From: Mobula hypostoma
Lineage: Eukaryota
Direction of reading: 5' to 3'
DNA: 64,000 nt
Assembly (NCBI RefSeq): GCF_963921235.1
Contig: NC_086097.1
Span: 29,762,001 to 29,826,000 of the forward strand
Below are positions 1-64,000 of this stretch, piece by piece. The notes under the pieces were generated by a model. The model had not been told where the DNA came from. It worked only from the letters and a program-made list of their open reading frames with translations, and searched no databases. Position 1 is the stretch's first letter; every line of letters starts with the position of its first letter. Both the position numbers and the translations under genes were made by a program.

Positions 1-474
1 GCCCAGTACTGTGCACACAGTGATATTAATTGAGTGACAAATCCCAAGTTGGCATCAAAGTTCAGGCAGAGATCAAAACATCCAGGGAAATCCAAAAACC
101 AGAATCAGGAAACAGGCAGAGTCAATATCAGACAGACAGAGTACAGATACAAATGCTGGACAGGCTCAGGAAAATTCACTGGCACAACCTGGCAACAAAC
201 AGCTGGAAACACAGGAGTGAAATACACTGAGCAATAAACAGAGAGGCAGATGACAGGCAGAGCACAGTGAGACACAGGTGGCAGCAATTCAGGTAATAAT
301 GAGGAACAGGTGAGAGACGGAGTACTCAGTAATACAGGAGCCGGAGTAGAGCAGGAGCGGGGACAGGAGTACATGGGCCATGAAAACAAACAAGAGCACA
401 TGGCAATACAAAACCACAGACTGATGGCCAGGGGGGAGGCACACAAAAAGACAGTTCAACTGGAGGTACTGACA
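1..474 (-). mobile_element. Probable solo LTR (Gypsy-type), running off the left edge and abutting a CR1 ORF1 fragment
   Basis: The minus strand starts TGTCAGTACC at 474. It has the pyrimidine/TG-rich composition of the other LTRs in the window, and CR1 sequence resumes immediately at 475. The other end and TSD are not visible. Confidence 0.5.
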
Positions 475-1558
475 GGACCTGGGTGACTGTCAGGAGAGGG
501 AAAGAAAATGCCAGCCAGTGCAGAGTACCCCAAGGCTGTTCCCCTCAATAATAAGTATACGGGTGGTATATTGTTGGGGAAATAACTTACCGGGGGGAGC
601 TGCAGTGACCGGGTCTCTGGCACTGAGTCCGGTGCGGTGATTCAGAAGAGAGGAAGGGTGAAGAGGACTGCAGTAGTGATAGGGGATTCCCTGCTCAGAG
701 GAGTAGACACAAGATTCTGTGGACACCTGGATGGTACGTTGCCTCCAAGGTGCCGGGGCAGAGATGTCTTGGATAGGGTCCATGGCATTCGAAAGGCAGA
801 GGATGGGCACTCAGAAGTCTTGGTTCATGTTGGCACCAATGGCATAAGTAGGAAAAAGGAGCTGGTCCTTTTAGAGAATTTAAAGATCTAGGTAGAAAAC
901 TGAAAAGCAGGATCTTCAGGGTAGCAATCTCCTGAATGCTGCCTGTGCCATGCGCCATTGAGGATAAGAATAGGATGGTTTGGCAGATGAATGCATGGCT
1001 GAGGAACTAGGGCAGGGGGCAGAGTTTCAGTTTGCTTGGCCTTTCTGCCAGTCTGCGTGGCCTTTCCAGGCGAGTGGCAAATATTGGGTTCTGCCCCAAT
1101 CCCATGTTCTATACAATGTGATCTACGCTACTGTCTATTGAGCAGATCCGTTTTTCACTCCATGATTCTGCTGCTTTCAGTACAGCGACAGCAGGGTAGA
1201 AGATGTATAAGATGATGAGAGGCATTGATCATGTGGATAGTCAGAGGCTTTTTCCCAGGGCTGATATGCCTGCCACAAGAGGACACAGGTTTAAGGTGCT
1301 GGGGAGTAGGTACAGAGGAGATGTCAGGGTTAAATTTTTTTTACGTAGAGAGTGGTGAGTGCATGGCATGGGCTGCTGGCAACGGTGGTGGAGGCGGATA
1401 CGATAGGGTCTTTTAAGAGACTTTTGGATAGGTACATGGAGCTTAGAAAAATAGAGGACTATGGGTAAGCCTAGTAATTTCTAAGGTAGCGACATGCTCG
1501 GCACAACTTTGTGGGCCAAAGGGCCTGTATTGTGCTGTAGGTTTTCTATGTTTCTATG
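475..1558 (+). mobile_element. CR1 LINE fragments (ORF1 esterase region ~475-1030; 3' end ~1196-1558)
   Basis: VVIGDSLLRGVD...VLVHVGTN esterase (SGNH-like) motifs; 3' tail tttctatgtttctatg. Confidence 0.85.
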
Positions 1559-1559
1559 A

Positions 1560-3060
1560 CCAGAAGCATATGGGTATCAATGATTATATTTGACTGGTAA
1601 GAGTGTTAGGGACTCCTGCGGCGTCAGGGATGCACCAAATTTGAACAATAAGAGTGTCAGGACACCTGCCATCAGGGACTCACCAAATCCGTATGGCAAG
1701 AGCACTAGGAACACCTAAGATCTGGCATCAGAGACACACCAGATCTGGCATCAGGGGGGCATCAGTACCAGTAAAGAGAGGAAGTAAGAGTGACAATTGT
1801 GGAAACAGCTCATAAGTTTAATCACTCCAGGATGACCTAATGAATAAAAGAAAGAGAAAATACGGTAAGTCGGGTGAGAAGGAGAGATAGAAATTGGTAA
1901 TAATGGGTCAAAGAGAGTCTATCCCTGTCCCAAATAAAGGAACACCAGCATGGTATATGTTTAATGATTATGGGAAGGGATCAGTGGAAGAATTGCCTAA
2001 ATGGATTAAATGGACAAGGGATACTGACAAACCCTTCCCACCGGACGGGTCTTTTAATCAGGATAGGATTCAGCAATTGAAAATTGTATTGGAGAAAAGG
2101 GACCTTTTTAAGAGAGGAGTTAAGCATGTGAGATGGCCAGCGTTTGAGGATTGGGAGAAGGAATTAGAAAAGCCTCATGAAAAATTGCTAGTTACTTTAG
2201 AAAACAGGAGAAGGAAAGGTTAGCCGCTGTGGCGTTGGCCCCTCCCCTGGAGGGTGACGATTGGAATTTCTCCTCTCCTCATATGTTTTCCCAAGCACAA
2301 AGTGAGGGAGTGATGTCACTTAGTCCTGAAATTCCTGCTCCAGATTCAGCAGACCAAATCCTAATGGATGTCTGATCACTTTATCCTGAAAAACCTGTTA
2401 TTCAGCGCCCCTGAATTCCCAGACCACATTCCCCTACGCCTCAGTGTGGTACAGAACTGACAAGCAATACCTCGGCCACTGATCAGGGTCAAGGTCAGGA
2501 GGAACAACAGCATTAACCGGATCACCTCCTGGAGTGCTCCCCTTAAGGTATTTCCCCGCCGGGGTGGAGGGGGAACCAAGGGGTGTATATCGACCTTGGA
2601 TGGCAGAACTGAGGGCTACAATAGAAGAACTGCCTGACCCAGACACAGGCTTGGAAAAAGCTATTTAGAAACTTAAAACTATTATTTTATGTCACAAACC
2701 TGGTATTGTGGATTTGAAAACTTTAATGAGGTCATGGTTAGACTGCAAACTCAAATTTTATGAGGTTAAATTTCAGGGCTCTCAAAAGCACTAGGCCAGG
2801 ATCTGCCACCATGCCAAATGAAGATTTTTATAAAACTATGTACGAAGCATTATATACCGCATTTCCAAAAGAGGCTAATTGGTCTAAGATTATGGAGACA
2901 CAACAAGGTAGAGGTGAGTCTGTAAAAGAATAGATAGAGAAGGTAACACAGAAAATGAAACAATTTTCAGGACTGCTAAAACAGCGACTACGGGACCTAC
3001 AATTAGTACTACTGAGCACCAGAATTGCATTTGGTGCTCAAACTGGCCTGCTTAGGATGG
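1560..3060 (+). pseudogene. gag: Endogenous retrovirus fragment, class I (epsilon/gamma-like): leader plus degraded gag (matrix and capsid)
   Basis: MG start at 1903 (MGQRESIP...PFPPDGSF), Pro-rich spacer, then capsid-like VYRPW...ELPDPDTG and AFPKEANWSKIMETQQGRGESVKE*IEKV. Stops and frameshifts are present; no LTR or pol is seen. Confidence 0.7.
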
Positions 3061-3449
3061 AGAACAAAACCTGTGGTAGATCTGATCTCAGTATTAAAAG
3101 TAGCAGTCCTCACAAAATTTGTTGTTTTGCAGTAGTAGTGCAAGGCAATATAGACATTATACCCTAAATGACAATAATAAATATATAACTAGTGCGAAAA
3201 GAGAGCATAGTAATGAGAGGAGGAGATGTCTTGGATGGTGGGGGTCTTTTGTAATAGATGCCACCTTCCTGAGCCACCGCCTTCTGAAGATGTCCTCAGG
3301 GGTAGAGGGTTGTGCCTGTGATGGAGCTGGCCGAGTTACAACCCTCTGCAGCTTTTCCAATCCTGTCCATGCCAAACGGTAATGCAACTAGTTGGAATGC
3401 TCTCTGAGGGGGAAGTCTGTGCCAGAACTGACAGCAGCCAGCTCAGATC

Positions 3450-5150
3450 AGGTGAGAAGAAGGACAGAGCAGTTCCATTCCTCTGGTCGTCTCATTGCAG
3501 GAGGGATGCAGAGCCTCCAGAGAGGGTGCACAAGAGGCTCACCAGGGTGATGCCTGGATTAGGGGGCATGCGTATAATGACAGGCTGGACATACCTGAAC
3601 TGTTTCCTCTGGAGTGGCAGAGACCTGATAGAAGTTTATAAAATTATTGAACATAGATAAGTTCAGAGATGTACAGTATATGATTTTTACACAGAGAGTT
3701 GTGGGTGGCTAGAATACACTGCCAGAGGTGGTGGTGGAGGCAGATATGATAGAGAAGTTTAAGAGGCTCTTAAACAGACACGTGAATATCTGGGGAATGG
3801 AGGGATTTAGCACGTGTGCAGGCAGAAGAGAAGACAGAACAAAGAACATGAAAGGCAAGAATAGTGCAGCACAGTACAGGCCCTTCAGCCCGATGATGTT
3901 ATGCAACCTTTTAATCTACCCCAAGATAAATCTAATCCTTCCTTCCCATATAGCCCTCCATTTCTCATCCTTTAGTCTCATAGATCACTCAAAGTTGCTG
4001 CACAGATTGAGAGGATAGTTAAAAAGACATATGGTGTGTTGGCGTTCATTAGTTGGGTGACTGAGTTTAAGAGCCGTGAGGTAATGTTGCAGCTCTATAA
4101 AACCCTGGTTAGACCACACTTGGAAAATTGTGTTCAGTTCAGGTCGCCCCATTATAGGAAGGATGTGGCAGCTTTAGAGAGGGTGCAGAGGAGATTTACC
4201 AGGATGCTGCCTGGATTAGAGAGCATGTCTTAAGGGGTAGGTTGGGCAAGGGAGGGCTTTTCTCTTTGACGCAAGGAGGACAAGAGGCGAGTTGATATAG
4301 GTGTACAAGATGATAAGAGCCAGGGACCTTTTCCCCAGGGCAGAAATGACTAACACAAGGGGGCATAATTTTAAGGTGATTGGAGGAAAGTATAGGGGTA
4401 TGTCAGAGATAGGTTTTTTATACAGAGAGTAGTGGGTGCATGGAATGCCTTGCTAAGAGTGGTGGTGAAAGCAGATACATTAGGGACATTTAAAAGACTC
4501 CTAGGCATGATGGATGAAAGAAAATAGAAAGCTATGTGGGAGGGAAGGGTTAGATTGATCTTGGAATAGATTAAAATGTCAGCATAAGGTGGGTTGAGGG
4601 GTCTGTACTGTGCTGTAGTGGTCTGTGTTTTCTATTATATAGATTGCTAGCCATATCACTTCTATAAATTTGCTAATCTATAGATCAGACCTACACTAAT
4701 TACCATACATCTCAGGATTTTTGGGAGGAGCCAGAGGAGGACTAATATTCCAAGAGAAAGGGCATAAAATGTATTCCATAGCTTCATTGTTTCCCTTGTT
4801 TGAAGCTTACTCTTTTCCTGGCCAAGATGTTTCCTATAACTGGGGAGTCTAGGACAAGAGGGCACAGCCTTGGAAAAGAAGGATGTCCCTCTAGAACAGA
4901 GGAGGAAATCCTTTAGTCAGAGCAGTGAATCTGTGGAATTCATTGCCACAGGTGGCTGTGGAGGCCACATCATTGGGTACTGTATAAAGTGGAGGTTGTT
5001 AGGTTCATGATTAGTAAGGGTGTCAAAGATTAAGGGGAAATGGCAGGAGAATGGGGTTGAGGGTGATAATAAATCAGACATGATTGAATGTCAGAGCATA
5101 CTTGATGGGCTGAAAGCCTTAATTCTGCTCCTATGTCTCATGGTCTTATT
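3450..5150 (+). mobile_element. Patchwork of 5'-truncated CR1 LINE 3' ends
   Basis: LYKTLVRPHLENCVQFRSPHYRKDVAALERVQRRFTRM (CR1 RT C-terminus); CR1 3' UTR hairpins and tails. Confidence 0.8.
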
Positions 5151-6390
5151 GGCTGTAAGGCAGCAGCAAATCAGTAAAAAATTAATTTTGCAAAATGCAA
5201 AATTGAAGCCCACAAGTCATTGTTAGCCACCTCCAAGTCAACACACTGCCATAACTTGGACAATTTGGATAACATCCGTCAGTGTGAGGAGAAAGCGAAA
5301 GGGAGGTGGCGTATGTTCTCATCCTGGCAACATCGCTGGCCCTTGCCCCTGATGGATCTACAGCAGGGGGATTCTGGTCACTCCCTGCTGGCCAGGGACA
5401 ACGCCCAGAGGCAGAGACTGGATTCACCACTGGGGGAAAGCCCCAGGACATTGGCAGAGACCCCGTCAAAGACAGGCCGGTATAGGAAAAGGATAGGACA
5501 CCTTTCCACCAAGGGATCTCAATTCAGAATCTCAGGATGGAAGGTGATCACAGTGAAGGCAGCCAGCAATCTGCCGTCTACACAGAAGAATCATCAACAC
5601 TTGGAATATTGAGATGTACAGAAGGCAAACTTGGCATGTCCTCCCAAGTGTACGGAAAACACATCAGATGCCAACACAAATGGAATCACATGCCAAGGAA
5701 CTCCTTTTCAACTGGCGATATCAGGAACTAGTTGTGGAGACAGGATTCATAGCTTACATCTGATTATGCTTAATCATGTCAAAGATAGCTTAGTTTAAAT
5801 AATCATTTGCTTATTTAGGGTAACACATCATTAATAAACTTCACTTCTTTGCGGCTTAGATCAATAATAGGATGGATGCAACAGAAACTGGAATTGGTTT
5901 ATTATTGTGCTGAGATACAGAGCAGTGAAAATTTGCCTGTTCATACAGTTCAAATCATTACCCAGTGCAATGATGTAGTACAAGGGAAAACAATAATAAT
6001 GCAGAATAAAGTGTAACAGTTACGGAGAAATTACAGTGGAAGTAAACAAAAAGGTGCAAGGTTATAAAATAAAACATTGAACGTAGAGCATGACAGCACG
6101 GATCAAACCCTTTGGCACACATAGTCATGTCAACGTTTTACCCATCTCCAAGATCAATCTAACCCTTTCCTCCCAAAGAGCTCTCCATTTGTCTTTCATT
6201 CACGAACCTATCTAAGAGGCTCTTAAATGTCCCTAACATATCTGCCTCTACCACCCCTCCTGACAGATGTTCCATGCAACTGGGTGTAAAAAACCTGCCT
6301 CTGACGTCACCCCCTATACTTACCAACAATCCCCTTAAAATTATGCTGCTGGCTTTAGCCATTTCTGCGCTGGGAAAAAGGCACTGCTGG

Positions 6391-9065
6391 TAAAATAAAA
6401 ATGAAATCAAATCATTAGAAAGAAGTGACATAGGATCGGAAAGTGTAGAATTGCTGTGGGTCAAGCTAAGAAACGCAAGAGTGAAAAGACTCTGATGGGA
6501 GTTATATACAGACCTCCTCCAAACAGTAGCAAAGATGAGGTTTACAAATTGCAATGGGAGATTGAAAATGCATATGAAAAGGGCAATGTTACGATAGTCA
6601 TGGGGGATTTCAATGTGCAGGTAGATTGGGAAAATCAGGTTGGTGCTGAATTTCAAGAGGGGAAATTTGTAGAATGTCTACAAAATGGTTTTTTGGAACA
6701 GCTTGTGATTCTGCCCACTAGGGGATCATCTATTCTGCATTGGGTGCTATGCAAAGAACCAGATTTGATTAGAGAGCTTGAGGTAAGGGAACCCTGAGGA
6801 GAGCTGATCATAATATGATAGAATTAACCCTTCAGTTTGAAAAGGGACAGCTAAAGTCAGATGTATGAGTATTACAGTGGAATAAAGGGAATTACAGAGG
6901 CATGAGAGAGGAACTAGCCAAAATTGATTGGAAGAGAACATGAACAGGAATGATGGCAGAGCAGCAATGGCTGGAATTTCTGGGAGTATTTTGGAAGGTG
7001 TAGGATAGATACATCCCAAAGAAGAAATATTCTGAAAGCAGAATGATGCAACTGTGGATGACAAGGGAAGTTAAAACCAACATAAAAGCCAAAGAGAGAG
7101 ACTATAATAGAGCAAAATTTAGTGGGAAGTTCGAGGATTGGGAGCCTTTTAAAAACCAACAGAAGGCAACTAAAGAAGTAATAAAGAAGGAAAAGATGGA
7201 ATACAAAGGTAAGTTAGCCAAAAATATTAAAAGGGTTAGAAAATTTTCTTCAGATATCTCAAGAGAAAAAGAGTAGTGAGAGTAGATATCATCTGCTGGA
7301 AAATGGTGCTGGAGCAGTAGTAATGGGGATCAAGGAAATGGTGGACAAAGGGAATAAGTATTTTGCATCACCCTTCACTGTGGAAGACACTAGCAGAGTG
7401 TCAGAAGTTCAAGAATGTCATGGGGCAGAAGAGTGAAGTTGCCATTACTAGGAAGAAGGTGCTTGAGAGACTGAAGGGTCTGAAGGTAGAAAAGTCACTT
7501 GGACTGGATGGTCCATACCCCAGGGTTCTGATGGAGGTGGCTGAAGACAATGTGAAACAATAGTAATGATCAATGGATTCCAACATTTTTTCAGAGGACT
7601 GGAAAATTGCAAATGTCATTCCACTCATCAAGAAGGGAGAGAGGATGAAGAAAGGAAATTACAGGCCAGTTGGTCTGACCTCAGTGGTTGGAGTTGATTA
7701 TTAAGGATGTGGTTTTGGGGTACTTGGAAGCACATGATAAACTAGGTCAAAGTCAGCATGGTTTCCTTAAGGGAAAATATTGCCTGATAAATCTGTTGGA
7801 ATTTTTCAAAGAAACAACAAGCAGTATAGTCAAAGGAGAATCAGTGGGTGGTGTGTACTTGGATTTTGACAAGGTACCACACATGAGCCCACGGTATTAC
7901 AGGAAAGATACTAGCATGGATAGAGCATTGGCTGATTGGCAGGAGCCAAAGATTGGGAATAAAGGGAGTCTTTTCTGGTTGGCTGCTGGTGACTAGTGGT
8001 GGTTTGCAGGGGTCTTTGTTGGAAACGCTTTTTACGTTATATGTCAATGATTTGGATGCAGGAATTGATGGCTTTGTATTCAAGTCCGTGGATGGTATGA
8101 TGACGAGTGGAGGGACAAGTAGTACTGAGTTAGCAGAGTTGCCGTAGGCCTGTGACCCTTGTCTAGTGGCATGACAAACAACATGGAGGCTGTGTAGCCT
8201 TGGCTGTAGAGAGGACCAGACTCAAGCCACAGCTTACCTACTGCTACAGACTGCCATTTTGAATGTTTTGCACCTTGGCACCAGAGCAACACCATTTCAT
8301 TCACTGTATCTATTAAGGTTGAATGATAATTAAACTTCAAAAATTAAAGTTCAAAAATCTGAGGTGCAAGGGGACTTGGGAGTCCTTGAGCAGGAATCCC
8401 TAAAGGTTAATTTGCAGGCTGAGTCGGTGGTGAGGAAGGCAAATGCAATGTTAGCATTCATTTCAGGATGACTAGAATGTAATGCTGAGGCCTTATAAAA
8501 CGTTAGTGAGGCCTCACGGAGTATTGTGAACAGTTTTGGGACATTTATCTAAGAAAAGATGCACTGACGTTGTAGGGAGTTCAAATTAAGTCTGTAAAAA
8601 TGATTCTGGGATTGAAAGGCTTTTTATATGAGGAGTATTTGATGGTTCTGGGCGTATACTCAGAAGAATGGGGGGGAAGATCTCATTGAAGTCTATCAAA
8701 TGTTGAAAGGCCTCGAAACTGTAGATTTGGAGAGGATGTTTGCTGTGGTGGGAGTCTCTAAGACCAGAGGACGCAGCCTCAGAACAGAGGGACGTCCCTT
8801 TAGAATGGAGATAAGGAGAAATTTCTTCAGTGAATCTGTGATGAACCTGTGGAATTCATTGCCACAGACAGCTGTGGAGGCCAAGTCATTAGGTATATTT
8901 AAGACAGAGGTTGATAGATTCTTGATTAGTCAGGGCATAAAGAGATATGGGGAGAAGGCAGGAGATTGGGGCTGAGAGGAAAATTGGATCAGTCATGATG
9001 AAATGGTAGAGTAGACTCGATGGGCCAAATGGCCTAATTCTGCTCCTATATCTCATGGTCTTATG
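6391..9065 (+). mobile_element. Degraded CR1 LINE ORF2 (APE endonuclease, RT, 3' end)
   Basis: GVIYRPP, MGDFN, SQHGF.KGK.CL.NL.EFF and VTSG.LQGS motifs; tail tctcatggtcttatg. Many frameshifts and an unrelated insert at ~8125-8350. Confidence 0.9.
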
Positions 9066-9637
9066 ACCACTCTTTCTATGTCTCTTATCATCGTGTACGT
9101 CTCTATCAAGACACCTCTCATCCTCCAAAAAGAGAAAAGTCCTAGCTCACTCATCCTTTCCTATTCAGACATGCTCTCTAATCAGGCACCATTCTGGTAA
9201 ATCTCCTCTGCACTCTCTCTAAAGCTTCCACATCCTTCCTGTAAAGTGTAATAGTTACAGAGAAAGTGCAATGCAGGTAGTTGCAAATTCGTAACAAGTG
9301 CAATAAATTGCAAAGTCATAACGAGATAGATAATAGACAATAGACAATAGGTGCAGGAGTAGGCCATTCAGCCCTTCGAGCCAGCACCGCCATTCACTGT
9401 GATCATGGCCGATCATCCACAATCAGTACACTTTTCCTGCCTTCTCCCCATATCCCTTCACTCCACTATCTTCAAGAGCTCTAACTCTTTCTTGAAAGAA
9501 TCCAGAGAATTGGCCTCCACTGCCTTCTGAGGCAGAGCATTCCACAGATCCACAACTCTCTGTGTGAAAAAGATTTTTTTTTTCTGAGCTAGATTGTAAG
9601 GTCAAGATTCTATTGTATCGTAAGACCAGAATAATTT

Positions 9638-9840
9638 ATGCTGGAGGAACTCTGCAGGCCAGGCAGCATCTATGGAAAAGAGTAAACAGTCGATGTTTCG
9701 GGCCAAGACCCTTCATCAGGCCTCTCAGCGCAAAACGTTGTCTGTATACTCTTTTCCATAGATGCTGCCTGGCCTGCTGAGTTCCTCTAGCATTTTGTGG
9801 GTGTTGCTTGGTTTGCCAGCATCTGCAGATTTTCTCGTCT
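9638..9840. mobile_element. Palindromic Penelope-derived short repeat with a hammerhead-like core
   Basis: Arm atgctggaggaactc..caggccaggcagcatctatggaaaagagta is inverted against tactcttttccatagatgctgcctggcctgctgagttcctc. CTGATGAAGGGTCTTGGCCCGAAAC is on the minus strand. Confidence 0.7.
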
Positions 9841-10586
9841 TGTAATTTTTGATGGTTTGCTATGAAACAGCAATGTGGCCAAAAATATGCAATAGATGTC
9901 CATGATCCTATATCAAACCAGCAACAGACCAGCCACAATGGAGGTTAGTTACTATATAAAAAAATAAATCATTCAGTGTCTGAAATTTGTTCTCTCACAC
10001 ATTCCCATCACCTCCCGCTAAGATTCCACCATACACCTACACTAGACGGGTAAATTACAGTGACCAGCATGTCATACAGCACGGAAACTGGCCTTTCATC
10101 CATGCCAACCAAGATGCCAATTTAAACCGGTGCCATTTGCCTGTGTTTGGCCCATATCCCTCTAAATCTTTCCCATCCATGTACCATACCTGGCCAGGTG
10201 AGCTTTAAATGTTGTAACTGTATCTCCCGTTACCACTTCCTCTGGCCGCACATTCCACATGGGATCGTGGAACAGACTTAATGGCAGAACAGCCTAATTC
10301 AGCTCCTATTTCTTTTGGTCTTATGGTCTTATAACCACTACCCTCTGAGTGAATAACCTGCCCCTGGGGTCGCCCTAAACCTTTCCCCTCTCACTTTATG
10401 TAGAAGATCGAACACAGAACATAGAACTGTACAGAATCAGGTTTATTATCACTGATGTATGTCAAGCAATTTGTTGTTTTGTGGAAGCAGTGTAATGCAG
10501 TACATAAAAATACTATGCTCCAATAAGAAATAAAATAAAAATAAATAGAAAAAAAGAAAGCAAAATCAGCACCTTTGACCCACTAA

Positions 10587-11099
10587 AGGCTGATTTATAC
10601 TTCTGCGTCAACTCAACGTGGTAGCCTACGCAAGTGGCCTACGTGCGTTGTGAGCATTTATACTTGTGCGTTGGTGAGTCTACGTCGCTCTGCAATTCAC
10701 ACTCATCACGCATGCACACACACCTGCCCATGCAAGGCTTCATGGTCATGGTAGTCTTTCTGGGGGTAAACAATAAGTGAGCGTTATTTTTTCGTAAAAG
10801 CGAAATGTGTCCTCCATAATTTCAGAGGTCTGTAAGGCTTTATGGAAAGCATTGCAGCGAGAGTTCCTTCCCTGCCCTTCAGTCGGCCCGTGGGAAGCTA
10901 TTGCAGCGTAGGATGAAATGCGATGCTACCAAGCGGACCAATCACAGCTGTTGCGTTCTGCGTTGCTGCGTTGCCGCGACGTGTAGTTGCATTTTGGGAA
11001 AGGTGCGCGTCAGGCTATGGTGTAGGGATCCGTGTAGGCTCTGCGTAGGTTTTGTGGCGACCTACGGCGTCGAGTTGATGCAGAAGTATAAATCAGCCT
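10587..11099. mobile_element. PIF/Harbinger-like MITE (513 bp)
   Basis: TIRs aggctgatttatacttctgcgtcaactc / gagttgatgcagaagtataaatcagcct, with a TAA target duplication on both sides. Confidence 0.85.
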
Positions 11100-11531
11100 T
11101 AAGCCTATGCCAACTCTGATACCAATCTAAGCTGATCCCCTAGCCTGCACATTGTCCACATTCCCCCCATTCCCTGCCTGTTCATGTTTCTTTCAAATGT
11201 TGTTCTCATGTCAGCTTCCATCACCATCCCTGGCTGTGTGTTCCAGGCACCTATCTCCCCGTCTAAAAGAAAATACTGCCTCACATGTCTCCTTGAAAAT
11301 TTACCCTCTCACATTAAAACTATACCCTCTAGTATTTGACATCTTCATCCTGGGGAAAAGACTCTGACCGCCTTCTCGATCCATGCCTCTCATAATTTTA
11401 TAAACCTCTATCGGATCTCCCCTCAGCCTCTGGCACTCCAGAGAAAAGAACCCAGGTTGTCCAACCTCTCCCTTTAGTTCCCGTCCTCCAGTCGCAGCAA
11501 CGTTACTGGGAATCCTTTCTGCACCGTCTCA

Positions 11532-11830
11532 TGGCGGCACGGTGGTGAAGCGGTTAGCATAAGATCGGGGTTCAGGTCCCGACACTGTCTCTGAGGAGTT
11601 TGTACGTTCTCCCTGTGACCACGTGGGTTTCCTTTGGGTGTTCTGGTCTCTTCCCGTATTCCAGCTATGTACTGGTTAAGGTTAGCAAGTTGTGGGCATG
11701 CTGTGACAACACTTCCGGGCTGCCCCCAGCACATCGTCAGACTGTCATTCATGCAAATGATGTATTTCACTCTATGTTTCCATGTTTCAGTGTCCTCTCG
11801 GCAGATAAAGCTCACCTTTATCTTTATCTT
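11532..11830 (+). mobile_element. tRNA-derived V-domain SINE (representative copy; others at ~33445, 37433, 47380-47720, 57540-57800, 60515)
   Basis: ggcggcacggtgg...ggttca head, ggagtttgtacgttctccctgtgaccacgtgggtttcc V-domain core, (tttatc)n tail. Confidence 0.75.
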
Positions 11831-12109
11831 TACAAGGTAAAACAATAACAGAATGACAAAACAAACTGATGAAGGTAGGGCAGTGGATGTGGTGTATGCG
11901 GATGCAGTCGTGCATGGCGAGAGCGTGCAAACTCCCTGCGGAGAGTGGCGAGATTCAGACCTCCATCTTACAAGTGGCTGCTGTAAAGTATCGTGATGTA
12001 TATATGACAAATAAAGCTCATCTTGAATCTTCATCACATCTTTTCTCTTTCGTTGTGGCCAGAACTGCAAATGTGACCTAACCCATGGCTTGTACAACTG
12101 TAAGTTCAA

Positions 12110-12915
12110 CTTTAATTGAACGCCAAACGAATGAGCGTTCCTCCAGGGCCAAGTTGCAAGATACAGTACCAGCAGTCACACACACAGCACAAGGCACAGA
12201 CAGCACATATAATTAGATAGCAGAAAAACATACAGTCCAGTCCAAGTCAGTTTAATTGTCATTCAACCATATATGAATACATCGGAACAAAACAGTGTTC
12301 CTCCAGGGCAACAGGCACACACAGCCACACAAGGCACATATAGTAGCACAGAAAGCATACAGTCACACAGAAACAATATAATCCAGCCCGAGTCCCTGAG
12401 TGACTAGTTGGTCCTGTAAGTTGATGGGGTATGGGACATTATCCTGGAGCCATGTTTTTGCAAGAATAACCGTGCAGCGTTCCTCATCGCTCGCCAGTGC
12501 AGGTGCAGACGGACGTAATCAGCCTTGTCTTCCACTGAACGAACATTAGCGAGCAGCCCCGGTGGGAGGGGACAGTCCCCAACCCAGCTAGGACTTGCGC
12601 CTCTCCCCTGGGAGGCTGCAACAGGCGACCCCATGGCATGAGGTCCTACTCCGGACAACACAGCTCCCTCGCCGTTGGTCTCTCCAGTGAACCGGGCTTG
12701 CGGTATTCTACATTACAGATGTCCAAGTGGGTCTTGCGAGTCCAGCTCCACTGCTATCAAGCAACTCGTTAGTGGGGTAGATCAGTAGTACTTGATGTTC
12801 TTAATATCAATAATCATAAAAATAGGTAAAGGAACAAACTATTACACCTTTGGTTGGGCCCGGAGAGGCTGCTGTAGCCAATTGCACTGCCGCATTACCA
12901 GAACCTTACCGGAAG
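12110..12915 (-). mobile_element. Rex1/Babar-like internally deleted non-LTR element
   Basis: Minus-strand LPPGLLANVRSVEDKADY resembles the endonuclease start LPS.LLANVRSL.NK.D, joined to 3'-end repeats. Confidence 0.55.
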
Positions 12916-13124
12916 CTGTAACATAATGTTCCAACTCCTACACTGAGTCTACCTGTGGCACCAATTTCAGAGAAGTGTGAACTTGTACCCCAAGACCACA
13001 TTATTCTCACTCTCCAGGGATCTGCCATTCACTCTGCAAATGCTGGCTGGGCAAAATTCCCAAAATTTATCACTTTGCACTTGCCTCAGTTAAATTCCAC
13101 CAGCGAAATATGCAGAGGAGATTT

Positions 13125-13910
13125 AGACCATAAGACATAGGAGCAGAATTAGGCCGCTTGGCCCGAGTCTGCTCTGCCATTCAATCATGGCTGAACCTTT
13201 TTCCCTCTCCTCAGTCCCACTCCCTGACCTTCTCCCCGTAATCTTTGATACTGTGTCCAATCAAGAACCTATCAAGCTCTGACTCGAATACACCCAATGA
13301 CCTGTCCTCCACAGCTGCCTGTGATAACAAATTCAACACCCTCTGGCTAAAGAAATTTCTCTGTATCTCTGTTTTAAATGGATGCCCCCACCCCATCCCG
13401 AGGCTGTGCCTTCTTATCCTAGGCTCCCCCACCATGGGAAATATCCTTTTCACATCTACTCTGTCTAGACTTTTCAACATTCAAAAGGTTTCAATGAGAT
13501 CCTCTGTCATTTATCCAAATTCCAGTGAGTACAGGCCCAGAGCTATCAAATGTTCCTCATATGATAACCTTTTCATTTCTGCAATCATCCTTCTGAACCT
13601 CCTCTGTACCCTCCCCAATGCCAGGACAACTTTTCTTAGGTGAGAAGCTTAAGGTGAGGCCTCATCACTGCCTTATAAAGCCTCAGCATCACATCCCTGC
13701 TCTCATATTCTAGACCTCTTGAAATGAATGCTAACATTGGATTTGCCTTCCTCACCACTGACTCTACCTGCAAGTTAACCTTTAGTGTGTTCTGCACAAG
13801 GACTCCCAAGTCCCTTTGCACCTCAGATTTTTGGATTTTCTTCCCATTCAGAAAATAGCCTGCACATTTATTTCTACTACCAAAGTGCATGACCACGCAT
13901 TTACCATAAT
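13125..13910 (-). mobile_element. CR1 LINE 3' fragment
   Basis: VMHFG...RDLGVLV...KAN.MLAFISRGLEY...LYKA..RPHL; (tcttatgg) tail. Confidence 0.85.
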
Positions 13911-15027
13911 GCTTCCTAGATTGGAGACCATGTCTTATGAGGATAGGTAGGGCTTTTTTCTTTGGAGCAAAGGAAGATTAGAAGTGACTAGATAGAGGTG
14001 TACAAGATGATGAGAGGCATACATAGGGCAGAAATGGCAAACACCAGGGGACATAATTTTATGGTGACTGGAGGACAGTATAGTGGGGGGATGTCAGAAG
14101 AAGGTCCTTTTAAAAGAAGTGGTGAGTTATGAGGGGTATAGATAGGGTAAATGCAAACACGAGGGAGTCTGCAGATGCTGGAAATTCAAGCAACACACAC
14201 AAAATGCTGGTGGAACGCTGCATTCCACCAGCATTTTGTGTGTGTTGGTTGGGTAAATGCAAGCAGGCTTTTTCCATTGAAGTTGGGTGGGACTACAACT
14301 AGAGGTCATGGGTTAAGGGTGAAAGGTGAGAAGTTTTTCAGGGGAGCATGAAGGAAAACTTCTTCACTCAGAGGGTCATGAGAGTGACAGCACAAGTGGT
14401 GCATGCGAGCTCAATTTCAACATTTAAGAGAAATTTGGATATGTACATGGATGGTAGGGGTATGGAGGGCTATGGTCCCAGTGCAGGTTGATGGGAGGAG
14501 GCAGCTTAAATGGTTTGGCACAGACTAGATGAGATGAAGGGCCTGTTTATGTGCTCTACTCCTCTATGACTTTATGACTCCAAAATTTTCCCCTCAGTTT
14601 CCTATTAAAACTCTTCCCTTAGACCTGTGTCCTCCAGTTTTTGATTCCCCAGTGCTGGGGATAAAGACAGTGTGCATTGAACAGATTAAACACTGAACAA
14701 ATATAAGAACAAATTATGTACACTATGCTGAAAACACAATATTATTTATAATGTTTATTCATTATTATAAAAACAATAAATACAATAGAGCAATTATAAA
14801 GTGATGGAGGCTCGCCATAAGAGCAGACGTCAAAGGAATTATTTGCAGGCACCTCCTGTCGATGTTAGCCACAGTAACCATGCTGCTTGTACCTGCAGCA
14901 AGATCTATTCTGTTCCAAGGTTGTGGCTTGAAACGTTGACAATTCCATTCCCCCCACAGATGCTACCTGACCCGTCGAGTTCCTCTTGGTGCTCCAGATT
15001 CCTGCATCTGTTATGTTTTGTATACAT

Positions 15028-15294
15028 CTGCACTGGGGGAGTTCAGACAGATTCCTGTCTGCACTGGCGGAGTTCAGACAGATTCCTGTCTGCACTGGCG
15101 GAGTTCAGACAGATTCCTGTCTGCACTGGGGGAATTCAGACAGATTCCTGTCTGCACTGCGGGAGTTCAGACAGATTCCTGACTACACTGGGGGAGATCA
15201 GACAGATTCCTGTCTGCACTGGGGGAATTCAGACAGATTCCTGTCTGCACTGGGGGAATTCAGACAGATTCCTGTCTGCACTGGGGGAATTCAG
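15028..15294. repeat. Minisatellite with a 31-bp unit, about 8.6 copies
   Basis: Unit ctgcactgggggaattcagacagattcctgt repeats at 15028, 15059, 15090, 15121, 15152, 15183, 15214 and 15245, with a partial copy at 15276. Confidence 0.95.
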
Positions 15295-16015
15295 TGAGTC
15301 GAGCAGCTTCTGTGGGAGGAAAGGAATTGTCGATGTTTCATATTGGACCATGCATAGGGACCCTTGCTCTTGTTTCCTTGTCTTCTTGGTCGAAGGAGGC
15401 GTCTTTTGGAATTGATTCTACTATAATTGGTGTTTGGTATGCCACGAAGGACTCTAGCAAGTTTCTACAGATGTACCACGGAGAGCATTCTGACTGGTCG
15501 CATCACCGTCTGTTACGGAGGCGCCAATGCCCAGGATCGGACAAAGCTGTAGAGGGTTGTAAACTCAACCAGCTCCACCATGGGCACTAACCTCCCCACC
15601 ATTGAGAACATCTTCAAAACATGATGCCTCTAGAAGGCAGCATCCATCATAAAGGACCCACACCATCCAGGATATACACTCTTCTCATTACTACCACCGG
15701 GGAGGAGGTACAGGAGTCTGAAGACCCACACTCAATGTTTTAGAAAACACTTGTTCCTCTCTTCCCACAGATTTCTGAACAGTCCGTGAACACTACCTCA
15801 CTATTTTGCTCTATTTTGCACTACTTATTTATGTAACTTTTATAGTTTGTGTTGTAACTTATAGTATTTTGTGTATCACACTGTACTACTGCTGCAAAAT
15901 TACACACTTCACAATTTAATGTATGTCAATGATATTAAACCTGATTCTGATTCTGATTCTATCAATTGGCATTCTTGACTCAAAATGTCAACAATGTTTA
16001 CAATCATGAGAGGCA

Positions 16016-16640
16016 TACGAGGGGTGATTGATAAGTTTGTGGCCTAAGGTAGAAAGAGTCAATTTTAGAAAACCTAGCACATTTATTTTTCCTACATTTC
16101 CACACTTAGTCCAGTGGCTGTGGAGCATACGGATCCCTTCTTTGTAGAAGTCGGCGTCTTGGACCTCCAGAAAGTGGTCCACAGCAGGGGTGATTGATAA
16201 GTTCATGGCCTTAAGTAGAAGGAGATGAGCTATTAACTTCAAACTTTCTGCATTTTCACTCAAAGAGTTGAACTGCATGCGCATGTAACAAGAGCTGTAT
16301 AACTCATTTCCTTCTACCCAAAGCTACGAACTTATCAATCACCCCTGCTGTGGACCACCTGGAGGTCCAAGATGCTCTTGTTACATGTATGTGCAGTTCA
16401 ACTCTCTGAGTGATAATGCAGAAAGTTTGAAGTTAAAAACTCATCTCCTTCCACCTTAGGCCACGAACATATCAATCACCCCTGCTGTGGACCACTTCTA
16501 CAAAGAAAGGATCCGTATGCTCCACGACCGCTGAACTAAGTGTGTAAATGTAGGAGGGGACTATGTTGAAAAATAAATGTGCTAGGTTTTCTAAAATTGA
16601 CCGTCTACCTTAGGCCACGAATTTATCAATCACCCTTATA
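16016..16640. mobile_element. Mariner-derived non-autonomous element with multiple internal TIR copies
   Basis: TA-cgaggggtgattgataagtttgtggcctaaggtag TIR and its inverse at the end. Transposase C-terminal remnant FYKEGIRML...WTKC.NVG(GDYVEK*) is present in both orientations. Confidence 0.85.
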
Positions 16641-18173
16641 GGTGAGGTGGAGGGTAACAGTCATTTCCCCAGGGCAGGGGAGTCCAAATTGGGGGACATA
16701 GATTTAGGGTGAGAGAGGAAAGATTTAAAAGGGACTAGAGGAGCAACTTTTTCACCCAGAGGGTGGTGAGTTTATGGAACGAGCTACCAGAGGAAGTGGT
16801 TGAGGCAGGTACAATAGTATCATTTAAGAAGTACCTGAATAGATATGTACATGGAGGGATCGGTCTTAGGGGGATTTTAGAAGTCCTCATGCAGGATTCC
16901 TCAAAGATTAACTTGAAAGTGGTAGAGAAGGCAAATGCAATGTTAGCTTTCATTTTGAGAGGACTAGTATATAGCCCTCCATATTGAGGAGTTGAGCAGT
17001 GCCCAGTCGGTGAGTGGGAGCACGGGAAGAAGTAATGATTTCAGTTAGTTCTGCGGCTGAAGTTTAAAAAAGGCAGCGCTTCACTGCAGTTTTCGGAGTT
17101 GGACTGCATCCATTCAGTGAACAGGATTCATTAGCAAAGACAAATAAAAATAAGGCAAGGTCATTGCTGGAGCGGCCATTGTGTGAGTGGGCTGGTGTAA
17201 GGTACGTATTTGGTAAGTTTCTTCTTTTTCTTTATTCTTTATTCCTCACCTATTAGGGCACAGTTAGTATGGCTCCAGTGCCTATGATTTGTTCTCTGTG
17301 TGAGATGTGGGAATTCTGGGAGATAACCACATCCACACCAGGTATACCAAGCTGCAGCTCCTCTGAGTATGTGTTAGGGAACTGGAGCTGCAGCTCGATG
17401 ACCTTTGGCTCACAGGGGACAATGAGAAAGGAGCTACAGGGTCAACCCAAGGCTGCAGTTGGCTGATAACTGGGTGACTGTCAGGAGAAGGAAGGGAAAT
17501 GGACAGCCAGTGCAGGGTACCCCTGTGGCCATTCCCCTCAATAATAACAATATCACTTTGGACACTGTTGAGGGGAGCAACCCACCGGGGGTGGGGGGGG
17601 GAGCCACAGCAACTGGGTCTCTGGTGCTGTGGCTCAGAAGGGAAGAGGAGTGAAGGAGTGTAGCAGTGATAGGCGATTCCATAGTTAGAGGAATAGGAAC
17701 GCGATTCTGTGAACACAATTGAGACACCCGGGTGGTATGTTGCCTCCCAGGTGCCAGAGTCAGGGACGGCTCGGATCCAGTCCACAGCATTCTAAAGGGG
17801 TAGGGTGAGCTACCAGAAGTCCTGGTACATATCGGCACCAATGACATAAGTGCACAAGGTCCTGAAGAGAGATTTTAGGGAGTGAGGTAGAAAGCTGAAA
17901 AGCAGGACCTCCAGGGTAGTATTCTCCGGATTGCTGCCTGTGCCACGTGCCAGTGAGGGTAAGGATAGGATAAATTGGCAGGTCGATGCGAGGCTGAGAA
18001 ACTGGTGCAGGGGGCAGGGGTTCAGATTTCTGGATCATTGGGACCTCTTTTGGAGAAGATCCGACCAGTACAAAAGGGATTAGTTACATCTGAACCCAAG
18101 AGGGACCAATAGCCTTCCGGGCAGGTTGGCTAGAGCTGCTCAGGAGGGATAAACTAATTTGGCAGAGGGATGG

Positions 18174-18728
18174 CGTCACGGTCCGGTCCGTTGACTGCTC
18201 ATTTCAGTTAATTTCCTTTTCCCCGTGTTCCACTGGGCTCCTTGATTAGGGCACCTGATCCTCATTTGAACCGGCAACATAAAAACTCTGGCTTATATCT
18301 ACTCGCTGCTGGTTCGTCACCGTTGCCAGTGCGGCTATGCTTATTCCCGGGGCTGCCGTGGATCGTGGACTCTTAGCTGCTTCGGTGCCTGTGGCTGTTT
18401 AGAGAATTCAGTCATTTTCGTGTCCAGCTGAGTTGCCAGTCGTTTTGCCGCTACTCCGAGTCAAGATGCGAAGTCTGTCGTTTTCATGTTCACCTGAGAT
18501 TTGCTGACCGATTGCCGCAGCTCGAGTGGACTGTCGTTGTTTTGTCGTTCCGAGTCCGAATCCAGGTTTTCCCAGTTTGCTATCCAATGGTCATGTCCAT
18601 GTTGGCTTTTTATCCTCACTTCCTGGCCTTCTGAGTAGCTATCAATAAATACATTTCTGTTTATTCTACTTCTGTGTCTGTGTCCTGCGCTTGGGTCTGC
18701 CCCTGTCCTCCAGCCGCCCCTTGCAACA
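18174..18728 (+). mobile_element. Solo LTR (555 bp), Gypsy-type
   Basis: Termini cgtcacggtcc (TG start mutated to CG) and ttgcaaca; exact 5-bp TSD GATGG; AATAAA near the 3' end. Confidence 0.88.
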
Positions 18729-19464
18729 GATGGGAACTGGAGTGACAGGGCTAAGTATGGGGTAGGTTGGTTTACAAACAAAGGCGGTGTGTGATGAGAC
18801 TGTTAGTAGGGAGAGGCTGGTGATAGGGCAAAATTGCAGTCGATGGGATGAGTTGCAATGTAAAAGGGGACAAAATTGAAAAGGGTGGTGAATACAGGAC
18901 TGAGGTGTTATATTTGAAAACACACAATTTACGGAATAAGGTAGATGAACTTGTAGCACAGTTACAGATTGGCGTGTATAATGTTGTAGGCATCACTGAA
19001 TCATGGCTGAAAGAAGATTGTAGCTGGGAGCTCAACGTTCAAGGATACATATTGTATCGAAGGGACAGGTAGGTAGGCAGAGGGGGTGGTGTTGCTCTGT
19101 TTGTTAAAAAATGACATCAAATCATTAGAAAGAGGTGTCACAGGAGCAGAAAGTGTAGAATACTTGTGGGTTGAGCTAAGAAACTGTAAGGATAAAAATA
19201 ACCTGATGGGTGTTATATATAGACTCCTGAACAGAGGCTGGGATGTGGGGTACAAGTTAGATTGGCAAATAGAAAATGCATATCAAAAAAGGGTAATGTT
19301 ACGAAAGTCATGTGGGGGGTTTCAATATTCAGGTAGATCGGGAAAATCAAGTTGGTGCTGGATCCCACGATGGGGAATTAGCGGAATAGCTACGAGTTTT
19401 TTTTTAGAGCAGCTCATGTTTGTGCCCAATAGGGGATCAGCTATTCTGCATTGGATGTTGTGCA

Positions 19465-20389
19465 TGTCACGGTCCCGACCGTAAATTCCTCTTATTCTCC
19501 TAATTCTCTTTTCCCCGTGTTCTCCCAGGCTCCTTAATTGTGGCATCTGATTCTCATCTGAACCTGCAGCATGAAAACCCCGGCTTTGCATCTACTCGTT
19601 GCCCGATTGTTGCTTCAGCCAGTGTGGTAATTCACGTTCCCAGCCGCTTAGAATTGTGTACTCTAAGTTTTACTTCAGTACCGAGGTTTACCTGTGTAAC
19701 TCTGTCTCTCCGTGTCAAGGTAAGTATTGCCAGCCGTTTATCGTTCCATTTGCCGCTCCATGTCAAGGTAAGTGTTGCCTGCTGCCTGTCTCCGGTTTGC
19801 CGTTCAGCTCCAGCAACGCCCTGTGTCAAGAAAAGTTTTGCCTGCCTCCTGCTCTTCCGTTCCTCCGTGCTGTTTGCCTGTGTTAACTCTGTCGCTCGAC
19901 TGCTTAGAATTGTGTATTCTAAGTTCTGTTCCCACGTTGTTTGCCAGTATTAATCCTGTCTCTCGACCGCTAAGAATTGTGTATTCTAAGTTCTGTTTCT
20001 GTGCTGTTTGCCTGTGTTAACGCTGTCTCTTAGCCGCTTAGAACTGTGTATTCTAAGTTTTCTTTCCGTACTGTTGCTTGCCTGTGTTAACTCTGTCTCT
20101 CCGTGTTAACAGGAGCATGGCATGCCGCCTGTCGTTCTTCCCCAGCCACGCTCATCCCCTTGTCTGCATCCCTGCTCTGCCTTGTCCCACCGTCCGTCTA
20201 CACTCTCCGCTGGCTCAGTGGTTAAAAGCCACGCTCCCACCGTAGCCTCACTCCTCACTCACTCCTCGGCTTTTCTCTGTCTAATCCTCGCTTTCCAGCC
20301 TTCCCTGCAACCGACAATAAACACTCTCCTGGTTACGCTACCTCCATGTTAGTGTCCTGCGTTTGGACTCACCCATTCTCTTTGCAACA
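19465..20389 (+). mobile_element. Solo LTR (925 bp), related family
   Basis: TGTCACGGTCC...TTGCAACA termini, exact 5-bp TSD GTGCA, AATAAA at ~20316, internal 67-bp repeats. Confidence 0.9.
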
Positions 20390-20873
20390 GTGCAATGAAC
20401 CAGAATTAATTCGAGAGCTAAAGGTAATCAAATCCTGAGGGATCAGTGTTCATAGTATGATAGAATTCACTCTGCAATTTCAGAAGGAGAAGATGAAGTC
20501 AGATATATCAGTATTGCAGTGGAGTAAAGCAAATTACAGAGGCATGAGAGAGGAATTGGCCAAATTTGATTGGAAGGGAACATAAGTAGGAATGACAGCA
20601 GAGCAGCAATGGCTGGAGTTTCTGGGAGCAATTCAGAAGGTGCAGGTTAGATACATCCCAAAGAAGTACTCAAGAGGCAGGATGATGCAACCGTGGCTGA
20701 CAAGGGAAGTCAAAGACAACATAAAAGCCAAAGAGTGAGCATATAATAGATCAAAAATTATTGGGAAGTTAGAGGATTGAGCAGATTTTAAGAAACAACA
20801 GAAGGCAACTAAAAAGATCATAAAGAGGGAAAAGATGGAATACAAAAGTAAGCTAGCCAATAATATTAAAGAG

Positions 20874-23800
20874 ATTCGGAGCAAGAAGGCTATGAGTAGA
20901 ACGGAGAAGGATTTCCAGAGCGAAGGCATTTTACTACTCAGGGTAAAAGAGAGGCAAGACTGCACAGACGCATGATGTCAGCCAGTAGAGCAGGAAAAAT
21001 TTAAAAAGAAGACCGCCATATCCAGCGGGCAGTAGAGTGAGGGCTTTGGCTCAACGGGCTTAGGCGGTAACGAGGCGAGGTAGATTTGCTTGTGGAAAGG
21101 AATTACTTGTGTGAGGCCGGTTTTCTGTGCTCAGTGTCAGATGTGGGAGGTCCTGGAGTCTTCCAGCCTCCCGGACGGCCATATCTGCACCCGGTGTGTC
21201 GAGCTGCAGCTCCTAAGGGACCACGTTAGGGAACTGGAGATACAGCTCGATGACCTTCGTCTGGTCAGGGAGAGCGAGGAGGTGATGGAAAGGAGTTATA
21301 GGCAGGTGGTCACACCGGGGCCGTGGGAGACAGACAAGTGGGTAACAGTCAGGAGAGGGAAGGGCAGGAGTCAGATGCTGGAGAGTATCCCTGTGGCTGT
21401 CCCCCTGAACAATAAGTTTGAGTACTGTTGGGGGGGGGGGCAGCCTACCTGGGGAAAGCAACAGTGGCTGTGCCTGTGGCACAGAGTCCGGCCCTGTGGC
21501 TCAGAAGGGTAGGGAAAGGAAGAGGATGGCAGCAGTGATAGGGGACTCTATAGTTAGGGGGTCAGACAGGCGATTCTGTGGACGCAGAAAAGAAACACAG
21601 ATGGTAGTTTGCCTCTCAGGTGCCAGGGTCCAGGATGTTTCTGATCGCGTCCATGATATCCTGAAGTGGGAAAGAGAATAGCCAGAGGTTGTGTGGTACA
21701 TATTGATACCAATGGCATAGGTAGGAAAAGGGAAGAGGTCCTGAAAGGAGACTACAGGGAGTTAGGAAGGAAGTTGAGAAGCAGGACCACAAAGGTAGTC
21801 ATCTCAGGATTACTGCCTGTGCCATGTGACAGTGAGTATAGGAATAGAATGAGGTGGAGGATAAATGTGTGGTTGAGGGATTGGAGCAGGGGGCAGGGAA
21901 TCAGATTTCTGGATCATTGGGACCTCTTTTGGGGCAGGTGTGACCTGTACAAAAAGGACAGGTTGCACTTGAATCCCAGGGGGACCAATATCCTGGCGGG
22001 GAGGTTTGCTAAGGCTATTGGGGAGAGTTTAAACTGGAATTGATGGGGGGTGGGAATCAATCTGAAGAGACTGGGGAAGAGACAGTTGGCTCACAAATAG
22101 AGAAAGCTTGTAGACAGTGTATGAGGAAGGATAAGGGGGTGATAGAGAAGGGACGCGCTCAGACCAAAGGTATGAGATGTGTTTATTTTAACGCAAAGAG
22201 TATTATGAACAAAGCGGATGAGCTTAGAGCATGGATCAGTACTTGGAGCTATGATGTGGTGGCCATGACAGAGACTTGGATGGCTCGGGGCAGGAATGGT
22301 TACTTCAAGTGCTGGGTTTTAGATGTTTCAGAAAGGACATGGAGGGAGGCAAAAGAGGTGGGGGTGTGGGACTGTTGATCAGAGATAGTGTCACGGCTGC
22401 AGAAAAGTTGGACATCATGGACGGATTGTCTACAGAGTCTCTGTGGGTGGAGGTTAGGAACAGGAAGGGGTCAATAACTTTACTGGGTGGTTTTCATAGG
22501 CCGCCCAATAGTAACAGGGATATCGAGGAGCAGATAGTGAAACAAATCTTGGAAAGGTGTAACAATAACAGAGTCGTCGTGGTGGGAGATTTTAATTTCC
22601 CAAATATCCCCCTGAAGCAAAGGGTTTAGATGGGGTGGAGTTTGTTAGTGTGCTCAGAAAGGTTTCTTGACACAATATGTAGATAAGCCTACAAGAGGAG
22701 AGGCTGTACTTGATTTGGTATTGGGAAATGAACCTGGTCAGGTGTCAGATCTCTCAGTGGGAGAGCATTTTGGAGATAGTGATCATAATTCTATCTCTTT
22801 TACCATAGCATTGGAGAGAGATAGGAACAGACAAGTTAGAAAAGCGTTTAATTGGAGTAAGGGGAATTATGAGGCTATCAGGCAGGAACTTGGAAGCTTA
22901 AATTGGGAGCAGATGTCCTCAGGGAAAAGCACGGAAGAAATGTGGCAAACGTTCAGGGGATATTTGTGTGGAGTTCTGCATAGGTACGTTCTACTGAGAC
23001 AGGGAAGTTATGGTAGGGTACAGGAACCGTGGTGTACAAAGGCTGTAATAAATCTAGTCAAGAAGAAAAGAAAAGCTTACAAAAGGCTCCAAGAGCTAGG
23101 TAATGTTAGAGATCTAGAAGATTATAAGGCTAACAGGAAAGAGTTTAAGAAGGAAATTAGGAGAGCCAGAAGGGGCCATGAGAAGGCCTTGGTGGGCAGG
23201 ATTAAGGAAAACCCCAAGGCATTCCACAAGTATGTGAAGAGCAAGAGGATAAGACTTGAAAGAATAGGACCTATCAAGTGTGACAGTGGGAAAGTGTGTA
23301 TGGAACCGGAGGAAATAGCAGAGGTACTTAATGAATACTTCACTTCAGTAGTCACTATGGAAAGGATCTTGGTGATTGTAGTGATGGCTTGCAGCGGACT
23401 GAAAAGCTTGAGCATGTAGATATTAAGAAAGAGGGTGTGCTGGAGCTTTTGGAAAGCATCAAGTTGGATGAGTCTCCAGGACTGGATGAGATGTACTCCA
23501 GGCTACTGTGGGAGGCGAGGGAGGAGATTGCTGAGCCTCTGGCGATGACCTTTGCATCATCAATGGAGACAGAAGAGGCTCTGGAGGATTGGAGAGTTGC
23601 GGATGTTGTTCCCTTATTCAAGAAAGGGAGTAGGGATAGCCCAGGAAATTATAGACCAGTGAGTCTTACTTCAGTGAATGGTAAGTTGATGGAGAAGATC
23701 CTGAGAGGCAGGATTTATGAACATTTGGGGAGGTATAATATGATCAGGAACAGTCAACATGGCTTTGTCAAGGGTGGATCGTGCCTTACGAGCCTGATTG

Positions 23801-25027
23801 AATTCTTTGAGGATGTGACTAAACACATTGATGAAGGAAGAGCAGTAGATGTAGTGTATATGGATTTCATCAAGGCATTTGATAAGGTATCCTATGCAAG
23901 GCTTATTGAGAAAGTAAGGAGGCATGGGATCCAAGGGGACATTGCTTTGTGGATCCAGAACTGGCTTGCCCACAGAAGGCAAAGAGTGGTTGTAGATGGG
24001 TCATATTCTGCATGGAGGTCAGTGACCAGTGGAGTGCCTCAGGGATCTGTTATAGGACCCTTACTCTTCGTGATTTTTATAAATGACCTGGATGAGGAAG
24101 TGGAAGGATGGGTTAGTAAGTTTGCTGATGGCACAAATGTTGGAGGTGTTGTGGATAGTGTGGAGGGCTCTCAGAGGTTACAGCGGGACATTGATAGGAT
24201 GCAAAACGGGGTTAAGAAGTGGCAGATGGAGTTCAACCCAGATAAGTGTGAAGTAGTTCATTTTGGCAGGTCAAATATGATGGCAGAATATAGTATTAAT
24301 GGTCAGGCTCTTGGCAGTGTGGAGGGTCAGAGGGATTTTGGGGTCCGAGTCCGTAGGACGCTCAAAGCCACTGCGCAGGTTGAATCTGTGGTTAAGAAGG
24401 CATACGGTGTATTGGCCTTCATCAATCGTGGAATTGAATTTAAGAGCCCAGAGGTAACGTTGCAGCTATATAGGACCCTGGTCAGACACCACTTGGAGTA
24501 CTGTGCTCAGTTCTGGTCGCCTCACTACAGGAAGGATGTGGAAGCCATAGAAAGGGTACAGAGGAGATTTACATGGATATTGCTGCATTGGGGAGCATGC
24601 CTTATGAAAACAGGTTGAATGAACTCAGCCTTTTCTCCTTAGAGCGACGGAGGATGAGAGGTGACCTGATAGGGGGCTATAAGATGATGAGAGGCATTGA
24701 TCATGTGGGATAGTCAGAGGCTTTTTCCCAGGGCTGAAATGGTTGCCACAAGAGGACACAGGTTCAAGGTGCTGGGGAGTAGGTACAGAGGGGGTGTCAG
24801 GGGTAAGTTTTTTACTCAGAGAGTGGTGACAGCGTGGAATGGGCTGCCGGCAACGGTGGTGGAGGCGGATACGATAGGGTCTTTTTAGAGACTTTTGGAT
24901 AGGTACATGGAGCTTAGAAAAATAGAGGGCTATGGGTAAACCTAGTAATTTCTATGGTAAGGACATGTTCGGCACAACTTTGTGGACCGAAGGGCCTGCA
25001 CTGTGCTGTAGGATTTCTACGTTTCTA
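20874..25027 (+). mobile_element. Younger near-full-length CR1 LINE (5' UTR, ORF1 ZnF-esterase, ORF2 APE-RT, 3' tail), inactivated by frameshifts
   Basis: ORF1 CAQCQMWE...C..C and VIGDSIVRG...KDRLHLN; ORF2 AMTETW, VGDFN, GDSDHN; a 409-aa RT ORF; tail tttctacgtttcta. Confidence 0.93.
23389..24618 (+). pseudogene. CR1 reverse transcriptase ORF fragment (409 aa)
   Basis: NYRPVSLTS, SQHGF, VYMDF.KAFD and SGVPQGSV.GPLLF motifs. The catalytic FADD motif is mutated to FADG. Confidence 0.92.
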
Positions 25028-27445
25028 GGATATCAAAGATTTCTTCGGATATATAAAGTGTAAAAGACAGTCAAGAGTAGATATACGACTGCTGGAAAAG
25101 GACACTGGAATAAGATTAATAGGTTACAAGGAAATGGTGAATGAATTCTACAAATGTTTGTATAAGTATTTTGCATCAGTCTTCACTGTGAAAGACACCA
25201 GCAGTATGCCAGATGATCGAGAGTGCCAAAAGGCAGAATGTGTGAAATTGCCATAAGTAGGGAGAAGATGCTTGGAAAACTGGAAGGTCTCAAGGTAGAT
25301 AATTCATCTGGACCAGATGGTGTACACCCCAGGGTTCTGAAAGTGGTGGCTGTAAAAATTATGAAGGCGATATAATGATCTTTCAAGAAAGTTGCAAATG
25401 ATCTTTCAAGAAAAGGAAAATTGCAAATGTCACTCCACTCTTCAAGAAGGGAGAGAGGCAGAAGGAAGGAAATTACAGGCCAGTTAGTCTCATCTCAATG
25501 GTTGGGAAGATGTTGGAGTCAATCGTTAATGATGTGGTTTTGGAGTACTTGGAGGCTCATGATAAAATAGGCCAAAGTGTCCCCTTGAAGTTTCCTTAAG
25601 GGAAAAGCTTGCCTGGCAAATATGTTGGAATTCTTTGAAGAAATAACAAGCAGGATAGATAAAGGAGAATTGGTGGCTGGTGTGTACTTGGATTTTCAGG
25701 CCCTTGACAGGATGTCACACATAAAACTGCTTAATCAGTTAAGAGCCCATGGTTTTGCAGGAAAGATACCAGCATGGATAGAGCATTGGCTGATTGACAG
25801 AAGGCAAAGAGTGGGAATAAACGGAGCCTTTTCTGGTTGGCTGACGATGACTAGTGGTGTTTCTCAGGGGTCTGTGATGGGACTGCTTCTTTTCAGGTTA
25901 TGTGTCAATGATTTGGATGACAGAATTGATAGCTTTTTTGTCAGGTTTGCAGATGATTCAGAGACAGCTGGAAGGGCAGGTAGTTTTGAAGAAGCAAAGA
26001 GGCCACAGAAGGATTTAGAAAGATTAGGAGAATGGGCAACGAAGTGACAGATGGAATACAGTGTTGGGAAGTGTATAGTCATGCACTTTGGCAGAAGAAA
26101 TGAAAGTATAGACTATTTTCTAAATGGAGAGGAAATTCAAAGACTGGGGTACAAAGGGAGTTGGATGTCCTTGTGCTAGATTCCCTAAAGGTTAATTTGC
26201 AGGCTGAGTCAGAGGAGAGAAATGCAAATGTGATGTTAGCATTCATTTCAAGAAGTCTAGAATATAAAAACAAGGATGTAATGTTGAGGCTTTATAAGGA
26301 ACTGGTGAGGCCTCACTTGGAGCATTGTGAACAGTTTTGGGCCCCTTATCTGAGAGAGGATGTGCTGACATTGGAGAGACTTTAAAGGTTCATGAAGATG
26401 ATTCCAGGATTGTAAGTCTTATCAAATGAAGAGTGTTTGATGGCTCTGGGCCTGTACTCACTGGAATTCAGAAGAATGGGGGGGGGGGGGAGGGGCGGAG
26501 AGATCTCATTGAAAGGCCTCAACAGTGTGGATGAGGAGAAAATGTTTCCTGAGCTGGGGGAGTCTAAGACCAGAGGACACAGCCTCAGAATAAAGGGATG
26601 TCAATTTAGAACACAGATGAGGAGGTATTTCTTTAGCCAGAGAATCTGTGGAATTTGTTGCCACGGGCAGCTGTGGAGGCCCAAGTCATTGGGTATATTT
26701 AAGGCAGAGGTTGATAGATTCTTGATTAGTCAGGGCATGAAGGAATATGGGGAGAAAGCAGGAGACTGAGGCTGAGCAGGAAATGGATCAGCCATGATGA
26801 AATGGTGGAGCAGACTCGATGGGCCATAAGATCTAGCTCTGCTCCTATAACTTACAGTGTTTTAAAGTCAGAATGTAACGATGAGGCTTTATAAGGCATT
26901 GGTCAGACTGCACTTAGAGTATTATTAATAATTTTGGCCCCCTTATCTAGGAAAGGATTTGCTGGCGTTGGAAAGGGTCCAGAAGTTCACAAGAGAGATT
27001 CCGGGAATGAAAGGATTAACATATGAGCAATGTTTGATGACTCTGGGCTGTACTCACTGGAGTTTAAAAGAATGTGGGTGGATTACACTGAAAACTATAA
27101 AATATTGAAAGACCTAGAGTGGACGTGGAGAGGGTGTTTCCAATAGTGGGGGATTCTAACACTGGAGGGCACAGCTTCAGAATACAAGTACTTCCCTTTA
27201 GAACAGAGATGAGGAGGAATTTCTTTAGCCAGAGGGTGGTGAATCTGTGGAATTCATTGCCACAGATGGCTGTGGAGGCCAAGTCATTAGGTATATTTAA
27301 AGAGGAAGTTATTAGGTTCTTGATTAGTAAAGGGTGTCAAAGATCACAGGGAGAGTTTCTCTGGCTGGTGATTTGTTGCTCTGGATTCCAGCAGCTATGG
27401 TCCCCCTGCGTTCTTCCCGCTGGCTCAGCTCCAGCTTCAGCTCTC

Positions 27446-27675
27446 TCATTCCTGGGAAGCACCAGCTGGTGGGACATGGCGGTGGGCTTCGGCAGACCCC
27501 GACAGAGAACTGACTGCTGGTGGCTCAGTGGCAGTGTCCAATTCAGCCTGCAGCCTCTTCAGTTCCTTCAGGAGTTCCTGGTACCAGTTGAGACTGCTGT
27601 CCGCCTGCATTGCCGTTCTCTGTCCTCCCCTCGGATTGTTCCTGGCCTGCTTTTTCCTGGAGCGGTGTGCATGCC
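27446..27675 (-). CDS. HHIPL1: Candidate HHIPL1 terminal coding exon (exon 9), ending in TGA without an SRCR domain
   Basis: A non-repeat island with acceptor ctcctttgtcatgcag|GG, in phase with exon 8 (A+GG=Arg). Translates as RHAHRSRKKQARNNPRGG...LNWYQELLKELKRLQAELD...GASQE*. Exons 2-9 total 1788 nt = 596 codons including the stop. Confidence 0.65.
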
Positions 27676-28187
27676 CTGCATGACAAAGGAGCATTTCCAT
27701 TTAAATTAGTAACCTCTTGGACTCCAGCTCCTCACAATCTACCTTGTTTTGATCTTGTACTTTATCATTTACCTGCACTGTATGTCCTCTATGGCTGTTA
27801 CACTTTAGTCTGCATTGTTATTGTTTTACCTTATTCTAGCTCAATGTGCAATGATCTGATCTGTATGGACAGTAGGTAAGGCAAGCTTTTCACTGTAACT
27901 TTGTACTTGTGACAATAATAAACCAATAGCCTACTTGTGAAGAAAACACTGCATAGATACAACAAGTAAATGTAAGGTTGTGTGTTCATTAGAACTTGAG
28001 TTGGTAGAGTTGATAGGAGGTGGGATTATGGAAAATTTAGGATATAAGGATGAATATACATAGGGATTTGTGGGATTAGAGAAGTTGGGATAGTTTAATA
28101 ACTGTGGGACAGAAACTGTCCTTGAGTTTAATGGTACATGATTTCAGGATTTTGTGTTTTCTGCTCAATGGGAGGGAGAGAAGAGAG

Positions 28188-31100
28188 TGTAAGGGGTTTC
28201 TTTTTTTATGTCACTGCGTAGTCTAATTAAAATTTTTACTATTTTTAATATTTTTCATATTTAATATTTATAATCCAGGGAGTGGGAAGCGCAGAATCAA
28301 ATATCGCTGTGATGATTGTACGTTCTAGTACCAATTGTTTGGCGACAATAAAGTATAAAGTATAAAGTATAAATGGCTTCTTTGCTATGTTATAATTGAA
28401 AGGGCTTCTTTGTTATGTTACCTGCTGAGAAAGTCCTCCCGCTAGCAGTTTGTTTTGGATTATCTATTGATAAGAGGAGGTATGAACCAATTGGGATAGT
28501 TGTTATGCTTTCTGTGTGTCTGTAAGATATTGTATTGTCTGTTATTTGGGCGGGGTGGGGTACATCACACAGCATCCACACAAACTAATTACCCAGTTTG
28601 GTGGGGCCGAGGGCTGTTTCCCTAGATGACAGCGAGCCGAGCGACCCTGAGGCTCTCCGGGGGGTTACATTGTGGGGGCTTTTGTCCAGGATTGGATCTA
28701 GTGGTATGCTGTGTGGTTGCCCTATTTAAATCAGTAAGTGTCTCTGTGGGTTATTTGCTGGTTATTGCTGCATGCGTGGTGGGTGAGGTCTTTGTTCGAG
28801 TTCAGACTAGCGTTGACGAGTTGGGGGTGGAACTCGGGGCTGTCCATGCGGTTGGGAGAGAGAGGAAAGAGTGGCCTGATTCGGAGGTAGTTTCTGAGAA
28901 TAAATGTTCTAGCTCTGGCAGGCTCCGTCTGGTGTTTGGGATAGTGCCCACCCCAAGAGGGGCAGAGGCGTGCGAGACATGGGCGGAGCGGATCTCTCAG
29001 TTGTTAGATGGGTGGCAGTGCTCGGTTGAGGGAGAGCGACAGGGATTGGTTGAAAGTTTAAGTTAACGGGCTGGTGACGGTGTTAGAGCTGTCAGGCTCA
29101 GTTACACTGTAGTGACAGCTGTCAGTTATTTGAAAGAGGGGGGAAAGTTTTCTGTGTGTCTTCTCTGGCTAGGAGGGCGGCTAAATTGCTTGCAGTGCCA
29201 GGGGGATCATTTCAGGGGATCAGCCCCTCCTTCAGTTGTTCAGCTGATCAGGGAGGTGTCGGGAAACTTAGTGGAGGCCCAGTCGGGGAACAGCTTGGGG
29301 TCTTTGGGGAAGCAGGTTCCCAGCAATGCACCAATGAACTTCCGAAAGGAGAAGACCCTATTCCTGAAGGCTTAGAGGGGCCACGCCCCAGGGTGTCGCT
29401 ATGGATAGAGGGAAGCGATGCTAAAGCTATCCTCGACCCCGGGGCACAGATCAAGTTGTTGTACAGTTCGTTTTACAACCGGTGTCTGAAGCATTTACCC
29501 TTGACAACCGCAAGGGCACCGGAGATTTGGGGTACCAGTGCCAGTAGTTATCCAGAAGATGATGATTGGTTACTGACCCTGGAGCTCATGAGGGCATTGT
29601 CTGGGCACCCAGCGTGTCGAGTTGCTTCTGAGGACGTGTGTAGCAGCCTTGAGCCAGTACCGAATTTAAACGAGACCCAGCTGTGGTACGGCCTGGGGAA
29701 AGTAACTGAGGGTGAGACCCTCTTAGTAGATGCTCCGAACTACCACGAGGGAGGGGAGTTGACCGCTGAAGACACCTCAGTGAGAGAGAGGTTGCGGCAA
29801 CTGGACCCTAGCGGCGTGGAAGATGGAGGCAGCGTGTGTGCAAATTATGCGACGTGGTTTAATGTGCTAGATCTGAGGAGTGGATGTTGCCAGATCCTGA
29901 GGAGTGCGGCTGACGAGCAGGAGACGGCCGTTATTAGTTCGCTGGGATTCTTCCGATCCGAAAAGATGCCCAAGGGCATATCCGGAGCCCCCGCATCCTT
30001 CCCGCGGGGCATGAGGAAGACCATGGGGGAAGTGAAGGTGTGTGGAGTTTTGGCGTATGTGGATGACCGCCTAGAGCTTGGATTCACCTGGGGGGACTAT
30101 GAGGCGAGGCGGGTGGCTGAGCCCGGGCGACAGAAGCGAAGTGTCAAATGTGGAGGAGTTTTTGGCTGGAGGTGCAATGTGAGAAAAATGACCCGACATA
30201 CCAGTTGAACTTCCTGGTGTTGGGACAGACGGTGGTGGACCTGGGGATGGAAACGCAGGTCGTCAACCGGAATGAGATACAGGGGAGAGAGGGGATTTGC
30301 ACCGCTGAACTGAACGCTCAGAAATGCAGGCCGGAGACGGAGTGCCGCACTTGCGGGACGACCATTGCAGACTTGGAATTCACGCTCGTCAACGTGGAGA
30401 AGGAGCAATGGAATTCCGAGCCGACACTGCGGTCATGTACTGATGAATTAATCCAGAAAAGATAGGAGGACTTACAAGTTGGGGAAGATCAAGGAAATGT
30501 TCTGATTAAGGCCAACAGAAAACCGAGAGCCAAGGGAGGGGAGTTTGACTACACTCCCGAGGAGGTGAAGAAATGGAGGACAGATCTCGGAAAAGGGAGG
30601 CGGACGCTTGAAAGGAACCTGAAGATGACTATCGACAGTTTAAATGAAGTGGAAAAACTGAAAGTTGACCTGGAAGAAGTCATCAGGAGGAAAAGACTGG
30701 AGGTTGAACATTCTTTAACTGCTGCTTTTCAGGTCAGGGTGGAAGAAGCTGGTGGGGTAACTGCATCCCAGATTGAGATGGCCAAGAAGCGTGAGTCGGA
30801 ACTGCTGAGGCTGTGGCGAGAGTTGAAGGAGTCCCCAAAGAAGCTGATGTCTCGACTGCAGGAGGCTGAAGGGGTAGCTCCGGCTAAATGCTTCAGTTTG
30901 AAAAAACTCAAACAGCAGCTACCGATCGAGGGAATGAGGAAGGATACGGGTTTGAAGGATGATGTGCTGGACATGTGGTATATGCTGCCTTTCGCTAACT
31001 TCTCCGTGATTGAGGAAGAGACCTTTGGCCCTTCTCCCACTGAGTCAGGTGTAGTGGGGAGGGCTAGCTGTGGGCAGTCTGGGTTACTGCAGGACAAGGA

Positions 31101-32371
31101 AGGAAAAGAAGCGGGGCCCCGGACATGGGACTGGGGGCTCCGAGCTGTAATGGTGGCACGAGTGAGAGAGGAGTTGGCGAGCAGACCCGAGGTATCCCTA
31201 GTAGTGTCTGAGCCTTTTGGGTTTAGGTGAGGAGGTACGAAGGTCTTGGAGGATTAGGAAGCTCTCAGATAGGTTGGCCTCTGTAGCGCCCGTGGACAGG
31301 TGGAAGGTCCACTGTTTGGGGGAGCAATGTCGCTGTCTGTATCTGGGTGGGGTTTTGTGTCTGTAGGACTGGTTGGTGAGTTATTTAGAAGTCATGAGGA
31401 CATGACTTTTATTTGGTGGGGGGAGAATATAAAGGGTTTCTTTTTTTATGTCACTGCATAGTCTAATTAAAACTGCTTCTCTGGTATATTATAATGGAAA
31501 GGGCTTCTTTGTTATGTCAACTGCTGAGAAAGGCCTCCTGCTAGAGGTTTGTTTTGGATTAGCTATTGATAAAAGGACGAATGAACCAATTGGGATAGTT
31601 GTTATGCTTTGGTGTGTCTGTAAGATATTGTATGCATGGGGTTTTGGAGGAGAAGGCGGGAGAGAGAGACAGAGGATGGACCAGGTGCTGTGAATCCGCT
31701 AACGGGGTCGGACCCCGAGCAGGAGTCCGAGGTCCAGGGTGTTCAGCGAGGAGAGGAGACAGAGACGGACTCGTGTGGAGCGTCTGGTCGACCACCGTTG
31801 TTGGTCCCAGGTGGCAGGTCGAGATGGTCTGAGGGGATCATAGTGTGAAGAAGGAGGGTCCTGAGCTCCAACTGTTTGTGCACGAACAGATTGAACTTTG
31901 ATAAGTGTGGAGCCTTTGATTTTCCTTTTATATTTTATTCTCTATTAACACAGAGAGTGGTGGGAGTATGGAATGAGCTGCCAGACGAGGTGGTAAATGC
32001 GGGTTCTTTTTTAACATTTAAGAATAAATTGGACAGATACATGGATGGGAGGCATATGGAGGGATATGGTCTGTGTGCAGGTCAGTGGGACTAGGCAGAA
32101 AATGGTTCGGCACAGCCAAAAAGGGCCAAAAGGCCTGTTTCTGTGCTGTAGTTTCTATGGTTTCTATGGTAATTATATAGTTCCAGTAATATCTATAAAC
32201 TGTAAATCATTTAATCGTATCTGGTGTATTGTCTGTTATTTGGGCGGGGTGGGGTACATCACACAGTATCCACACAAACTAATTACCCAGTTTGGCGGGG
32301 CTGAGGGCTGTTTCCCTAGACGACAGCGAGCCGAGCGACCTTAAGGCTGGCTTGGGGGGGTGGGGGCTACA
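28188..32371 (+). mobile_element. Non-autonomous Gypsy LTR retrotransposon (LTRs 28188-28669 and 31428-32371) with degraded gag/protease/RT and a captured myosin fragment
   Basis: TGTAAGGGG...GGGGCTACA termini and 4-bp TSD AGAG. Homologous LTR pair, tRNA-Pro-like PBS tgggggcttttgtccaggat after the 5' LTR, and PPT ggtggggggagaa before the 3' LTR. PNMA-like gag, ILDPGAQ protease, and RT motifs LDLRSG...[12 protein letters not shown]...AYVDD. Confidence 0.9.
30175..30930 (+). pseudogene. Intronless sarcomeric myosin heavy chain rod fragment (MYH16-like) inside the LTR element
   Basis: Single frame with one internal stop: EKNDPTYQL...AELNAQKCRPETEC...IADLEFTLVNVEKE...[17 protein letters not shown]...[29 protein letters not shown]...[57 protein letters not shown]. 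This is collinear with myosin S2/LMM motifs. Confidence 0.85.
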
Positions 32372-32661
32372 AGAGAATGTTCAGGGTGGGTGGAGTCTTT
32401 GATTATGTTGGATGCTGTACTAGGGCACTGAGAAATCCAGGGAGAGCATCATATCTAGCTGTTTAATTCCCAGTCAGAAACATGTCACCTTACTGAGCAC
32501 TTGGAACCCAGTGCCACCGTGTTTTCTGTCTGCTGGCACAGTGATGGAGTCAGGGGCTCACACAGCACAGAAACAGACCCTTGGCCCAACTCACCCATAC
32601 TGACAAAATGCCCATCTGAACTACTCCAAGGAGCCTGTGTGTGGTCCATGTTCATCTAAAC

Positions 32662-32742
32662 CAAGGGCTCCCAACCTGGGGTCACAGACCCCTCGGTTAA
32701 TGGTAAGGCACCATGGCATAAAAAAATTATAGGGAACCCCTG
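32662..32742. mobile_element. Short hAT-like MITE remnant
   Basis: caagggctccca...gggaacccctg imperfect TIRs; TSD poorly preserved. Confidence 0.4.
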
Positions 32743-32844
32743 CCCTTAATCTTTCCTGTCCAAATGTCTCTCAAATGATGCACCTGCCTTAACCACTTCC
32801 TCTGACAGCTTCTTCCATATTCCCACCAAACTCCAGGTGAAAAG

Positions 32845-33331
32845 CACAAACACGAGGAAATCTGCAGATGCTGGAATTTCAAGCAACACACATAAAAAAG
32901 TTGCTGGTGAACGCAGCAGGCCAGGCAGCATCTCTAGGGAGAGGTACAGTTGACATTTCGGGCTGAGACCCTTCGTCAGGACTAACTGAAGGAAGAGTGA
33001 GTAAGAGATTTGAAAGTGGGAGGGGGAGGGGGAGATGCAAAATGATAGGAGAAGACAGGAGGGGGAGGGATGGAGCCAAGAGCTGGACAGGTGATAGGCA
33101 AAAGGGATATGAGAGGATCATGGGACAGACGGGAGGCCTAGGGAGAAAGAAAGGGAGGGGGGGAAGACCAAAGGATGGGCAAGGAGTATCCCCCTCCCAC
33201 TTTCAAATCTCTTACTATCCCTTACTTCAGTTAGTCCTGACGAAGGGTCTCGGCTCGAAACATCGACTGTACCTCTTCCTATGGATGCTGCCTGGCCTGT
33301 TGCATTCACCAGCAACTTTTTTATGTGTGTT
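32845..33331. mobile_element. Penelope-like element 3' ends in inverted orientation
   Basis: A minus copy (32845-33186) is followed by a plus copy (33187-33331) of the same pLTR-like sequence. Each has CTGACGAAGGGTCTC..GAAA. Confidence 0.8.
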
Positions 33332-35403
33332 CCAGGTGAAAAGGTTGCCCATCAGGTTCCTATTAAATCTCTTCCATCCCAACTTCATCCCATATCATCT
33401 TGTCCTTGACTCCCCAGCCCTGGAAACAAGACCTCTCTAGTGACACAGGGTTCGATCCCGACTTCGGATGCTGTCCACGTGGAGTTTGCACGTTCTCCTT
33501 GTGACTGCGTGGGTTTCCCTCAGCAGCTCTGGTCTCCTTCCACATTCCAAAGACAAGTGGGTCGGTAGGTTTAGAGCCACTGTAAATTATCCCTCATGAG
33601 CAGGCGAACTGTAAAATCTGGGTGCGAGGGGAGAGTGTGTGGAGAATAAAATAGGGTGGGTATAAATGGGTGGTGGATGGTCAGAACAGACTCAATGGGC
33701 TGAAGGGCCTGTCTCTCTGCTGTATGACTCTGTCTGTCTCCCTCTAGTGGTCAACCTATATCTTTCATCATTGGAGGTATTTTGTTTGGAAGTTATTTCC
33801 CCCAGATATCCTGCCCCTCCACCCACATCCATCTACCAGCAGATTGGCACACCATGTCTATGCACAACAAGATGCCAGATGAAACTAATCCCACCTCCCT
33901 GTACATGATCCATAACCCTCCATTCTCTGCATATTCATTTGTCTAAAAGCCTCTATTGTGTCTGTTTCCACTACTGCTGGCAGCCTATTCTAGACATCCA
34001 GCACTCTCTGTGTTAAAATGTTGCCCCTCTTTACAGAATACAAAGGTTATTGGAAGAATTCTTATCAGTGTGGAGAAGATCAGAGGGATCTTTGGGTCCA
34101 CATCTATAAATCCCTCAAAGTTGCAACGCAAGTTGATAGGGTTATTAAGAAGGCATATGGTCTGTTGGCCTTCATTAGTCAGGGGACTGAGTTCAGAGTT
34201 CAGAGTTCAAAGTAAATTTATTATCAAATATATCCTTATATAACCTTGAGATTCATCTTCTTGCAGACAGCCACAAAACAAAGAAACACAATAGATGCAA
34301 GGTAATGTTGCAGCTCTATAAAATCCTGATTGGACCGCACTTGGAATATTATGTTCAGTTCTGGTCACCTTGTTAAAGGAAGGATGTGGAAGCTTCAAAG
34401 AGGGTGCAAAGGAGATTTACCAGGGTGCTGTCTGAATTAGAGAGCATGTCTTATGAGAATAGGTTGAATGAGGTAGTGCTTTTTTCTTTGGAGTGAAGAA
34501 AGAGAGGTGATTTGGTAGAGGGGTACTAGAGGATAAGAGGCAGAGATAAAGTGGACATCCAGTCAACACACACAAAATGCTGGAGGAACTTGGCAGGCTA
34601 GGCAGCACCTATGGAAAAGAGTACAGTTGACGTTTTGGGCCGAGAACCTTTAGCAGGACTGGCATCTTTTCCCCAGGGCATAAATGGCTAACACAAGAAG
34701 CATAATTTGAAGGTGATTGGAGGAAACTATAGGGGGAAATGTCAGAGGTAAGTTTTTTTACACAGAGAGTGGTGGGTGCGTGGAATGCATTGCCAGGAGT
34801 GGTGGTAGAGGGAGTTATACTAGATGGGTATTTAGATGAAAGCAAAATGGAGGGTTATGTGGGAGGGGAGAGTTAAGTTGACCTTGGAGTAGATTGAAAG
34901 TTTGGTACGGCATTGTTGGCCTAAAGGCCTATACTTGCTGTACTGCTTTACGTTCTATTTTTGCCTGGCAGGCCTTTCCAGGCACCTTCGATTTTCTGTG
35001 TGAACACTTCTCCCACTCATCTGCTTGAAACTTTTCCCCTCTCACCCTAAATGCCTCACCTCTAGTACTTGGCAGTTCTACGCTGGGCAGATGATTCTGA
35101 CTGTCTGCCCTATCTATGCTTCTCGTAATTTTATAAACCTCTACCAGGTCTCCCCTCAGCCCCCACTGCTCCAGAGAAAACAGCCCAAGTTTGTCCACTC
35201 TCTCATTCCACCCAATCCGGGCAGCATCCCGGTGAACCTCATCGGCACCATTTCTCCACATCTGTCCTGTTTTGGGGAGACCAGAAGTGCTTTGACCCAC
35301 TTTGCACAAACAGTTTACCTGAAATCATTGCCATCAGCTGGCCATATTCACTGGTGACGTTGTACTTCAGAAGGCAAGATTCTGCTGAGAATAACGTACT
35401 TAC

Positions 35404-35486
35404 TTGGCTGCGGCACAAATTTGATGAGTCGGCTTTTCACTTTAACCGACCGTGGCGTGTAGTGACATTTTCCGGGTGGCGCTCTC
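35404..35486 (-). CDS. HHIPL1: HHIPL1 exon 8 (83 bp)
   Basis: Translates as RAPPGKCHYTPRSVKVKSRLIKFVPQP. Acceptor cccttag|G, donor A|gtaagt (phase 1). Confidence 0.93.
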
Positions 35487-37788
35487 CTAAGGGAGGGGAG
35501 AACAGGGCTGAGAAATGAAATGATTCCTTCCTCCCTGAGCTGCTTGCACCATCCAAAGCGTGGTCAGATTCATTGATTTGTCACGTATACATTTAAAACA
35601 TACAGTGAAATGTGTCGTTTGTGTTAACAACCAACTCAACCCAAGCGTGTGCTGGGGGCAGCCCGTTAAAGTGTCGCCACTCATTCCGGCGCCAACATAC
35701 CATGCCCATATCACTTGATAGAACAACACAAGGCACAACAAAAGAGAAAACAACAAACAACAAAACAACAACAGCAAAACAAGTACCGTTCCTCCCTTCG
35801 TCACACACACACACAGGCAGTCCTGCAACCCTAGGACAGGCCCAGAACTTGGCCATTGGGTGTCAACTTCAGCTTGACCTTTGGACCCCAGAACTAGCCA
35901 ATGACAGGACCCCCAAACTCCAGGCCTCAGACTCTGCACTCAAGGACTGGGACTCTCTACTCACTGATACGTGTGCCTCAGGGGTCACCAACCCTCATGC
36001 CTCAGACATCCAATGTGAAGGCAGGAGGGACGCACCCTCCTGGGGGAATCCACTGAGTCGAGGAGACTCACTGATCCTCAGGACTCTCCTGAGACTCATG
36101 ATACCCATCTTGTATGATAAAATATACTCTTGACCTCACCATCTACCTCGTAATGGTCTGGCACCTTATTGTCATCCTGCTCTGCACGTGCTCTGAAACT
36201 AACATTTTATTCTGCATTCTTGTACTATCTCGATGTACTGTTGTGTTGAAATTATCTGTATGCATTACATGCAAAAATAAAGTTTTTTCACTTTGTGAGG
36301 ACATGTGACAATAATAAACCAATTTACCAATTATTTTATTCCAGTGATTTCAGTTTCTCTTCTAGATTTTCAGAAAATAAGGTTTTTTTAATTTTTTACT
36401 TACTAATAACAAAAAGCTATGGAGTTCAAAATTTAAATAAAATCTTTCCTCAGCAGCACACTTTTAATTCTTTGGTTAGGCCACGCTTGGAGTATTGCGT
36501 TCAGTTCTGGTTGCCCTGTTGCAGGAAGGATGTGAAGACTTTGGAGAGGACACAGTAAAGTTTACCGGGATGCTGCCTGGATTAGAGGACATGAGTTACA
36601 AGGGAGAGGATTAACAAAATTGGGTTGTTTTACCTGCAACGTTAGAGGCTGAGGGAGACCTGATAGGGGTTTATAAGATTATGAGAGGCATAGATAGAGC
36701 AGATAGCAACACACACAACACAACATCTGCAGATTTTCTCTTGTTTGTGATAGAGTAGGCAAGTCTTTTCTTTTCCATGGTAGAAATGCCAAGTATTAGA
36801 GGATGTACGCTTAAGTTGAGAGTGGGAATGTTTAAAGGAGGTGTGCTGGGCAAAGTTTTTCACACAGAAAGTAGTGAGTGGCTGGAGCGCGTTGCCAGGG
36901 ATGGTGGTAGTGGTGGGGGTGCTGGGGTGGTGGTAGAAGGAGAATGAAAGATGACTTGATAAGAGGCTCAGGTAGAGTGGACAGCCAGGGACTGGTGGAA
37001 AAGGCTAATACGAAGGGACATTGCTTTAAGGTGATTGGCGGAAAGAATAGGGAGGGATGTCAGAGGTGGGCTTTTTATACAGGGAGAGTGGTGCTGGCTG
37101 GAATGGGCTGTTGGGAGATGGGAGGAGGAGGAGGGAGGAGGGGAGGGGCAGGGTGGTCAAGGCAGATACGGTCGTGGCAATCAGGAGGTTTTTAGAAATA
37201 CGTACACACAAATATGCAGGGGATGAAGGGATATGGACCCCCATAGAGGCAGTAGAGACCAGTGTCATGGTCAGCACAGACTTCATGGACCAATGGACCA
37301 ATTCTTCTGCGTTCTAGGTTCTAAGTTTTGAAGGCACGGGGGAGTTCATGGAGGTCGCGCTCCTGGAAAACCACACGCAGAATTTAGATGCTGAAGTTAT
37401 AAAGTGGTTGGGTGATTACAAAGCTGATGCATGACGTGGTGACGTTGCGGTTAGTGTAATGCCAGTCTGCACCAGCGGTCAGGGTCCAATTCCCGTCACC
37501 GTCTGTAAAGGGGATTGTACGTTCTCCCCGTGGCCGCATGGGTTTCCTCAGGGTGCTCCGGGTTCCTCCAAAGGCACACGGATTAAGGTTAGGAAACCGT
37601 GTGTATGCTGAGTTGGTGCCGGAGGCATGGTGACAATTGCAGGCTGCCCCCAGCACGTCCTCACTGGTCGTTGACACAAATGGCACAGTTCACCGTATGT
37701 TTCGGTATGTCGATGTACATATGACAAATAAAGATATACTAATCTAATCTACGTGCAGGAACTCAGTTCTTTATTTGCTGTGGCTTAC

Positions 37789-37870
37789 CGTGAAGGGTCC
37801 ACTATTTTGTAAACCACTCCGGTAGGAGACGTGGATGTGGGAATCCGTGTGGATAGGAAGTATAATTCTC
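37789..37870 (-). CDS. HHIPL1: HHIPL1 exon 7 (82 bp)
   Basis: Translates as GELYFLSTRIPTSTSPTGVVYKIVDPSR. Acceptor tgtccccag|GA, donor CG|gtaagc. Confidence 0.94.
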
Positions 37871-37929
37871 CTGGGGACAAGAGTGATTTAGAAGAGACAG
37901 GTGTGAGTATCTTCCATCCTCATGATAGT

Positions 37930-38578
37930 AATTTTTTTTAGATTAGTTTGTGAGGACACTCAGTCCTTGTTTATTGTCATTTAGAAATGCATGCATTAAA
38001 AAAATGATACAATGTTCCTCCAGAATGATATCACAGAAACACAGGACAGACCAAGACCAAAACTGACAAAACCACATAATTATAACATATAGTTACAACA
38101 GTGCAAAGCAATACCGTAATTTGATAAAGAGCAGACCATGGGCATGGTAAAAAAAAACTCTTAAAATCCCGATAGCCTCATCATCTCACACAGACAGTAG
38201 AAGAGAGAAACTCTCCCTGCCATGGACCTCCAAGTGCCGCCAACTTGCCGATGCCGCACCATTGGAAGCACCCGACCGCAGCAGACTCTGAGTCCGTCCG
38301 AAAACTTTGAGCCTCCGACCAGCCCCTCCGACACTGAGCGCCATCTCTGCCGAGCACTTCGACCCGGCCCCGGCCGCCGAGCAACAAGCAAAGCCGAGGA
38401 CTCGGGGCCTTCCCCTCCGGAGATTCTGGACCACACAGTAGCAGCAGCAGCGAAGCAGGCATTTCAGAAGTTTCACCAGATGTTCCTCCATGCTCTCAGG
38501 TCTGTCTCCATCAAATCAGGATTGTGCACGGCACCCTACTTGACAGATAACAGATATCACCACCGGCGTGGCCGCTAC
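37930..38578 (-). mobile_element. CpG-rich non-autonomous non-LTR-type repeat, unclassified
   Basis: GC/CpG-rich 5' part joined to an L2/Rex-like 3' end (gacaataaac motif and A-rich tail on the minus strand). Confidence 0.45.
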
Positions 38579-39274
38579 GAGCATTTTACACCTTTGAACT
38601 GCACTGCTGACACTAAACAGTGGACGTTGTGTTCAGTTCTGGTCCCCTCATTGTAGGAAGCTTTAGAGAGAGTGCAGAGGAGATTCATCAGGATGCTGCC
38701 TGGATTAGAGAGGCATGTCTTATGACGATAGATTGAGCAAGCTAGGGCTTTTCTCTTTGGAGGAAAGGAGGGTGAGAGGTAATTTGATAGATGGGTAAGA
38801 TGATAAGAGGCATTGGTAGCATGGACAAGAGGAAATAATTTTAAGGTGATTGGAGGAAAATACAGGGAGTGTCAGAAGTAGTTTTTTTAATACACAGATT
38901 GCTGGGTGCATGAAATTCACTGCCAGGGGTGGTGGTAGAGGCAGATTCATCAGAGATTGTTATACGGGCACATGGAAGAAAGCAAAATGGAGGGCTATGT
39001 GGGAGGGAAGGGTTAGATTGATCTTGGAGCAGGTTAACAGATCAGCACCACATCGTGGGCTGAAGGGCCTGTACTGTACAGTATATGTATGTTCTCTGTT
39101 AAAAGGTTGGCACAAAAGCAAGAAAATCTGCAGATGCTAGAAATCCAAAGCAACACATCCAAACTGCTGGAGGAACTCAGCAGGTCAGGCAGCATCTACG
39201 GAACAAAGTAAACAGTCGATGTTTCAGGATGTCTCCTCAAGAAGGGTCTCGGCCCGGAACACCGACTGTTTAAA

Positions 39275-40325
39275 GGTGAGATTAAAGGGGGCCTTTTCTG
39301 GTTGGCTGCCAGTGACTAGTGGTGTTCCTCAGGGGTCAGTATTGGGACCACTGTTTTTCACATTGTTTGTCAGTGATTTAGATGGTGGAATTGATGGCCT
39401 TATGGCAAAGTGCGCAGATGTTACGAAGATAGATGGAGGGGTAGGCAGAGTTGAGAAAGCAATGTGATTGCAGACAGATTGGAAGAATAGGCAAATAAGT
39501 GGCAGATGGAATAGCGTTGGGAAATTGCATTTTGGTAAAAGGAACAATAGTGTGGACTATTATCTAAATGGTGAGAAAATTCAAATATCAGAGGTGCAGA
39601 CGGACGTAGGAGTCCTCGTACAAAACTCCCAGAAGATTAATTTACAGGTTGAGTCTGTGGTAAAGACAAATGTAATGTTGGCATTTATTTCAAGGGGAAT
39701 AGAATACAAAAGCAGAGAGATAATGCTGATGCTTTATAAGACACTAGTCAGGCCACGCTTGGAGTATTGTCAACAGTTTTGGGCCCCATATCTCAGAACA
39801 TATGTGTTGTCATTGGAGAGAGTCCAGAGGAGGTTCACGAGGATGATTTGGGGAATGAAGGGGTTAACATATGAGGAGTGTTTGGCAGCTTTGGGCCTGT
39901 ACTCTCTGGAATTTAGAAGAATGTGTGTGTGTGTGGGGGGGGGTGGGGAGTGATCTCATTGAAACCTACTGAATGTTGAAAGGACTAGATAAGGTGGATA
40001 TGGTGATGATGTTTCCTGTGTTGGGAGTATCCAGAACTAGAGGGCACAGCCTCAAAATTGAGGGGCAACCTTTTAGAACAGAGGTAAGGGGGAATATTTT
40101 TAGCCAGAGAATAGTGGAATACTCTGCCACAGACTGCGGTGGAGGCCAAGTTGTGGGTATATTTGAGGCAGAACTTGATAGTTTCCTGATCTGTCAGGGC
40201 ATCAAAGGATATGGCGAGCAGGCAGGTGTAAGGGGTTGAGTGGGATCCGGGATCAACCATGATGGAACGGCGAAGCAGACTCGAAGGGCTGAATGGCCTA
40301 ATTTGGCTCCTATGTCTTACGTTCT
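39275..40325 (+). mobile_element. CR1 LINE 3' fragment
   Basis: VTSGVPQGSVLGPL...[13 protein letters not shown]; tail tcttacgttctta. Confidence 0.88.
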
Positions 40326-40622
40326 TACTGTTTTCCACAGATGCTCCCTGACCTGCTGAGTTCCTTCAGCATTCTGTGTGTGAAAGTCAGCACAATATTT
40401 GGGCAAAAGATTGTGTACTGTGCTGTACTGTTCTACAAACATAGGTTCTGTGTCTATGTTCTCAAACAACAAACTTGATATCATGTAAAACACAGATGAT
40501 TCTTGACTCTGCCTCTCCAATCTCTGCTAATGACTGAAATGTTCTATCCTGGTGGATCTCCTACCCAGCCTCCCCTGCGCAATCACATCCTAGATGCTTC
40601 TTAAGCTGATGTTACAAATCTA

Positions 40623-40835
<213 letters not shown>

Positions 40836-41151
40836 CTAGGGTAGAAGGAATGAAGGTCTAAATGGGTAGAGAATTCAGAACTCAAAGCTTCAAGTTAATT
40901 TATTATCAACGTACTTAAATGTTACCATATACAGTATATACAGTACTATCTTGAGGAAAAATAAAGAAATGCAATATAATCTTTGAAAAACCATACATAA
41001 ACAAAGATCCGAACAACCAATGTGCAAAAAGGACAAACTGTGTAAATGCAAATAGATAATGCTAAGAATAAGGTGAACTATTTAAGGGGAACCTGTTCAC
41101 TCAGAGGGTGGTGTGAGTGTGAGGGTGGTGCCAGTGGAGCTGTTAGACACA

Positions 41152-41184
41152 GGACAGGAAGTACAATTCTCCTGGGGACAAGAG
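41152..41184 (-). repeat. 33-bp copy of the HHIPL1 intron 6/exon 7 junction
   Basis: 31/33 identical to 37851-37883. Confidence 0.85.
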
Positions 41185-41772
41185 GGGCATTTAAGAGATT
41201 CTTAGACAGGTACATGGATGAAAGCAAAATGGAGGGTTATGTGGGAGGGAAGGGTTAGATTGATTATCTTTGCCTATGATGGACTTAGTTGTATCCATCA
41301 CTTCCTGTAGACATTCCTGTTCCTGGGCATTGCTGTTTCTATACTAGGCCATGATGCGACCATCACACACACATCATCGTCCTGATGAGGTACCTTGGCC
41401 CAAAATATCAACTGTTTATTCCCTTCTATAGATGCTGACGACTTGCTGAGTTCCTCCAGCATTTTGTGTGTGTTGCTTAGTAAGCATTACTCGACTATCA
41501 AAGCAGAATCTAGGCATTGGTTAAAGAAAAAGAATAAAGGTTGTCTTCATTTGCCACATCTATATTGAAACATACAGTGAAATCTGTCATTTGTGTTAAC
41601 AACCAACACAGTCAGAGGCTATGGTGGGGGCAGCCTGCAAGTGTCACCATACCAATATAGCATGCCTACAGCTTATTAACCCTAACCCTTACCATATGTT
41701 TTTTGAGCAAACTGGAGCACCTGAAGAAAAGCTACATGGTTATGGAGAGATTATACAACAGTGGCAATTAAA

Positions 41773-42330
41773 CCCTGACCTTTCAATTGCTAGGCAGCCA
41801 TTGATCCCAGGGAATCATGGGTCTGCACTTCTGGTGGACTGTGTCCTCTCCAGGTGCAAGGCTGGGCGGGAAGATTTGAAGTTTCCCCTTTCCACGTCAC
41901 TGATGCGATACAGCTTGGCACCAGTGTCGTCGCAGAGGTTGCCAGAGTGAAGCTGTAAACAACATCAAACTGCTTTGGAGACCCCGGCTCCGGATTTCTT
42001 CCTCGGGGTTTACTCCCAAAGTCTTTCTCATTGGTAGGTATGGACGCAAGGAAGCGGAGTTTTAAAATCAGAGTCTTCCTTCTCCTAGGCGGGCTGCTGT
42101 CCAAGGCTGATGAGCCCCACCTGCCCGAAGCAACTGGTTTGGAGCACCAGAGGTCAGCCTTTGCCCCTTCTCTTGTCAGTAGAAACAGTTCTGCTGGGCC
42201 TAGTAGCTAAGCCACACGTGGAGGCCAAGAGTTGGACTTGGTTGTCAGAGGCTGTTAAGAGTCGCATGCAATTTGGAGCACTTTATAGGTAGTGAGAGCT
42301 TATCCCCACAACCACCCCGGCTATGACAAC
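41773..42330 (-). mobile_element. RTE-derived bipartite short element
   Basis: Contains ccttctcctaggcgggctgc..ccaaggctgatgagcccc, a motif I associate with RTE 5' regions. No ORF. Confidence 0.45.
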
Positions 42331-42503
42331 CTTTGGGACCTCGTGCTGTAAAGTGTTTACACTATCTGCTATGCTACCATGCAGCCCACTCCTTCTCGTC
42401 GTAATGTTCCTATGTTTTAGGGAATTGTCTGAGCAGTCTAGTATCAATTTCTTGTCTACTACTCCCCCCCCCCTTTGAAGCTGAGTTAGTTGTCAGGTAC
42501 TTA

Positions 42504-42653
<150 letters not shown>

Positions 42654-43729
42654 TTACTGGGTTAGGACAGTTCAACTTCAACCTTAAGAGTAAGGATATT
42701 ATCGAAGTAGATATCTGTCACTATATACTACACTGAGATTCATGTTATTTACTTAGCACAGACTGCGGGCATTCACAATAAATACAAAGAAACACAATAG
42801 ACTCCATGAAAAACTACACACTCGCAAAGATGGACAAACAAGCAATATGTAAAAGACAAAAAATATTGTGCAAACACAGAAGAAAAACAAATTAATAATC
42901 GGTAAAGAAGTAATAACTAATATCGAAGAAAGGAGTTGTGGTATCCTTGAACATTGTAGAGTCAGTTCAGTGCTGGGTTGAGTGAAGTTATCCCACTCTG
43001 GTTCAGGAGCCTGATGGTTGAAGGATAATGACTGTCCCTAAACCTGGAGGTGTGGGACCTAAGTCTCCTGTACCTTAGGCACACCGGGGTACACTGCGGC
43101 TACCTAGTGCCAAGTTCACTGCTATAAACACAATGACCGTCAAGTTTCTACAGGTGTACCACGGAGAGCATTTTGAGTGGTTGCATCACCAACTGGTCAG
43201 ACAAATCTACTGAGGGTTGTCGACTCAGCTGACTCCAACACAGACACAACCCCCACCTTCCCCCCACCCCCCCATCAAGGACATCTTCACAAAGCAGTGC
43301 CTCAAGAAGGTGGCACCCATCAAGAAAGACCCTCACCACCCAGGATATGCCTGCTTCTCATTACCACCATCAGAAAGAAGGTACAGAAGCCTGAAGGGCG
43401 GCAGTCAACAGCAATGAGGTAACAGTGACCACAATTCCTTAAGCTTTAAGATAGCTATAGATCGGGATAAGTGCGCAGGAGAGTGTTCAATTGGAGCAGG
43501 GCAAATTAGGATAGCATTAGGCAGTAACTAGGGAGAGTTAATTGGGAACCACTGTTCTTGGGCCCATCTGTCATGTGGAGGGTGTTTAAGGAGCAACTGC
43601 AGAAATTACAGGACAAATGCTGTATGTTCCAGTCAGAAGGAACAGCAATGGCAACGGCAGAGAACTTTGGATGTTGAGAGAAGCAATGAAATTAGTCAAG
43701 AAAATAAAGGATATAAAATGTCATAATGA

Positions 43730-45394
43730 AAGTGACGGAAGCAGACCAAATGAAAAATAAATGTGAACAGTACAGTGTGGAGTACCTGAAATACGGATTT
43801 ATACCAGCACCAAGCAATCAACCAGTTTGTCTGTTGTGTGAAAAAGCTTTTCAAATGAGGCAATGAAACCGTCCAGGCTTCTTGAACATTTGAAGAGAAT
43901 GCACTCTGATAAACCAAACAAGAACTTGGCTTATTTTCAGACATTTTGTGAAAACTTTCAAATACGAAAATCACTTTAAAACTATGTTTGCCACCACTTC
44001 AGAACATAACAGCGACGGTCTGCATGTTTCATACATCTCATCGCTCTTTGCTAAATCTAGAAAGCCACATACAATTGGAGACGAACTGATTCTGCCAGCA
44101 GTACCGTTTTGCAGAAGTCGCCAGACCAAGAAATTAAAGCAATTCTACTCGACGACAACTCAAAAAGATGAAATGTCTGAGAATGAGGAAAGCACATTGT
44201 ACAACATAGTTAGGACAACAGAATTTGCTCTGCAGTTGGACGAGTGAACTTTGCTTCTTGGTTATGTTCACGTCAGAAAAAATGAAAGCGTGGTTCAAGA
44301 GTTGTTACAGAAACAGATATGAAGGGGGAGTCAATATTTTGGGTTGAGCAACTTTTCAAAGAGAAGGACATTCTGCTCATAAATCTCTTGCTCGTACAAC
44401 AGATGGGCTACCATCAATGAGAGGCTGCCACCTTGTAGTTATTACTTTCTGAGAGAAAACTCTGCCATTCACTGTGTAACTCATAGACATCTTGTTGCAA
44501 AACGCTTAAGTGATCAACTGCACAAAATCATTCAATACTGTTATCAAAAAGATAAATAAATCAAGTCCCATGCTCTCAATTCTCATCTATTTCGAGAGCT
44601 TTGTATTGAGAATGATGAACAGTTGCTTACTGATGCACGCAGAAATCAGATGGTTCTCAAAAGGAAACTGCCTGAGATATTTTTATGTGCTTTTTAAAAC
44701 TGTGACAACATTTTTTGAATACTCAAACGCATCATCCAGTAATCAACTGAAGAATATTAGGCATGACATTGCTTATTTTTCAGAATTATTTGCAAACTTT
44801 ACTGAAGTCAGTCTTCAATTGCAAGGAAATGATGTGAATTTTATTAGTCAGATCAGATATCATATTTCTGTTCAAGTTAACCCTATTTAAGTTCAACGCT
44901 GGCCACCTTGACCTTTTTCAGTTTCTGAGCCTCTCTGAATTGGAAGAGACAGAAAGAATACCAGATGATGATCTTCTGGGTGAGCTGCATAAAGACATGT
45001 CAGAGAGATTTTAGGACCTTCTCTCGATCCAAATTCCAAATTGGATAATATAGAAAGTCTATTCCTGAACACTTTAACAAGGAATTAACAGGAAGGATAG
45101 AGGAAAAACTGATCTTGCTACAAAATGACTGAGCTGAAGCCAAGGTTCAAAAGGGTTTCGGTTGCAGTAAGAAATCTCCGAACACTATCCTACATTGTGG
45201 TTAAGTTGTCCTTTATTGCCTTCCCAACATCATAGTCAGTGGGGCACGGTTTCAGTGCTGCTGCCCAACTTCTTTCAAAGCAATGAGACAGAGTGCAAGC
45301 TACTGGAAAGTGAGGGTCTGCGACTCCTTCTCAGTGACATTCAGCCTGACATTGAGAAGCTGACATCACTGCACCAAACTGACCCACCTCACTG
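43730..45394 (+). pseudogene. Fossil hAT (Charlie/Buster-type) transposase
   Basis: QYSVEYLKYGF, CLLCEK.FSNEAMKPSRL.EHL (BED finger), AKSRKPHTIGDELILPA, EFALQLDE, RWFSKG and L.LLLSDIQPDIEKL. Many frameshifts; TIRs not seen. Confidence 0.85.
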
Positions 45395-45479
45395 AAAACT
45401 GAAAAAGCAATGAAGTAGTGAGTAGTTAGACTACTAATGAACGCTCTAAAATTGTTGACGAAATTTGTTTTTAAAACCT

Positions 45480-46330
45480 CCCCTTTAAATACACCCAATT
45501 GCTTTGCCTCCACAGTCACCTTCAGCAATGAATTCCACAGATTCATCGCCCTTTGGCAAAAGAAACTTCTCCTCATATCTGTTCTGAAGGGGCATCCTTC
45601 TATTCTGAGGTTAGGCCCCCTGGTCCTGGACTCCCCTATGATGGGAAACATCCTCTCCATATTCACACTGTCTATGTCATTCAATATCCGATAGGTTTCA
45701 ATGAAGATCCCCCTCCCTCATTCTCCGAAACTCTTCATATGTTAGCACAGGCCCAGAGCCATCAAACATTCCTCATATGTTAATGTTTTCATTCCCAGAT
45801 TCATTCTCATGATCCTCCTCTGAACCCTCTCCAACGTCAGCATATCTTTTTTTCAGATAAGGGACCCAAAACTCTTCACAATAATCCAAGTGCAGTCTGA
45901 CCAATGCCTTATAAAGCCTCAGCATTACATTTTTGCCTTTATATCCTAGACATCTCAAAATGAATGTAAACGTTGCATTTTCCTTCCTTACCACTGACTC
46001 AACCTGCAAATTAACCCGTAGGGAATCCTGCACGAGGACTCCCAAGTCCATCTGCACCTCTGATTTCTGAATTTTCCCTCCGTTTAGAAAATAGTCCACA
46101 CCTTTATTCCTTCTACCAAAGTGCTTGACCATACACTTCCCTACACCATATTCCATCCGCCATTTCTTTACCCATTCTCCTAATCTGTCCAAGTCCTTCT
46201 GCCGACTCCCTGCTTCCTTAACACTACCTGTACCTCCATCTACTTCAGCAAAGTTGGCCACAGAGCCATCAATTCCATCATTCAAATCACTGACACATAA
46301 CATGAGAACAGGCAGCCCCAACCCTGGCCC
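45480..46330 (-). mobile_element. CR1 LINE 3' fragment
   Basis: 182-aa ORF with DLDRLGEW.KKW.MEY...DLGVLVQDSL...LYKALVRLHLDYC. Confidence 0.88.
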
Positions 46331-46492
46331 CAGAGGAACTGCTTATAGATATCAAGAACGTGAGATGAAGAGTCCTTGAAAGTGAGTCCATAGGTTGTGG
46401 AAAGATTTTCAATGAAGGGACAAGTGAAGTTGAGTGAAGTTATGATGTGAGAAGTGAAATATTTAAGGGAATCTGGGGGATAACTTCACTCA

Positions 46493-47323
<831 letters not shown>

Positions 47324-48309
47324 CTACTGCAGGCAAGTTTTTCATTGTACCTGTGTCTACACGTGTACATATGACAATAAACCCATAAAGATAAAGATTA
47401 GCTTTATTTGTCACACGTGCATCAAAACATCGAAATGTACAGTGAAATGTGTCTTTCATGTCAACGACCAGCACAGTCTGAGCATGAGCTGCAGGCAGCC
47501 TGCAAGTGTGTCTCCAGCACCAGCATAGCATGCCCACAACTCACTGAGTGACCTTGAACTCTGAGAGTCTGGGATGTGGGAGGAAACAGGAGCACCCAGA
47601 GGAAACCCACGCGGTCACAGGGAGATCATAAAAACTCCTTTAAACAGTGATGGGAATTAAACCCCGATCAGTGATCCCTGATGCTGTAAAATGTTGCACT
47701 AACTGCTATGCTACTGTGTCATTCTCTACACCACTGTGCTGCCCTCTATGTTACCAGGATGCCCTCTGCGCTACCGTGCAAAAAGTACCTGTGGAAGTTG
47801 AATTTCACCCCCATTGATTCATAAATTCATCCTACAAAGGTGAATCAGAAGTCAGGTTTGAAGCGCGAAGTTTGATGGCCCTAGTCTGTGAATCTCTGCA
47901 ATTTCACTGGGGAAGTTATGGACCACTGTCTGTGAGTTCACCGGTCTGCTCGAGTCTGGAAGCTGAACGTGGCCTGTCCTGGAGGTAGAGGACTGTGTAT
48001 TTGTGTGGGTGTGTGGTGGGTAGGAGGGTGGGAGGCACAGGGATTGTTTCACTGGTGTTGCTTCGTATGGTCTGTTTTGTTACGTTGTTCCGCCGAGCAT
48101 TTTGGGCGTGCTGTGTAGGCGCCAGAGTGTGTGGCGACACATGTGGGATGCCCCCAGCACGTCCTTGGGTGTGTTGGTTGTTAACGAAACAAGGCATTCC
48201 TCTGTATGTTTCAATATACATGGGATAAATAAATCTGAATTTGAATCTAAACCCGATGTTGGGGGAGAAACACCCTGGTGAAACCAATGAGTGGAAGACA
48301 ATCACATTA

Positions 48310-48462
<153 letters not shown>

Positions 48463-49215
48463 TTAAATATTAAAAATTGCTTTATTTGTCACATGTAAAT
48501 GACAACATCTTATTGATTCATTATTAAACTGGATTCAACTGGTAGAATGGAAAACAATAACAGAATGAAGAAAGAATTATTACAGTTATGGAGAAAGTAC
48601 AGTGCGGACAGACAATGAGGTGCAAGGTCATAACGAGGTAGATCGTGAGGTCAAGAGATCATTTTATTGTACTAGGGGACTGTTCAATAGTCTGATAACA
48701 GTGGGGTTAAAGCCATCCTTAAGCCTACTGGTAGTGCTTTCGGGTTTGCCCAGTGGGAGAGGGGAGAGGGGAGGAGAGAGAATGTCTGGTTTTGTGGGGC
48801 TCGTGATTATACCAGCTATTTTACTGAGGCAGTGAGGAATGTAGACAGAGTCCACAGAGGGGAGGCCGGTTTCCATGATGAGCTGAGCTGTGTCCACTAC
48901 TCTCTGTAGTGTTTTGTGATCACAGGCAGAACAGTTGCTGTGCCAAGCTTTGATGTATCCAAATAGGATGTTTTCTATGGTGCATCGATAAAATTAGTAA
49001 GGGTCAAAGGGGACCTGCCAAATTCCTTTAGCCTCCTGGGGAAGTAAAGGTGCCAGTTTTGGCATGGACTAGAAGGGCTGAAGGGCCTGTTTCTGCGTGT
49101 ACTGCTTTATGACTTTAGTAAGCTTTCTTGACTATGGCATCTACATCACTCGACCATGACAGGCTATTGATTCAGATTCAGATTTATTTATCAAAACATA
49201 TAGTGAAATGCATCA

Positions 49216-49354
49216 GTTAGTCCTGACGAAGGGTCTCGGCCTGAAACGTCGACTGCGCCTCTTCCTATAGATGCTGCTTGGCCTGCTGCGTTCACCAGCA
49301 ACTTTGATGTGTGTTGCTTGAATTTCCAGCATCTGCAGAATTCCTGTTGTTTGC
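49216..49354 (+). mobile_element. Penelope-like 3'-end insertion with a 14-bp TSD
   Basis: Flanked by agtgaaatgcatca at 49202-49215 and 49355-49368; near-identical to the pLTR-like end at 51657-51760. Confidence 0.8.
49218..49255 (+). ncRNA. Minimal type I hammerhead ribozyme motif (PLE-associated)
   Basis: tagtc CTGACGA agggtctcggcct GAAAC GTC gactg: stem I agtc/gact, conserved core, short stem II, palindromic ACGT stem III, GUC cleavage triplet. Confidence 0.7.
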
Positions 49355-50164
49355 AGTGAAATGCATCATTTCATTAACAATCAGCACACCCAAGGACATT
49401 TTGGGGGCAGCCCGCAGGCGTTGCCATATATTGTGGTGCAAACACAGCAGACCCTCAGGACTGGCAGAACATAACCAGTACTGGTGGATCACCACCAATG
49501 GCTTATCCTGGCCCAACTTCATAGACATCATGGCCAAGCTTCCAAGCCTCTCGAGCCCAGAACTGCTAACGTAAATGGGATTGCATACACCAGCTCTCCT
49601 TCCTGAAGTCAATGCCTAGCTCTTTTGTTTTGCTGATGTTGGTTGTTGTCACGACACTCCCTGATCCAAACTGCTCCATATTTCAGGGGTCAACTCTTCA
49701 AGTGCAAGCTTCAGTTAATCAGCATCATTTACCATTCACCCCTCAACCTATGGCCCAAAAGACCATGAGACATTGGAGCAGAATTAGGCCATTCAGCCCA
49801 TCGAGTCTGCTCTGCAGTTCTATCATGGATGATTGATTATCCCTCTCAACCTCATTCTCCTGACTTCTCCCCATAACCTTCAACACCCTTACTAATTAAT
49901 AATCTATCAGTCTTGGCTTTAAATATACCCAATTGTATGGTTTCCACAGCTGTCTATGGCAATGAATTCCACAGATTCACCAGCTCTGGCTAAAGAGGTT
50001 CCTCCTCATCTCTGTTCTAATGCACATCTTCTATTCTGAAGATGTGCTGCATATTTCATAGTGTCGTATGGGCGGCATTGTTCATGTGGATAGCCAGAAG
50101 CTTTTTCCCGGGGCTGAACTGGCTAGCACGAGAGGGCACAGTTTTAAGGTGCTTGGAAGTAGGT

Positions 50165-50717
50165 GTGTTGTTCGTCCATCGTACGTCGATGAGGACCTCG
50201 ACACCATTATGATGGTGTCGAGACTAGCGTGTGACTTGGATTTAAGTGAGGGAGAGTTGCGCAGCGTCAGCCTCACTCTCTCTTCCCAATTCCCATCTGG
50301 ATCCAGTGGCAAGACAGAGTCTAGACGGCTGGAGATGGGACTAGGCACAGTGGATGACCAGGACGTCTTCTGTGTCTTGTCCTGCTCTACACGTCCCACG
50401 ACGCTTGCAGAGACCGCCTTCTTGACCGTTGGACCTTCCATTAGTCTCGTCCGCTCAATCCGCCAGAGTCTGTCTTCACATGCTGGGATAGACAACTCCC
50501 TATCTCACCGAGGGTTTGAGACCCGTCGGCTACCCTCGCCTGGTTTAGCCGGCTTGTCGAAGCCGTTGCCCGGGGTGTGGCCGCTGTCACATGCAAACAG
50601 CTACAGGGAGCCACAGGTGAGAGCTGAGTGCCAGGTGGGGACCAAAGGTAGACTAACCGCCTTGAAAAGGACGCGACATGTTACCCCACCAGAGGTGTTA
50701 CCCCTCCCTGACACCCC
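50165..50717 (-). mobile_element. RTE-derived short (bipartite) retroelement, 553 bp, inserted in a CR1 fragment
   Basis: 11-bp TSD tggaagtaggt / tggaagtcggt, (CAA)n-like tail on the minus strand, CpG-rich. Confidence 0.75.
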
Positions 50718-51656
50718 TGGAAGTCGGTACAGAGGAGATGTCAGGGGTAAGTTTTTTACGCAGAGAGTGGTGAGTGTGTGGAATGGGCTGCCGGCGACAG
50801 TGGTGGAGGCGGATACGATAGGGTCTTTTAAGAGACTTTTAGATAGGTACATGGAGCTTAGGAAAATAGACAGCTACGGGTAACCCAAGGTAATTTCATG
50901 TTTGGCACAGCATTGTGGGTCAAAGGGCCTGTATTGTGCTGTAGGTTTTCTATGTTTCCAGATACAGCACAGAAACAGACCCTTCTGCCCCTCAGGTTTG
51001 TGCTGACCAACAAGCATCTATTTACACTAGTCCTATACTAATCCCATTTTACTCACCTCACTTCCCCATCTAGTCCCTCCAGATTCCACCAGTTCAGAGG
51101 GGCAATGCACAGCAGCCAGAAAATCCACGGACCCCCCCACCTCATTGGGGTATGGGAGGAGATAAGAACACCCTGGGAGAAACCTAGGCACCACAGAGAG
51201 AGCTGGCAAACTCCACACAAGCAGTGCCAGATGCCGGGACTGAAGCCAGGTCTCTGCAATTCTAATGGCCCAGATCTACCAACTGCAACATCGCGTCATC
51301 CTGAAGTGATTGGTTTGTTGGAGAGAGTCATAGAACACTACAGCACAGAAACAGGCCCTTTGGTCCATCTAGTCTGTGCCAAACTATTATTCTGTCGAGT
51401 CTCATCTATCTGCACCCAGACCACAGCCCTTCACACCCCTCCCATCCACATACTAGTTCAAAATTCCCTTAAATGTTGCAGTTGAACCTGCATTCACTAC
51501 TTCCGCTGGCAGCTCATTCCACACTCACATTATCCTCCAGACAAAGAAGTTCCCCCTCAGGTTCCCCTTTAAATATTTGATTTTTCACCCTTAACCTATA
51601 ACCTCTGGTTCTAGTGTCACCCAACCTCAGTGGAAAAAGCCTTCTTGCATTTAAAC

Positions 51657-52480
51657 AACAACACACATCAAAGTTGCTGGTGAACGCAGCAGGCCAGGCA
51701 GCATCTCTAGGAAGAGGTACAGTCGACGTTTCAGGCCGAGACCCTTCGTCAGGACTAACTGAAGGAAGAGTTATTAAGGAATTTGAAAGCAGGAGGGGGA
51801 GGGGGAGATCCAAAATGATAGGAGAAGACAGGAGGGGGAGGAATGGAGCCAAGAGCTGGACAGGTGATAGGCAAAAGGGATATGAGAGGATCATGGGATA
51901 GGAGGTCCGGGGAGAAAGACGGGGGGGTGGGGAACCAGAGGATGGGCAAGGGGTATAGTCAGAGGGACAGAGGGAGAAAAAGGAGAGTGAGAGAAAGAAT
52001 GTGTGTATAAAAAATAAATAACAGATGGGGTATGAGGGGGAGGTGGGGCATCAGCGGAAGTTAGAGAAGTCAATATTCATGCCATCAGGTTGGAGGCTAC
52101 CCAGACGGAATATAAGGTGTGGTTCCTCCAACCTAAGTGTGGCTTCATCTTTACAGTAGAGGAGGCCATGGATAGACATGTCAGAATGGGAATGGGATGT
52201 GGGATTAAAATGTGTGGCCACTGGGAGATCCTGCTTTCTCTGGCAGACAGAGTGTAGATGTTCAGCAAAGCGGTCTCCCAGTCTGCGTCGGATCTCGCCA
52301 ATATATAAAAGGCCACATCAGGAGCACCAGACGCAGTATATCACCCCAGCCGACTCACAGGTGAAGTGTTGCCTCACCTGGAAGGACTGTCTGGGGCCCT
52401 GAATGGTGGTAAGGGAGGAAGTGTAAGGGCATGTGTAGCACTTGTTCCGCTTACACGGATAAGTGCCGGGAGGGAGATTA
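51657..52480 (-). mobile_element. 5'-truncated Penelope-like element with GIY-YIG endonuclease C-terminus and 3' pLTR
   Basis: FTCESAGVIYCVWCS*CGLLYIGEIRRRLGDRFAEHL...PVATHFN...LEEPHLIFRLGSLQPDGMN; candidate TSD catttaaac. Confidence 0.88.
51720..51757 (-). ncRNA. Minimal type I hammerhead ribozyme motif, sense to the HHIPL1 pre-mRNA (intron 2)
   Basis: Reverse complement is tagtcCTGACGAagggtctcggcctGAAACGTCgactg, identical to 49218-49255. Confidence 0.7.
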
Positions 52481-53175
52481 CATTTAAACGACGGTATGGA
52501 TTAAGGGGGGGATTTTCAGTCCGAGTGTCTGAGATTCAATATCAACTTCACAACAGTGCCCCTCCCATGTCCTTCAGAAGTATAAAGATATGAAATGCAT
52601 CCTAAATACAAGAGTTTCCACAGATGCTGAAAATGTTAAGCAAAACTCACAAAGTTCTGGAGGAACTCAGCAGGTCCGGCAAAATCTGCGGAGGGGAATA
52701 AACAGTCAACGCTTTGGGCTGAGACCTTTCGTCAGGGAAGGAAGGAAGAAGTGAGCTCCTTCCTTTCCAGTCCCGATGAAGGATCTCAACCTGAAATGTC
52801 GACTGGCACCGAGGCTTCAATGCGCACAATCGTAAGAGGCCACAGAGGGTTGTAGACCCATCCCGGATGCAATCCCCTCCATCGAGGACATCTTCAGAAG
52901 ATAATGCTCCAAGAAGGTGGCATCTATCGTAAAGGACACTCTCTGTCCGGGACATGCCCTTTTCTTGGTGAGGGGCTTCAGGAGTCTGAAGATGCACACA
53001 CGATGTGATAGGAAGTTTCTTCCCCTCCCCCATCAGATTTCAAAACAGTCCATGAACCCATAAGCACAATCTCGTTGTTCCTCTTTTGCACGGATTATTT
53101 ATTAATTTTTGGGATCTGTAGTGACTTTTACGTCTTGCACTATACTGCTGCCTCAAAACAACAAATTTCATGACA

Positions 53176-53621
53176 TACGAGGGCTGATTGATAAGTTCGT
53201 GGCCTAAGGTAGATGGAGTCAATTTTAGAAAACCTAGCACACTTATTTTTCAACATAGTCCCCTCCTACATTTACACACTAAGTCCAGCGGTCATGGAGC
53301 ATACGGATCTTGGACCTCCAGAAAGTGTCCACAGCAGGGGTGATTGATAAGTTCGTGGCCTAAGGTAGACGGAGATGAGTTATACAGCTCTCGTTATATG
53401 GACATACAGTTCAACTCTGAGTGATTATGCAGAAAGTTTGAAGTTAATAACTCATCTCCTTCTACCTTAGGCCACAAACTTATCAATCACCCCTGATGAG
53501 TTATTAACTTCAAACTTTCTGCATAATCACTCAAACAGTTGATCTGCACATGCATGTAACGAGAGCTGTATAACTCATCTCCTTCTATCATACGCCACGA
53601 ACTTATCAATCACCCCTCGTA
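53176..53621. mobile_element. Mariner-derived MITE, same family as 16016-16640
   Basis: TA-cgagggctgattgataagttcgtggcctaaggtag ... acttatcaatcacccctcg-TA, with internal TIR copies. Confidence 0.87.
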
Positions 53622-53944
53622 TGTCAGTGATAATAAGCTGATTTTGATTCTGATTCTGAGCTGCTATGCTCTACCCAGTACACCTACTGGGTGAGAAATA
53701 AATAGAAGATTGGTGGATTAAGAATGACATGTACAGTAAGTAAGGTGCTCTCCCAGGGTACCTTTATGTCCAATAAAATTGTAGTGTGTGAAATGAATTT
53801 ATTGAAGAATGTGGCTCAGGAGAAATTCAATAAAAGCTGGCATTGCTGGCAATATTCAGATCTCAATGGACAATAGTGAGCCCAAGAGATTCCGCAGATG
53901 CTGGAGATCCAGAGCAACACACATAAGATGCTGGAGGAAGGGTT

Positions 53945-56900
53945 GCTCTTGAATCCAAGGGGGACCAATATTCTTGCGGTCAGATTTACTAGAGCTTTTG
54001 GGAGTTGTTTAAGCTAGTACTGCAGGAGGATGGGAACCAGAATAATAGAGCAGAGGATGAGCCCGCAGGCCTACAAGTAGATGGTGGGTGTAACATGAAT
54101 GTAAGGAAGGACAAGCCAATGACTGGGTACAAATGCAGAGAGAGTTGACGGTTAAGTTGTACCATAGAGGCAAAATTCAAAAGGGCGAAGAATGCAGGAC
54201 TGAAGGTGTTGTATTTAAATGCACTTAAGCAATAAGGTGATTGCACTCGGGGCTCAATTAGAGATTGGTCGGTGTGATGTTGTGGGCATCACTTGAGTCG
54301 TCGCTGAAAGAAAGTCATAGTTGGAAGCTTAACATCAAAGGACATACTTTGTATCAGAAGGACAGGCAGAAAAGCGTAGGTGGTAGTGTGGTTCTGTTGG
54401 TAAGAGATGGAATTACATCTTTAGAAAGAGGTGGTATAGGATCAGAGAATGTTGAATTTTTGTGAGCAAAGTTAAGAAACTGCAAGGTAAAAGACTATTA
54501 TAGGAGTCATACGTAGGCCTCCAAATAGTAATAGTAAAGATGTGGGTTTGAAATTTCAAGGGGAGCTGGAAAAGGCATGTAATAAGGGTAATGACACAAT
54601 TATAAGGGGGAATTCAATATGCAAGGGGATTGGGAAAATCAGGTTGGTGTTGGATCGCAAGAGGGGGAATTTGTTGAATACCTACAAGATGGTTTTTTAG
54701 AGCAGCTTGTGCTTGAGCCTACTCGGGGAAAGACTATCGTAGATTGGGTGTTGTGTAATAACCAAGATCGTATCAGGGAGCTTAATGTAAAATAACCCTT
54801 GGGAGGCGGTGATTATAATATAATTGAATTCATACAGCAGTTTGAGAGGGAGAATCATAACTCACATGTATCAGTATCACAATGGAATAAAGGGAATTAT
54901 AGAGCATGAGAGAGGAACTTGTCCAGGTGGATTGGAGGAGGATACTGGCGTGGATGATGGCAGAGCAGAGATGGCTGAAGTTTCTGGGAACAGTTCACAA
55001 GACGCAGGATAGGTATGTCCCACAGAGGAAGAAGTTCTCAAATGGCAGGGATGGGCAACTGGAGCTGACAAAGGAAATTAAGGACTGCATAAAAGCCAAG
55101 GAAAGGGCATATAAGGGAGCAAAAGTGAGTGGGAAGTTGGATGATTAAGAAGCTTTTAAAATCCAACAAAAGCGAATTAAAAAAGCTAAAGTCTTCCCTC
55201 ATATTTAATCTTTTTTCCTTCTTATAGCTTTTTTAATTGCCTCTTATTGGATTTTATATAATTGAAAAAACTTTTGCTATCCTGCTTTATAAAGAGTAAA
55301 AGGGAAGTGAGAGTTGATACTGGACCATTGGAAAATGATGCTCTTCATGGGGGACAAAGAAATGGCAGATGAACATAATGGGTTCTTTGCATCTGACTTC
55401 GCTGTGGAAGACACCAGCAGTGTGTCAGAGGTCTGTGAGTGCCAGGGAGCAGGAGTGAGTGCCATTGCTATTACAAAGGAAAAAGTGTTCGGCAAACTCA
55501 AAGGTCTTAAGGTGGATAAGTCACCTGGACTAAATGGACTACATCCCAGAGTCCTGAGATAGGTTGCTGAAGAGTTAACAGATGTATTAGTCATGATCTT
55601 TCAAGAATCTCTGGATTCTGGCACGGTCTTGGAAGACTGGAAGATTGCAAATGTCACTCCATTCTTTAAGAAGGGAGGAAGCAAAATAAATGAAGTTATA
55701 GGCCAGTTAACCTAACCACTTTTAATTCATCGTGCCCGATGCCGGCCGCCTAGGCCGGAGTCGACGTAGTAACAACCTAACCATCGTGGTTGGGAAAGTG
55801 TTGGAATCCATTATTAAGGACAAGGTTTCGAGGTACTTGGAGACTAATGATAAAGTAAGTCAAGGTCAGCATAGTTTCCGTAAAGGGCAATCTTACCTGT
55901 CAAATCTGTTAGGAGCTCTTTGAGGAAGTAACAAGCAGGGTGGACAAAGGAGAGGCAGTAGATGTCATTTACTTGGATTTTCAGAAGGCATTTGATCAGG
56001 TGCCACACAAGAGGATGGTTAACAAGACAAGATCCTATGGCTTTACAGGAAAGATACTGGCATGGAGAGAGGAAAGGCTGACAGGCAGGAGGCAGCGAGT
56101 AGGAATAAAAGGAGCCTTTTCTGGTTGGCTGCCAGGGACTAATGGTGTCCCTCGGGGGTCAGTATTGGGACCACTACTTTTCATATTGTTGGTCAATGAT
56201 TTAGATAATGGAATTGATGGTTTTATGGCAACGTTTGCGATAATATGAAGATAGGTGGAGGGGTAGGTAGTGCTGAGGAAGCAATGCGATTGCAGCAGGA
56301 CTTAGTCAGATTGGAAGAATGGGCAAAAAAGTGGCAGATGGCACAGTATTGGGAAATGTATAATAATGCTTTTTGGTAAAAGGAACAATAATGCAGACTA
56401 TTATCTAAATTGGGAGAAGGTTCAAACATCAGAGGTGCAGAGGCCCAGAAGGTTAATTTACAGGTTGAGTCTGTGGTAAAGAAGGCAAATGCAATGTTGG
56501 TATTTATTTCAAGGGGAATGGAATATAAAAGCAAGGAGATAATGCTGAGCCTTTATAAGACACTAGTCAGGCCACACGTGGAGTATTGTCAACAGTTTTG
56601 GGCCCCATATCTCAGAAAGTGATGTGTTGTCATTGGAGAGAGTCCAGAGGAGGTTCACGAGGATGATCTGGGAATGAAGCGGTTAACATATGAGGAGCAT
56701 TTGGCAGTTTTGGGCCTGTACTTACTGGAATTTAGAAGATTGTGGGGGGAGTCTCATTGAGCCCTATCGAATGCTGAAAGGGCAGATAGGGAGGATGTTT
56801 CCTACGGCAGGGGTATCTAGAGCTAGCGAGTACAGCCCCAAAATTGAGGGGCAACCCTCTAGAACAGAGGTAAGGAGGAATTTTTTTTAGCTCAAAAGTA

Positions 56901-57130
56901 TTAAATCTGTGTAATGCTCTGCTACAGACTGTGGTGGAGGCGAAGTCCGTGGGTTTATTTAAGGGAGAAGTTGATAGTTTCCTGATCGGTCAGGGCATCA
57001 AAGGATACAGCGAGAAGGCAAGTGCATGGGGTTGGGAGGGATCCGGGATCAGCCATGATGGAATGGCAGAGCAGACTCGATGGGCTGAATGGCCTAATTC
57101 TGTTCCTATGTCTTATGGTCTTATGGTCTA
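53945..57130 (+). mobile_element. Degraded CR1 LINE (ORF1 end, ORF2, 3' tail)
   Basis: KSPGLNGLHPRVL, VIYLDFQKAFD and GVPRGSVLGP motifs; tail tcttatggtcttatggtct. Confidence 0.9.
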
Positions 57131-58313
57131 ACTGAACAAGTCAGGCAGCATCTATGGAGAGGAATGAACAGTCAATGTTACAAAACAATTGAATTAACCA
57201 AGACAATTCCACCTATCATCTCCCTGCTTCTCACTTCATTCCTCCTTTCCACCCCCTTCACCTAGTCTCACCTAGCATCTGCCAGCTTGTTCTCCTCCCA
57301 CACCCTCCACCTTCTTATTCTGGCTTTTGTCCCCTTTCTTTCGCAGTCCTGATGAAGGGTCTTGGCCCGAAGAAACATCAACTCTTTATTCCTCTCCATA
57401 GATGCTGCCTGAGCTACTGGGCTCCTCCTGCATTTTGAGTGTACGCCTCATGAACAATAGTGATGTGCAGAGATGTGGACAGAGCTTTGCACATCGCAGA
57501 AAAAAAAGCCTCCCATCCGTGGACTATGATTAGCTCTACTTGTCACATGAATATCGAGATATCAAAACATACAGTGAAATGCACAGTGTGCGTCACAACC
57601 AAAACAACCCAAGGTTGTGTTGGGGCAGCCCACAGGTTCTGCCATGCATTCAGTGCCAATGTAACATGCCCACAGCTTATTAACTCCCACCTGTACAGCT
57701 TTGGAACGTGGGAGGGAACAGAAGTACTCGGAGGAAATGCACATGGTCCTGGACGAACTTACCAACTGCTTACAGTCGGTGGTGGGAATTGAACCCCAGT
57801 CTTCCGATCGCTGCATGCCACTACGTTACCATGGCACCTGTACTACTACTGTCCACACTTCTCACTACCACACTCCAACAGCCAGCATAATCAAAGGACC
57901 TTCCCTACCCCGGACGTTCTCTCTTCTCCCCCCTCCCAGCAGGCAGAAGATACAACAGACTGAAAGCTCATACCACCGTCGCCTCTATCCCGCTTTTATA
58001 AGACTTTTAAGTGATCCATAGTACACAAAGATGGCCTCCTGATCTACCTTGCTATGGTCTTGCACCTTACTGCTTGCCTGCACTATACTTTCTCTGTGGC
58101 TGTTACACTTTGTTCTGCATTCTGTTCTTGTCTCGACCTCTGATTTTGGATTCTTTTTTTACCTTGTTCGACCTCAGTGCACCGTGTAATGATTTGATCT
58201 GTATGAACTGTATGCAAGATCAGCTCTTCACTGTGTCTCCGTACACATGACAATAGTAAACTAATACAAAAACCATTAACTCAATAAGTCAAGGAGGGCA
58301 CTTGACCCACTCA

Positions 58314-59087
<774 letters not shown>

Positions 59088-61536
59088 CTATCTGTCTGCA
59101 TTTGGAACTGGAATTGGAGTTGGTTTATTACTGTCACGTGTACAGAGAAAAGCTTGTTTTGCACACTGTTCATAGGGGTGAGATCATTACAGAGTGCACA
59201 GAGATCAAAGTCAAAGGAACTCTGTTATCAAAGTTCATATATGTCACTATATACTAACTTGAGATTCATTTTCTTTTACAGGAAAGTGAAGAAATACAAT
59301 GGAATTTATGAAAATCTGTACGAAACAAAGACTGACAAACAACAAATGTGCAAAAGAAGACAAATCATGTCAGTAAATAAATAAATACCCAGAACATGCA
59401 CTCTAGAGCTTCTGAAAGTGAGTCTACAGGTTCTGAGTCAGTTTATCTTTGTGGTGAGTGTGAAGTTGTCCATGCTGGTTCAGGAGCCTGATGGTTGTAG
59501 GGTGATGACCGTTCCTGAACCCGGTGATGTGGGACCTAAAACTCCTGTACCTCCCGCCTGATGCTGGCACCGAGTTGAGAGCATGGCCAGGCAGTGGGGA
59601 TCTTTGATGATGGACGCTGCTTTCTTGTGGCAGCTCTCCTTGTAAGAGTGCTCAATGATGGGGAGGACGTTGCCTGTGATGGACTGAACCATATCCACTT
59701 ACGTATTTCCGTTCCTGGGCCTTACTGCTTTCCTACCGGGCTGTGATGCAACCAGTTAGGATACTTACCTCACTGTGCACTGTGTCAGAGCTTTAGATGA
59801 CATGCTGAGTCTACACAAACTTCTAAGAAAGTAGATAGGCTCCAGTGTCTTCTTTGCCCTGGTCCCAGGACAGATTTTCTGATATGACACCAAGGAATTT
59901 AAAGTTTCTGACCCACAATCAGAGAAAGTATGAGCAAGCACAGTTAGTACAGAGAGTCACGGATATGACCCTTCTGCCCGTCTAGTCCATGCCAACTCAT
60001 TTGCCCACCCGCACCAATCTCATCTGTCCCCATTAGGAATTGAAACTGGAATTGCTTTATTATTGCCACATCTACGAGATACAACGGAAAGCTTCTTTTT
60101 TGCATGCCACCTGTACAGGTCACTTCATTGTACTGCGCACTGAATTAATTGTTTTGTACCGCTTTACAGCGCCAGCAATTTGGCTTCAATTGCTGCCCCT
60201 GTCTGCGAGGAGTTTGCACATTTTAAACTGTGACCACATGGATTTCCTCCCAGTGCTCTGGTTTCCACCCACATTCCAAGGAGTGACGGATTAGTACATT
60301 GTGGGTAAGCCCCTCATTACGTTCCGTGTGGCCTTGCTGGAGCAGACTCAATGAGATGAGTGGCTTAGTTCTACTGGTAAGTCTAATGGATATGGACCAG
60401 AACAGTACAGAATTCCAACTCTTAGCCTGGGACATGTACTAGTTTGTACGACAATAAACTCGACTTTGACCTTGGTGGTGGACACAAGAGATGGCAGATG
60501 CTAGAAACTGGGAGCTTAGCAGTAAGCGTAACACTTTACAGCACTAGGCTGTAAAGTTCGCGGTTCGATTCCCCGCCACTGTCTGTAAGGAGTTTGCACA
60601 TTCTTTCCCTGACCACGTGGGTTTCCTCCGAGTGCACCAGCTTCCTCCCAAATTCCAAAGAAAAAGTATAGTAAGGCCTAGTGAGTTATGGACAGGCTAC
60701 ATTGGCTCTGGAAGCGTGTTGACAATTGTGGGCTGCCCAGCACAACCCTCACTGACCTGATTTGGCCCAAACAATTCCATACACTGTATGCTCTGAAGCT
60801 CGTGACAAATGAAACTTATCCCTCTATCTTTTAATAGTTTCCTGGAGAAAGCCCAGTGGGTTGAAAAATATCTGTGGGAGGAAAGAAAGTACTGATGCTT
60901 TCGGTTGAAGTTGTACGTCAGGATCGAGAGTTCAGAGGGGCTGTGTGTTGAAGAGGTGTTTTTCCACTCTGTGACAATCTGATCTCGGGTGATAACTCTG
61001 GGCAGTTTGCATGCTTTGTTTAACATTTCATTATCAAATTACACCCCACTTACACTCAACCAGCACCTAGTGCAAAAATTTGCCTGTGCCTCTGTGACTG
61101 GAGAATTCTCTACGATTGTAACTTGGGTTAGAGAAACTGCTCTTTGTTCCGTACAGAGCAGCAGTAGAGATAGTGATCTTTGAAACTCACGTAATCAGAG
61201 CAGCACAGTGGTGCAGCAGGAAAAGCTGGTTCGATCCTGAATTCTCAATGACTGGAGTTTGCAGATTCACCCTGTACCCGCCCCCTGCCCCCCAGCGCGC
61301 CAATTTTCTGCCACATCCCAAAGATGTGCAGAGTGGTGGGTTAGTTGGCCGCTGTTCATTGTCCCTGGTCTGTGGGTGGGTGGTAGAATCTGTTGGAGGG
61401 ATAGTGGGGGTGGAAATGGTTAATGTCATGCTTATAACACAACAGTTGCAGTAATTTGTCTTCCCCTTCCATAAAACATAAGAGCAGAATTAGGCCATTC
61501 CGGCCCACCAAGCCTTCTCCACCGTTCTATCATGGC

Positions 61537-63516
61537 TAGGGTTGCCAATTTTCTCACTCCCAAATAAGGGACAAAAGTAGCAGTCAAATACAGGACACTT
61601 GTGTTTACCCCGAGAAAGACTACCGTGACCACAAAGCCTTGTGCATGCGTGACGTGCACATTCTTGTACATGCCGAGTTTTTTCTACAAATCCGTTTTGG
61701 CTTAATCTTCCCAATTCTGATACACTGTACATACATTATTTCTACTTTATATAGGCTGTGATTTATCATATCATTCTGTCATACGGAGGGTGGCTGGGAA
61801 CGGACCCAAGTGCAAGACACAGACATTGAAGTACTAGGGACAGGACTAGGATACAGGCTGAGGGCTAGGACATGGACACGAAAACCGGGAACCCGGAACA
61901 GGACTGGACAAGAGAGCTAGGATCCCGGGCTTAGACTCCGAGCCAGAGACTGGACAAGGACCCAGTACCTGGGTCTTGCCCCTAGCTTGAACCCCAGAAC
62001 TAGGCAAGGACGAGGTTTGGCAGACAGGCAGGACGAGACTGGGGTCTCCAGGCTTGAGGCTAGAGGCAAAGCTTGGCAGGAGGCAGGAGGCTGGAGTCTT
62101 CAGGCTTGAGGCTAGAAGCGAGGCTTGGCAGGAGGCAGGAGGCTGGGGTCTTCAGTCTTGAGACTAGAGGCTAGAGACGAGGCGCAGGAGGCTAGAGGCT
62201 AGAGACTTGAGAAACAGGAGGCTAGAGGCAGGAGGCTGGAGTCTTCAGGCTTGAGGCTAGGCAGGAGGCTGAGGTCTTCAGGCTTGAGGCTAGGCAGGAG
62301 GCTGGGGTCTTCAGGCTTGAGGCTAGAGGCTAGAGACTTGAGGCGAGACTTGGCAGGAGGCAGGAGGCTGGAGTCTTCAGGCTGGAGGCTAGAGGCTAGA
62401 GGCTGGAGGCTGGAGGCTGGAAGCTAGAGGCTGGAAGCTAGAGGCTGGAAGCTAGAGGCTAGAGGCTGGAAGCTAGAGGCTAGAGGCTAGAGGAGAGGCT
62501 TGGCAGGAGGCAGGAGGCTGAAGTCCAGGCTTGAGGCTAGAGACAAGGCTAGAGGCTAGAGGAGAGGCTTGGCAGGAGGCAGGAGGCTGGAGTCTTCAGG
62601 CTTGAGGCTAGAGACGAGGCTTGGCAGGAGGCAGGAATCTTCAGGCTTGAGGCTAGGCAGGCTCCTCCTGGGCAGGGCACGGATCACCACCCGACGGAGG
62701 CAAGGGACAGGAAGGGACAGAACCAACCACAGGTAACGGCAAGACGGCCTGGCTTACCTGGGCGGAGGCAAGGGACAGGAAGGGAGCTAGGTACAGGGTG
62801 GCTCCAGGACAAGACTGCAGGCGAGATGAGGCGAGAGTTACCAGCAAGACAAAGCAAGACTTCAGGCAATGCAAGGCGAGACGAGAACTTTAGGTGAGGT
62901 GAGAGTTACCGGCAAGACAAGGCAGAGCTTCGGGCAAAGCAAGGCAAGACGAGAACTTCAGACGAGGCGAGAGTTACTGGCAAGACAAGGCAGAGCTTCA
63001 GGTGAGGCAACAGAAGGCAGAGGAAGGGATACAAGGAGTGGGGACAAGAACAATCCAGCAGCCATGCCCTGGTCTCTGAAGGTATTTATGCAGCCAGCCC
63101 CAACGAGCATCAGCTGCCTCAATTAGAACTCAACAAGAACAGAAACAGGGTAGACAGGAAAACCTGGAGCAAGGGTCAATGGACTGGACCGTGAACCGGA
63201 TTACGGACTTCATGGACCGGACCATGACACGTTCCTGCTTTTACTACTGTATATGGTAGTTGTATTTTAGGTTTTATGTGTTATTTTTATGATCTGGTAG
63301 ATTATTTTTTGGGTCTGGGAACGCTCAAAAATTTTTCCCATGTAAATTAATAGTAATTGCTTCTGCACCTTACGCCATTTCGGCTTACGAATGGTTTCAT
63401 AGAAATGCTCTACCTTAGTGGGGGAAATACGGGACAAGGGTGGTCCCATATGGGACAAACCAATTTAGCTCAATATACAGGACGTCCCGGCTAATATGGG
63501 ACAGTTGGCAACCCTA
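61537..63516. mobile_element. hAT-like MITE, split by an LTR insertion
   Basis: TIRs tagggttgccaa / ttggcaacccta, imperfect 8-bp TSD atcatggc / atcataac, subterminal gggaca repeats. Confidence 0.8.
61777..63229 (-). mobile_element. Solo LTR-like element (1453 bp) with expanded internal (GAGGCTA)n-type repeats
   Basis: Minus strand TGTCATGGTCCGGTCC...CGTATGACA; TSD cattc / cgttc. The 3' motif gtgtcttgcacttgggtc is shared with the LTR at 18174. Confidence 0.8.
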
Positions 63517-64000
63517 ATCATAACTAATTTATTATCCCTCTCAACCCTATCCTCCTGGCTTCTCCCTGTAACCTTTGACTCCCTGACTAATCAAGAAACT
63601 ATCAACCTCTGCTTCAAATACACTCAATGACTAGTCCTCCACAGCCGTCCATGGCAGTGAATTCAACAGATTCACCACCCTCTAGCAAAAGAAATTCCTC
63701 CTCATCTCTGTTATAAAGGAGCGTTCCTGTATTCCTACTCCAGGAGTCTTAGACACCCCCCACTATAGGAAACATCCTCTTCATGCCCACTTTATATTCG
63801 ATAGGTTTCAATGGGATCCTCCCCTTGGTCTTCTGAACTCCAGTGAGTCCAGGCCCAGAGCCATCGATCGCTCCTCACATGTTAACGTTCTTAATCCCAG
63901 AATCATTCTCCTGATCCTCCTCTGGACCCTCTCCAATACCAGCACATCTTTTCTGAGATAAAGGGGCCCAGAACTGTTCACAATACTCCAAGTGCAGTCT
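63517..64000 (-). mobile_element. CR1 LINE 3' region (its tail continues at ~61470-61536 on the other side of the MITE)
   Basis: Reverse complement reads gactgcacttggagtattgtgaacagttctgggcccc... through the CR1 3' UTR. Confidence 0.85.

Follow-up and report, generated by a model that had tools for sequence, protein, structure and literature searches.

The closest described systems to the element reported here are LTR-mediated retroposition and the transduction of host genes by retroviruses. In LTR-mediated retroposition, part of a spliced host mRNA replaces part of the internal open reading frames of an LTR element and is flanked on both sides by discontinuous element sequence; the junctions show short microsimilarities, poly(A) is absent, and the chimera can be mobilised again as a non-autonomous element. 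In the portions of the account drawn on here (Tan et al. 2016, Genome Res, PMC5131818), the reported cases are present in a single copy or a few copies, for example, 1-5 copies of Bs1 as cited there. Crocodilian endogenous retroviruses (ERVs) captured KIT-ligand and nectin3 as whole ORFs under purifying selection and, as in retroviral transduction, the gain of a spliced host mRNA costs a viral gene and the defective, helper-dependent element spreads in the germ line, according to the relevant parts of Chong et al. (2014, Retrovirology, PMC4299795).

The element analysed here is located at positions 28188-32371 of a 64,000-nt stretch of the Mobula hypostoma genome (contig NC_086097.1, positions 29,762,001 to 29,826,000), referred to below as the window, and is very probably an old, decayed, non-autonomous member of a Ty3/Gypsy LTR family that carries a captured fragment of a host myosin gene. 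The kind of capture is known. As in both systems, a spliced host mRNA was taken up at the cost of an element gene, and the defective chimera spread with probable dependence on helpers; as in the LTR retrocopies, the insert is partial, lies between discontinuous element sequences and lacks poly(A). The copy number is unusual. The family differs from the LTR retrocopies in those portions of PMC5131818 in comprising at least 40 confirmed copies (about 850 candidates), several subfamilies and more than one organism label, and from the ERV captures in the cited parts of PMC4299795 in being Ty3/Gypsy, in carrying a truncated piece from within the rod that shows no sign of selection, and in having lost integrase, not env. 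In the full-text literature, we found no report of this family or of any myosin-carrying LTR element.

Structure of the element and its gag-pol remnants

The LTR-internal-LTR organization with a target-site duplication, primer-binding site and polypurine tract, which had been proposed in a sequence-only reading of the locus, is confirmed by direct repeats around the interior (141 nt at 89% identity, 134 nt at 93% and 50 nt at 92%), by LTRs that start with TG or TA and end with CA, and by AGAG on both sides (Table 1). The polypurine tract directly precedes the 3' LTR in all five elements inspected. The primer-binding-site-like stretch (TGGGGGCT...) begins 2-3 nt past the LTR (3 nt past the 5' LTR in the window), reads TGGGGGCTCGTCC at the same position in a longer, less deleted copy, E52, and may resemble the 3' end of tRNA-Pro. 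The 5' LTR lacks approximately 320-370 bp that are present in the 3' LTR and in other copies. Positions 31626-31948 of the 3' LTR are family LTR sequence lost from the 5' LTR, and foreign insertions are limited to 31949-32162 and 28233-28370. Three further copies of the former repeat are found elsewhere in the window, and the latter stretch recurs, at a different position, in L017 (89% identity).

Table 1. Features of the myosin-carrying element (window coordinates) and of its source gene (contig C68)
Feature	Position	Strand	Basis
Target-site duplication AGAG, 5' copy	28184-28187	.	sequence reading; identical 4 nt at 32372-32375
5' LTR	28188-28669	+	starts TG, ends CA; direct repeats D1-D3, copy comparison, termini
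Foreign insertion in 5' LTR	28233-28370	.	missing from 3' LTR and from LTRs of other copies
Primer-binding-site-like stretch, TGGGGGCTTTTGTCC...	28673-28690	+	sequence reading
gag remnant	28837-29334	+	DNA matches to gag regions of E52 and autonomous relative
Protease-like remnant, ILDPGA at 29429-29446	29390-29590	+	motif reading
Reverse transcriptase remnant, YVDD at 30056-30067	29816-30151	+	tblastn of relative's pol
RNase H remnant	30175-30239 (matched part 30181-30239)	+	matches E52 4397-4456
Myosin-derived segment (~690 bp), spliced, internally deleted rod sequence	30240-30931	+	five parental exons, tblastn, PDB matches
In-frame TAG stop in myosin frame	30463-30465	+	sole stop in frame 30121-31230
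C-terminal tail of Gypsy pol, 3' of lost integrase	30936-31230	+	DNA match to L063 5272-5400; stop TGA 31228-31230
Polypurine tract GGTGGGGGGAGAA	31415-31427	+	abuts 3' LTR
3' LTR	31428-32371	+	direct repeats, copy comparison, termini
Interspersed repeat within 3' LTR	31949-32162	.	private to window copy; other copies run from 31948 to 32163
Target-site duplication AGAG, 3' copy	32372-32375	.	sequence reading
Parental exons	C68:14524967-14525196, 14612356-504, 14663721-817, 14666489-554, 14707333-456		DNA matches

The assignment to Ty3/Gypsy rests on Pfam domain content and on the PNMA-like gag. An autonomous relative, L063, encodes a 1453-aa ORF with RVT_1, RT_RNaseH_2, Integrase_H2C2 and rve, in that order, and its gag ORF matches PNMA with E=4.4e-37; at only about 70-74% DNA identity, it is probably not the true progenitor or helper. 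In the window copy, ORF 28626-29066 shows a weak PNMA match (E=0.0011), and positions 29253-29496 match, at the DNA level, an ORF 5' of RT in the relative; the protease-like remnant has no Pfam match, so that we infer its identity from the motif and this DNA match. The RT remnant aligns with aa 204-320 of the relative's pol (45% identity, E=1.4e-22, tblastn), and its RVT_1 match (E=0.0024) is weaker than the Pfam cut-off. Weak matches of window ORFs to CENPH and NPP-6, also under the cut-off, were disregarded.

The sequence-only reading had the rest of RT, RNase H and integrase missing after YVDD, and started the myosin sequence at 30175. The loss of integrase stands, and the surviving pol remnants follow the order protease, RT, RNase H; RNase H is not wholly absent. 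The 'EKND..QL' block (30175-30239), which had been read as myosin, corresponds to SERNYPTQKLNFLALERAV in E52, and the matched part of E52 falls in the RNase H stretch that aligns with aa 395-505 of the relative's pol; this block is therefore a short surviving piece of Gypsy RNase H. The tail of E52 yields protein matches to aa 1100-1158 and 1351-1452 of the relative's pol. With its TG..CA LTRs, 4-bp duplications and polypurine tract, and with a relative that has the RT, RNase H, integrase order, the family resembles Ty3/Gypsy elements (Metaviridae) with PNMA-like gag; the window copy differs from these in lacking integrase, in retaining only scraps of RT and RNase H, in its host insert and in being non-autonomous.

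The myosin segment and its source gene

The likeness of the window segment to myosin is real and goes beyond generic coiled-coil similarity. All 13 PDB matches at E<=1 are to myosin heavy chains or MYH7 fusion constructs, in collinear blocks, and aa 908-1204 of a shark MYH16-like protein match the segment with E=6.8e-26 (tblastn). At the DNA level, five exons of a single host gene are matched by the blocks 30234-30408 (79.4% identity over 175 nt), 30542-30683 (85.2% over 142), 30740-30779 (87.5% over 40), 30770-30834 (89.2% over 65) and 30838-30931 (72.8% over 103). The window copy is weak at the protein level: its 270-aa read-through has no match at E<=0.01 among 3505 candidates from a collection of 5.8 billion proteins, and the Pfam search of the window ORFs produced no match to Myosin_tail or any other myosin family. 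What proves the origin is the DNA identity to the exons of the host, along with copies that have decayed less. In E52, the myosin stretch of 184 aa, compared with the same 5.8 billion proteins, retrieves myosin heavy chains (best E=1.6e-31; 78 matches at E<=1e-3 among 2464 candidates). The earlier span of intronless myosin blocks with a single stop shrinks at its 5' end, with the single TAG retained; this stop adjoins a 60-nt deletion that is common to 10 of the 29 compared copies.

The source is an intron-bearing myosin gene of the same genome (C68:14.52-14.71 Mb), of which five exons, spread over 182.5 kb, were located. These exons are joined, collinear and intron-free, in E52 (88.7-93.3% identity) and in the window (72.8-89.2%), so that the fragment crosses at least four parental introns; the gene itself has introns as well as exons that are missing from the element. 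No upstream parental exons were detected within 9 kb of those found first; they lie 51 and 87 kb further off. Two other candidate sources were rejected: none of the non-muscle myosin II genes (C36, C45 and C68:25.4 Mb) matched convincingly, and the fast skeletal MYH cluster at C68:15.3-15.9 Mb reached 73% over 94 nt at most, far below the gene at C68:14.6 Mb.

The guess that the insert derives from MYH16, the masticatory or 'superfast' myosin heavy chain, holds for the best named matches and fails for phylogenetic placement. Among the best 18 matches of E52, 15 are named myosin-16 or MYH16(-like) and three bear generic names; names of this type also dominate the search with a parental exon, and the motif 'EGDLKMTIE' is shared with shark MYH16-like proteins. 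The parental exons are, however, only 54-75% identical to annotated MYH16 proteins, and in a tree of 26 rows and 360 columns, the source gene and the element form a pair (support 100/99) whose long branch falls outside the clade of annotated MYH16 proteins (98/99). No annotated protein exceeds 67% identity to the parental exon tested, so that the source gene is either unannotated or unusual.

What was replaced and the route of capture

Copy E52 tracks the autonomous relative through RT and RNase H to '...DVLSRQ' and picks it up again at pol aa 1100; nucleotides 3731-5294 of L063 are absent where the insert sits. By this comparison, the myosin piece replaced the whole integrase, which agrees, together with the five joined exons, with the original proposal that a spliced myosin rod fragment was captured in place of most of pol.

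The insert is sense-oriented and in frame. When compared with the genomic exons and with a 70%-identical relative in place of the true partners, the 5' junction shares AGGAG (12 of 14 nt over an extended stretch) and the 3' junction shares GAG or, on an alternative reading, GAGAAG. These short microsimilarities make capture by template switching of the reverse transcriptase plausible, if not distinguished from a splice-assisted route, in which an element lying sense in a myosin intron was transcribed into read-through RNA, splicing joined a cryptic donor within pol to the next exon downstream, and non-homologous recombination in the course of reverse transcription made the 3' junction. Such a combination of splicing and recombination is how oncogene capture by retroviruses is classically explained. 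The sense orientation and the frame would fit it, as would the positions of the junctions, the 5' one no more than approximately 5 nt from where a parental exon starts (cag|GAGCGGG) and the 3' one 0-18 nt from an exon end (GAGAAG|gtaggt). Nevertheless, we consider this route unlikely: a good GT donor is missing from the relative at the junction, splicing at this point predicts, on our reading, a product 2 nt longer than that observed, no family element is present in the 22.6 kb examined at the parental locus, and the shared AGGAG is equally compatible with a template switch.

Spread, decay and coding potential of the family

Searches with three different queries gave 868, 847 and 763 first-look candidates. 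The junction between the myosin piece and the pol tail is spanned at all 40 scored places (93-94% identity; of about 850 candidates), Gypsy sequence lies on both sides of the myosin piece in all 29 fetched non-self copies, and the 4-bp duplications of three copies differ (AGAG, CAAT and TAAA), so that these copies integrated independently. The mobile family that had been postulated is thereby established, and the differing duplications suggest that the chimera was mobilised in trans by a helper element. The junction is also bridged by contigs from three sequencing runs with three organism labels, and the myosin part has matches among the RefSeq models from two Mobula species. Other intron-free myosin-tail pieces (on C18, C50, C21, C22, C12 and C184) have no Gypsy protein or DNA match in the stretches fetched and were therefore left out of the capture count. 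The suggested later trimming by deletions is supported. The capture happened long ago, and the element at 28188-32371 is a decayed member of a family that numbers hundreds of candidate copies.

The substitutions follow a neutral pattern. Differences between the copies and the parent are distributed over the codon positions as 425/334/376, substitutions found in at least 80% of the copies comprise 10 synonymous and 17 non-synonymous changes (35 and 70, respectively, among private ones), and dN/dS is approximately 0.6 in the pol remnant and the myosin part alike. Neither the lineages that replicated nor the copies once inserted show an excess of synonymous or third-position change; private changes are taken as neutral by definition, and their dN/dS equals that of the rest. 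With no amino-acid constraint in the substitutions, the passenger looks dead, and we see no sign that a chimeric coiled-coil protein, as once envisaged for this locus, was retained by selection.

Several observations on open frames bear on the alternative that the family benefits from present or past translation of the chimeric frame (protease, RT remnant, myosin coiled coil, pol tail), in which case the coiled coil could multimerise and carry RNA into particles of the helper. The whole myosin span is open in 13 of 35 copies, three copies have open frames of 670-724 aa, and indels of at least 9 nt tend to be multiples of three when shared (8 of 11) compared with private ones (20 of 49). Two old copies (LTR identity 90.9% and 88.8%, that is, LTRs 9-11% diverged) retain open frames of 724 and 679 aa, somewhat beyond our expectation under neutral decay, which counts against the reading of the myosin piece as a dead passenger; stop-creating substitutions have a rate of roughly 4%. 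We regard translation of a useful frame as distinctly improbable, given the lack of a third-position or synonymous excess and the uniform dN/dS, no different from that of private changes; furthermore, over all lengths, shared indels are in frame no more often than private ones (8/43 versus 32/132), and the most successful subfamily dropped parts of the coiled coil. If true, this alternative would make a piece of muscle myosin a recruited accessory domain of a retrotransposon.

Two explanations of the insert itself fare worse still. Insertion of a LINE-made processed pseudogene derived from the myosin gene into a Gypsy element that then spread would account for the lack of introns, and has very little to recommend it beyond that: the fragment comes from within the mRNA and stops near residue 1420 of ~1940; inspection of the junction sequences revealed no poly(A) and no flanking or inner duplication, the insert being bounded on both sides by discontinuous Gypsy pol; and 1.56 kb of pol were replaced, not interrupted. 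Chance or generic coiled-coil likeness without host origin, to which the weak score of the window's own translation might point, is refuted by the match to five collinear exons from a single host gene (73-93% nucleotide identity) and by the protein match of E52.

On the reading that we consider very probable, the family began with a founder in which ~1.0 kb of spliced host sarcomeric myosin heavy-chain mRNA (rod residues ~881-1178, then 1384-1420), donated by the divergent MYH16-like gene at C68:14.52-14.71 Mb, replaced, sense and in frame, ~1.56 kb of pol comprising the whole integrase. The chimera retained the LTRs, primer-binding site, polypurine tract and leader; autonomous relatives must have supplied integrase, and also RT for the shorter forms, in trans, and by this means the chimera reached at least 40 places (about 850 candidates). 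Subfamilies that arose later keep only a small part of RT and of RNase H and have lost stretches of the myosin piece. The window copy belongs to one of these and, since its insertion, has acquired a frameshift, a stop and two foreign insertions and has lost part of its 5' LTR.

The family has consequences for annotation: the element-borne fragment is matched by RefSeq models that are 227-296 aa long and bear such names as 'myosin-16-like' or 'myosin heavy chain, cardiac muscle isoform-like', and these short 'myosin-like' models are probably not genes. The source, a very large, divergent and apparently unannotated sarcomeric myosin gene, may merit interest in itself. Captures of host genes by LTR elements in animals are documented mostly as single- or few-copy events, whereas here, in a cartilaginous fish, a fragment has been carried to hundreds of candidate copies. 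The family clearly exemplifies, in a vertebrate, gene capture of a known kind and is a rare well-resolved case; because the source gene, an autonomous relative, both junctions and intermediate forms are still readable, the steps of capture and erosion can be traced within one genome.

Structure of the window element and its relatives

The stretch at window positions 28188-32371 is a complete copy of an LTR retrotransposon, as the sequence-only reading had proposed: direct repeats of 141 nt (89%), 134 nt (93%) and 50 nt (92%) correspond to the LTR pair, the 5' LTR starts with TG and the 3' LTR with TA, both ending in CA, and the target-site duplication and polypurine tract claimed previously were located, along with a stretch resembling a primer-binding site. 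The two alignable parts of the LTRs are 90.0% identical over 160 nt and 92.7% identical over 137 nt, which makes the insertion old. In comparison with other copies, positions 31626-31948 of the 3' LTR are ordinary family LTR sequence that is gone from the 5' LTR, and the only foreign insertions are 28233-28370 and 31949-32162. The former, 138 bp long and AT-rich, is another small repeat; the same sequence is present elsewhere in another copy, L017, at 89% identity. The latter is an interspersed repeat with further copies in the window at 14396-14568, 46637-46775 and 51329-51529 (73-76% alike) and a relative in the myosin-gene loci whose translation is a LINE-like ORF end (...FFTQRVV..WN.LP...).

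Features of the window element, of a less deleted copy and of the parental gene
Feature	Position	Remarks
Target-site duplication AGAG	28184-28187 and 32372-32375	read on both flanks
PBS-like stretch TGGGGGCT		begins 3 nt past the 5' LTR end
gag remnant	5'-most part of interior	weak PNMA match (E=0.0011) and DNA matches to gag of relatives
Protease-like stretch	motif at 29429-29446	motif ILDPGA
RT remnant	29816-30151 (YVDD at 30056-30067)	45% identity to aa 204-320 of the relative's pol
RNase H remnant	30181-30239	59 nt
Myosin-like stretch	after RNase H remnant, to ~30931	
pol C-terminal tail	30936-31230	ends at TGA
Polypurine tract GGTGGGGGGAGAA	31415-31427	directly adjoins 3' LTR
E52, less deleted copy	C1:175390300-175398500, minus strand	LTRs 633 bp, 89.9% identical; duplication TAAA
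Five parental exons	C68:14524967-14525196, 14612356-504, 14663721-817, 14666489-554, 14707333-456	

The interior frame 30121-31230 contains the single stop noted earlier, TAG at 30463-30465. RNase H and integrase had both been described as missing after YVDD; this holds for integrase, but a short remnant of RNase H persists. The less deleted copy, E52, retains RT and RNase H as far as '...NIDVDVLSRQ', followed by ~1.0 kb of myosin sequence corresponding to residues 881 to ~1178 of a shark MYH16-like protein, which then skips to approximately residues 1384-1420 and gives way to the pol tail. Where '...RRELEE' meets '...SNRKKL', the skip coincides with a CTGGA microhomology; because this site lies inside an exon, exon skipping is ruled out and the break is attributed to a deletion or a template jump. 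The motif 'EKND..QL', previously taken as myosin, reads in E52 as SERNYPTQKLNFLALERAV and lies in the part of E52, the RNase H motif region, that aligns with the pol of the relative.

An RNase H tether query returned 2348 first-look candidates, and many of the 150 scored have open frames, the longest being 1453 aa. One of these, L063 (C40:64397600-64404400), an autonomous relative that served for comparison only, has the layout of Ty3/Gypsy elements, with a PNMA domain in the gag ORF (E=4.4e-37) and RVT_1, RT_RNaseH_2/RT_RNaseH, Integrase_H2C2 and rve in a 1453-aa ORF. Within the C-terminal part of its pol ORF, L063 carries a tandem repeat (5394-6035; period ~84 bp, units 95-96% alike). E52 and L063 are collinear on either side of the myosin piece, and E52 has nothing that corresponds to nt 3731-5294 of L063 (pol aa 572-1099, the entire integrase).

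Identity and parental gene of the myosin insert

Taken by itself, the window copy is weak evidence for myosin likeness. Pfam gave no myosin match, and a search of a collection of 5.8 billion proteins produced nothing at E<=0.01 among 3505 candidates; in the PDB, by contrast, every one of the 13 matches at E<=1 is to a myosin heavy chain or an MYH7 fusion construct, in collinear blocks. The decisive evidence of a myosin origin comes from parental exons in the same genome, the host myosin genes of which were listed by Pfam and exon search. Non-muscle myosin genes were rejected as the source, having no match to the element. A match was found with a single intron-bearing gene, at C68:14.52-14.71 Mb, five exons of which are joined in the element with their order kept and the introns gone, in keeping with the proposed capture of a spliced myosin in place of most of pol. 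The identities to these exons are 79.4% over 175 nt, 85.2% over 142 nt, 87.5% over 40 nt, 89.2% over 65 nt and 72.8% over 103 nt for the window copy, and 91.3%, 93.3%, 90.7%, 90.9% and 88.7% for E52, a match at the DNA level beyond generic coiled-coil similarity; a 27-residue translation of the host exon was also set beside a 27-residue translation of the window. The gene has additional exons that are missing from the element and is therefore the source rather than a derivative.

For the 184-aa open myosin stretch of E52, 78 of 2464 candidate proteins reached E<=1e-3 (best, 1.6e-31). Among the best 18 matches, 15 are named myosin-16 or MYH16(-like) and three carry generic names, with a fast skeletal myosin in 19th place. 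Identity of the parental exons is 54-75% to annotated MYH16 proteins versus 50-64% to other classes, and an 82-aa parental exon found no protein more than 67% identical in the 5.8-billion-protein collection. A 26-row tree unites the element with the parental exons (100/99) on a long branch, separate from both the annotated MYH16 clade (98/99) and the remaining sarcomeric myosins. The MYH16 origin suggested previously is thus upheld by the names of the best matches but not by the tree; 'MYH16-like' is a fair name for the source, and plain 'MYH16' would go beyond the evidence. This highly divergent sarcomeric myosin gene, which may be unannotated, is very large: part of the rod alone takes up at least 182 kb, and the introns measure 3-87 kb (C68:14524967-14707456; loci L067, L060, L058, L057, L059 and L068). 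Eight fast-type MYH genes form a tandem cluster ~0.6 Mb away (C68:15.31-15.89 Mb).

Capture, spread and erosion of the family

At the 5' junction, which falls on the opening bases of a parental exon (cag/GAGCGGG), AGGAG is common to the relative, E52 and the exon, with 12 of 14 nt shared over a longer stretch. At the 3' junction, 18 nt ahead of the exon end (GAGAAG/gtaggt), GAG is shared, or GAGAAG under a two-step reading. These junctions fit a microsimilarity-dependent template switch, as described for LTR-mediated retroposition (PMC5131818). Splice-assisted capture is a less likely alternative route, with which the closeness of both junctions to exon boundaries would also agree. A later retrocopy insertion, expected as a single copy with its own duplication and poly(A) inside the element, is at odds with the many copies and with the junction sequences, in which neither poly(A) nor an inner duplication was found.

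An 801-nt myosin query gave 868 first-look candidates (40 of the 40 scored matched, at 83-94%), a 126-nt query spanning the myosin/tail junction gave 847 (40 of 40 matched over the full length, at 93-94%, on many contigs), and a third query gave 763. Gypsy sequence is present on both sides of the insert in all 29 fetched non-self copies. The recurrence of the junction, along with 4-bp duplications that differ among three elements (AGAG, CAAT and TAAA), bears out the claim of a mobile family. The 5' junction is kept at only ~8 of 150 scored places, and most copies are members of shorter subfamilies. The window's subfamily lacks ~270 bp around the 5' junction and 60 nt of the myosin part, the latter deletion being common to 10 of 29 compared copies, and has lost further rod pieces. 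One capture, followed by trans-mobilisation and then stepwise erosion, would give rise to the observed family and subfamilies.

Two other copies, L002 (C96:15640056-15643861) and L003 (C96:15369632-15373437), lie on one contig in opposite orientation with identical match statistics and probably represent a segmental (inverted) duplication rather than two insertions. Intron-free myosin-tail pieces with stops were also observed at C18:48745314-48746731, C50:30689110-30689772, C184:304888-305403, C157:172388-172903, C21:138691427-138692201 and C12:196941089 / 197103644. By Pfam positions these are of the non-muscle type, the stretches examined around them contained no Gypsy sequence, and they are probably ordinary processed pseudogenes. 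Two intron-free myosin-tail pieces lie 5-7 kb from Gypsy RNase H matches on C12.

Selection, annotation and significance

Differences from the parental exons, pooled over 35 copies (306 nt), number 425, 334 and 376 at codon positions 1, 2 and 3. In the window-type subfamily (25 copies), substitutions common to at least 80% of copies comprise 10 synonymous and 17 non-synonymous changes, and private ones 35 and 70; under neutrality, a synonymous share of 22-28% is expected. Nei-Gojobori ratios among 11 open-frame copies (pol remnant, 0.59; myosin part, 0.65; tail, 0.84) equal the apparent ratio of private, necessarily neutral changes, and in-frame indels make up 8 of 43 shared and 32 of 132 private ones. 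Therefore, in these comparisons, amino-acid constraint on the passenger is not seen, even though open frames, which the sequence-only reading had suggested looking for together with dN/dS, do exist: the whole myosin span is open in 13 of 35 copies, and three copies have frames of 724, 679 and 670 aa (LTR identities of 90.9%, 88.8% and 97.2%, respectively). Given that ~4-4.7% of substitutions create stops and that nearest-copy distances are 4-7%, well under one old open copy is expected in the sample; the two observed are a mild anomaly and not evidence of function.

Among the matches listed, parts of the window stretch were found in 20 run rows (six coded organism labels, eight studies), and in three of the four runs examined (X10, X13 and X18; labels A, C and D) there are listed contigs that cross the junction and extend more than 31 nt past it in both directions; the species of the window itself may be behind one of the labels. 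In a representative library, the best matches to the chimeric frame of E52 are short proteins, four of which are RefSeq models of 227-296 aa, three from Mobula hypostoma and one from M. birostris (P0190, P0191, P0194 and P0339), under the names 'myosin heavy chain, cardiac muscle isoform-like', 'myosin-16-like', 'myosin heavy chain, skeletal muscle-like' and 'uncharacterized protein'. They are 61-67% identical to the element-borne fragment and are probably element copies annotated as genes, that is, annotation artefacts.

With these corrections, the earlier observation and its main interpretation hold. Both the mechanism and the kind of capture are already known: retroviral transduction and the ERV capture of KIT-ligand and nectin3 in crocodilians (PMC4299795) are of this kind, and LTR-mediated retroposition is known from flies, mosquito, zebrafish, chicken and mammals (PMC5131818). 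A full-text literature search returned no report of this myosin-carrying LTR family. What is distinctive here is that the chimera grew into a family made up of several subfamilies, its candidate copies numbering in the hundreds; another unusual point is that source gene, relative, junctions and intermediates alike are still preserved.
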